64,000 nt of DNA from assembly GCA_964016885.1 (NCBI GenBank), contig OZ024740.1:330212001-330276000 (forward strand), in the 5' to 3' direction. This document shows positions 1-64,000 of the stretch, in pieces (the first letter of the stretch is position 1; each line of letters opens with the position of its first letter). The position numbers and the translations under genes were made by a program. This stretch comes from Eledone cirrhosa (lineage: Eukaryota). The notes below the pieces were generated by a model. The model saw nothing but the letters and a program-made list of their open reading frames with translations. It was not told the origin of the DNA and did not search any database.

Positions 1-265
1 ATCAGTTATAAATATATATATATATATAAAGGTTTACATATATATATATATATACATATATACATATACGTGTTTTGTGGCTCAATGAAAAGTTAATAAA
101 TTAAATAATCAGAGCTATATATTAAAAAACATGTCCATAGAATCACCAGATAAAATATATACCATTTTCTCTCCCAATTAGCATAACTAACCATATAAAA
201 ATTCGAATAGACCAGGCTATAAGAATAAGGCTTCTATGAAGAAATTTCCAACAAATAATATATAT

Positions 266-347
<82 letters not shown>

Positions 348-482
348 TACTTGGGGAGGGTCATATTTGTGTAATATTGCCAGAATTAATAACAGAACAC
401 ACTCACTGTTTGGTTGGTTTTCGCTTCTCGCTGTCTTTTATATCGGTAATCTAACTTATGTTGCCATTGACTGACCTACGGT

Positions 483-1341
483 CAGAGGGTACTTGCAGAA
501 ACATGACAACAACATACATAGGTGAGACAGCTCGTAGCATAGGTGAAAGGATAGACCAACACTGGGGGGAACTAAAAGGACGAAAAAACGGGGCAGTACT
601 ATACGAACATGCTAGACAACAACATGACGGTAACATAGACAACATAGAAATTAGAATAATATCTAAACATAGAAATGGCCGAGCAGATAGGCAAATCAGA
701 GAGGGCAGTGAAATAGAAATTAGAAGACCAAAGCTAAACAGAAAGAATGAATGGAATAACAACACCCAAACAAACAACACTGACCTAAGAGAAGTATAAA
801 TAAGTAAATAAAATAAGATAAATAAATAAATAAACACATACACAAGCACAATAACAACAAGCACATAAACACACACTAGTCACCCATCACACAGCAAACA
901 TAACACTATACACACACGGAAACGCATGCGCAAAGAAGACAAAATAAAATAAACAAACAAGCAAATAAATAAATAAATATATAGACAGACTGAATAAAAA
1001 TGGCGTAGACATACAACACAACAGGAGGAAAATATAACACCACTGACGTTGTTGCAGATGTGCAACGAAAGATTTATGATAAACTATATATATGTGTTCG
1101 TGTCTATATTGTATCTGTATTATTTTTGACCGTCGGTCAGTCAATGGACCCATTGAGGACCGAGTAAGTTAGATTACCGATATAAAAGATAGCGAGAAGC
1201 GAAAACCCACCAAACAGTGAGTGTGTTCTATTATTAATTCTGGCAATATTACACAAATATGACCCTCCCCAAGTATAATAATATTTGTTTCGACACACGA
1301 TTTCATATAAAAAACCTCGCAAAACCAATTCATCGCCGCTA
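483..1341 (+). repeat. 5' pseudo-LTR (copy of the EN tail, 3'UTR and ORF start)
   Basis: Near-identical to 4567-5422. ORF 458-799 repeats the GIY-YIG C-terminus of 4386-4880. Confidence 0.92.
1036..1099 (+). ncRNA. Degenerate hammerhead-like motif in the PLE pLTR (second copy about 5117-5180)
   Basis: ctgacgt-t-gttgca-gatg-tgcaac-gaaa here and cggacga-t-gttgca-gatg-tgcaac-gaaa at 5124-5151. The consensus of the two is CUGACGA-U-stemII-GAAA. Stems I and III are weak. Confidence 0.55.
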
Positions 1342-4300
1342 CGGCATTAGCTTGTGCCAAGCTGAAAGGTTATTGAAAGACACTGTTTTCTGTTATATAA
1401 AACTACAATAACAACAGAACAAATCCGCTTCTTAAAACACTGTGTTTCCTCCAAAACATACACAACAAACATATCAAAACAAGTAAATAATTTATTATTG
1501 AACAAAACACAAGCCGAACGACTAAAACACACAATAACAGTTAATATGAAAAGAACAACATACACAAAAGTCAACGAACTTTACAGACAGAAACGCATTA
1601 ACGGTAAGGAAATCTGAAATCTCATCACACCAAACGAGAAGGATAACTTCATGAGCGTCATCCGACGTGAAACGAAATGCGCTCGAAACGAATGCAATAG
1701 GCATTTCAATAAGAAAATAGAATGGATGAATAAGAGAAAACTACAAGAAAGGAAAATCGAATATTCTCAAAAATACCCAGATAACATCGACAATATCCTT
1801 ATGACTGATGTAAAAATACCGGAAGAATTTATCAATGACCACACAGTAAATATCTATGGGAACACTTTAATCAGTGAACAAGAACAACAAATCCTGCGGC
1901 TACCACCAAAATTTGCCATCTACAAAAAGATTAACCCTATGGAGTGCAAAACGGAGCTGGAAAAGTGTTTCACAAAAATACGTTGGAATGCAAAGGTAAA
2001 CAACAACAACAATAATAACGGTAGTAGTAATATAAACAATAACTCTGAGTATAGAAATAACAGCCATAACAATAACAATAGCAGGAAAGTGAGAAATAGT
2101 GATAGTGGTAATAATACTAGCGATAGACAGAACAACAACAACCACAATAATAATAATAATAGAAACATTAACCACAGACACAGCAACAGCGACCACAATA
2201 GTAATAACGGTAACAATACGAACAACAACAACAATAACCACAGTGGTAATAATGGAAATAGTACATGTAGCAACATCAATGATAGACACAACAAAAACAA
2301 GAAACATAATAAAAGTAACAACCACAATGGTAGAAATAACAGTAACAACAACAACAATAACGGTGAAGTAAACAACAATACATCTAGCAATCATAACAAT
2401 AATAATAATGCTAATGATAGAAACAATAACAACCACCCTGATAAGAACAATAGCAACACACACAACTATGACGATAGATATAATGACAACCCCTTAGAGA
2501 AACTATTTTTCAACCCAGCTGACAAAACATATAAGATGGGTAATATCTATCCTACGAGGTTACCCTTTAATAAAAGAGTTTGCATACCACAACAAATAGA
2601 TGACGAGACAGAGGCACAGTTCACCATAGCTAGAAATAAGATTAGACAAATAGTATACAGGTATACTAAGAGACAGAGCAGACCAGGGGCCCAACAACTT
2701 GGGAGGAAACCTGTAGAAGGCTTGGTTAGCCTCAAGCAGCGCACAAGGGATGGTGAGGTAGTGTGTCTACCCACGGATAAGTCTGGTAGGATGTCAATAG
2801 ATAGCATGCCGAACTACATCGAGGCTGTGCAAACCCACGTCACCAACACGAGCGAAATTGCACAACAAACACACGATGCGAGAGAAAAAATCCTCAAAGC
2901 TCACATGATGATGTGGACTGTTCCTAAAGCCAAGCAGACGCACTGCCAACAACTTCCAGGCGTCTAACAATGGCATACCACCCTTGTATGGGCTCCGCAA
3001 AGACCACAAGACAGTCGACGACCCGACAACAGGACCACCAAAAAGACCAGTATGCGGAGCTAATATAGCTAGCAAATACAGGATCTCCTACTTCCTCTCA
3101 ATGGTTATACGCCCCATAATCAAGATGTCCCCAGATGTATGTGACAGTACAGAGGATCTCCTCAGCAGAATCAGTGAGTGCAACAAACAGAGGAGCCTAT
3201 CCAACTGCATAATAGGCAGCATGGATGTGGTGTCACTGTACCCATCCATTAACATTGATTTTGCTGTGAAAAGATGTGTGGAGATGATCATTGAGATTGA
3301 GGTGCAGTTCTGCGACGTCGACACAGACGAACTGCGCCTCCTACTTAGACTTACCTACGCCACTGACTACCTAGACAGCCATGACCTTAGATGTTTCTGC
3401 CCTAGTAGACCTATAAGAGGTAGAACCCCCACCATAACCTCAATGGCAAAAAAGACTCCCATGGGAAGGTGGATTGGGTGGACCAAAGCTATACGGACCC
3501 ACCAAATCAAGGATCAGGTAAGAAAAATGGTCGCACATGCAATAGGAGCTAGTATCAAAACTACCCTAAAGGGCCACATATTTAAGTTCAATGAGAAAAT
3601 CTACACCCAAAATGAGGGAGAAGCCATCGGCGTCAGCATAGCTGGTGATGGTGCCAACCTTTATATGGTATGGTGGGAAAGGAGACTTAAAGATCTCCTT
3701 AATGAAAGCTCCATAGACCTCATCATGTACTCTCGTTATGTAGACGATATCAATATAGTTATAAGAACACCCCCACTAGAGAGCACTAACAAGTTTGATT
3801 TAGAACGTAACACGATGGAAAGCATCCAGCAGATAGCTAATTCCATACACCAGAGTATAACTGTACCTATCGACTTCCCTTCCAAACACCCTATCAATAG
3901 ACTACCTGTATTAGACACAGAACTCTGGATTAACACTATAGACGAGAGAGCCCAAATTCTCCACTCACACTATGCTAAACCCGTGGCCTCCAAATACCTG
4001 ATACTCAAAAACTCAGCAATGTCCAGTAGTGCTAAGTTTAATATTCTGATCGCAGATTTGGTACGAGTGATGAAGAATGTGTCCCGCATGTGCGACCCAA
4101 CAGAAATGGAAAGACACATCCAACACTTCATCAACCACATGCAGTTCTCTGGCTACAACCAAAGAGACAGAGTCAGAGTATACGAAGGAGCCATGGAAAA
4201 GTATAAGACCCTCATAGAACTGGACATGAAAGGAATTTGCCCATTATACAGGAGCAAATCATGGAATAGCTTAGATAGGGCTAGACATCAGATAGGGAAA

Positions 4301-4880
4301 GCCACCTCATGGTACGACAACCAGAGATACCAGAGTGTCATGTTTGTGGACGCCACCCCTGGAGGGAAATTAGTGTAGAAAGGCCATGAGAAAGACCCAT
4401 TTAAAAATAAAGGTGGTAGAAAAGCCAGGAACCACCATAAAATCCCTGATCAGCAAAACCTACCCTTTTAAGAAAACCCCCTGTACCAATAGGAAATGTA
4501 TCATATGTAAGGTGAACCCCCGGATAAACTGTAAAACTAGAAACGTAGTCTATAGCATAAGATGTACAGAGGGTACTTGCAGACACATGACAACACCATA
4601 CATAGGTGAGACAGCTCGTACCATAGGTCAAAGGATAGACCAACACTGGGGGGAACTAAAAGGACGAAAAAACGGGGCAGTACTATACGAACATGCTAGA
4701 CAACAACATGACGGTAACATAGACAACATAGAAATTAGAATATCTAAACATAGAAATGACCCAGCAGATAGGCAAATCAGAGAGGCCAGTGAAATAGAAA
4801 TTAGAAGACCAAAGCTAAACAGAAAGAATGAATGGGATAACAACACCCAAACAAACAACACTGACCTAAGAGAAGTATAA
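1259..4880 (+). pseudogene. Frameshifted PLE polyprotein (N-terminal domain, Asn-rich insert, RT, Cys linker, GIY-YIG endonuclease)
   Basis: Motifs PTDKSG, YGLRKDHK, RPV, SMDVVSLYPSI, QNEGEAIG, RYVDDI, LPVLD, CTNRKCIIC, NVVYSIRC..C..YIGETAR..RIDQH..H, REASEI..PKLN. Split across ORFs 1651-2967, 2984-4378 and 4386-4880. The probable ATG (MTLPKYNN) is at 1259, inside the pLTR. Confidence 0.92.
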
Positions 4881-5422
4881 ATAAGTAAATAAAATAAGAT
4901 AAATAAATAAATAAACACATTCACAAGCACAATAACAACAAGCACATAAACACACACTAGTCACCCATCACACAGCAAACATAACACTATACACACACGC
5001 AAACGCATGCGCAAAGAAGACAAAATAAAATAAACAAACAAGCAAATACATAAATAAATATATAGACATACTGAATAAAAATGGCGTAGACATACAACAC
5101 AACAGGAGGAAAATATAACACCACGGACGATGTTGCAGATGTGCAACGAAAGATTTATGATAAACTATATATATGTGTTCGTGTCTATATTGTATCTGTA
5201 TTATTTTTGACCGTCGGTCAGTCAATGGCAACATTGAGGACCGAGTAAGTTAGATTACCGATATAAAAGACAGCGAGAAGCGAAAACCCACCAAACAGTG
5301 AGTGTGTTCTGTTATTAATTCTGGCAATATTACACAAATATGACCCTCCCCAAGTATAACAATATTTGTTTCGACACACGATTTCATATAAAAAACCTCG
5401 CAAAACTAATTCATCGCCGCTA
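4567..5422 (+). repeat. 3' pseudo-LTR
   Basis: Direct repeat of 483-1341, ending at (TA)n. Confidence 0.92.
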
Positions 5423-5429
5423 TATATAT

Positions 5430-5700
5430 ATGGTGGTGCTCTGAAATAGCGATATATATATGAATGTATGGTTCTCCTCAGAGCTTAGCACTCCCTTTGC
5501 CTCAAGGCAAAGGGAGTGCTAAGCTCTGAGAAGTACCAACAGTACGAATCAGAGATCTCTCAGCTTACCTACCTTTGTTTGCTGAAAAATGAAGTAAGTG
5601 ACATAGTCACTACGTTAAAACAATAGAGTAAGGTCATCAAAATGCTTTTAATTAAGCATGCAGTGTATTGCAAAATACACTATATATAAGTTCATATACA
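5430..5700. mobile_element. Short non-coding element related to the 35.1-36.0 kb and 24-27 kb repeat family, with a 26-bp-arm palindrome and a degenerate HHR
   Basis: Shares gctctgaaatagcgatatata and atgcttttaattaagcat with those arrays. Palindrome at 5477-5530. HHR-like string agct-ctgagaa-gtac-caaca-gtac-gaat-cagagatctc-tc-agct. Confidence 0.7.
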
Positions 5701-5736
5701 GTATATATATATAGATATACTGTATATCTATATCTA

Positions 5737-5811
<75 letters not shown>

Positions 5812-5814
5812 ATA

Positions 5815-5871
<57 letters not shown>

Positions 5872-5879
<8 letters not shown>

Positions 5880-6231
5880 GTGAGGTTTTTTTTACAAAAT
5901 GAAAAATAACCAAGTGTCCTACACGAGTGAAAGTATAAAGAAAAGGAGATGAAATCGAAAATGCAACTGGAGTCTTATTTTTTTTTTGAATATATATATT
6001 TATTTGGTTCCTTTACCGGTTTCGCAGTTCTTCTGCTTTTCAAAAGGTGAGTTGAGATGGAGGGTCTGTGGTTTTTCTCACACGTGAGAAAAACCACAGA
6101 CCCTCCATCTGAACTCACCTTTTGAAAAGCAGAAGAACTGCGAAACCGGTAAAGGAACCAAATAAATATATATATTAAAAAAAAAAATAAGACTCCAGTT
6201 GCATTTTCGATTTCATCTCTTTTTCTTTATA
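5872..6231. mobile_element. Fold-back element (family B) in (TA)n carrying two variant HHRs
   Basis: About 5934-6080 is the reverse complement of about 6084-6231 (centre tctcacacgtgaga). (TA)n on both sides. Confidence 0.88.
6118..6155 (+). ncRNA. Minimal type I hammerhead with UUGAAAA core (U3:A8 variant)
   Basis: cctt|ttgaaaa|gcag aagaa ctgc|gaaa|ccgg|ta|aagg: stem I cctt/aagg, stem II gcag/ctgc, palindromic stem III ACCGGU, GUA site. Copies at 6010-6047(-), 6746-6783(-), 7911-7948(+) and 23744-23781(+). Confidence 0.75.
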
Positions 6232-6242
6232 TATATATATAT

Positions 6243-6302
<60 letters not shown>

Positions 6303-6581
6303 TAATAAAATAATGAATAAACAAAGAAACAGTTCCTTATATTAAAAAAATTCATCATTTTACGATCGTTTCTAGGATATTTATGTGTTAGAGTTGGTAT
6401 GCATATTCTATAGATCTATGTACAATATTTATACAAACTATCAGAGGGAATATACATACCTACAAATATATATGCTGTCTTCAGAACTAATGATATTTGT
6501 TTATTGAAAAAACAAAGATTCAATACAATAGGTCTGTTTGGGAACAGGTTTTGAATCTTTGTTTTTTTCATTATTTTTCAT

Positions 6582-6607
<26 letters not shown>

Positions 6608-6614
<7 letters not shown>

Positions 6615-7303
6615 GTGAGGTTTTTTTTACAAAATGAAAAATAACCGAGGTGTCCTACACGAGTGGAAGTTTAAAGAAAAAGAGATGAAATCGAAAATGC
6701 AACTGAAGTCTTATTTTTTTTAAAAATATATATATTTATTTGGTTCCTTTACCGGTTTCGCAGTTCTTCTGCTTTTCAAAAGGTGAGTTGAGATGGAGGG
6801 TCTGTGGTTTTAGTCACATCTGGTTGGTCTCTAAATGTTACTTGTTTTATATGGAAAAAGTGGCTCGAAAGCCAGGTTTTTCGAGAAGTAATTTGATTGG
6901 TTTGTCAATAATTATAATAAATTTCGCGCCAGTTCGCGCCAGTTCGCGTTACAAGAGTTCTTCAAATAAGAGAGGGGGGGTTGTCACAGGTTGTTTTTTC
7001 ATATATGAGTGTTTGAATTTCTTTTTACTTTGAAAAATGAGGCTCACGAATGCTTTTTTTTGGTTGGTTATAAATGAAATTTGGCTGTCACGTGAACAAG
7101 TTTTCATTACATTTTTGTGCCCTTATTTGGAAAACTATTCTGTAGTCTTCATAGTGAATGTTATGACAATGGAGAGATAGTGGTCAAGGGAAAAGGGATT
7201 GGGAGAAATGTTCTGGTTTAGTGAATATGGCCAGCTGTCAGAGTTCAGGTGTCAGATTTCAGATTTTCTATTGAGACTGAAGATGTGTTTATTTGTGTGC
7301 TTC

Positions 7304-7338
<35 letters not shown>

Positions 7339-8017
7339 ATGTGTGTATTGGAAGATGATTCTATTAGTAGAGATGGGGGAGGGAGTTCTGTGTGTGTGTG
7401 TATATGGGTGTTACGTGTGTGTGTGTGCGAGTATGTTAAGATGGAGAGAATATATATTTTGTGTGTGTGTATATATATATATATGTGTGTAGGAAAGTGG
7501 TTCTATTAGTAGAAATGGGGAGGGAGTTGTAGGTGTGGGGGTTGTTATGTGTGTGTATGGGTGTTATGTGTGTGGGAGTATGGTTAGCATGTTAAGATGA
7601 AGAGAATATATATATATATATATATATTGTGTGTGTGTGTATGTGTGTGTGTAGGAAAGTGATTCCTTTAGTAGGAAGATGATTCTATTAGTAGAGATGG
7701 GCGACGGAGTTGTGTGTGTATATGGGTGTTATGTGTGTGCGAGTATGTTAAGATGGAGAGAATGGCGCGAAATTTATTATAATTATTGACAAACCAATCA
7801 AATTACTTCTCGAAAAACCTGGCTTTCGAGCCACTTTTTCCATATAAAACAAGTAACATTTAGAGACCAACCAGATGTGAGAAAAAGCACAGACACTCCA
7901 TCTCAACTCACCTTTTGAAAAGCAGAAGAACTGCGAAACCGGTAAAGGAACCAAATAAATATATATATTTAAAAAAAAAATAAGACTTCAGTTGCATTTT
8001 CGATTTCATCTCTTTTT

Positions 8018-8022
<5 letters not shown>
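6608..8022. mobile_element. Longer family-B element with inverted arms (about 6672-6930 and 7764-8022) around a GT-rich minisatellite
   Basis: The arms are reverse complements. An internal repeat of roughly 120 bp (gattctattagtagagatgg...gtatgttaagatggagagaat) spans 7350-7762. (TA)n flanks. Confidence 0.85.
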
Positions 8023-8082
<60 letters not shown>

Positions 8083-8148
8083 CAATGAATAGAACTCACA
8101 ACATTAAGTTCTTGTGTCAATATGTCACTATCTGTAAACCAACTTTTA

Positions 8149-8209
8149 TTATTTTATCTGATGAGGGCGTACCAAATGTTGGTACCCTTGAAATATATAT
8201 AATAAAATA
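8149..8209 (+). ncRNA. Type I hammerhead ribozyme (family C)
   Basis: tattttat|ctgatga|gggcgtacc aaatgtt ggtaccctt|gaaa|tata|ta|..ataaaata, within a ~160-bp element between (TA)n tracts. Confidence 0.7.
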
Positions 8210-8741
8210 GATATGGTTTTATAAAGATAGCTTCCATTTATTAATATTATATATATATATATACACATATACATACAGGAGGAAGCGTACATATTCCAGT
8301 CTATTTCATCAGTTCACAAATCTTCCTTCAAGTAGTTAAACTTAGACTATTGTTTATACTTGAACAATTCTAAAGGTTAACTATTGCATGTTAAGCTATT
8401 TAGCATTAACATATTGCATAGCTCGGAGAATGCTCTCACATCTGATGGACTTCTTTAGTTTACATCACGACACTATGAGAAATGATGGAAATTACGTTCG
8501 TTATAATTATTCATACCTCCACCGTTGACATTGTAAATAACTTATGAAATATTTTTTCTTTATTTCAAATTCCAGCTTTTACCACGATCTTTCATATTAT
8601 TTATTCCTATTCTTCTCCTGAAGCAAAAAAAAGAAACAAATATATCGTTTGCATATAACCACTCACATATATTCACATTTCTACACGGCACACAGGAATA
8701 TAGATATAATCATACACGCACACCACACCTATATATATATG

Positions 8742-8835
<94 letters not shown>

Positions 8836-9027
8836 GATATATATAAATTTGAAGACTAAAATCCAAAGAGGGCTCGATAAGGATAAATATATATCAAATA
8901 TATAAGAACCGTAGAGCAAATATTTTAATAAATATATATATGCAAAAGTTCTATTTAAAATTGTTGGGATACAACAAGTAAATATTTTTATAACTGATAT
9001 AAAGCACTCGACAAGTATTTGCAGTAG

Positions 9028-9394
9028 ATATACGATATTAATAAATGGAATCTATATTTATAAAACCATATTTATTTCATTATACATATTTCAGGGATAC
9101 CAAATTAAATTATGGTATGCCTTCATCAGACAAAATACAATATATAACAGTTTTACAAATAAGCTTTGATGTACCCTTTTAAAATGCAACCATTATTTTT
9201 GGAAGCCAACTATCCAGATGGCTTCCAAAAATAATGGTTGCATTTTAAAAGGGTACGTCAAAGCTTATTTGTAAAACTGTTATATATTGTATTTTGTCTG
9301 ATGAAGGCATACCATAATTTAATTTGGTATCCCTGAAATATGTATAATGAAATAAATATGGTTTTATAAATATAGTTTCCATTTATTAATATCG

Positions 9395-9399
<5 letters not shown>
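9028..9399. repeat. Near-perfect palindrome (arms 9028-9208 and 9219-9399), each arm with a family-C HHR
   Basis: Reverse-complement arms with a 10-nt spacer. HHR ctgatga-agg c atacca...tggtat c cct-gaaa-tatg-ta at 9289-9353(+) and about 9073-9138(-). Confidence 0.9.
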
Positions 9400-9433
<34 letters not shown>

Positions 9434-9785
9434 GTGTATGTATATATATAGTTTATATATATATATAAATATAGTGTATTCATGAGTGAATAAAAATAAT
9501 AATAATGAGTTCATTTATTAACCACATGGGCCGACATGTAGGGGACAATACAAAGACAGGGACAGTGGGGGTTTACAATAATGTCGAGTAAAAGTGCACA
9601 ATGGCAAGTCTAATTTAACAATGAAAATATAAAAATATAAAATAAACTATGCATAAATATAACAAAATAAATTCACCGATAGGGCGTGGACGACCCTGGG
9701 GGGACTCGGGTACCCCACCAATCCTGAACCACCCTCCGCTTCTAGGTCACCCAGGGAGAGCACCCCTCTCCTCAAGTTAGATAGC

Positions 9786-12700
9786 CTATAGGCGCATGGT
9801 CAGAGTAGGCCCATTCACACGAGCCATTCTCGCCACATTCACCCACCTTTTAGCAAATGTACTGGGGGGCAGCACTTCTCTCTCCACCCTCACCTTCCTT
9901 TCCAGGTGAAACTTGAAGAAGTTGATGAGGGATTGGCCGAAGAGAAAAGTGTCTGTCTTAGGTCCTTTTAACCTGGTTCACCATATAACCTCTTTCGCAA
10001 CTGCCACCAGACAGAGGAAAGTTTCCTGCTCTTCCTTACCTAAGGAAGGCGGTGGATCGATCTTCACTATGAACTCGGCCGATAGCCGGATTCGTTCCAC
10101 ACGCGACAGTAGCTGTTCGATATAACTCCACAAGTCAGTAATGCACGGACATTGGACAAGTGCGTGCAGAACGGTTTCGTCGTTCTCTGCGCATCTTGGG
10201 CAGGTCCGTCTGACAGCATGTCCGTGCCTGTAGAGTTTATCCCGAACCGGCAGTGCCGCCCGATAGCACTGCCAATAGACAGATTTCTGGAAATTGTCCA
10301 TCGTCCCCTGCTCAAAGGTCCTCCGGTACAGACTGGTCAGTTCGACTTCGTCGAGGACCAAAGCTTCTCCGAGTGCGTCATCGCACTTGCCCACCACTAA
10401 TCCTCTATAGAACTCGAGAGTGGAAGTTCCACTGATCGCATTGCCCGCTTGGTAGAGGTCAGTGAGTGCCTGGCAACATTCCAGGTGCCAGTCACCCAGT
10501 CTCGGTCTCTTCTTGACCCAGGACTGCAGCTCAGTCAAAGAAATGAGCTGCGGAAAGGCCCGTCTGATAAACGGCGACCACACCTGTTCACCGTTGAGGC
10601 AGAATATCTGGAGATGTCGCAGCCTCAACGCATGTCTGCGCATCATTAGCCACGGCATGTCCAGCCCTCCGCGTAGAGGGTGTTTGCAGCAAATGGACCG
10701 TCTCACCAACGGAACTTGTCCTCTCCACAAGAATTTGAAGAGGAGCCGTTCCAACTTGACGAGGCGCGGACGGGGGCAAGGCACGACGGTCAGGCGGTAG
10801 TAGATGACGGACGCGATGTACGCACTCGCCACCTCCGCCCGACCTTTCAGTGATAGCTTCCTCCCAGCCCATTTTGGGGTGAGACTGGCTACTCTGCTCG
10901 TTACCTCGTCCCAATTCTTTTCCACCTGGAGGTCTCGTCCCAACCAAACCCCGAGCAACTTTATCGGTCCGTCCGTCCAGCGCCCCACTACGATTTTGGA
11001 CGGCATGGGCTTACCTCTCTAGGTTCCGAGTTGCAAGCCCACCGACTTTTCCGGGTTGAGTTTGGCTCCTGTCAACCTTTCATATTCCTTCAATAAGGTG
11101 CCGACCAGCTCGATTTCTGTGGTGTTCGACACCATCACGGTGATGTCTTCCGCATAAGCCGACACCGCCTTTCCACGTCCCGGTTCGAGCGGGATGCCCT
11201 GCAACAGCTCCAGCTTCCGCAGTAAAGGCTCGAGAGTCAATACGTACAGAAGGGAAGAGAGAGGGCACCCTTGACGGACCGATCGGGAGAGCCGAAATGG
11301 TTCCGAGAGGTGGTCATTAATCTTGACCACCGAGCGTGTGCCGCTGTACCTTGCAGCGATCCAGCTTCTGAAGACAGGGCCGAAGCCAGCTGCTTTGAGG
11401 AAAAACTCCAGATACAAATGGTCGACCCTATCGAATGCTTTCGATTGATCTAAATTGATCAGTTCCCCACCGAAGCCAGGTTTACACCCTACCCTCTCTA
11501 TGATGTATCGCATGAGGTGGAGTTGTCGTGTATGGACCTGGCTGGGTTGCGCAAGTTTGCGCCTCCCCAACCAAATCCTCGACGACAAGCGCCAATCTCT
11601 TTGCTAACACCTTGGTCAAAATCTTAAACTCTGTCTTGAGCAGAGTTATGGGCCTGATGTTGTCTAATGTATCCCTCTTCTTCTCGTCTTTCCTTATCAG
11701 CGTCACCACTCCCCTGCTAACAGAACTGGGAATACTCCCATTCTGCTGCCAGTTGCATAAAGTGCTTGGAGGAGTTCGGAGAACAAGTCTGGCATATTTA
11801 CGTAAATCTCGGAGGGCAGGCCATCCAAACCAGGTGAATTGCGCCTTATGCAGCCGACAAGTGCGTCCTGAATTTCCGCTGAAGTAATCGGCCTTTCGCA
11901 GCACTCAGCTTCGACCGTCGGGATGCGCGGAAAGCCGTCAAGATAGGGACTGAAATCCGCTACTCTCTCTGACTCGCCACTCTCCCCGAAAAACCGAGCA
12001 AAGTGCTGGCGAAAGGCCTCACACATCCGCTTGGAATCGCTTATCTCTTGTCCGTCTCGGTCCGCCAAAGACCGGATTGTTGTTTTATTACCACGCTGCG
12101 CCTCCGCCAATCGGGCCCATCGAACAGCTTTGGTTCCCTCGTCTCTCAGCGCACACGCCTTAGCTATGACAAATCAACCTTCGTGTTTCGCATTGAAGAA
12201 ATGGTCTAATGCCATTCTCGCCGCTAGCACGTCAGTTGCAATGCCACTACAAATAGCCTCGTCTAACTTATCTACCAGCTCTCCCTCCTTTCTATTTTTC
12301 TCTAACGCTAGTTCTTTGCTGAACTCTATCGAAGTTACTCTAATCTCTCTTTTGAGAGCCCCCCACCATCTGTTGTTGATGATCCCCCCTGTCAACTTTT
12401 GCTTAACTAAATTGTTGACTCGGTCCCTGTAAGCCTTACGTGCCGGAAATGACATGTTCAGCTTCCAGTAACCCGGTCCTAACCTACGCGTTTTATCTAG
12501 GTCTACCGTACAGATCACAAATTTGTGATCTGAATAGGCGACCATTTTAAAAAGTGGGCAGCGCACACTATTTCTATCTATTTTCCTAATGAAGATCCTG
12601 TCTATATACGATCTAGATGACCCCATTCGGTTGGTCCATCTCCACATTGGCACATTAGGGAAATCTAGTCGATACCTGTCATACAGTTGGAACTGGCTGA

Positions 12701-13205
12701 GTAGGTGCTCGAGGCTTTTGCACCCCCCGCTACTATCGGCTAGTCCCACACAATCCCAGCGTGCGTCTAAGATGCCATTCCAGTCCCCCGCTAACAGTAA
12801 AGAGCGAGACGTACCCAGAAAGGTCTCCAGGCGCCTAAAGAAGTCCGATCGTCCGGCCCCTGCAGGGGCGTAGACGGCTAGCAGTCTAAAGGCACCACCT
12901 TTGCTACTGCTCACATCCATGACCACCAACTTACCATCCGAGTCCCGGAACATCGACCTTACCTCGAGATCTAGTCCTTTCCTAAACATTACTGCCACCC
13001 CACCCCCCATTCCCGGTCTGCTAACAGATGCGAAGATCTGATAGTCGTCGAAAATGGGGGCTAGTGCGCGCGTGTCGGTAATTCTGGTCTCGCTGACGGC
13101 AATCATATCCATTTCCAGCGACCTGAGGTCGTTGTGCAGGCAACCCTGCTTCCAGAATGACCCCAGGCCGCGAACATTTAAACTTCCTACTCTTAATATG
13201 GCCAT
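9786..13205 (-). pseudogene. Tx1/L1 ORF2: AP endonuclease, reverse transcriptase, C-terminal zinc finger; frameshifted
   Basis: SLNVRGL, SET, VYAP, GDWN, SYIDRIF, SDH, GPGYWKLN, SPGLDGL, RPITLL, LDQSKAFDRVDH, VRQGCPLS, YAED (mutated YADD), KLLGVWL, GGLDMP, CPRC..ETVLHALVQC. Confidence 0.93.
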
Positions 13206-13234
13206 ATTGGTAAACTAAGAGAGAGAGGGAAGGT

Positions 13235-15123
13235 TTACTTACCTCCCGGGGTCTTGTGAAGGTCGGGTTGTTCGACCTCCATGGTTGGTGGGGTTTCTTT
13301 TGGGAACCCCTTTAAAATTCTTGATGTGGGTTTCACATTCGGGGTTCCCACGTCTTGAAGAAATCTCTCTCGAATTTCTTTGAAGGAATTGAGTGACATT
13401 CCGACCAGAAGCAAATCTTCTGGCAGGCAAAATGTGCTCATTTCAAAAATCTTCCCCTTTGTTTGAATGTCCTAGCTTCGTGCTAAGAGGGCCATCAGTT
13501 TATCGTTGGCCCTTTGACAAGCACGAAGTTTTTAACATTTTGCTGGTGTGATTTTATTTGTTTTCGTTTTGGTGACTGTGGTGGCGATGGTTTTGGCGGT
13601 GTTGTTTCGGGTATGTCTGTGTTTAGTGTAGATGTGGTGTCTGCAATTCCAGGTATTTGTGTGTTTATTTGTACTTGTGTTTGTTTAGGTTGTTTGCGTT
13701 TCGGGGATTTTGGAGGCGGTTTCGATGTTGCTGCTGGTGATGATGTTATTGGGGAAGTGTTTGCGTTAGTGATGTCTGTATTTTTTGTTGTGTATGTCTT
13801 TGTGTTTTGTTGGGACTTTTTTTGTGAGATTTCTCTGTTTTTTTTGCACTTTTGGGTTTTCCTTCATCTCCGTTGCTGGAAGACAAAGGGTCTGTGGCTG
13901 TGAGTGTCTCTGTGTCTGTGTGTGCGTTTATTGTTTTGTCTATGTGTATACATGGGGGGGGGGAGTGGGAGAGCTTTCCTCGTTTTCCCCATGGATTGGT
14001 TTTGGTGTTGGTGGTGATCCGGCTGTTTTTGATGTTGGTGTCCGTGTTTTTGTTGGTGTTGTTTTTGGTGGTAGTGGTGGTGCAGCTTTCCGTGCTGACA
14101 GTGGCGTTGGCAACAAAGGAGGTTTGCGAACCCCTGCATTTTTGCGCTGAGGGCAGAAGGCTTGCAGATGCGTTGCTTCCCCGCAGACGAAGCAGCGTTG
14201 GCTTCTTCCGTCAATGATTAGTTGGATTATGTTCCGTCCTGCAGGCGGGCAAAATCCGGTTTCATTTGGAGAAGAATCTCCAAATCCATTCCGGACCAGT
14301 CCTCTCTCTCTGTCCTTTTGATATCCAGGAGGGTAGTGTCTGTCCCCTCCTCGATTACGCATCCCAGCAGCCACCATATGTTCATTCCTGGTGGGATGCT
14401 GGGAATGCGTACCTTTACTGTCTTTTTACACATGTAGGACGGATGCATGATAATGCGTTCCGTTCTGCAGGGGGTCACCGAGTGATTAATAGCGAGGGCC
14501 TCGGTTTTGAACAGTACCGAGATCATACCGAACTGTTTGCCTCTTGCTTTGTACTCTATGTTACTTACGATGTAAGTAACATAGAGTAACACCGTCCTCC
14601 TTTGCATGGCCACTATTGCCTCGTCCGGGATGGTCAGGTTCTCCCGTTTAATTAACCTCCACGCTTGTGCCAACTGTTCTTCTTTATCGCTAATATCAAT
14701 ATCAATATTCAATAAGCGCTTTGTTTTTGCTGTTGCTGCATCAAATGTGGTGCTTCTGATGCTCTTATTGTTGGTGTTGTCATTCTTGCTGTTGTCATTG
14801 GTGTTGTTGTTTTTATTGTTTTGTTTGTTGATGCTGTTGCCACCGCCATCTGTGTTTACATTGAAGCTCTCGGTGTTATTGTCGTTATTACTCTGAGTTG
14901 TTGTTGTGGTGGTGGTGGTGGTGGTGGTGGTGATGTCGTTTTCAGATGATACTGCTGCTATCACAGAAGGTTGTGATGGTAGCTTTTTAGTTTTGCCTTC
15001 ACATTCAGTAGAGTGGATGACAGGCATGACTGTAGCCGTCGTGGTCGTGGTGAAATCTACAGTGGCTGCTTTTAAACTTTTGACCTGAAAGTTGTTTACC
15101 GTTTCAAGGTCGAAAATTTCCAT
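13235..15123 (-). pseudogene. Tx1-type ORF1 (gag-like), frameshifted
   Basis: KVRIPSIPP, zinc knuckle RCFVCGEATHLQAFCP, Thr/Asn/Pro low-complexity tracts, split over several frames. Confidence 0.8.
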
Positions 15124-15346
15124 AATTTATTTTGGTGGGGAAGCGATTTTTTTCGAAGTTTTAAAGAATAAATCTGAATATTCGGGCTTAAAGCCCGAAT
15201 ACTGAGAGGTATCCCTCTCTTTAAATCAAGATGTGTACCTTAAGTTTCGTTAACGACAAGAAAATACAAAAAAATGACACTTTAAAACAGCTTAAAGTTA
15301 CGAACCTTTTCCCACGCAGATTTGTAGTCTTCCCACATGTGCGGCC

Positions 15347-15388
<42 letters not shown>

Positions 15389-15506
15389 TCATAATTATTT
15401 CTACTTTTGGTACAAGGCAAGCAAATAAACAGTACATTACTGGTACTTTATTTTATCGACCCCGTAAGGATGAAAGGCACAGTTAACCTCGACGGGATTT
15501 GAACTT
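15347..15506 (-). mobile_element. tRNA-derived SINE (Meta-domain-like) with (TTA)n tail
   Basis: On the minus strand: agttcaaatcccgtcgagg (B-box-like), gcctttcatccttacggggtcgataaaataaagtaccagt, then a TTA tail. Homologous to the other copies in the window. Confidence 0.8.
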
Positions 15507-15906
15507 ATAATATTATTCATATTCGGTTTGTTAACAAGGAAACAGCCTCATAAAATAGCACATGGTAGAGATGACGACGCCGTCTTTTTGCACAAGAGTA
15601 GATCAGAGAAAGCAATCGACAATTGATAATCGTTAATTGTTTTTCAGTGTTCTGCTCCTTGTCAAGATTGTGTATTCTCTCGTATATACTTGAACTTGCT
15701 GAGAATACATAATGTTTTCAAATGTATGAATCGGCTGATTAATCACATTTGCCTAACGAGCGATATATAACGACCGGCTTTGCCGAAAATTTAGAAAAAA
15801 CAAAATTAGTCTTCCCCTCTTAACGTATCCACTACGTTGAGAGCGAAAACATTTTATTATATATATATGTGTGTTTGTGTGTTTGTATGCAAATATGTAT
15901 ATATAA

Positions 15907-15945
<39 letters not shown>

Positions 15946-16352
15946 TAAAAGAGAAAACACAGGTAAGCATTAAGAGAAGGATTTTATCCAGGTATTTACG
16001 ACCGTTTCATTGGTAAGTGCAACCCTATATTGCTATACTGAAAATACCAGCCGCTCAATTATAATTGTTGTTCACAGTCCAAATTTTCAAAATAATAGGT
16101 TACTCTTGACATAATTCTTAATATATAGAGCAAAACATTTATTTGGAATTGTATTTACTAGTATACAGAGAGAGGAATCAGGAGGTGAGGGGACAGACGG
16201 AATAGTATAGCGAGAGAGGAAGGGGGAAGAGGTAGGAAGTAGAATTACAAACTTGTGGTGTTACCCCTAACCGTACGTTGAAACCATCCATGAAACTGGC
16301 TTCCTTAACCAAAAACTGGATCACAATAAGCAATTTGTTGCTTCTCTAACTA

Positions 16353-16383
<31 letters not shown>

Positions 16384-16389
16384 TGTTAT

Positions 16390-16974
16390 ATATTGGGAGG
16401 GTCATGTTAGTTATCACTTAAATTTATTATAAATTTCCGGCTGATTGGTTCGATAACCAGAAGGTTGTTTATATATCGTCGAAGCTCTTTTGACACACAT
16501 GTAACCTCCTCAATGACTAGGTTTGTAATTTGAGTCTCCTTCCTTTGTTCTGTCCTACACGAAAATCAAAATGGTGTAGGACAGAACAAAATAAAAACAC
16601 ACTGGCTGTTATTGTCCATGTTTCAGCGAGTATTATTTGTGTGCTTGTTTCCCAGTGGCTATGGCCATGTGTGCGCGTGTATGAAAGTGATTCTCTGTGT
16701 GTGTCCCGGTGGAGATATGTGTCGCGTCAAATTTTGTTATGTGTTCGTTGTAATTTTCAATTTCCATCTATTTGGATATGCGAGTATATATGTTGGAGTA
16801 GTGTACATTTCCTTGATGAGGGTGTGTGTATCTAGTAGAATTTGCGCTTGTGAATGTGAAATTCGCCCCCTTCCTCTGCCCCTTTACATATGTATATATA
16901 AATACACACGCACACCCACCCATTTACACACACTCACACACACATACATTCACACATCCACGCACACGCACACG

Positions 16975-17071
<97 letters not shown>

Positions 17072-17640
17072 ATGCTTTGAGAATGTCAGTTGTTTTCACT
17101 GCAATTTATTATAAATTAAATTTATAAATTTAAGAATTATAGAATAGAAAACATAAATGGAATAGCAACATCACAACTTACAATTAAGGACAAAATGAAA
17201 ATACACAGACACACATAGAACAAACAACCAACCAGTAACATGTAAATAAAAAAATAAATAAACAAATATAAACACACATAGACATCCGGATGTAACACAT
17301 GCGCAAAACTAAGCACACAACACAAACAAAAACAAGGTGGCGTAGGACAGAACAACGGAGAGGCACAAAAACAAAGAAAAGAATTCCAGTCACTGAAGAG
17401 GTCACATAATGTGTGACGAAATAACTTTAACAATATATGAACAACCGTCCGGTTGTGGAACCAACCAACCAACCGGAAATTTATAAATTCCTAAATTTAT
17501 GAATTTAATTTATAATAAATTGGAGTGAAAGCAACTGATGCGTGTGTTTCTTATTGGCAACATAACCCTCCCAAAGTATAACAATATCGGTTTCAACACA
17601 CGTTTTCAGATAAAGAATCTTGCTAAACAAATTCAGAAAC
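16390..17640. mobile_element. Diverged pseudo-LTR fragments of a PLE related to 343-5422 (inverted piece about 16390-16830, direct piece about 17140-17640)
   Basis: ITLPKYNNIGFNTRFQIKNLAKQIQKR matches the ORF start MTLPKYNNICFDTRFHIKNLAKPIHRR. HHR-like ctgaaga-g-gtcaca taatg tgtgac-gaaa at 17393-17421. (TA)n flanks. Confidence 0.75.
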
Positions 17641-20600
17641 GAAATATATATATATATATATATATTCATATATATATATATACTGAAACTTTTAATGCGT
17701 CGGAAAATTTACCATCGTATGTGTGACTTCTAAAATCAAATTCCACTTCTGCCTAAATGCTGGTATATATTAAACGGTCTCGGTGCATTGCCATCGAGCG
17801 ACTCTAATTTTAATTTGATATATTCTATTAATTTGAAAGCATTCGCTCAATGTTGCTGCGCTGACCTCTACTTAGCCGTATTGGAGAACCTGAATAATTT
17901 CCATAAGCCTCTAATTCTAGGAAGTCGAACGATCCAACATTTTATATCGTTCACTATTTGTGTTTTTTATTTTTATGGAACATTTTCGTACCGGAATCGC
18001 GATATTTCTAAATTTCAATCCCATATTGATTCAAAATCTAATTCAAGTAGTGAAGACTATTTTCAGATTAATCGACCGTAATTTAAATGTCATTCTTCGT
18101 AATCTTTAATCACTCCAAGTTTCTGAGAATTGCATAGAAAAAATCTTTCGAATTTATCATAAGGTGATCCCCATACCATATGATGTAATAAGTTAAAATG
18201 ACTTTAAACAATTCGGGTAATATCGATTTAATGTTGGATTATATTTTGCTCTGTAGCCATATTGGTCTTTGTGTAATCACCCGTTCAATATTTCCATTAA
18301 AATATTATTGATTTTATTTGCAATATTCTTTAATACATGCTCAAACTTTCAGCGATATGAGACTATAAAAATAAATGTAAATATAAACAGCATGTGAAAT
18401 TCTATTTCAAAGATTTAGATTTTAATTAGAAAAGGAATTCACGTTTATTTAATTGCCGAGGGTGTATTGTTTCTGGGAAATATATATGTAAACATTATAA
18501 AATAAAATTCGTTTTAGTTATGATGAACTGAAGTCAGAGAACAGGGTGAAAATATCTTCAGAAATCGTTTAAATCTAATAAATGGGATATTGATAACACA
18601 GAAAAAAAAAACTTTTCATAGTTAATATAATGTTACAATAAAACAATCAGACATGTTAGCCCAATGTGGAAAACATGTCTTAGAAGTCAATCGTTGTATA
18701 TATATATATTGTATTCCTTATTGATGTTTTCGGAATTAGAACTATCAATATAGTTCATTAATTAAATTTTTTAGTAAGGTATAATGAAGGTATAATTATA
18801 TTAAGATATTTAAAATCTACGGTATCTTACGCATTATGTACAACTTATTCCTATATTCCTATATAAACCATGAAATATGTAGAATAAATGCTACGTATCC
18901 ACGCTACTTCATCAGCATCGAACCTACGTCAAATCTATATCATCGGATTTTGAATTAATGTTACCTTTCCACCACTTCCTGCATATCTCAACAGCTTTCG
19001 TGAATTCTCTCTAATTTACTCTAACTCCTTTAACTCTTTAAATTTTTTATCGTCTTTGACTACCAATGACGCACCCTATTCTGGAACGATGACTGGATAA
19101 ATAAGAGTCACTTTCAAACCACTCCGTGCAGTATAAATTATTGCAGCTACTCAAATGCTTTCACTACATAATTCTGAATAATAGGGTATATATAATTGAA
19201 AATATGTTTGACCCGAAATACTGAGTACATTGACGAATATTCATGAATTACTATTATTTACCCTGTGTTTGAATCGCCACAATAGGAGGCATTATGTTAA
19301 ACTGACTTAGAATATTGTATGAAACTAGACTAATCCATATCGCCTATGATTTGAAGTGTTTCTCTTCGCGTATGTTGTTAATAACATCAGAATTGAATGA
19401 TTTTCACAACTGCTTTTCCAATTACAATTATATCAGTAGATCCTATCAACAGTCACATAGATAACAATGATCACGCTATTGCAATATTTATCATATAACT
19501 CTCCAAATTATAATTTTCACATTACATAGAGTGAGTGTTAAATATATAAATTTGTCTTTGATGCTATGTTCAGAAAAGGAAATTAAAGCAAGAGACGTGG
19601 ACATGGAATAAAGTTAGTAACTAATGTCTTCTGTGCGTTTACGTAAATGCCCATTGGCATGAAATAGATTATATAAAACATACGTTCTTGAAATTCCACT
19701 AGAATAATAGTAATTGTCTATTTTCTATTTCAATTATACACTTTTTTGTTATTGAAGAAAAAATACAAAATATTTCGGTGCGTTTTTATATTTTTCACTA
19801 TTTATACAATTTTGTTATTTTACGACATCATATTGGATAGATTTTTTTCTAGTTTCCCTATATTAAATAATCCGCCTCTAGATAATGAACTAGTTTCGAT
19901 ACTATGTTGAAAACGCATAGAGAACAAGCTTTCCAAAAAGTTTTCTTACACAAAAGAAGGTAGATTTCATAATAGAAATAATGAAAAATAAAATTTAATC
20001 ATATTTTGAATTCTACTTTCAAATAAATGTAAGTTTTCTTATTGTTTTTGCGACTTACATTATATACCCCCACTGCAATACATATGTATTTATATGTATT
20101 GCATTCTTTCTTTTTTTAATTATTTTACTCGTTCATAGAATTCAGAAAAAAAATAACGACGATTATCAAATGATGAAAGTCAAAAATGTTTGGCATATTT
20201 CTACCCTACTTCTTACGAAATAGGTTTATTGCTACGAGTGCAATATCTGTCCCACATCTCCAGCTTTTCATATTGTAACCTAGATATTTACCAAATAGCC
20301 ACATTTATAATCCAGGTAGGGGAAATATCAAATCATGTGTCCGTAATATAATTAATTCTCAATCATTTTTGAAGAAATGTCACTTCATAAAACTTTGCGA
20401 TTAATTGTTTTTTTCATTCCATAAGATCTATATGATGGATGTAATGGCAGGACATGTTTGAGGTATTTTGTATGACTGTGTCCCAGCAATATACTAAGAA
20501 CGGACATTAATATATAGATAAAATAAATGTTTACGTTAATCTATTGCTGAAGCTGGTGCAGTAATGCGAAAGCTTCTCCATTCGGTAATCTAAAGAATGG

Positions 20601-22181
20601 AGGTAGATGTAAAAGAAAAACTCATTATCTTCGTTCGCTATTCCTGCCAATCCTATGGTTATAAATACTAGTGGCCCAACTGGGGTTCCTCCGAAGTAAC
20701 ATTACTCGATAGAGTGCATAGATCGGTGATCAGAGAGTCACTCCAGGTAGAGCCACAACTTTTCCGAATTGAGAGATAATATTTCCGATCTTACGCGCAA
20801 CACCAATTCACCATCATTTGGAGACGGTTGCTTCAAACAGGACCCTCTGGAAGAATGTTTGAGGATTCTACCACCACGATCTTCTTAGGAATATGTGAGC
20901 GAAGAAAAAGAACACATATTCAGCCATGTACTGCCTTTCCTCTAAGTAGCAATGATCATTTCAGCAAACAACTCCTTTAGAAGTAGTTCTTTTTATGAGC
21001 CTTTTGTTATCAGACTTTTAATATCTTCCATAAAAACCTGCCACAAGCAATATTTGTGGAAGGTGGATATTTGAATTTTCCGCCCTATCTATAGTTTTTT
21101 TTTCTCTTTGTGTTACGTAGACGTCTCTTGCACTTATGTTGGAAGATTCCTTTTCAAAATGCACTGCAAGAACAATATGTGTTTTTGTTGTAAGAAATAT
21201 GTTTATCATTGGTGCTTGTTGGAGTGGATGTGTTTGTGTGTGTGTGAGAGAGAATGCGCGTGTATGTGAATGCGTGCGCGAGTGTGTGTGAGTGTGTGCC
21301 GGTGTGTTTACATTTGATCCTACAGTATCCGTCACTGTTTGTTAGCACCTTTTCAAATCCCATTGATCTGACTGCAAATAAAACATTAGATATATATATA
21401 TTTACTCTTCACCAATATTTCGTTTAACTGCACTTCATATTCTATAACTTATAGAAATGTGAAACCTATATATCAGGTGAAAATTCATCTACATAAATAA
21501 TAGCACACTAATATATATATATATAATACAAGTTTAAAATATTAATTATATATAGAGAAAAATCATATATTATTTGAAATAGACACAGCATGTTGTACAC
21601 ATATATAACACAAATTATATTCAGGAAGAAAATACATCCGGAGGAAAAAGCTAGATTCCTGAGAGTACTGTCTCGTAGTTCAGGGGAAGCCAGCTAAATG
21701 AAAATCGATGAAAGCAATCGAATACCTATTACCAACGATTAATTCCAGTAACGCCAACGTAAGACAAGGAATTGTCTTTAGATAAGTCAGACTTTACTGA
21801 TGCATTTTGTCCTGAATATTACTTGTATCATAAATATGAACAAAATACTTTGTGTTTCTAAAATAATATGTGACTATTTCGCTCACTGTGAACATATTGT
21901 TTTGTCATAACCTGTTTAATCGTATGTTAGAAACCAGCTCCTTGCGCATGTATGTATAAAGTCTGATTCGGCTACCTGACTTTCAATTCTGCCATATTTA
22001 TATTCAAATATACCGGAATAAAATCTATTAATTGAAGCATTGTGCGAGCCTTTTTAAGATTTGTAGATCATGGAAGTAGATTTTGCTTCAGCAAACCTTA
22101 TTAAATATGTATTGAATGATTTACTAATAATCCCTCGCGTTACCTCCACTATATACTTCTCAGACAAATTTTAATCTGTAC

Positions 22182-22411
22182 CGGAGGTGCTTTTTAAACC
22201 GTATATTGCATTCCTTAATTGCTTTGTAGGTGTCTCTTTTGAGATAGTACGATTTATTTCTAAGCAGAAGCTACGTTCAGGATCACGGGTATGGAAAGGG
22301 CAGTTATGCTCATTTAATAGGCGTCCTACAATTCGTAACGTTTCTACTGTGACAGATCCAAAAGTAGCTGAACCATATGTCACAAATGCACAATTTATAT
22401 AATCAATATAC
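22182..22411 (-). other. Possible isolated host coding exon (unidentified)
   Basis: On the minus strand: pyrimidine-rich acceptor tcttcttcaatAG, open frame YIDYINCAFVTYGSATFGSVTVETLRIVGRLLNEHNCPF..., possible donor GTACAG. No recognised homology. Confidence 0.3.
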
Positions 22412-23603
22412 CTATTGAAGAAGATGAATTAATAACGCTGATGGGTTTGGATATGTTATTATTCTGAACTAATACTTAATAGGGAGAAATGTGGAACATT
22501 ACAGTGTAGCACATTGTGGTGATATATTACAACACATCTAACCGATGTTTGTGTTCGTTCTTTTGTGCGACAGTGCATAAATAAAATGAGCCGGATCATA
22601 GAGAGCAAATACTAATGCAAACAGGACAGTATCGTTTCAACAATGTATATTTCTGCTGCTTATGATGCCGCTGTTATGTTCTGTACTCAACCATTATTGA
22701 GTCAGATGAAGCTTCTCTCATGCATGTCTCTTCTTGCCAGGTAACATAATATCGTATTTAGAATGAACTCTTCTTTGTGAATTTAGATGTTGTCTCCCAT
22801 TATATATTTTGTAGAAGGACATTCAACCACTAGAAATAGCATTATTTAGTCGGAAACTAGATTCAAATTAATTCGGTACTTGCTAGATTGCAGCTACAGG
22901 CTAATTGTGTATGTTCCCCAGTTTTAATCATATTGTATGGGACCATACACTTCTAACTCCTCTCAATAAATGCCGTATTAAATAATTCGTCTTTCCGATA
23001 AGACATTTCTATTGTCGGCGTATTTAATTGGCGTTACTTCAATAGTGAGCTGTATGTAAAGAGAATAACTGATGGATAGCTGAGATGATAAACTAGAAAT
23101 AATAAATTGCCAAGATATGCGTCAGAGAGGGAGTATCGTACGATTTTGTTATGCAAATAAAATGATAGCATATTTGTATATCTCACAAGGCAAATGCAGC
23201 TGTTTTCGAATATTAACCAATTTTAGCAAATGGAACTTGAAGGGTTATGATAAATATGCATGATTCCTTTCAGGATAACACTGAATGTTTCTGACAGGGA
23301 TGATGTGAGATGATAGCTTGTCGAAATATTGTAATAGAATGTATAATACTTAGAAAATAATTTGAAGTTAAACAATCATATGCTGGAAGCATAATGTGAA
23401 ATCATAGGAATATATTTGGTGCTTATTGAATATTATGTCAAAACCTGAAGTTATGTTTTATCTCTGTGATGAATAATATATATTTCGATAATTGCATGAA
23501 AAGTGAACGAAAGTTGTCAAACGCAATTGGACACAGGAAATCCAAAAAAGAAAATTAATATATATATATAATACAATAAATGTGTATGAAAATATATGCA
23601 TGG

Positions 23604-23679
<76 letters not shown>

Positions 23680-23704
23680 CCATAGTACTCAATACTTAGG
23701 GTAG

Positions 23705-23913
23705 TAGATGTGAGAAAAACCATAGACCGTCCATCTCGACTCTACTTTTGAAAAGCAGAAGAACGGCGAAACCGGTAAAGGAAGCAAATAAATATGTATA
23801 TTTTTTTAAAAAATAAGACTCCAGTTGCATTTTCGATTTCATCTTATTTTCTTTATACTTTTACTCGTGTAGGACACGTCGGTTATTTTTTCATTTTGTA
23901 AAAAAAACCTCAC

Positions 23914-23920
<7 letters not shown>
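23705..23920 (+). mobile_element. Family-B short element with UUGAAAA HHR
   Basis: Reverse complement of 5872-6080, lying between (TA)n tracts. Confidence 0.8.
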
Positions 23921-23969
<49 letters not shown>

Positions 23970-23973
<4 letters not shown>

Positions 23974-26900
23974 TGGAATAAATGCTCTGAAATAGCGATA
24001 TATATGTGAATATAGACATAGAATATTCGAAAATATTCTGTATGTTTATAATAAACATTTTGAAGACCTAATCGCTATAGAATAGAATACGTCACGTATT
24101 ACAATTAGATTCTCGATAAAAGAAAGGGAAGTAATCTACGCGTTTCATTCTTGTTAGAATTCATCAGGACTACATATCCAGTGCTTTTATCGAGAATGAC
24201 ACAGCTAGAGACTTATAGAATACTTAGCTGTGTACAGGAACTGGTTTGAAAGAGCGGTTGCCGGTCCGGCAGAAATTAGAAATTGGAATAAATGCTCTGA
24301 AATAGCGATATATATGTGAATATAGACATAGAATATTCGAAAATATTCTGTATGTTTATAATAAACATTTTGAAGACCTAATCGCTATAGAATAGAATAC
24401 GTCACGTATTACAATTAGATTCTCGATAAAAGAAAGGGAAGTAATCTACGCGTTTCATTCTTGTTAGAATTCATCAGGACTACATATCCAGTGCTTTTAT
24501 CGAGAATGACACAGCTAGAGACTTATAGAATACTTAGCTGTGTACAGGAACTGGTTTGAAAGAGCGGTTGCCGGTCCGGCAGAAATTAGAAATTGGAATA
24601 AATGCTCTGAAATAGCGATATATATGTGAATATAGACATAGAATATTCGAAAATATTCTGTATGTTTATAATAAACATTTTGAAGACCTAATCGCTATAG
24701 AATAGAATACGTCACGTATTACAATTAGATTCTCGATAAAAGAAAGGGAAGTAATCTACGCGTTTCATTCTTGTTAGAATTCATCAGGACTACATATCCA
24801 GTGATTTTATCGAGAATGACACAGCTAGAGACTTATAGAATACTTAGCTGTGTACAGGAACTGGTTTGAAAGAGCGGTTGCCGGTCCGGCAGAAATTAGA
24901 AATTGGAATAAATGCTCTGAAATAGCGATATATATGTGAATATAGACATAGAATATTCGAAAATATTCTGTATGTTTATAATAAACATTTTGAAGACCTA
25001 ATCGCTATAGAATAGAATACGTCACGTATTACAATTAGATTCTCGATAAAAGAAAGGGAAGTAATCTACGCGTTTCATTCTTGTTAGAATTCATCAGGAC
25101 TACATATCCAGTGCTTTTATCGAGAATGACACAGCTAGAGACTTATAGAATACTTAGCTGTGTACAGGAACTGGTTTGAAAGAGCGGTTGCCGGTCCGGC
25201 AGAAATTAGAAATTGGAATAAATGCTCTGAAATAGCGATATATATGTGAATATAGACATAGAATATTCGAAAATATTCTGTATGTTTATAATAAACATTT
25301 TGAAGACCTAATCGCTATAGAATAGAATACGTCACGTATTACAATTAGATTCTCGATAAAAGAAAGGGAAGTAATCTACGCGTTTCATTCTTGTTAGAAT
25401 TCATCAGGACTACATATCCAGTGCTTTTATCGAGAATGACACAGCTAGAGACTTATAGAATACTTAGCTGTGTACAGGAACTGGTTTGAAAGAGCGGTTG
25501 CCGGTCCGGCAGAAATTAGAAATTGGAATAAATGCTCTGAAATAGCGATATATATGTGAATATAGACATAGAATATTCGAAAATATTCTGTATGTTTATA
25601 ATAAACATTTTGAAGACCTAATCGCTATAGAATAGAATACGTCACGTATTACAATTAGATTCTCGATAAAAGAAAGGGAAGTAATCTACGCGTTTCATTC
25701 TTGTTAGAATTCATCAGGACTACATATCCAGTGCTTTTATCGAGAATGACACAGCTAGAGACTTATAGAATACTTAGCTGTGTACAGGAACTGGTTTGAA
25801 AGAGCGGTTGCCGGTCCGGCAGAAATTAGAAATTGGAATAAATGCTCTGAAATAGCGATATATATGTGAATATAGACATAGAATATTCGAAAATATTCTG
25901 TATGTTTATAATAAACATTTTGAAGACCTAATCGCTATAGAATAGAATACGTCACGTATTACAATTAGATTCTCGATAAAAGAAAGGGAAGTAATCTACG
26001 CGTTTCATTCTTGTTAGAATTCATCAGGACTACATATCCAGTGCTTTTATCGAGAATGACACAGCTAGAGACTTATAGAATACTTAGCTGTGTACAGGAA
26101 CTGGTTTGAAAGAGCGGTTGCCGGTCCGGCAGAAATTAGAAATTGGAATAAATGCTCTGAAATAGCGATATATATGTGAATATAGACATAGAATATTCGA
26201 AAATATTCTGTATGTTTATAATAAACATTTTGAAGACCTAATCGCTATAGAATAGAATACGTCACGTATTACAATTAGATTCTCGATAAAAGAAAGGGAA
26301 GTAATCTACGCGTTTCATTCTTGTTAGAATTCATCAGGACTACATATCCAGTGCTTTCTTTCAAACCAGTTCCTGTACACAGCTAAGTATTCTATAAGTC
26401 TCTAGCTGTGTCATTCTCGATAAAAGCACTGGATATGTAGTCCTGATGAATTCTAACAAGAATGAAACGCGTAGATTACTTCCCTTTCTTTTATCGAGAA
26501 TCTAATTGTAATACGTGACGTATCCTATTCTATAGCGATTAGGTCTTCAAAATGTTTATTGTAAACATACAGAATATTTTCGAATATTCTATGTCTATAT
26601 TCACATATATATCGCTATTTCAGAGCATTTATTCCAATTTCTAATTTCTGCCGGACCGGCAACCGCTCTTTCAAACCAGTTCCTGTACACAGCTAAGTAT
26701 TCTATAAGTCTCTAGCTGTGTCATTCTCGATAAAAGCACTGGATATGTAGTCCTGATGAATTCTAACAAGAATGAAACGCGTAGATTACTTCCCTTTCTT
26801 TTATCGAGAATCTAATTGTAATACGTGACGTATTCTATTCTATAGCGATTAGGTCTTCAAAATGTTTATTATAAACATACAGAATATTTTCGAATATTCT

Positions 26901-27219
26901 ATGTCTATATTCACATATATATCGCTATTTCAGAGCATTTATTCCAATTTCTAATTTCTGCCGGACCGGCAACCGCTCTTTCAAACCAGTTCCTGTACAC
27001 AGCTAAGTATTCTATAAGTCTCTAGCTGTGTCATTCTCGATAAAAGCACTGGATATGTAGTCCTGATGAATTCTAACAAGAATGAAACGCGTAGATTACT
27101 TCCCTTTCTTTTATCGAGAATCTAATTGTAATACGTGACGTATTCTATTCTATAGCGATTAGGTCTTCAAAATGTTTATTATAAACATACAGAATATTTT
27201 CGAATATTCTATGTCTATA

Positions 27220-27223
<4 letters not shown>
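23970..27223. repeat. 310-bp tandem array (retrozyme-like): about 7.7 direct copies (23970-26357) then about 2.8 inverted copies (26358-27223), in (TA)n
   Basis: Unit start aattggaataaatgc recurs at 23971, 24281, 24591, 24901, 25211, 25521, 25831 and 26141. Copies are almost identical. The strand switch is at gtgcttt|ctttcaaacc. Confidence 0.97.
26437..26479 (+). ncRNA. Canonical minimal type I hammerhead ribozyme, one per 310-bp unit (11 copies)
   Basis: gtagtc|ctgatga|attct aaca agaat|gaaa|cgcg|ta|gattac. Plus-strand copies at 26437, 26747 and 27057. Minus-strand copies at 24131-24173 and every 310 bp up to 26301-26343. Confidence 0.9.
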
Positions 27224-27259
<36 letters not shown>

Positions 27260-27370
27260 TATAATATAATATAATAGAATATGAAAGAAAAAGAAAAACG
27301 ATACATACATATACATATATGTGTTCAAATCGTAAGGGATTCGCTAAGGTGAGAAGAATACTAACTATAG

Positions 27371-27408
<38 letters not shown>

Positions 27409-27526
27409 CGAAGGAATTGTGGTAAGTAATCAGATGGACCATAACGCAACATAGTACTCAATACTTAGGTTAGCAGAGTGGGTAGTAGGAACAAGTATGA
27501 CCCTGTCGGTAGGACGGCTATTTCTG

Positions 27527-27556
<30 letters not shown>

Positions 27557-27562
<6 letters not shown>

Positions 27563-28133
27563 CGTAAAATTAGAAAATTCTAAAAAAATTTAAAAAATTA
27601 AAAATTTTTTTTAAAAATTGACTTACTAAAATTTTCACTCCAACTAATTAATTTGTGCAATGGGATAAATACAGTTACGTAATATAACTGTCGAGAATTC
27701 ATTGCGTCATCAGGGAGTCTATTCTCAGCTAAATCTCCAGGCAATGCGCGGACACTGGGGACTCATATAAAAATAATAATAATAATAAAAATAATAATAA
27801 TTCACTAGCCTCAGTTTCACGTGATTGATTCTTTAGAATCTGCCATTTGACCAGAGACGGCGAGCTTTTCAGTGCATGGAATCCAGTCCCCGCTAGCTGT
27901 TCCATCTACCGAATTATTATTATTTTTATATGAGTCCCCAGTGTCCGCGCATTGCCTGGAGACTTAGCTGAGAATAGGCTCCCTGATGACGCAATGACTT
28001 CTCGACAGTTATATTACGTAACTGTATTTATCCCATTGCACAAATTAATTAGTTGGAGTGAAAATTTTAGTAAGTCAATTTTTAAAAAAAATTTTTAATT
28101 TTTTAAATTTTTTTAGAATTTTCTAATTTTACG

Positions 28134-28140
<7 letters not shown>
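27557..28140. repeat. Inverted repeat (arms about 27557-27791 and 27914-28140) with a ~120-bp spacer, in (TA)n
   Basis: The arms are reverse complements with a few substitutions. Confidence 0.9.
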
Positions 28141-28193
<53 letters not shown>

Positions 28194-28429
28194 TACAATA
28201 ACAGAGATAGTTTAAAGCTAAACTCTGACTGGTAACCATCTCACTCAACAAACATTAGGTTATATTTAATATATTTAAATATAAACCCAATTTAATGTTT
28301 GGGGTGCTAACAATATGTATAATGTGGAAAAACCAGTTGTATTATTTTATGAGATATAAATAAAGTTATATATATATATATTAGTAAAAAGGAAAAGAAA
28401 ATGAACCACTTGGCTACACACACACACAC

Positions 28430-28970
28430 ACACACATTCATATTTGTCTTAATAGACACCTGAACTGTTGACCTCTGAACATGACTGCAACTCAATCAAG
28501 AAGAAAAGGACACTCTTCGACAAACCTACATTTGGCGCGAAACCAAATAACGCTAAAATAAATTTACACATACACGTGACTTCTAACGACCAATCAAAAT
28601 TGTTTTGACTACACAAATTTTTGCAACACGAATTGGCGCGAAATTTATAGGGCTATTCACATGACATTCAACAACCAACCAAATCTTAATACCTCCCAAG
28701 CCACTTTTTTCACATAAAACAGGAAGAATTTCCAAAACTGATCAGATTAGGGCAAACATCACGAGTACTCTATCTCAAAATTATTTTTGAAAAGCATAAG
28801 AAATGCGCAACCGGTAAAAACTTACAACTACAACTGAATACTAACTAATACTTATTACTAATTTATACTTATTCCTAATTAAACTATTTTTCACTGGAAA
28901 AAATTCGTCAGCATATTCTTTTCCTTTTTACAAATATATCACAACTCGTGTGTCACACCTAGATTTTTTA
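28430..28970 (+). mobile_element. Diverged family-B relative (partial copy at 37430-37590, minus strand)
   Basis: Shares ggcgcgaaattta, gccacttttt..cata.aaac and ttgaaaagca..tgcg.aaccggtaaa with 7764-8022. Confidence 0.7.
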
Positions 28971-29994
28971 AAATATATATATATACATATATATATATAT
29001 TTATATATAGGGGTTCCAGGCTCGTGTGTGTGATGTTTGCTGTGACCGTGTGTAACGTTTCATATATGAGAGTAATATTTCTATCAAATGTTAACTATAA
29101 AATACATAGACATTAAATTTTCACATAATATTGTTTTTCGTTTACCATTTTCATATATCAATTTTACATTTTAAAACTTTAGTCCTATCTACTAAAAGCC
29201 TGTTTGATTTCATTAAAGCTCCTATTTTGCAAGAAATATTTAACACGATATATTTCATGAAAATAAATATGTTCAGTGACTTCTATTTTTTCTTACATTT
29301 TGAGAATTATACAATTGGTTAAACACAGCCAATTTTATTATGGTATTTTAAATTTTTATAGCAGATGATTAGAATATGCATTCCAACCTTCTCTATATTT
29401 ACCGTTTGAATTCCGTCGGTATTCAAATATATTATGCTGAATGTGAACGATATGTGTATACATTCCGGCAAAATGTATCAAGTATAATTTTCTGGTTTAA
29501 TATATGATACTATTGGTATGCAGTTTTAAGGCAGTGAAAATAAATTAGTTAGAAATTATGATATGGTAAATTTTATCTAATATTGTTTTTATATAATTCA
29601 TATGGAACTCATTTCTTACATATTTTTGGTATGTACATGAAAATGAATGGACAGTAGTATTACATGAGCTTCCAATTTGATGGTATATACTTTGAATACT
29701 TTTTCTGTGTGCAAAGAAGCAAATGGAGGTTTTCAGTATCATTTTCGTAAAGCAATTGATATATTTCATAACATGGCAAATTAGCTGTTCTGGTCATTAG
29801 CTGTTCTGGTCATATACGTCAAGATAGTGACGTTGGTAAATATTTAAAATAGCCTGCAATATTCAAACCGGAGTACGAGATAATGATAGGACATAGTTGT
29901 GAACATATGAAGAGGAAACGGTTTTCTATTATTGCTTGGATAATATATTGTATATGTTGGTCAGTTAGTAGAATCGGTAATATCGTTTCCAGGG

Positions 29995-30074
<80 letters not shown>

Positions 30075-30157
30075 GGTAAATAGAAATAACAACACAATCG
30101 GTACAGTATATATGGAAGGTATATATTAGGTTAACGCTTGATATAGCAGGAAGAGGG

Positions 30158-30193
30158 TCTTAACGTTTCGGACGCTAGTCCTTCATCAGAAGA
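30158..30193 (-). ncRNA. Penelope-type minimal hammerhead in a pLTR-like repeat (30070-30290; second copy 38350-38570 with HHR at 38437-38472)
   Basis: On the minus strand: tctt|ctgatga|a ggac tagc gtcc|gaaa|cg|tt|aaga. Confidence 0.8.
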
Positions 30194-31091
30194 AAGAATG
30201 ATAAATAAAATAGATTAAGGGGACGCGCGGGATGGAATTGTAAAAAATGTCTTGAGATAAAAATAATAGGTCCATTCGTGTTGACAAGAGATGTCAATAT
30301 GTATTTAAGCACATCTTCAAAGATATTACCGCTTCTTATTGACCAAAATATACAGCATATTATCCAAGTATGTCTATGTGTATGTGCGTATGTGTGTGAG
30401 TGGATGGGAGTGCGTGCGTGTGCGGGCTAGTGTGTGTGAATACAATGTGTTTTCAAATATAATTTATTTTTAATACCTACCAGATTCACGCTGCTTTGAA
30501 ATTGGATACAACATTGGGAATTTTAGTAACTGAATCGATCTTATATATAACGTTTGAAGTGGTTTTAAACAATACACTATATTTGACACAGTAAATATGT
30601 GCATGGCTGTGATATGCACAGATCAAACGAATTAAAAAAATAACAGTTGTGTGCATAGTTTGTTTTGTTATGGAAATTTGTTTTCACATAAATTTCTGAA
30701 GCTGTTTGAATTTTTATTTCATGGAATTTGAGATATATGTTACCTTTACATATATTCATTTTATGCTGCGTATTCTTCTATTTGCCCAGCAAATAATCAA
30801 TTAAAAGAGAAGACATACTATAACATTAGAAATAAATATTTCGCAGCATTTTTGTTTAACGTTTGCTGCACGGATGCTATGAAATTGGCATATTGCTCTG
30901 TATGATCAATAGTCACACATAAGAATTATCTATTTACGAGCATACTAATTACATGAGTATTACTCAATGGCGCTTTAAAGTTGGTGTCAGATATTGATTA
31001 ATTGGGTTATAATAAGGATGATGTATTTTGTCTACACCGTGATATTACTTTTTCCTGAAGCAATTTTCAATCATTAGAATTTCAATGAAGG

Positions 31092-31148
<57 letters not shown>

Positions 31149-31153
<5 letters not shown>

Positions 31154-31352
31154 AACCAGTAAGACCCCGACAGCTGAGCTCAAGCCGTTTCGACGGCTAA
31201 TTCTGGACTTAATTCTGTCCAGAATTAGCCGTCGAAACGGCTTGAGCTCAGCTGTCGGGGTCTTACTGGTTCCTATTACCCACTCTACTACCTCAAGTAT
31301 TGAGTACTTTGGTGCGTTATGGTCCACCTGGTTCCTTACCACATTCCCTTCG

Positions 31353-31355
<3 letters not shown>
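31149..31355. mobile_element. Family-D short element with a 60-bp-arm perfect palindrome (31149-31276); relatives at 27405-27510(-) and 62693-62820(+)
   Basis: Arms 31149-31208 and 31217-31276. Contains the 3' half of an HHR: gaaa-cggc ttgagctca gctg-tc. Confidence 0.8.
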
Positions 31356-31420
<65 letters not shown>

Positions 31421-31445
31421 CTATATATATATATATATATATATA

Positions 31446-31480
<35 letters not shown>

Positions 31481-31509
31481 ATATATATATATATGTGTGT
31501 GTGTGTGTA

Positions 31510-31640
<131 letters not shown>

Positions 31641-32559
31641 GATCAAATCCATTCCTCATATTTCGTCTCCAATAATTATATCTTGTCCAGATTAAGTGAA
31701 ACCAAAGATATAATATTTCAAATTAGTTATGTTAACAATGTAAAATATTTCGTTCTGACACAAATAAATATTTAAGCAAATCATTTCAGCAATCGGTTTC
31801 TACACTGGAGGTTTGAACAAGCAGTGTCCTCCATATAGAATAACAAGGGATTTTAATCATCAAATAGTGAACGATTTTACGAAGACATTAGCATTGGAAA
31901 ATAAACATAGTTGAATAATATACCTGCATAGAACTTACAAACACATTAATGCCTACAAATAAATGGTAACCTTTAGCATTGAGAAAATATTATATTACCT
32001 AGTTAAGTAAATATTCTGTACTCATAATCCGAGGCTGCTGTATTGCACGAAAATTGAAGCAGACAGAAGGTTGGCAAGAACGTTCCGGAAGAAACATCAA
32101 TATTGTGTTCCTCAATAAATTATCCTGGTAAGCTTGAAAAGGCAGGCGTATTATTTACAGAAGTGTACCCTCAGTTAGATAACATTTAACTCTAACGAAC
32201 GAGGAGTAGTGTTAATGAAAGTTATTTTAAGTTGATAAAGAGCAATTCAATTGACAACATGACCGCTTGAAACAAATACTGAGAACTAGATGGTTTTAGT
32301 AGACAAAGTATTGGAAATAAATGTAATTATGGGAATGCATTCAATCTCATCTTTTTACATTCAACATAAGAAATTGGACCGTAAATGAATTGAAATGTTT
32401 ATCCAGAAAAAAAGACATCAATGTATACCATTTAAGCCAACAAACCAAATATATCGGGTATATTTAGTTCAGGCATGTTGCAACGTAACATCTGTAGTAT
32501 AAAACAATACTATTGATCCCAGGGAAAAAACAATCAGAATAGGAGTCTGGGGAAAATAA

Positions 32560-34220
32560 GATGATAACCATGATGATGATGATAATAATAACAAAATAAA
32601 GAACAAAAATAATAGAATTAGTAAGATTTATAACCGCAGTCTCTAAACAACTGTGGGGAGACATCACAACAGAAGCTTCTAAAACACTGGGAAAAGAAAG
32701 CAATTCGAAATCTCCGGGACATGACAAAATCCCTAAACTCTTATTGAAATAATTAGCAGGGTCTCATGATGTCCCTGTGTAGAATGTAAGGAGATGATGA
32801 AGGAGCCAGAAATTAAACCAGGCTGCCATATTAAAGAGAAAGCCACCGTTATCCCAATGAATATTGACACTGCAAACTCCAAAATTACAAACGCGTAGCA
32901 TACTTTCCTACAGCCTACAATACCTTCACTAAAATAATAGCAGCACTACTGAACAAAAACGTGGTTAACAAAAGCAACTCATTTCGAGAAGACCTGAAAG
33001 GCTGCTGCAAAATTTCATATGGCTTTAAAGAACAATTATTAATCAACAAAGCGGTAATACAAAACTACAGAAATGGATAAACAATCCCACCGTGGGATGC
33101 AACGACTGCCAGAAACATTTTGGCATTGTTATCCATACGGATATATTCTCTATGAATAGGCTAGCTATGAAAAGAAATAAAAATGAAATTTTAGTAATTA
33201 GTAAAGAATTCTATTAAAACAAACTAAAGATTGATACATAAAATAATGGGCACCTCCCAGTTAATAGAGATATATTCCAAGGGGACTCGTCTTCTGCCTA
33301 GAACTGACACCATTACCCGAGATACTGAAAAGCAACAAGACTTAATTATCAACGCTATGTCAAGAAAATCAATCACCTCCATTATACGGGTGATACAATC
33401 TCTATACTGCAGATGACAGTCATCTAAACACAACCCCTCTACAATAACCACCTACACGTTCTATACCGCATTTAATAATTCAACACAATCCTAAAGCTAC
33501 ATGATCACGCACAAATCAAGCACTGTCTAATACAGATATGTTAGGGTTAAAAAAGACAATTTATACAAGTCTTCATGAATTATACATGTTGAATGCTGAG
33601 GATGCGGTATCCGTTGATGACTGTTTATCCAGTTGGTCTAGAAAATTACGTAGAAGAACACAAGATAGATTGTTTAGTTTAATGAAGCAACATAAAAACA
33701 ACAAAATACCACAGTGTAATATCTATACAAAACAACAATAAAGTAGAAACTAATTACACTGTGTATAGAATTTTAGTTAAAGTAGGACAAATTAGCAGAA
33801 TACATTAAAAATAAGATAACTTCAAAGCGGATCAAAAAAACAAATCAGATTAAAAAATAACAGGATCAATAATCAGTAAAATTGACAGAAAAGAATAGAG
33901 CATACGAGAAAGCCAATAATAAATTCAACACTGGAATACAAGCAAACATCGGATTCTAACTGTAGAAGATCTATGCATAGACACAAACAAATTTCACATA
34001 TGAGAAATAATTAGACTAGAGTCTAATGCAAACGGTAAACAATAAAACCTCATCACAATAAAATCATCAACACAGATGTCAAATGTCTAGTCTTTGAAAA
34101 GAAAATCCATGCGCAGTCATGTCCTAGACTGTGACTATATCCGTTATGTAAATTGTGATAATTTCACATGATGACAATGACACGGAAAATAAGTCTTCTA
34201 AGCATACCAGAAACTGTGTG
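32560..34220 (+). pseudogene. Highly degenerate R4/Dong-like non-LTR retrotransposon
   Basis: Translatable remnants KSPGHDKIP, KGCCK..GFKEQLLINKAV and RDIFQGDS, with many stops. Confidence 0.7.
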
Positions 34221-35110
34221 TATGCGGGTGTGAGTGGCATTGCCTTCGTGTACGTGTACGTGTGTGTGTTAATGTTATCTTAGTTTTAATCTGGACCGGA
34301 GTAGATGAAAGTGAGATACACTGCTATCGCAATGAAAGGGAAAAACGAAAATCTATAGAGATTCAAAGAGAGTTGTATATATCCTTACCCACTTAAAGTT
34401 CGTAGGAGACGTTTATTAATGTTAGAGAGGCTATTAAATTGATACAAACCTCGGAATGTAAATAAATATGCAGTTATGTTTAGAAATATAGCTGTACAGA
34501 TATTGAAATATACACAACATTTACTTTAAACATAATCCAAAGAAATAGGCTTAATAGGTACAAAGTACAATCTATGCCATTGAATGTGTTTTCTATTCAA
34601 TAACAAAAATCACATGAAACATATTCATCACATTCTGCTTTTAATAAAATACACGATTTAGCAATAAAAATAGCAAAAGTAAAGTTTCAAGCCCCAATAA
34701 CACAGGAAATTAAAGGCGCCTTTTCACTCTCTCAGTATAGATCACCTTAGGCATATACATGCAGAGAAAATGCATGATGTAAAAGGAAAAGATCAACATG
34801 CATTTTATTTTTATTAATATTATTATTTTTTGTTAATTTTCGTTTTCCTTCAATGTTGTTTTCTAATCTTGCCGAACGTATTCCCTGCAACTATAGCGAA
34901 GAAAATCACTGCCTATGTAAATAAACTCCAGATGCATACTCACGAGATTGTTTACATCATGCACATTATACAGTTACAATAATATCATATATACACATGC
35001 ACATCATGTATAAAATCCTATTTACAACAGAATGATAATCACTCTTATAAGTGAGCTCGATTGTTTACGACTCACATAATTATGGAATGTAATCATTTAA
35101 AATTATGCAT

Positions 35111-36003
35111 TATATATATATATATGAATGTATATATAATGTATTTTGCAATACACTTTATGCTTAATTAAAAGCATTTCGAAGACCTTACGTTATTGTT
35201 TTAGAGTAGAGACAGTCTCACTTGCTTTACATTTTCAGCAAACAAGGGAGATAAAGCTGACAGGACTCTGTTTCGGACTTTTTGGTACTTATCAGAGCTA
35301 AGTACTCCACCTGTTTGCTGAAAATCATGAATGTTTGCTTCTTATAGAATTCTAGAAATAATCAGGAACTGATTATACAGTGCGGTTGCCGGTCAAGCAG
35401 AAATTGAAAATTAGAATTGGTGCTCTGAAATAGCGATATATATATATGAATGTATATATAATGTATTTTGCAATACACTCTATGCTTAATTAAAAGCATT
35501 TCGAAGACCTTACGCTCGTGTTTTAGAGTAGTGACAGTCTCACTTACTTTAAATGTTCAGCAAACAAGGGAGATAAAGCTGACAGAGCTCTGTTTCGGAC
35601 TTTTTGGTAGTTATAAAAGCTAAGTACTCCACCTGTTTGCTGAAAATCATGAATGTTTGATTCTTATAGAATTCTAGTAATAATCAGGAACTGATTATAC
35701 AGAGCGGTTGCCGGTCAAGCAGAAATTGAAAATAAGAATTGGTGCTCTGAAATAGCGATATATATATATGATTTTCAGCAAACAGGTGGAGTACTTAGCT
35801 TTGATAAGTACCAAAAAGTACGAAACAGAGCTCTGTCAGCTTTGTCTCCATTGTTTGCTGACAAATAAAGTAAGTGAGACTGTCACTACTCTAAAACAAT
35901 AGCGTAAGGTCTTCGAAATGCTTTTAATTAAGCATAGTGTTTTGCAAAATACACTATATATACATTCATATATATATCTCGATTTCAGAGCACCAATTCT
36001 AAT
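35111..36003. repeat. Two ~322-bp tandem units plus an inverted partial unit; older relative of the 310-bp array, with a variant HHR
   Basis: gaatgtatatataatg at 35126 and 35448, inverted part 35769-36003. Shares gctctgaaatagcgata, gaagacct, caggaactg and gcggttgccggtc with the 310-mer. Confidence 0.88.
35797..35841 (+). ncRNA. Type I hammerhead variant with UUGAUAA core
   Basis: agct|ttgataa|gtac caaaaa gtac|gaaa|cagagctctg|tc|agct. The minus-strand copy at 35255-35299 has CUGAUAA. Confidence 0.72.
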
Positions 36004-36128
<125 letters not shown>

Positions 36129-36129
36129 T

Positions 36130-37381
36130 ATATCATAAATTATGTCCTTAGAACTATTTGATAAAATATATACACAATTTCCTCAACCAATTAGCATAAT
36201 TAACCATATAAAAAATCAATTAGACCAGGAAAATTAATTGTCCTTGAGTTTGTCTCATGATGAATTCGATACTCGAGATTTATCTATAATAGGATATCTC
36301 AAAACGCGAACGAAACCCAGGGTAGGGACATAATTACGGTAAGAATGTACTCATTTCTTCTAACTTTAAATGTATACCTAATTGTGTATGGTTGACGGTA
36401 TATTTAGTCAGTTTCTACATGCTGTTAAAATGTTGGGTAAATGTTCTGTTGCGGTCGGCAGCGAAGAGGCTGCTGTAGTTTATTTATCAAATATTTCTTC
36501 ATAGGACCCTTTATTCTTACAGCCTGGTATAATTGACTTTTTATATGTTTAATTATGCTAATTGGGAGAGGACATAGTGTATATATTTTATCAAATAATT
36601 CTATGGACATAATTTGTGATATATTGCTCTGATTATTTAATTTATTAATTCTTCGTTGAGCCACATCGTGAATGGTTGCCACATATATATCTATAACTTT
36701 GTATATATGTAATTCTTTATATTTAATAATCAATCTCCCAGTAGGTTGAGATGCAATTTGGGCAATATTTGGCTACGCTTTATAGCAACCAGCCCACTCG
36801 CCGTAAGCAACTAATCACATTCTTTCTAACTTGACCACTGCCAGGTCACGATTCTTAGCCACTTTTTAATCTATTTCTGGCGGGGATCGCTTTGGAAAAT
36901 TAATTGTCCTTGAGTTTGTCTCATGATGAGTTCGATAATCGAGATTTATCCTTAATAGGATATCTCAAAACGCGAACGAAACCCAGGGTAGGGACATAAT
37001 TACGATAAGAATGTACTCGTTTCTTCTAACTTTAAATTTATACCTAATTGTGTATGGTTGACGGTATATTTAGTCGATTTCTACATGCTGTTGAAATGTT
37101 GGGTAAATGTTCTGTTGCGGTCGGCAGCGAAGAGGCTGCTGTAGTTTATTTATCAAATATTTCTTCATAGGAGCCTTTATTCTTATGGCCTGGTCTAATT
37201 GACGTTTTATATGGTTAATTATGCTAATTGGGAGAGGAAATAGTGTATATATTTTATCAAATAATTCTATGGACATAATTTATGATATATTGCTCTGATT
37301 ATTTAATTTATTAATTCTTCATTGAGCCACATCGTGAATCGTTTCCACATATATAACTATGACTTTGTGTATATGTAAATC

Positions 37382-37392
<11 letters not shown>
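36130..37392. mobile_element. ~666-bp partial tandem plus a short inverted copy (family F, pLTR-like) in (TA)n
   Basis: 36228-36730 is repeated at 36894-37392. 36130-36228 is the reverse complement of part of the unit. Confidence 0.85.
36917..36996 (+). ncRNA. Type I hammerhead variant with AUGAUGA core and extended stem II (other copy 36251-36330)
   Basis: tgtctc|atgatga|gttcg..[gagat..atcc/ggat atctc]..cgaac|gaaa|ccc a ggg|ta|gggaca. Confidence 0.72.
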
Positions 37393-37414
<22 letters not shown>

Positions 37415-37769
37415 GGTAAAAGAAAAGAAAATGCTGACAAATTGTTCCCAGTGAAAAATAGTTTAATTAGGAATAAGAAAAAATTTGTAATAAGCATTGG
37501 TTAGTATTCAGTTTTGGTTTTAAGTTTTTACCGGTTGCGCATATCTAATGCTTTTCAAAAATAATTTTGAGATAGAGCGCCGGTGATGTTTGCTATAATA
37601 TATATATACATTATTCCGAGTTGAATCGGAGGCAACCACAGTATATATATATATATATGTGTGTCTGTGTGTGTGTGTCGGATGGTAGCTAAGATGCTCC
37701 ATAGGCGTTATTCCGGTTGAGCACTCTATGCTCTTACAGAGCAGAGTATCATATAATATAAAACGCAAA

Positions 37770-38330
37770 ATCAGTGATGCATCTGAACTGAATTTATTGT
37801 GTGTTACAATTGTTTCGCCGGCGCAGACAGCTGGAGACGCGACCATAGTGTAGATCTGCCTGATTCTGGACCCGCAGGTTCGACGGACACGTCGAATGAT
37901 TTCGGAGCATGGGGAATGAGGTGGTGGTGGAGACAACGACTTAAAAATATCATGTGACAGTTGTATCGTGTTTTGGTGAAGATGAGTTTGGAGAGATGCA
38001 GGGAAGATTGGATGCATATAGGGGGGAGGTTGGAGTAAGCACTTGGGAGTAGAATGGAGCTGGCGGAGAAAAGATTTGAGATTGGGAATATTGAAGGTAC
38101 TAGGAGTTGTGTGAAAAATAGACGGTTGAGAAGAAGGTGGTGTAAGAAGATTGTAGTAAAGTAAATGTGGTAGAGAGTCGTGGAATATTTAAATGCAAGA
38201 AGCAAAGAAAATGTCAATGTTACGAAAGATTTCCTGGTGGAAGTTCAGGTGTACTCCGGGTTGGTATCCAGTTTCGAGGTGAAAATCCAATCAGAAAGTC
38301 CAACGAATTGTGAGAGGTCCACGTAAGCGT
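37770..38330 (-). pseudogene. Fragment of a Penelope/Poseidon-type ORF N-terminus downstream of the 38350-38570 pLTR
   Basis: LHLSKLIFTKTRYNCHMIFLSRCLHHHLIP resembles the HxxFLxRCxxxxLIP N-terminal motif. A homologous piece lies at 43894-44030 and 50040-50170. Confidence 0.6.
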
Positions 38331-39449
38331 TGATATATATATATATATATGTAAAAGGTAAACAGAAATAACAACACAATCGGTACAGTATATGGAAGGA
38401 TGTATAAGGTTAACGCTTGATATTGCATGAACAGGGTGTTAACGTTTCGGGCGCTAGTCCTTCATCAGAAGAAAGAATGAGAAATAAGATAGATTGAGGG
38501 GACGGGTGTGATGCAATTGGAAAAAATGTCTTTAGATAAAAATACGAGGTCCATTCATGTTGACATCTCTTGCAAAACTGTTGGTGCTGGCGTTTTGTAT
38601 ATGATTCATTTTTTTAGAAAAGTGGATGATGGGGCGCGTCTAACTGAAATGGAAAAAAAAACCGTTTTGTAAAAAGAGCTATACTTGAGCAAGTGCGTAA
38701 GCATGTGTTTGTGTGTGCGTGTGTGTGTGTTATTATACGTTGTACGAAGCTAAGAAGAAATGTGTGTGTAAATGTGAGTAAAAGAGTATCAAGCTATCAG
38801 CAAAAGTATGTTAATATAAGAGTGGGTATGTGTTTATACAGAGCAGTGAAGGGAAAAGTGGAGTGAGCGTATATAATCGGCATGTATTAGTTGTAACAGA
38901 AGCTGCTAAGGATCAAGAGAAAGCGATAGGAATCTAGGGGTGTGATAATGGCCGGGGCATTAGAGAAATTGGGGAGGTGAGTTGAGTCCAAGAGGGGATT
39001 AGGACCCAAGGCGGTGAATCAGACTTTGTTCAGTCCTGGGTTAATTTTATCGATATATTAACCAGTGTAGATATTGGCGATCTCTCTCATACAATATTGG
39101 TTCTGAATATTTACATGCAGAAATTAAGTGATCCTCATTTTCCCTCACAACATTGCATAATAAACTTTTGATCTACTCCGTTTTTTATAACATTGGCTTG
39201 ATATTTACAGATGAATAAGCTTTGATTTTAAGTAAATAGGATGAAGCTTTCACTCTCTGCCTTTAGCCATGATGGGTGTAATCACTGATGTGTGTAATTC
39301 TAGTCTACATAAGCTTAATTGCTATGGGTTATATATTTACATTTCGGAGGCTTTTTCTCCCAATTTGATGCGAATTACTCAAGTCTTTTTTTTTTTTTTT
39401 GCCATTAATTTTGTTTCCTCTATGAAATTAGTTTCCACATTTCTCTCTG

Positions 39450-41200
39450 TCAGTCTTATCTGTATACCAGTCTTGAATTCAGTAGCAACTGTTTGCTCTC
39501 TTTCATTTTTTTTTCAACGAGTTCCAGCATCAATTCGTTTGTTGTATTAAGATATGTTGTTGTGGTGTTTTATGTAAGAAAATTCAAACTGAATAAGCCA
39601 CAGCCCACTTGCTTCATGTCATGAGAGAGTGTGTGCATATATTTATGCGTCACCAAGAAAATCACGTTAATTCACCGATTTTCCAGTTCAACACATTGAG
39701 ACTATAACAAACACCTTTAACTGCTAACGAATTTAGGGCTAACACCCTGTTATATGCGTTTAGCTCATATGTTAGAGCTGCTCATACTCTCTTATAACTG
39801 ATCTTCTCATCCATGTGTGCAAGCTGAATTCCTGGGCCTTAATTTATAACTAGGTATTTAATGGTTTGTTCCTATTCGAGTGCTTTTCAGGCTGTTTCAA
39901 AATGTTATTAGAATGAAACTGATTTTATCAACTTTTATGAACCATTTCTTGAAATTGGACTTGACACACTTATAAGCACCAAAGTCTGCACCGATTACGT
40001 CGGTATATGCTTTCAGTGTGCGTTAACAATCACAAACCACATCATTGTCTTAGTGATATAATTTTAAGTCATCCGTATGAAATAGATGTCTTTTATTCTT
40101 GTAAATGTTATAGCCATGCCTTGTGCTGTTAAGGTGCGTAGAAGGGATATTTGACGTATTTAAAAAGATATTGTTGAATGTGAGTCATTTTGAAAAAAGC
40201 TACAATTGATGCAATTTTGTTTTAACTGAATACTTCAGTGTTGGAGATTCGTTTCCCACAATATCATATTCTGTTTCAGAAATTTGAATTAAAGAAGACC
40301 TTTTCATCTTCTGATCACTCTAAATCTTTCTCCAACAATTTTCAACTACTTCCAGGAGAAGTTTCAATAATTAATTTATCCTTCCCTATTTCTCTTTAAA
40401 ATGATTGACATTTGATGTGAACACCTTATTTTGATCGTAAAAATTGCTTCTTTTCTCAAACGTGCGTATGTTTCCAACTTTTATATGGACATTTTATTTC
40501 ATTTTTGATTTATCAGGTGTTATATTGATGAAAATCCATATTTTCATTTCATTTCCTTTTCCTTTCTGGATCTTTTATTATTTGCAGAGATTATTTCATT
40601 TAATATTTTTCTTTCCCCTCGAATTAAATCAGTCTCTTTTGCAATCTCACTTCTTCCGTGTTGTTTTCTTAAGTTTGGTTATCATTGTTTATTTTATGGC
40701 ATACAGTTCGTTTCAATTACCTTATAAGATGCGTCAAAAATTCCATTTATCTCAGTAAGATCAGGTACCTATTCTTGTATGCTTTCAATTGTGGCATATC
40801 TACCGATTTGTATTTGTTTTAATTTTATTTTCGTTCGTATTTAAAAGTGTTTGAAGTGGTTCTCTTTCATTCATACTTGTACGTCTTGCAACTGCAGGCT
40901 TATACACAATTTCCCGCTTCATTTCCATCATAGACTCTATTATAGTCAGTAAATATTAGTCTTCAAATTCTGTTTCTGTTCAGCGTTCCTGGCTATTTAC
41001 ATTCGGTTCACTAGAATTTCTTAATTCTTTTCTCCCTTGCATGATTTTGTCAGATGGCAGCGTTTTAATTATGTCTGGCTTCTGGCTATTCTTTTCCTCT
41101 GCTTGATCATTTCTTTCCAGTCTTCTATTTAGTTCATTTTCCACTGCGTACCTAATCGCAATTGAGTCCAAACAATACGCCTGTTATTTCTGAAGAAATC
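39450..41200 (-). pseudogene. Highly degenerate R4/Dong-like non-LTR retrotransposon
   Basis: Minus-strand remnants FFQNDS (about 40190) and HLFHTDDLK (40062-40088). Boundaries are approximate. Confidence 0.55.
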
Positions 41201-42756
41201 TCTCCTAATGTTTGCGTCCTACCTATTCAACATATTCTGAAAGCCTTTGCGGTGTGCCTCCCTCAAGATGGGTTATCTAATGCATAGCAATTTGCGTAAA
41301 TTACATCTTTATAGGTTTCGCGGTGAAATGTGATCCTTTTTTTCGGGGAGGGTGGGGGCTATAAGAAAATGCATCAAAGTAGGTTTAAATTTTTCTAATA
41401 TTTTCGGGAAATAGAAAAACTATTTCTATTATAGAATACTACAAGTACTACAGAAACACTTCATTATTAGGGTATATGAGTCCCAATAACGGAAAGTGGA
41501 CATCGACACGGGTGGGAATGTTCATTTGTTTTAGTTATAGGGATTTATATGCCCTAATATTAAACGTTTTACATTTATCAATGTACGTTGGAAATTTCTA
41601 ATCCTAGTTTCATAACATCCATCTACTACCGTATTCTGATTCACACGTATTTCAATATTTATAACATAATATATTTCTGTTTCGTTGTATTATAATATTT
41701 TAATTACAACACAATCTGTATACCCAGGCAGACTACGTACGTATGTAAAAGGTACTTTGATCAGGTAGTTTGCACAATATAGTTACCAGATTTGAAAGCT
41801 ACCAAGGAGTATATTGAGATTGCCTTAGTTATGAATAATTTTAGATACAATAAACTACTATATGATAAACCGCGAGAAAATTAGCACAAATGAAGTTTAG
41901 TATATCTTATATATTTGAATGGAGAAAAGGCCGCTTCTAAAGAGGACACTTTGCATTTCCTCATAATAAATTCAGAATATATGTAACACATTGTTGTTTT
42001 TTTTATTATTACAGATGACTCATACTAGTGCAATATAATATAATGAGCTTAACAGGGTGCAAATATCAGAATTTTCAGTGGTGTTAGAAAATGGAACAGG
42101 ATACATTATGGCAAAATTAAACTTGCCTCTCAATACTTTTATATTCTCAAGCCATTCAGATCCACTTAGTATGTCATTGCTTCTGATTACAACATAATGA
42201 CCAATATTATTGTCAAACGTTCTTCTCTCTTTTACCCAGAAAGAGATGGCCTCTGTTAGGGTTAAATATTTGAGACACGACAGAAGTCAATACACCAGTT
42301 ATACAGCACTACCAGCCCGACCAGCACTTCAGTAATCAAACAATAGAGGAAGGAAGTATGGTATTTAATCCCAAGCCTGCAATAAGACAATCCTACTTTG
42401 GTTTAGTATTTGAAATTAAGATAATTTTTGGTAATTCCTGTAATAAGTTTATACGAACCAAACGTAAGTTTTTTTGTGTGAGACCGATGGTAAGCGAATT
42501 CCTATAAGGCCGAATACGATTTGTTGTATTGTATTTTACGCCGGTACATAAACTTAAGAAATAAGTCCGGAGATGTTTGCGCATTAGACCATAATGTAAT
42601 GAATTGCATAGAGAAATTTGCCAGACGAAGATTAATTTATAGATATACAGATTTTTCCAAAATAGAAATATAGCAACATGATAACTTAACAAACGTCCTG
42701 TTAATTCTCATATCTGTGAAAATTTATAAAATGAATTAGCGCATTAAAGTGCTGCA

Positions 42757-42930
42757 TCAGTATCGGTAGAGGGTCGGACGCCATGCTTTTCAGCACAGTT
42801 ACGGATTGAGTTCAAATCCCGCCAAGGTTAACTTTGCCTTTCTTCCTTACGGAATCGATAAAATAAAGTACCAGTAATTCACTGGGATAATTGCTGGTCT
42901 TGTGCCAAAAGTAGAAACAATTATTAATTA
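42757..42930 (+). mobile_element. tRNA-derived SINE (other copies 48450-48653 and 53680-53835)
   Basis: gagttcaaatcccgcc B-box-like motif, then ctttgcctttc..cctt..cgg..tcgataaaataaagtaccagt and a tta tail. Confidence 0.8.
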
Positions 42931-43806
42931 TGATACATTTTAATGATTGGTTGATACACGATTCATGAAAGCTTACGCATATACAGAAGTAATTGTACCT
43001 ATATTCTCAACATCAGGTTTTCCTGAATTCGCATAGCTGACGACCATCTTGAATATTTTTTCCATATTCCAATAAATTTAAATAGTACTGAACTATCAAA
43101 ACTTATTTTAAAGAAGGCATTCTATATTTAGAACGGTAAAACAAGTCATGTGGGTAATATCTGTTTCAGTTTCACATATATGTAGGAAATGAATTAAATA
43201 AGATAATGTAGTACATAATCATTACTTTACAGAATATGAACTGCAATTTCGTTATGAAGTAATTGATGGAAATCATATGCTAAAATATTTTTAAATGAAT
43301 TTCTTAGGAATTTCTAGTGTAAACATATAATATTTCATTTTGTTGAATAATATTCAAATTTGATTCATAATTAAATACACACACAGATACATTTTTCAAT
43401 ATTCTTGCTCAATCTATAACTGAGTACAGAACTCCTGTGGTACGTTTTCCACCTTGATAAGACAAAAATATGTCGAATGCATTTAGCCCCTCTCTCATCA
43501 TTTCTTATATCCTTTAGAGTGGCTGCCTAATCTATCCACAGAGATCCCCAGACAAAGCGATTAGATGTCACAGAATGGTAGAACGAAATATATAAGCGTA
43601 TATATATGTTTATATCAATACAATTAACATTTAATTTTGTTTACATTCGCTTAATTAACATCCAAATATCCCCTAAATAATTAATGTGTTTACGTTTGTA
43701 TACTTCTTTTTTTATGTGTAAGGGCACAAACATGCAGACACACACACACACAGACAAAAGGATTCAGCTTACATTTACACACACACACACACACACACAC
43801 TCACAC

Positions 43807-43871
<65 letters not shown>

Positions 43872-44529
43872 CAAGAAAACGAAATATCAGTAATGCATCT
43901 GGACTTAGTTTATTTCGTGTTACAAATGTTTCGCCGGCATCTAGCTCGAGTCATGGTCCGTGTATAGATCTGGTTGATTCTACTCCTGCGGGTGCTTTCA
44001 GACACGGGTGTTATGTTCGGAGCGAATTTTATCACTGGGGTGTTGTCATCAAAACAACACCCTCAAAAAACCCTCTATCCACTCTTGTAATGCCATTGGC
44101 TGTTTTTACTCACGTCATCACAAGTTCTGGTCAGTATCTGCTGCCACAAGTTCATCAACCATTTTCCGTCCGACACATTTCAATGGAGTCATGCTGGGTT
44201 CAGTACTTCACACGTCTGCTCACACTTCAGGGTAAGCACCCAAACATACTAGAATAAACACATAATAACACACACATATTCAGACACATACCTATCTATG
44301 CATTCACACTCATACGTTTACATGCGCAGACACCCACACGGCCACATACATACATCGCAGTATATATACTCACACATCCTCTCTCCCTCACTCCCATAGA
44401 CCGTGTCACACACACTTCTGACTGTTCTGTATCAATTGGGTAAGCATGTACTATTCAAACGTACACATATATACACACACACACATGCGGGCGCACACAC
44501 ATATACGGCGAACCTTCTATACATTTAAA

Positions 44530-45135
44530 TATATATATGGTGGCTGCCAACTCGTTTTCGAGTATGGCCACTACTTTATATCCATGTAGGAGAACCCCCA
44601 CCGATGCGCTGAACGAGTGTGACTTCTTAGTCCAGCCAGCGACTTGAAAACTCTGGTACAAACACTACACTTGTGACAATTATTGACACTTAGTGCTGGA
44701 CACATGGTACCATATGACGACAAGTGCAGAGATCTCCAGATATAAAGCAATGCCTGTGCCGTGAAGCTTTTATAGTGAACAAAGGCACTGCACAAAGCCA
44801 GTCCCACTCGCTTAACCAAGATGATATTTACCAAAAAGAAGAACAAGTCAACATCATTGGATACCATCAGAGTTGCAGGTGTTATATCAGAGTTTTCCAT
44901 CTCCTAGAATTCTGCGTTGACAAAGGCTCAGGGGTCATCTCCCCCGGTGATTTTGGATGGCCATTGATTCTTAAGAGCTCCTTTGCTCTTTGACAGGTTT
45001 TGTTTTTAGTCCTGCAGGATGTCCAAAGTCACCCTCCTCACCAAGAATCCTTGGTGGGGTTGCCAGTTTAGTCGCCAACGACCAGGTTGTACTGGGATAC
45101 ATGTTACCAGTAGCACCAACTGGTGACCTGACATA
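44530..45135 (-). mobile_element. ~600-bp non-autonomous RTE-like element (copies 62830-63440 and, diverged, 51665-52185)
   Basis: The 3' end encodes CSVCTRVFKSLAGLRSHTRSAH, resembling the RTE C-terminal C2H2. No RT. Same ends in all three copies, with TA flanks. Confidence 0.7.
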
Positions 45136-45227
45136 TATATATACACGCTCATACATACACACATACATTCACATATATGCATATATACACACCTGCGCAT
45201 ACACGCATATATATAAACACTTAGGAT

Positions 45228-45290
45228 TTTTTCATTCTGATGAATGAAAGCAAATATCGTTTGCTTTCAAGAAACCACTGGTAAACGAAA
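45228..45290 (+). ncRNA. Type I hammerhead ribozyme (mirror copy 49441-49500, minus strand)
   Basis: tttcatt|ctgatga|a tgaaagcaaa tatcg tttgctttca a|gaaa|cca c tgg|ta|aacgaaa. Confidence 0.75.
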
Positions 45291-45465
45291 TAATTATTTT
45301 ATGGTGTTCATTAGATAACTATATGTATATATATACATATACATATATACACACACATACATACATACACACACATATATACACAAACATTAACTCACGC
45401 ATATCCGCACACACATACGAACACATACGTACATAAACATTGCCTCCACACGTACCCCCCCCCCC

Positions 45466-45502
<37 letters not shown>

Positions 45503-47279
45503 CGTAGACACAAAAAAGGAAAAAGGACAACTTAACATGCATACGCACATCCACACATATACATACAAATACCCACGCATAGGCCGATATACATACATCT
45601 ACACATGCGTACGTATACATGCTACCGCATGTGTGCACCTGAAACGCATACACATCTTCCTACACACACAGAAGTGCCACCGCATATACATGTACATATA
45701 TAAACACACCTGTAAGTGAACAGTTGGAAATACATTATGCAATAAAAAACAGTATAATAACATAAAACAGTATAATAACATAAAGCAGTGTAATAACATA
45801 AGAACAATATACAATGAAATATATTATATACAATGTGGTATATATTTATATACACACATACATATATATACTTATATATATATATACATATATATATATA
45901 TTTATATCCCCCTATTATACACACATACACACACACACGCGCACACAAACGCACCTACGTATATATACACACACATATACAGACGCACACGTACACAGAC
46001 TCATACGTACATATACGCATATATACGGGTATGTATAGAGGGTATGTGATAAAATAATACCACATGAATAATAATAATAATAATGAAAAAAAAAATATAG
46101 TCCATATATAAACATCCGCACACATTCCCAAGAGATGCACATGAACACATATGTATGCACAAACACATATACACACATATAGAGGCCCGTAAATGCATGC
46201 ACCTGCACCTACACACACATCCACATATACACACCCATACACATCTACACATATATACACACACTTACCCGCACGCACACACACACACCTACTCATATGT
46301 GGCTATACGTACTTACTCACTCATACACATATAGACATAGATATATATATATATATGTATGTATACATATATATGTTCTAATATAGACGCACGTATACCC
46401 CCCCCCCCCCCCACATACACATACACCCACATTCTGTCACATATGTATATATATGCACATGCCTGCACATACAGGCGCGCATAAGCTCGTGCACCCACGC
46501 ACCCAAGCCCATACACACACCCCAACACCCACCCACGCATATATATACACATACATACGCATCTACACACACACATACGCACATATACCCACATACATGT
46601 GTCCACTCATAAAAAAAAATCGTGAACATAAACACAATATGATAATAAAATAAAATATGTAAATAAATTTACAATATTTTAGGGAACATTAAATGTGTAT
46701 GTAACTGCATAAAGGTACAGGAAAAGAAAGGGTAAAATAAAGGAACAAGTAAAATAAAAGAGAAAAAAAAGAAAAAAACGAAAAAGACGGGAGGGGGGAG
46801 GTGTATGAGAAGGTGCATGCGTCCATGTGACGTACTACACACAGGTATTATGAGATGCAGGCTCGTGTCCGTGTATACAAGAGGTAACAGTAACAAAAGA
46901 ATGATATAACAATATTAACTATCACTTTTCCAAAGTGGGGTAGGTGTAGAGTATATAGTCACGATTGACGGTGTACACATTCAATGTGACGCACGCCACG
47001 GTCGCCATGGGGCATGGCACCGTGTCTGGGGTGTGCTGTTCTAAACGTTTAGTGCACAGGTCCGGGCGGCAGTGGGCCCCCTGTCAGCCCGTCCCGGCCC
47101 ATGCGGTGCCTCTTCCAATGTTGCGTGCCCGGTCACGTGCGCACCCGGTCTACATATGATTGCCACGCGGGTCGGACGTCGTCATCATGGTATGTCATCA
47201 GGTCCCCTAATCGCGCTAGGCCAATCGGGTCTGTACTTTCTCATTCTCGTGCCCCCTGGCTGCGTCACCCGGCGGATTC

Positions 47280-47546
47280 CATGTTGCAAAATTACATCTT
47301 CTCTGGTGTCTGCATGTCATGATAATTTCAGACTTCAGATTGACGGCGTCATCCTTCAGTCTCCATGGCCTCGTGTAGGCACAAGCGGCACTTTCTACTT
47401 CCGGCCGAATATGCACGCGCGTGGCGAACGATACTCCATTCCAGGGCGTATGGGGTGCCGTGGTCTTTCAAATCCCACACGAGGTCCGCTAACCTAGTGG
47501 AGTGCCTTTTGCTACGGTCCCTGAAGGAATTCGTGTCATTATACAT
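47280..47546 (-). pseudogene. C-terminal half of a PLE GIY-YIG endonuclease (a different clade from 343-5422)
   Basis: SFRDRSKRHSTRLADLVWDLKD...LEWSIVRHARAYSAGSRKCRLCLHE, then frameshifted NLKSEIIMTCRHQRR. Confidence 0.8.
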
Positions 47547-48614
47547 CCGCGATTTAAATATCGGACATAATACATGGACGCACGCACCTTCTCATACAAC
47601 CCGCCCCCGCTTTTTTCGTTTTTTTCGTTTTTTTTTCTCTTTTATTTTACCCGTTCCTTTATTTTAACCCTTCTTTTCGTGTACCTTTATGCAGTTACAT
47701 ACAGATTTAATGTACCCTAAAATATTGTAAATTAATTTACATATTTTATTATCATATTGTGTTTATGTTCACGAGTTTTTTTTATGTGTGGACACATGTG
47801 TGTGGGTATATGTGCGTGTGTGTGTGTGTAGATGCGTATGTATGTGTATATATATGCGTGGGTGGGTGTTGGGGTGTGTGTATGGGCTTGGGTGCGTGGG
47901 TGCACGAGCTTATGCGCGCCTGTATGAACAGACATGTGCATATATATACATATGTGGCAGAATGTGGGTGTATGTGTGTGCATGTGGGGGGTGTATACAT
48001 GTGTCTATATTTGAGCATATATATGTATACATATATATATATATCTATGTCTATATGTGTATGAGTGAGTAAGTGCGTATAGCCACATATGAGTAGGTGT
48101 GTGTGTGTGCGGGCGGGTAAGTGTGTGTATATATGTGTAGATGTGTATGGGTGTGTATATGTGGATGTGTGTGTAGGTGCAGGTGCATGCATTTACGGGC
48201 CTCTATATGTGTGTATATGTATTTGTGCATACATATATGTGTTCCTGTGCATCTCTTGGGAATGTGTGCGGATGTTTATATATGGACTATATATAAACAT
48301 TCAGTATCGGTAGAACGTCGGACGCCATGCTTTCCAGCATAGTTACGTCCCTTTACGGTCTGAGTGATAACATGATAACTTAACAAACGTTCTGTTAATT
48401 CTCATATCTGTGAACATTTAGAAAATGAATTAGTGCATTAAAGTGCTGCATCAGTATCGGTAGAGGGTCGGACGCCATGCTTTTCAGCACAGTTACGGAT
48501 TTAATTTCAAATCCCGCCAAGGATAACTTTGCCTTTTATCCTTACGAGGTCGATAAAATAAAGTACCAGTAATCTACTGGGTAATTTGGTGGCCTTGTGC
48601 CAAAAGTAGAAACA

Positions 48615-48655
<41 letters not shown>

Positions 48656-48814
48656 TGTTGTATTATTTTATCACATACCCTCTATACATACCATTATATA
48701 TGCGTATATGTACGTATGAGTCTGTGTACGTGTGCGTCTGTGTATGTGTGTGTATATATATACGTAGGTGCGTGCGTGTGTGCGTGTGTGTGTGTGTATG
48801 TGTGTATAATAGAT

Positions 48815-48890
<76 letters not shown>

Positions 48891-50271
48891 ATATGTATAT
48901 ATATGTATGTGTGTATGTAAATATATACCACATTGTATATAATATATTTCATTGTATATTTTTCTTATGTTATTACACTGCTTTATGTTATTATACTGTT
49001 TTATGTTATTATACTGTTTTTTATTGCATAATGTATTTCCAACTGTTCACTTACAGGTGTGTTTATATATGTACATGTATATGCGGTGGCACTTCTGTGT
49101 GTGTAGGAAGACGTGCATGCGTGCAGGTGTATACATGCGGCAGCATGTATTCGTACGCATGTGTAGATATATGTATATCGGCCTATGCGTAGGTATTTGT
49201 ACGTATATGTGTCGATGTGCGTATGCATGTTAAGTTGTCCTTTTTCCTTTTTTTGTGTGTATGTATGGGGGGTGGGTATGTGTGTAGGCAATGTTTATGT
49301 AAGTATGTGTTCGTATGTGTGTGCGGACATGTGTGAGTTTACGTTTGTGCATATATGTGTGTGTATATATGTATGTGTGTGTATCTATGTATATGTATAT
49401 ATATACATATAGTTATCTAATGAAAATCATAAGATAGTTATTTCGTTTACCAGTGGTTTCTTGAAAGCAAACGATATTTGCTTTCATTCATCAGATGAAA
49501 AAATCCTAAGTGTGTATATATATGTGTGTATGCGCAGGTGTGTGTGCGCGCATGTGTATGTGTATATATGTGTACGTTTGAATAGTACATGCTTACCCAA
49601 TTGATACAGAACAGTCACAAGGCTCGTGGCGGCATGTATCAACAAGTGTGTGTGACTGGGTCTATGGGCGTGAGGGAGAGAGGATGTATGAGTATATATA
49701 CTGCGATGTATGTATGTGGCCGTGTGGGTGTCTGCGCATGTAGACGTATGAGTGTGAATGCATAGATAGGTATGTGTCTGAATATGTGTGTGTTATTATG
49801 TGTTTATTCTAGTATGTGTGGGTGCTTACCCTGAAGTGAGAGCAGACGTGTGAAGTACTGAACCCAGCATGACTCCATTGAAATGTGTCGGACGCAAAAT
49901 GGTTGATGAACTTGTGGCAGCAGATACTGACCAGAACTTGTGATGACGTGAGTAAAAACTGCCAATGGCATGACAAGAGTGGATAGAGGTTTTTTTGAGG
50001 GTGTTGTTTTGATGACAACACCCCAGTGATAAAATTCGCTCCGAACATAACATCCGTGTCTGAAAGATCCGCAGAAGTAGAATCAGCCAGATCTATACAA
50101 GGACCATGATTCGAGCTACATGCCGGCGAAACATTTGTAACACGAAATAAATTAAATCCAGATGCATCACTGATTTTTCGTTTTCTTGATAATATATACA
50201 CTCTACTCTGATGAATACCGAGTGCTAATTTGGGCATACCGCCTACGGAAGCACCGTAGCTACCACTATAC

Positions 50272-50337
<66 letters not shown>

Positions 50338-52764
50338 GTTGGTGTGTATAGGTGTTGGTGGTTTGTGTGTGTGTTTTTGTATGTATGTATTAACTACATG
50401 TTTCTTATTTTAATTTGTTTGCTTTTGAAAAAGGAAATACAATGTATTAAAATTCCTAATTAGAAATATGTTTCTCTCAAAGAAAACATTGACTATAAAG
50501 TTTTTGGTAGCAAAATACTAAGAGCAGATACTAAGTGGGATTAAAACATTTATTTTTGCTTAGTCTTATGCAACACTATTGCTTCCACAACAGTGTGTAT
50601 CTGCAAAGTTAGACATTTTGAAACTGTCAAATCGGAAGTGTGATTAAAGTTGAAAGTTGTTGGAATTGTAGACTAAACATACCGGTGTAATAAAAGATTT
50701 CACAATTGATTACCTTTCTTCTATGAATTGAGATATTGTCATTGGTTTGAAGATATATAAAAGATTGGTAAAATTGGAGAAGGAACGCAGGTGGAGATGG
50801 TGCTGTTAAAATTCAACGTCATTACGACTCTGAAAATAGACTAGAGTGATTCTCTAAATTTTGTATCGCTATACAGTGGCAATAAACGAGAACGTCAAGA
50901 ATGTAAAGTAGGGGATTATCAGAGAGTGCAGTGATGTTAAACGCACAATTTCAACCATATATACTGTCTGTTGTTTAACATCATCTGCATATGACAAACT
51001 TTGCACTACCCAAGAGAAGGTTCAGCAAAAACGACATGATGAACAGCTCTATCGTCGCATACTGTATACATGGTACACATACCTGAAATACGGAAAAGTC
51101 TATTAAACTTTCAGTGTGACTGAAAATGTTATCCCTCGTTATTTTTACCTAATGCAGCATCATATTAATTTGTATTTTCGGTTTACGGAAGTCCTTTGTT
51201 GCCTATTTTGATCTGAAGTTCTTTCTTAGAATTAAAATTAGTTTTGTAATTTGAGGATTAATCTGATGAAATGGCATGAATAAAGCATACATTGATGTGA
51301 GAAAATAATGAAGAAATAGATGAAGTATGTCATGAAGCGCATTTGATCAGAAACTTGGCAAACACAAATGAAACATTCATAAAAAAATCTGGAATCCAAC
51401 ATGAGTAGCACCAGTAGATAGAATAACTCTGAGATGGATGGAAGCTATAAATAAAAAGTATATAACAAAATACAAGAATATTTTAAAAGGTCGATATGGA
51501 TTAAGACTTACTAACCAGTCATAATGTATTTTTATGAATAAAGTGGTATAAACAGTGACAGTGTAGTAATTAGTGATAATGTCTATTAATTCAGCAAATA
51601 CCAAGAGGAATTAGCTGTGGATTTTGCATTCATACACAGATACGCACTCAGAAAATATATACATATATGTTGGCTGCAAACTCTGCTAAGAGTATTGCAA
51701 TCGCTTGTCAAATTACAGAAAATGGTGCACCTTTAGGCTACAGTTAGCCAGACGAACCTGTAACAGATCTTGAACACGCAATGCCTGTGCTTCGAAGGTT
51801 TTTTAAGTAGGGAAAGGCCTTCCACTCGATTAATCCCACTCTCTAAGCATCGAAAACACAACCCGAAAAGGAGAAATGGTCAACATCAACAGATGCTTCC
51901 GAGGCCGCAGGTTATTTTTCAGATTTTCCCTCTCCTACAAAGGTGTTGTGACAACTAGGGGCATTTCACTCCCAGGAAAAAAGAAATGCAATTTGGATGG
52001 ACGTTGGCTCTGCTGAGTTCCTCCACCCTTTGCCGCGTTTTGTATTTATTCACGCAGGGTGTCCAAATATAATCCTCTTCACCATGCAAGCTTGGTGGGG
52101 TTGCCAGCTTAGACGCTGACGACCCGACCATGAGACAGGTTGCACTGGGTTACATGTTGCCAGTAGCACTTGAGAGAGACCAGACATATATAGATATAAA
52201 TATACATATATATATACGTGTATATAAACACACACATGTATACACACAGATACACACATATGTGTGTGTGAATGTGTGTGTGTGTGTGCATATGTATGTA
52301 TGTATATATATATGTATGATAGAAATTACGTATTTCGAAAGATACTGATTGCCTGCATCAGCCTTATACCAGTGACTGCTCGAATGTATATTTTTCGCAC
52401 GTAAATTTGGGATGTGGATTAGAAGGGTGAATAATGTAATTTTCCTGTAAGATATAGTCATTTTGAGTGAGGCCGTATGTGGTTTTATTCATTACATTCT
52501 TGGACAAATTTGCTTTTGTCTGGTCGTATTTATATTCAGTTTCAGGCAATTGAAGATCTTAATTATTTATAAGAATGCCAAACCGTGAAGCCATATGAAC
52601 TCAAATCACCATTGACAGGCCGCTGGCAAATACGTTCCTTTGTGGATTCGGGTATTATTACATAGGATTCGAGTAGATTTTCTTACTCAATGGTTAGACA
52701 ATTATCGGCCTTGATTACATATATAATATGAATCCCAATTATTCAGGTTAGTATATTCCGGTTA

Positions 52765-53667
52765 TCTATATTTATAAAACTGAGGATGTATGTCTGTGTG
52801 TGTGTGAGTTTGAATCCCTAAATCTCGAGAAGCAGCCAACCGACTGTTTTCAGACTTTACATATGTAATACTTATGTTTCAGGGAATGTTCTGAGCAAAA
52901 GAAATTTCAAATGTTCAATACCCTAGGGACCGCGTTAGGCGATTTAGTTATCTCTCACTATAATTCTTAGTCTTTCTCTTTTTAGATAGATGCATACATA
53001 TAACGCCACGTCCTTATAATATCTGTCTGTATGTCTGGCTGTCTCCATTACGTCACTTCCCTGAGTATGTCTGTCTGCGTGTGTGTGTCTCTGTGTCTGT
53101 GAGTTTGAATCCCTAAAACTCGTGAAGTACCCAACCAACTTTTTTCAAACTTTACATGTGTATTACGTATGTTTCAGGGAGTGTTTTGTATATAAAAAAT
53201 TTAACTTTTTCATCTCCTATGGCCCGCATTAGGTGAGAAACTGCGATGTTAAGCTTTTTAGAGCTTTTTTGAGACGGTGCGTGAGACCGATTTCTTGAAA
53301 TTGTAACTATGTATTAGTCAGTCTCTTCTTCATACCGTGAGCAAAGAAAATCGAATTTTTTTATAGGTGAAAAACTTAATTTTTTCAGCTTTTTAGGGCT
53401 TTTTGGAGGCGTTACGTCTAGCCGATTTTCCCGACATTTCAAGGCATATTATGCACATTAAAAAAAATTATTTTCTTGATCCCCTAGGGGAAAACCTGCA
53501 TATTTCCTGCTTCAGCGAGGAAAATCTTAAAGATTATCCAGCCATCAGAGTATTCGGTTTATTTTCTTTACATATTGTCCAAGCATGCAGTTTTTCCACG
53601 ATTAGGTCTGTTGGCGGCCCGCGTTCCAAAATACCCTATCCCGTGCAACGCCGGGTACCACTGCTAG
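52765..53667 (+). mobile_element. Non-autonomous Helitron
   Basis: A|TCTATAT... 5' end, subterminal hairpin cccg-tgcaacgc-cggg (53640-53655), CTAG|T 3' end, internal duplication (about 52790-52945 and 53085-53235). Confidence 0.8.
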
Positions 53668-56600
53668 TATAATATTATAGGCTGGCGAATTAGCAGATTG
53701 GTTAAGACGTAATAGAGTGCATTGCGGTATTCGTCTCACTTCATTTCGCGCTCTAAGTTCAAATCCCGCCGTGGTCAATTCTGCCTTTCATCTTTTTGGT
53801 GTCGATAACAAGTACCAGTCCAGTATTAGGGTCGATTCTGCCTCTTTAGAAAAGATCGTGTCTACTCAGACCCAGAGATGATTGGACTCCGTCAGGTTTA
53901 GAAGTGCCCTGGACACAGCATGTTTGGGTGCCACTTATACTCCACAAGGAGATATGGAATCTTTATCTATTTGATCCTATACTGTATATATATATATATA
54001 TGAAATATGATATGGGTTAATGTATTTTATGCTCCTACAATTTATATCAGCCCACTCCCTTTTATTCACGATACTAATCATATATAATATTCTATACATC
54101 CATCAAATAACATATGCTAGTTTTATCATTCCTTACGTATATGCACATATATTAATCTACAAATATTCGGCTTATAACTCAGTAAAATATACAAATTGCT
54201 AATAATTTGTGGGGCATAAACATTCTTCGGAGATATCATAGGTGACAATAAGATTATATATTATCTATAATTATCTCAAATGTTGAGAGGAAACCAATCG
54301 ACATATTAAACGCAACAAACATTAAATTTGACAGATTACGAGCGACAAACGTATGTTTTATTATACTATTTCGGTTCAGCGGAGTTATACGATAAACCAA
54401 GTCGTCAGATACAGCTACATAACATTTGCAATCTCCAGAGAGTAGGAAAATATAGACACACATAGAAAAGGAATCATCACACAATCACACACTTTCTCGC
54501 CTTGAATATTTATTTAAAGTGTTGACGGAAACCCGCACACATATTTTTGGAATGTAGCAGCACGTGACAAACCTGGTCCGCCGGTCCCCAAATCGTAGTT
54601 TGTTGCCACGCTCCGCCTCGTATCACATACCACACGTAGCTCTATCCGTACAATTTTCATGTTCCGCATTTAAAAAAGAAACAGTAACGGCACATTCTCT
54701 TACCTATAACGGCAGTTACGATGAAATTCCCCTTCAAGTTTCACTACTGACATCACACACACACACACACACACACACATGCACTCGTATATTTTACTTT
54801 TCCTATTACTACTTCTCATCTAAATGTTATTGTGTTTACACTGATATCCTAAGAGCCCACCACCTCATATTGTTCACGATTGACCTTGTAGTGTGACTTT
54901 CGGACAGGTAAATTCAAGCAATCTACACGAATTCTATCATACAGTTGGAACCGTCTGACCAAGGCTTTGTGTTTTTGTTCTGTCTGGCCGTATTAGCTAC
55001 TCTTCTCATGTCGTTACTAATTCCCGTTAGCATAAAAGGACAAAACGATTTATGACAGTTGTGTTGATATGGGAGGTGACATAAATGACCAACTATCTGA
55101 AACATCCCATTTGCAAGCTATCCCGCTCAGGACCATCAACTGGTCGTCCTGGATATTTGTCTCTGCCTCGAGATCTCAGCTTTTCAGAAAAAACATACGT
55201 CACAGTCCAAACCTCCTAAGAAGATAGAAAGAGAAATAAAAGAAATATTAAAACAGGGAGTAAGAAAAGGAAAGAGCAGGAAACTATTTCGTTCCAACAG
55301 CACGTGTGCCTCAATTATACCTGCAAGATCTTAAAATAAAAAATCACATTTGTTCTGAAGCTTAAGAACATGTTTCAAATATTGCCAGTTGTGGAAGATA
55401 ACGCCCAGCCTGACACTAATGAAGTTAACACAAAATGTTAGTCTTTTTGACTGTTCTCTTTCTCGGATTTAAAATCTTGTTGAGATCAAGTTTTGCCTTT
55501 CAGTTTTGTGATGTCGATAACTACCTTATCAGCTTTAATCTTTCTGTCTGTCTATCTGTGTGTCTTTATATCTATTTCTCCTTCTGTAAATTGTTACATT
55601 GTTTTATGTTGATTTGATCAGGGGATTTGTTTTTGCACAGTTGTTAAAGAAATACGCAGCCGCTTATTATTTATAGTCACACGATGGAAACCAATTAGTC
55701 AAGTAACAAAATGGAAAGCCCCAACGAGTCAGTTGGGAATTCCCAACAGAATTGCTATCAAGTAGATTCAGCATATATAATATTGATTATATCATATATA
55801 TGGATTCGGGATGATTCGATTCAGTGATAGTAATCTTACATGTATATTACTTGGTCTATCCATAGTCCTACTCTCCAAAATAACATACTTCATACACATG
55901 TTATCGAATTCAGAAGGATGAAAGAAAAACCTGCTGTCAGCAGAATAGAACCGCTGAATGTAAATTGCTTGAATTACTTATCGCAAAGCATTTTTGCACC
56001 GACTTTTTTCCTTCCTGTTCCTCAACCCCTTCCTCAGATTGTAATTCTCAGATGTATTAGTTATGCATTTTGTTTATTTGAAGCTTTTTCTGCATTCTCC
56101 CTTTCCAAAATAAAACGAAATAATAATTCTCTATGAAATTATTTGTACTCCTACACAAATATACAGTGACTGATTGCATATTTTCGTATAATACAAATTT
56201 TAAATGCTATTTGTGCTTTCATATCCGATCCGAAAGCTTGTAATGAGAGGGTCCTCTACAAATGTGACACGAATGTCAAAGCGTTGTGTTAATCTAGGTT
56301 CCGAATAATGCCTACTACAAAGGAACGCGTTTGGAAATTATTTCACATATCCAAGTTGTAAACAGTGTTTAATTATTTCATCGAATCCCACAGAGTTCCA
56401 TTTAGTTTATATTCTTTTGATGTCGATAAATGACGAGCAAAATGGTAGGACAGCAATCTTTTATCTCAGTGACAAAACCGGAAGTAAATCAGGTAAACTC
56501 AGTATGTACATGTGTCTGATCACGTCTGTATGTATACATGAAACTATTATGGGAATGCAGGGAATATATGGTCAAGTGACACTCGGTTGCAAATTTGTAG

Positions 56601-58599
56601 TTATTTAGTAAGAAAGCGTAATAAAAGATAACTTATCGATGGAATATTCAGGCTACATCTAGGTTGAAATCGAATTACTGCATATAATTTGCTTTTCAAA
56701 TGTATCACACTTATATTACGATCGATAAAAATTAATTCGTCAGTAAAACGAAATCTTGGAACTATAAGAAATAAATTATATTAAAACTTTTAAACTTGCC
56801 TTCAAGTATTAAATGTATTTCTATGCAATTTTCATAATTAAATAACATGCATTTCTGATGTAGTCATCTATGTTAGTCATCTTTGATCTAATTTACACGT
56901 GTAAGGAAAATGAGGTTGCGTGATAATCAAAATATTTCACAGAATATGTAATTCTTTAAATATATTAATGTGATCATACCATTGCTTTCTTAAGCGTAAC
57001 ATTATATCACATAACTTTCTTTGCTGCACTAACTTTGCTAAAACGTTAGGTGTATCATGCTGCTATTTGTGTTTAATAGGGTCGAAAATAAAAGGGACGC
57101 TTAAGAAGATTTATAGTACACTCTGAAAGAGTAGGGAAAGGAAGTTGAATATAACCTGTCATCTAAGTACATTCGCCAACGTATGTCATCTCTAGCATGG
57201 AAATGAAATCTATCAGCTAAGACAAATGATACTGAAACTGTCACTATCTGCCGATTTACAGTATGATTTGACTTAAAATCGCCATTTATATTCGTCTCAA
57301 AGTGCAGGAAATTCTCTTACGTCAATCACACTGACATGCACTAGAATTATATGGATGCAAAGATAATGTATGCTGTTCTAAGCATATACATCGTTTGACC
57401 ATGCAACATTCTACCTTAAATAATATTAAACGGTATCTCTATTACCTAAACATAGATTTGTTAATAAATACAGCACATAAAGGAAATTGTAAAGGTAGCC
57501 GCCTCATTGTGGGGATCTACTGCGTCCATGTATGCCAATATGATGCTATACGAAAGCTATAAATAAAATGCATAGAATCTCAGAGCTTTATTTTATTGAA
57601 TAGATATTTACAGCGTTAGTCTAAAAGGATATTCAGCAATAGCAAACCAAATGTAATAAACGATCATATTTAATCAATCGTATAATGCCATCCATTCTCA
57701 ACTGTAAATTCTAATGATAGACGATTCAAAGGTAGACGATTCAAAGGTAAATTCAAAGGTAGACGATTCTCATAGTTCACTCATCGTAGTGTTAAGTTTA
57801 GAATACAATGTGGAAAAAGTAAATCATGTATGTAACTGTGGCTTTCAAATTTTGGCCAGCGTTCCTTACGACTATATAGTTAATGTTAATTTATCTTTTG
57901 GGAAAGGTACCTCCGATATATGTGCGATACATATCTCTTATTATTCATATGCTTAAGCGAGAACCATGTATTTTACAAATATTATGTATGAAATTACGTC
58001 TGCCACCATAGTTTTGGATGAAAGATAAGCAGCACTAAGATATATAGTGTTTCGATGACTTATGCATTATAGTAATAACAATAATGGGGAAACACATAAT
58101 GTGTTCCCCATTCGACTGAGAGAATGCAATAGGTATATTATTTTACTTTTGAAGGTTATGTATTTTATGAGACTTAAACCAACTAAACATTTACGAATAT
58201 GACGACAGTGTACCATGGAGAAGACAGTTATAGACAGTGACTGACATATTACATTATCAATACTGCTAATTTCATAAATTAATTTGGGTTATAGCTAATT
58301 AACCTCCACTTATTTTGATTAGGTGCAGTTTTTCACATCTATTTGTAGCAATATTTATCGCTATCAGGTTAATTTGAAATTGGCCTTATACCTCAGCCAG
58401 GGTCTTCCTCTAGATTTCCTTCCACGGTGGGAGTGTATAAACATGACTATATTTAAAATTCTATTCTTTTTTATTCTGACATTATGAATATAAAGTAAGG
58501 TTCAAAAAGGACCCAATGAGATTTGGTTTTTGAAGAATGGAATCAATTTCATAATTACCGGTGAGCGCGTTGAATAGCAGGACAGGTTCAAAATCACCT

Positions 58600-59900
58600 T
58601 CCAGCAGGTAAGATTAAGAGGTTTAGCAGAGAAAAGAATCAAGAACGACGCATGCATTCTCGGCTCCCCCATTCTCCCTAAAGCCATAAGAGAATGGTTC
58701 GAGATCAAGAACGCGGGTATGTCCTGATTAGCAGAAAAGCTGTACCTCATTGACGTTCATCCCGCGCTCTTCTTCTTGAGGAACTGCTTCACCCTCCCCA
58801 AACTAACATTCACGCTGCGCGGTGCACCTTGCCACCCCACGCAGATGCTCTCGGGGAATTTGACGCCACCATTTGACGCTGTGTTGACCTCATCTGCATT
58901 GTCAGTTTCGACAGCGCTGGCTGGAAAAGACGACACTCCCAACAAGGATTGGTGGTCTCGGTAGCTTCGGACTTAGATTTAGGTGCCTACCTCTCTTCTA
59001 TCTCCTCCTGTCGCGCTTTCGTCAGCAAAGTTCTCAGCCAGACAGCCGAAACTGACCTGGCTGTTGAGATGGAACAGGCTCTGGCCTACTGGACAGGCGA
59101 AGGCCTTTCTAACACCAAAATATACCATGGTCCAACCTAACTGGGACGACAAAAGTTGCAAGTCTTCAGTCAGGCGGATCGAGTCTGGCTTGGACCAACA
59201 CCGCCTAGCCTGCCTCCACTCCACTTCTCAGCCCAACAGTGGCATATTGTTCAATTCGGTGCTCTCCCCATCAATCGGTGCCCTTCTAGAAGATGAGTGC
59301 ACTCACATCGGAGTAGCCCAACCCCTCCACCTGTTTCAGCCACATAAATTCAGCTGCGAGGCGGTTGTTGACAAGTCCGGCCTGCACACCCTCTCTTGCA
59401 GCCAGAGCGCAGGCCGTTTCCCCTAACACACCGCTCTCAACGACATATTGAGAAGAAGCCTGGTCGCAGCTGGATTTTCATCTCAAATGTAGCCAGGAGC
59501 CCTAGACCACGGAGATGGAAAGTGACCCGACTGGATCATCCTCTTCCCATTCGATGGAGGTAGATCACTCATCTGGAACGCCACCTGCTGCAACATGTTC
59601 TCCGCCTCCATCTTAGTCGCTTCGGCCTCAAACCACGGCATTGCAGAAGATCATAAAATAAACAAATACTGGGGTTTGTTCGGCCGCTTCCGCTCCGCAT
59701 TGATCACCGTCGAGACCTCGGGCGTACTTGGACCCGTACTGCCGAGCTCCTCTGAAAGATCGGCAGCCCCTCCGAGGAGAGAGCCCCACGAGATTGGGGG
59801 GCTGTCGCAGCGGGTGTCACTGGCCATCGCCGGGGGAATACTTTTGCTGTCTTGTCAGCGCGGCGTAGCACTTCTGCTCTCTTGCAATAGGCCCAAAGTC
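58600..59900 (+). pseudogene. Degenerate 3' part of a CRE-like non-LTR retrotransposon (RT thumb, Zn knuckle, restriction-like endonuclease)
   Basis: LRNCFTLPKLTFTLR, GAYLSS, DKSGLHTLSCSQSAGRFP*HTALNDILRRSL, DGK*PD, GRSLIWNATC, VETSGVLGP. Confidence 0.8.
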
Positions 59901-61579
59901 GATCCCCCTTCACCCCTCCCCTTCCTTCTGCGACACCAGAACTCTTGCTATCCTCACCCCTTCCCGATCTTTTCCTTCTTGATATGTCTCCTCGTCTTTT
60001 TCTATATTTTGTTCTATATATCCCTATTCTTTGCTTTCTTTTGTTTCCCCTTTTCTTTTCTTATTTCTATATTGAAAATAATCATGTATGTACAGAAAAT
60101 GAAGTATTTTCCAAGTGGGGAGACACTATCTTGAATCATTCATATAAATTTGGAGTGCAGTTAATGCCTGCTTCCTGGTATTGAGCAAAGCTCATTCAAT
60201 CTCCTTGTGGGAAAGTACACCAGTTTCTTTCAATCTATATATGAACAGGTATTGAATTTGGAGACGTTATCATTGATCTGGATCTTTGTCGAATATGCAT
60301 CTTTAGTATAACTGTTCAAGACTTCCGTGGTTATCAACAAATAATTGCTGATGCTTCCGCACTGGGTAGTCTATTGTTGTAAACAATATTTTATAGATGG
60401 TGTTTTTGAAGGATTTCCAAAATGATTTTGCATCAGCTATTTAACTGAATCAAAGTACCAATAAAGATACTCATTCTCGTTATTGTTTCATTTCAATGGA
60501 AAAAGATTAACACGAAATCAATGACTTGGTTATGTTCCTCTTTCGTGCAATGTCGAAGGAAGCTTTTTTTGGCAAACAAGCGTGTTCAGAAAGATAACCC
60601 GTTCTGTGGTAGGATCAGTCGGTACTAACTCCTTCCTTACACGCTATTTTATGATTATATATCAATCATATCTTTGTTCCCGAATGCATCAAAGTTCTTT
60701 CGTGGTTTTGTTTGGTGGTAGAATGTGCTGGTAATTGCACAGTGACACAAGGGCTGAAACTATCAGGCCATTTTGGATGTACGACACGAACGGGAACATT
60801 GGAACATTAAATTCCCCAATTGAAACATGCTTGGCCGTATGTTGAATTTTTAATATATACTGTATTTATTTGTCCAGAAGTAACATTTTCTTCTTTCTTT
60901 AGAGCAAATATTGTTTGAGTTTAAAAAGTGACTAATGTGGCAGCGACATAGTTTCCTAAGGCACGAGAAAGATGCATATTTCAGTCACTGACTTCAACAA
61001 GTGGAGAAAGCAAAGATTTCGCTAGCGAAAATTTTGTGGCGAAGCCCAAACCTGGTAGACTTTTCCCTTTCTACGGCTCTAAAAGAGCATGAATCATCCA
61101 TTAACATCTTCCAAGGAATTTCAGTGAGAAAATATATCAGTATTATATTTATCGAGTTTATAAGATATTATTTCCATATTTTATTTGTTCAGGGGTGGAA
61201 TTGCATCATTAGACATTAAAAGAAACATCCTTTAATGTGTGTTACATATTTGCTAGGGTAATTAATAATCAGACAACAGCAGTGAGGTACCAAATCAGAA
61301 ATATTAGCACAATTGCCCAAGCTTTTGTTTAGAAAAAAGGTCATCGCACAATTTCTCACAGTATGGATGTCCAGTATCATTTTTTCCCTCTCTCTACTGC
61401 CTAGAACACCTGCTAGTTGACACGTTTAGCGTTTCGTGAAAAGGTGAAGGATGATGGGATTCTAGAGGTAAAATTATAGCTCTTAGACTACAAACACGCT
61501 TTGGAAATGCTGATAGCACAAAGCTGCAGAAAGACTTTGCTTAGAGTATAAAGCACCCTAGTAGATGTGCATACACACA

Positions 61580-61632
<53 letters not shown>

Positions 61633-61636
<4 letters not shown>

Positions 61637-62685
61637 CCAAAATTAATTAGATTAAATTAAATTAAAGGAGTTATGTCCGAGACATGCGCTATATCCACCG
61701 TAGAATAAGCTCAAAGATTCCAATGAATAGATTCGAGCATTTTATATCAACTAGAAATTGATTGACATATATATATATATTTAAAATAAACACATGAAAC
61801 AATCACAGGGGATAATTTGTAAAGTGTGTAATCACACATAGCTAGGTAGGTAACTAATTAAATTTTAACTAGAACTTCAAATACTACCTTTTAAAAAATG
61901 ATTAATCCTCCTCGTATATATTTCATTAAAGAAATTTATTTCACCATTAATCCGTAAAGTCACAGTCGACAAAACCCGGATCTTCAGCATGGGGGGGGGG
62001 GGGGGGGAAAGATTTAACATCAAATGCAAATCTGCGAGTGACCCATCACATGTATGTGTTGCAATTCTAAAACTACTAACAACATGTTTCATGTGCTTAT
62101 TTTAAATATATATATATGTCAATCAATTTCTAGTTGATATAAAATGCTCGGATCTATTCATTGGAATCTTTTAGCTTATTCTACTGTGAATATGGCGCAT
62201 GTCTCGGACATGATTCCCTTAATTTAATTTAATTTAATTATTTTTGGATATATACAAGGCTCCTTAATTGTTGAGCTAAATCAGTTGAAAGGACTCGGCA
62301 GCTATTTATAGCTGTCGATCACCTTATTCACGGCACTGGGATGACGCTAGCATGTTGTTAGTAGTTTTAGAATTTCAACACATGCGATGGGTCAGTCGCA
62401 GATGTGCATTTGATGTGTAAACACAGATAGTTAAATCTTGCACCTTGCTGAAGATCCATGTTTTACTACTGTGACTTTACGGATTAATGCTGAAATATAT
62501 TTCTTTAATGAAATATATACAAGGAGGATTAATCATTTTTTAAAAGGTAATATTTGAAGCTCTAGTTAAACTTTAATTAGTTACCTACCTAGCTATGTGT
62601 GATTACACACATTACAAATTATCCCCTGTGATGTTTCATGTATTTATTTTAAATATATATATATGTCAATCAATTTCTAGTTGAT
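61633..62685. mobile_element. Family-H element: inverted copy plus partial tandem in (TA)n, with an HHR-like motif
   Basis: 61633-61800 is the reverse complement of 62085-62250, and 61745-62085 is the reverse complement of 62350-62685. HHR-like ccttg|ctgaaga|...|gaaa|tata|ta|caagg at 62443-62524. Confidence 0.78.
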
Positions 62686-64000
62686 ATATATATGTCGAAA
62701 CGGATTGAACTCTGCGGTCGCGGTCATACTTGTTCCTATTACCCACTCTACTACCCTAAGTATTGAGTACTTTGGTGCGTTATGGTCCATCTGGTTCCTT
62801 ACCACATTTTCTTCGTTTTATATATATATATATATGGTGGCTGCCAACTTGTTTTCGAGTACGGCCACTACTTTATATCCATGTAGGAGAACCCCTACCG
62901 ATGCGCTGAACGAATGTGACTTTTTAGTCCAGTCAGCGACTTGAATACTCTAGTACAAACACTACACTTGTGACAATTATTGACACAGTACTGAGCCCAC
63001 GGTACCATGTGACGACAAGTGCAGAGAGATCTCCAGATATAAAGCAATGCCTGTGCCGTGAAGCTTTTATAGTGAGCAAAGGCACTGCACAAAGCCAGTC
63101 CCACTCTCTTAACCAAGATGATATTTACCAAAAAGAAGAACAAGTCAACATCATTGGATACCATCAGGGTTGCAGGTGTTATATCAGAGTTTTCCTTCTC
63201 CTAGAATTCTGCCTTGACAAAGGCTCAGGGGTCATCTCTCCCGGTGATTTTGGATGGCCATTGACTCTTAAGAGCTCCTTTGCCCTTTGACAGGTTTTGT
63301 TTTTAGTCCTGCAGTATGTCCAAAGTCACCCTCCTCACCAAGAAGCCTTGGTGGGGTTGCCAGTTCAGTCGCCAACGACCCGACCATGAGACAGGTTGTA
63401 CTGGGATACATATTACCAGTAGCACCAACTGGTGACCTGATATATATATTTATACTCACACAAACAGAAAAATATATCAATCCTCATTGTGAGAGCCATA
63501 CATGCTTTTCACATTAATTGACCTATTCTTGAAACAGAGGTCATGCATAAATATATTTTTAATTTTTTGATTATTTTTATAATAAGAACTTTCATTAATT
63601 GAGTTTTGATGAGAACTTTGCCTACGATTATTTGTTGAACACATGATATATTTGTTTCTTCATATCTTTCAATTAAATATTTGTTTATGTTAAAATCTTA
63701 GTAAATTTATGCTAGGAATGTGATCCATAATCTATTCATATTGTACATTTTCGCCATATTAGATATGAACCTGAAAAGAAGAAGAGGCGTCCATACAATA
63801 TAATGGCATCTTTCCTCGTTTGGCGAATGTAAGGTAAACTAATTCTTTCGGGATTCCATTAGGAAGTAAATCATTATAGACGTAAAGGCCAATTTATGCG
63901 TGATTCTGTTATTGATGAGCAGATTGAATGTCGTTACTGATGATGGTTGAAACAATATATACACAGGTTGTCATGAGACTATGTAGATCATCGGTCTAAC

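Follow-up and report, generated by a model that had tools for sequence, protein, structure and literature searches.

The 64,000-nucleotide stretch of Eledone cirrhosa DNA analyzed here (hereafter the window) carries copies of a minimal hammerhead motif in which core positions 3 and 8 are U3:A8 in place of the canonical C3:G8. This raises the question of what kind of element carries the motif, and whether that element makes use of it as a ribozyme. A first-pass annotation, made from the sequence alone, had described five copies belonging to a mobile family, and all five were located at the sites given for them:

6010..6047, minus strand: minimal type I hammerhead motif; stem I CCUU starts at 6047, U3 at 6043, motif end at 6010
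6118..6155, plus strand: minimal type I hammerhead motif; stem I CCUU/AAGG starting at 6118, U3-UGA-A-A8-A9 with U3 at 6122, stem II GCAG/CUGC, GAA, palindromic stem III ACCGGU, A17
6746..6783, minus strand: minimal type I hammerhead motif; stem I CCUU starts at 6783, U3 at 6779, motif end at 6746
7911..7948, plus strand: minimal type I hammerhead motif (+39 to +76 from the predicted transcription start); stem I CCUU starts at 7911, U3 at 7915, A8 at 7920
between 7944 and 7945, plus strand: predicted cut site of the 7911..7948 motif
23706..23921, plus strand: single tailed copy of a TA subfamily, beginning exactly at +1; hammerhead at 23744-23781 with U3 at 23748 and a private stem II mismatch

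The exact motif occurs four times in the window, compared with an expectation of 0.00 from 100 shuffles. The exact copies share the layout stem I CCUU, UUGAAAA, GCAG-AAGAA-CUGC, GAA, ACCGGU, A, AAGG, and all type I hammerhead core positions are present except for the paired swap U3:A8. The fifth copy carries ACUU in stem I and a CGGC mismatch in stem II. Both changes had been taken for single substitutions, which is correct for stem II, where the change is private to this copy, but not for stem I, where it marks a second subfamily defined by TA at +38/+39 and represented by about 40 of 80 sampled copies.

The helices of this motif are short. Stem I has only 3-4 bp, and the fold of the monomer is not better than those of shuffled sequences (z -1.25). 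Stem III, ACCGGU, is a 6-nt palindrome without a loop and therefore can form only between two molecules; when two motif copies are co-folded, they are predicted to pair through this palindrome. The expectation that a standard search would miss the motif was borne out, as there are no Rfam matches at gathering score in the window, although this test is insensitive here because it also failed to detect the canonical C3-G8 motifs that the window contains.

The five motifs are pseudo-LTR (pLTR) copies of an autonomous Penelope-like element (PLE) that encodes a reverse transcriptase (RT) with a C-terminal GIY-YIG domain. The family had thus been correctly called mobile, but it had not been recognized as a PLE. 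Its parent was found by walking upstream from the longer copies, which yielded first the GIY-YIG C-terminus and then the whole unit in locus L104. This full unit reads pLTR, ORF1, RT/GIY-YIG ORF (ORF2), AC-rich 3′ UTR, pLTR, and is preceded by an inverted truncated copy. The hammerhead motif lies at 2843 and at about 7830, on either side of the ORFs, as in partial tandem pLTRs. ORF1 spans 3015-4241 (409 amino acids, stop to stop) and ORF2 spans 4154-6478 (775 amino acids). The ORF2 protein (P0001) has two Pfam domains above the cut-off in one frame, PF00078 (RVT_1) at residues 295-442 and PF01541 (GIY-YIG) at 682-772. Between RT and endonuclease (EN) lies the linker CGRSNCGTC, which fits the CX2-5CxxC motif of Neptune and Nematis PLEs (PMC8557442). 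By this Cys linker and its (TA)n targets the element fits the Neptune/Nematis type.

Relatives of ORF2 number 771 at E <= 0.001, and none exceeds 803 amino acids among the best 120 of these. Searches of metagenome and genome contigs with the single protein gave no relatives, whereas an alignment search did find some. PLE sequences (L266-L309) sit inside contigs filed as bacterial genomes or metagenome-assembled genomes; they are most likely animal DNA in bins, an artifact against which PMC8557442 warns.

The window also holds other mobile elements. A different PLE on the plus strand (344-5420) has a partial tandem structure, its repeats lying near 480-1345 and 4560-5420. It has an ORF with an Asn-rich insert and frame breaks, and a C3:G8-type hammerhead near 1045 and 5125 with one core change per copy. 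Its ORF at 1618-4880 was considered as the parent of the five motifs and rejected, given that it has its own repeats and only 29% identity to P0001 over 76 residues. On the minus strand, 9978-13214 is a broken LINE with an APE endonuclease (PF03372) and a zf-RVT domain (PF13966).

Four of the five motifs lie within two head-to-head insertions in (TA)n, at 5872-6229 and 6607-8022, whose arms are as follows:

5872..6082, minus strand: left arm of insertion 1, a tailed pLTR copy of the family (family A), same sequence as L104 2801-3020; its 5′ end lies near the predicted transcription start and its 3′ end runs into (TA)n
6084..6229, plus strand: right arm of insertion 1, an untailed inverted pLTR copy ending ...CTTTATA(TA)n
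6607..7762, minus strand: left arm of insertion 2, a tailed copy 5′-truncated inside the AC-rich 3′ UTR
7763..8022, plus strand: right arm of insertion 2, an untailed inverted copy that includes the promoter region, with loose ends at 7763

The left arm of insertion 2 matches the 3′ end of the full L104 element at 94.5% over 1-1157. One tailed and one untailed arm were present in all 21 head-to-head pairs examined (18 directly, 3 showing the start of the tail). The tail is about 70 bp in family A, and the 3′ ends enter TA repeats in nearly all copies viewed. These features fit the published PLE layout of an inverted truncated copy with pLTRs (PMC8557442; PMC3846280). Downstream in the window, canonical C3:G8 hammerheads with a stem I of 8-9 bp are found at 8158 (+), 9129 (-), and 9298 (+), the last two forming a further head-to-head pair in (TA)n.

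Genome-wide, the exact motif with positions 3, 7, and 8 left free has 12,494 matches, compared with none for a reversed control. At position 3, only 112 of these matches depart from U, and G8 occurs in 0 of the 100 matches listed. This agrees with the earlier proposal that U3:A8 is fixed across the family and does not reflect the decay of a single copy. A search with a downstream anchor gave 16,942 family A copies in the genome. Four contig runs of unstated kind list no change at position 3 or 8; they are uninformative on expression.

The presence of a non-canonical core in a successful family, part of what the first-pass annotation had proposed, is real, but it is not new. The U3:A8 swap is already published, both as natural covariation and as a PLE family trait, and the present case extends it to a further host. 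Perreault et al. (2011; PMC3088659) reported that C3/G8 covary to U3/A8 in several natural hammerheads that are active in vitro. Cervera and De la Pena (2014; PMC4209133) described U3-A8 in Cercyon PLEs of Schistosoma mansoni, with about 1,300 hits and with 761 motifs in family Sm3. The same authors reported that these motifs escaped their first descriptor, noted motif pairs on opposite strands, and found that minimal hammerheads of PLEs have low activity, and only as dimers. In the window, hammerhead-like cores with A8 opposite U3 or C3 also occur in a 322-bp repeat family (35114-35845 and 5515-5570), which has UUGAUAA at 35801 (+), CUGAUAA at about 35295 (-), and CUGAGAA at about 5526 (+).

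Family A resembles Cercyon in having a minimal type I hammerhead in its pLTRs, with U3-A8, a high copy number, opposite-strand pairs 100-700 bp apart, and a motif missed by the standard descriptor. It differs in its 4-bp stem II, which lacks an additional base after A9, and in its palindromic 6-nt stem III. Family A copies also show much greater uniformity and exceed those of Cercyon in number roughly tenfold, and their element encodes two ORFs and a Cys linker. With the Neptune/Nematis EN+ PLEs described by Craig et al. (2021; PMC8557442) it shares the RT, the CX2-5CxxC linker, the C-terminal GIY-YIG, pLTR tandems bearing a hammerhead, an inverted 5′-truncated copy, a tail at one end, and (TA)n targets, whereas its tail of about 70 bp is longer than the 30-40 bp reported for PLEs of this type. 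For PAc, a Poseidon element of Anolis, RT was shown to start at two internal sites, which produces the tail (Frangieh et al. 2024; PMC11167929); the main template is uncut RNA, and targets are AT-rich, much as we find here. However, PAc belongs to another clade, has a canonical C3-G8 core, and has a single ORF that starts inside the hammerhead.

Non-LTR retrozymes likewise combine a type I hammerhead with a palindromic stem III in animal repeats. These are short, non-coding, head-to-tail tandems, whereas family A is autonomous and inserts head to head. A retrozyme identity was rejected, since family A has RT/EN coding capacity and the copies studied here lie outside tandem arrays. A retrozyme-like array does occur elsewhere in the window (23970-27232), with 310-bp units that are 99% identical, a canonical hammerhead in each, and a strand switch at 26357.

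Whether the motif is used can be approached through the 5′ ends of inserted copies, for which the start of transcription is the point of reference. The right arm of insertion 2 contains the following predicted features:

7764..7873, plus strand: predicted Pol II promoter, with GGCGCGAAA at 7764-7772, CCAAT at 7794-7798, and TATAAAA at 7843-7849 (-30)
7873, plus strand: predicted transcription start (+1) in initiator-like CC/AGATG

We take these to be E2F-like, CCAAT, TATAAAA, and initiator-like motifs, and similar promoter-like motifs are present in a sister family, family B. A hairpin AGAUG...CAUCU (7873-7903, plus strand) starts at the predicted +1 and coincides with the most frequent inversion junction; family B has an equivalent.

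We mapped the 5′ ends of 100 family A copies chosen by the downstream anchor only. Just over half (51/100) start between -2 and +12, compared with 5/100 between +68 and +78 and 3/100 at +72/+73 (the predicted cut falls immediately before +73). Junctions counted by eye genome-wide gave about 35-42 at +73 among 100 listed of 260, and about 67 of 81 at the +75 control, a value inflated by microhomology at fold-back junctions, which could mask a small excess at +73. No sharp peak of 5′ junctions marks the cut site across the genome, and +73 accounts for roughly 1% of copies. Of 32 family B copies, none has its 5′ end within 3 nt of the cut; an apparent pile-up of family B 5′ ends at -140 was rejected as an artifact of the reference copy. 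Because about half of the family A copies begin at the predicted start and about 1% at the cut site, the templates for insertion are mostly uncut RNA. Cutting of the RNA itself is still compatible with these data. Similarly, it is reported for PAc that its ribozyme needed PLE protein and that cutting was dispensable for insertion in vitro (PMC11167929).

On balance, we favor the explanation that the pLTR hammerhead is a slow self-cleaving RNA, assisted by dimerization or protein, whose action is not needed to make the insertion template. Under this proposal, transcription would start in the pLTR at +1. The element protein would nick (TA)n and start reverse transcription from two positions within the RNA, spaced by about 70 nt, which would account for head-to-head copies of which one has a tail and the other does not. 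In a minority of transcripts, two hammerheads may pair via ACCGGU, which would complete stem III and permit a cut after A17. The change to U3:A8 presumably occurred a single time, in the common ancestor of A and B, and preserved the 3-8 pair. The annotation had gone further in stating that the family uses the ribozyme. The family does carry a hammerhead fold with fixed U3:A8, but use does not follow, given that insertions derive mostly from uncut RNA and that a sister family with a changed core thrives.

This sister family is represented in the window by one copy:

28699..28822 (copy 28787), plus strand: family B copy with U3:A8, compensated stem II GCAU/AUGC, and C13

The family B core reads UUGAAAA, GCAU...AUGC, G-C-A-A, CCGGUA, with C at position 13. 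A13 of the hammerhead core is normally required. The family B motif nevertheless has 11,383 genome-wide matches with a base other than A at this position (C in 99 of the 100 listed), compared with 42 that carry A13 with the same stem. The latter were entertained as an old subfamily, an idea that proved wrong; they are rare family B variants (42 of 85 listed). Stem I of family B consists of three A-U pairs only. Relative to family A, its proteins are 56% (ORF2) and 43% (ORF1) identical, and many 784-amino acid RT/EN frames are intact. Family B is also represented at L176 (5633), L178, and L182. Position 13 also varies in an outside relative, L188, whose two pLTRs, near 168 and 4102, have GCAA and GAAA, respectively. 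We found no relevant paper on A13C in hammerhead ribozymes, though Lunse 2017 could already cover this change, and the retention of U3:A8 together with A13C was not found in print. The text of Perreault et al. (PMC3088659), which describes the same compensated 3-8 pair, does not mention the A13C change seen in family B.

Comparison of these families with their relatives indicates how the fold has been maintained. Between families A and B, the motif is 77-82% identical, compared with 50% for the upstream sequence, 42% for the downstream sequence, and 32 of 93 four-fold sites. One window just upstream of the motif, containing the 5′-end hairpin, is also 77% identical, and thus conservation is not confined to the hammerhead. 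Covariation is evident among 16 aligned motifs of related families, in which 10 of 11 pairs are altered on both sides and 90.3% of cells are paired, versus 60.5% in shuffles. These figures lean upward because the rows were selected by a scan that requires pairing, and six of the seven U-A rows come from one lineage. The 3-8 pair is C-G in nine motifs, U-A in seven, and broken in none. Because the fold covaries between families, it is under selection.

Of 124 outside loci, 24 were inspected, and the motif was legible in 14, of which 12 have C3:G8 and 2 have U3:A8. A third family in the same genome (L184) has C3:G8. In a quick, midpoint-rooted tree, families A and B group together (support 100) among C3:G8 relatives. 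Given this nesting, U3:A8 was likely derived once in the A/B lineage, and separately in L199 and L271.

The strongest competing explanation is that the hammerhead-derived fold no longer cuts and is kept for RNA dimerization through the palindrome or for protein binding during RNP assembly. In its favor, family B has fixed A13C (11,383 versus 42), yet keeps ACCGGU and compensates changes in stem II. Likewise, ACCGGU is common to relatives L187, L188, L192, and L194 at 44-52% protein identity, templates are mostly uncut, family B copies do not start near the cut site, and Naiad PLEs thrive without canonical hammerheads (PMC8557442). Against this, family A retains every catalytic position, the compensatory 3-8 swap argues for selection on an active fold, at least at its origin, and U4, G5, A6, A9, G12, A14, A15.1, and U16.1 are invariant in all 16 related motifs, family B included. 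We consider a fold that no longer cuts to be rather less likely than slow, assisted cleavage.

The A13C core and 3-bp, all A-U stem I of family B, at equal abundance, suggest that catalysis may be dispensable in the A/B lineage. A tentative extension, which we would not bet on, is that this lineage is converting a ribozyme into a non-cutting RNA element in which the fold and palindrome are selected, or else that A13C is a new active variant of the core. If conversion is occurring, its path would run from C3:G8 to U3:A8 in the ancestor and then, in one branch, to A13C with an all A-U stem I, with each branch expanding past 11,000 copies through uncut templates. A comparison of A and B would then amount to a natural experiment on the purpose of PLE hammerheads. 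The wider question is why nearly all PLEs keep a hammerhead whose cutting is poor and dispensable in vitro. Families A and B make it directly testable: both sister families are young and intact, their start, cut site, and tail are defined, and core position 13 distinguishes them. Descriptors built on CUGANGA and GAAA overlook more than 23,000 motifs in the E. cirrhosa genome, as had been anticipated for CUGANGA-type searches.

A further possibility is that cutting is efficient in vivo and that the cut RNA leaves the transposition pool by decapping, degradation, or circularization, such that insertions record only the uncut fraction. Insertion ends are indeed blind to RNA that is never copied, cleavage would detach the 72-nt capped 5′ end that immediately precedes ORF1, and the few copies that start at +73 are perhaps a few-fold over local background. 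We nevertheless judge this quite improbable, because the stems are short, there is no recognizable loop-loop contact, low activity is reported for the class, and no RNA-seq ends were found at the cut site for a Poseidon PLE (PMC11167929).

Finally, the motif could be a functionless relic carried passively, with U3:A8 fixed by descent from one master copy. The annotation had proposed to set conservation of core and stems against that of the flanks. Across 80 family A copies, divergence is 1.15% in the core (11 of 958 cells), 1.6-2.9% in the flanks, and 1.9-3.8% in the stems, and the core is kept no better than N7 (1.25%) or loop II (1.28%), although such a comparison within a family is uninformative because inserted copies decay neutrally. 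A relic is hardly credible and is largely refuted by the covariation between families, where the motif remains 77-82% identical, with compensatory changes, while synonymous sites approach saturation (34%).

The coding region of these elements departs from the usual PLE description. In family A, a separate ORF1 of 400 amino acids overlaps, in the -1 frame, with the RT ORF. Craig et al. (2021; PMC8557442) describe a single ORF for canonical EN+ PLEs, although their Fig. 1 legend mentions an optional ORF1 frameshift for a clade that the legend text leaves unstated. Two such overlapping ORFs are present in all three junction-spanning copies of family A, a departure from the single-ORF description and not from RT/EN identity. 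The same overlap was found at 11 of 13 junctions (the other 2 are cut or broken) from eight families, comprising A, B, and six outside relatives, at these loci:

L104, 4154-4244: overlap of ORF1 and ORF2
L176, 7097-7166: overlap of ORF1 and ORF2
L186, L187, L188, L192, L194, and L267: overlap of ORF1 and ORF2

ORF1 has no Pfam hit, and its Atlas matches are to Gag-like clusters at 0.85 or less, which serve only as a lead. All 11 junctions carry an in-phase slippery site, U UUU UUA in nine and U UUU UUG in two. A search of the literature on frameshifting in PLEs with Neptune gave no relevant paper, though Arkhipova 2017 could already cover it, and the in-phase -1 site in families A, B, and the six relatives was not found in print. 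In both families, A and B, ORF2 has its first AUG downstream of a conserved GLKF motif, and therefore a programmed -1 frameshift is likely in this group of EN+ PLEs. The conserved site provides a separate lead on how EN+ PLEs set the ratio of ORF1 to RT.
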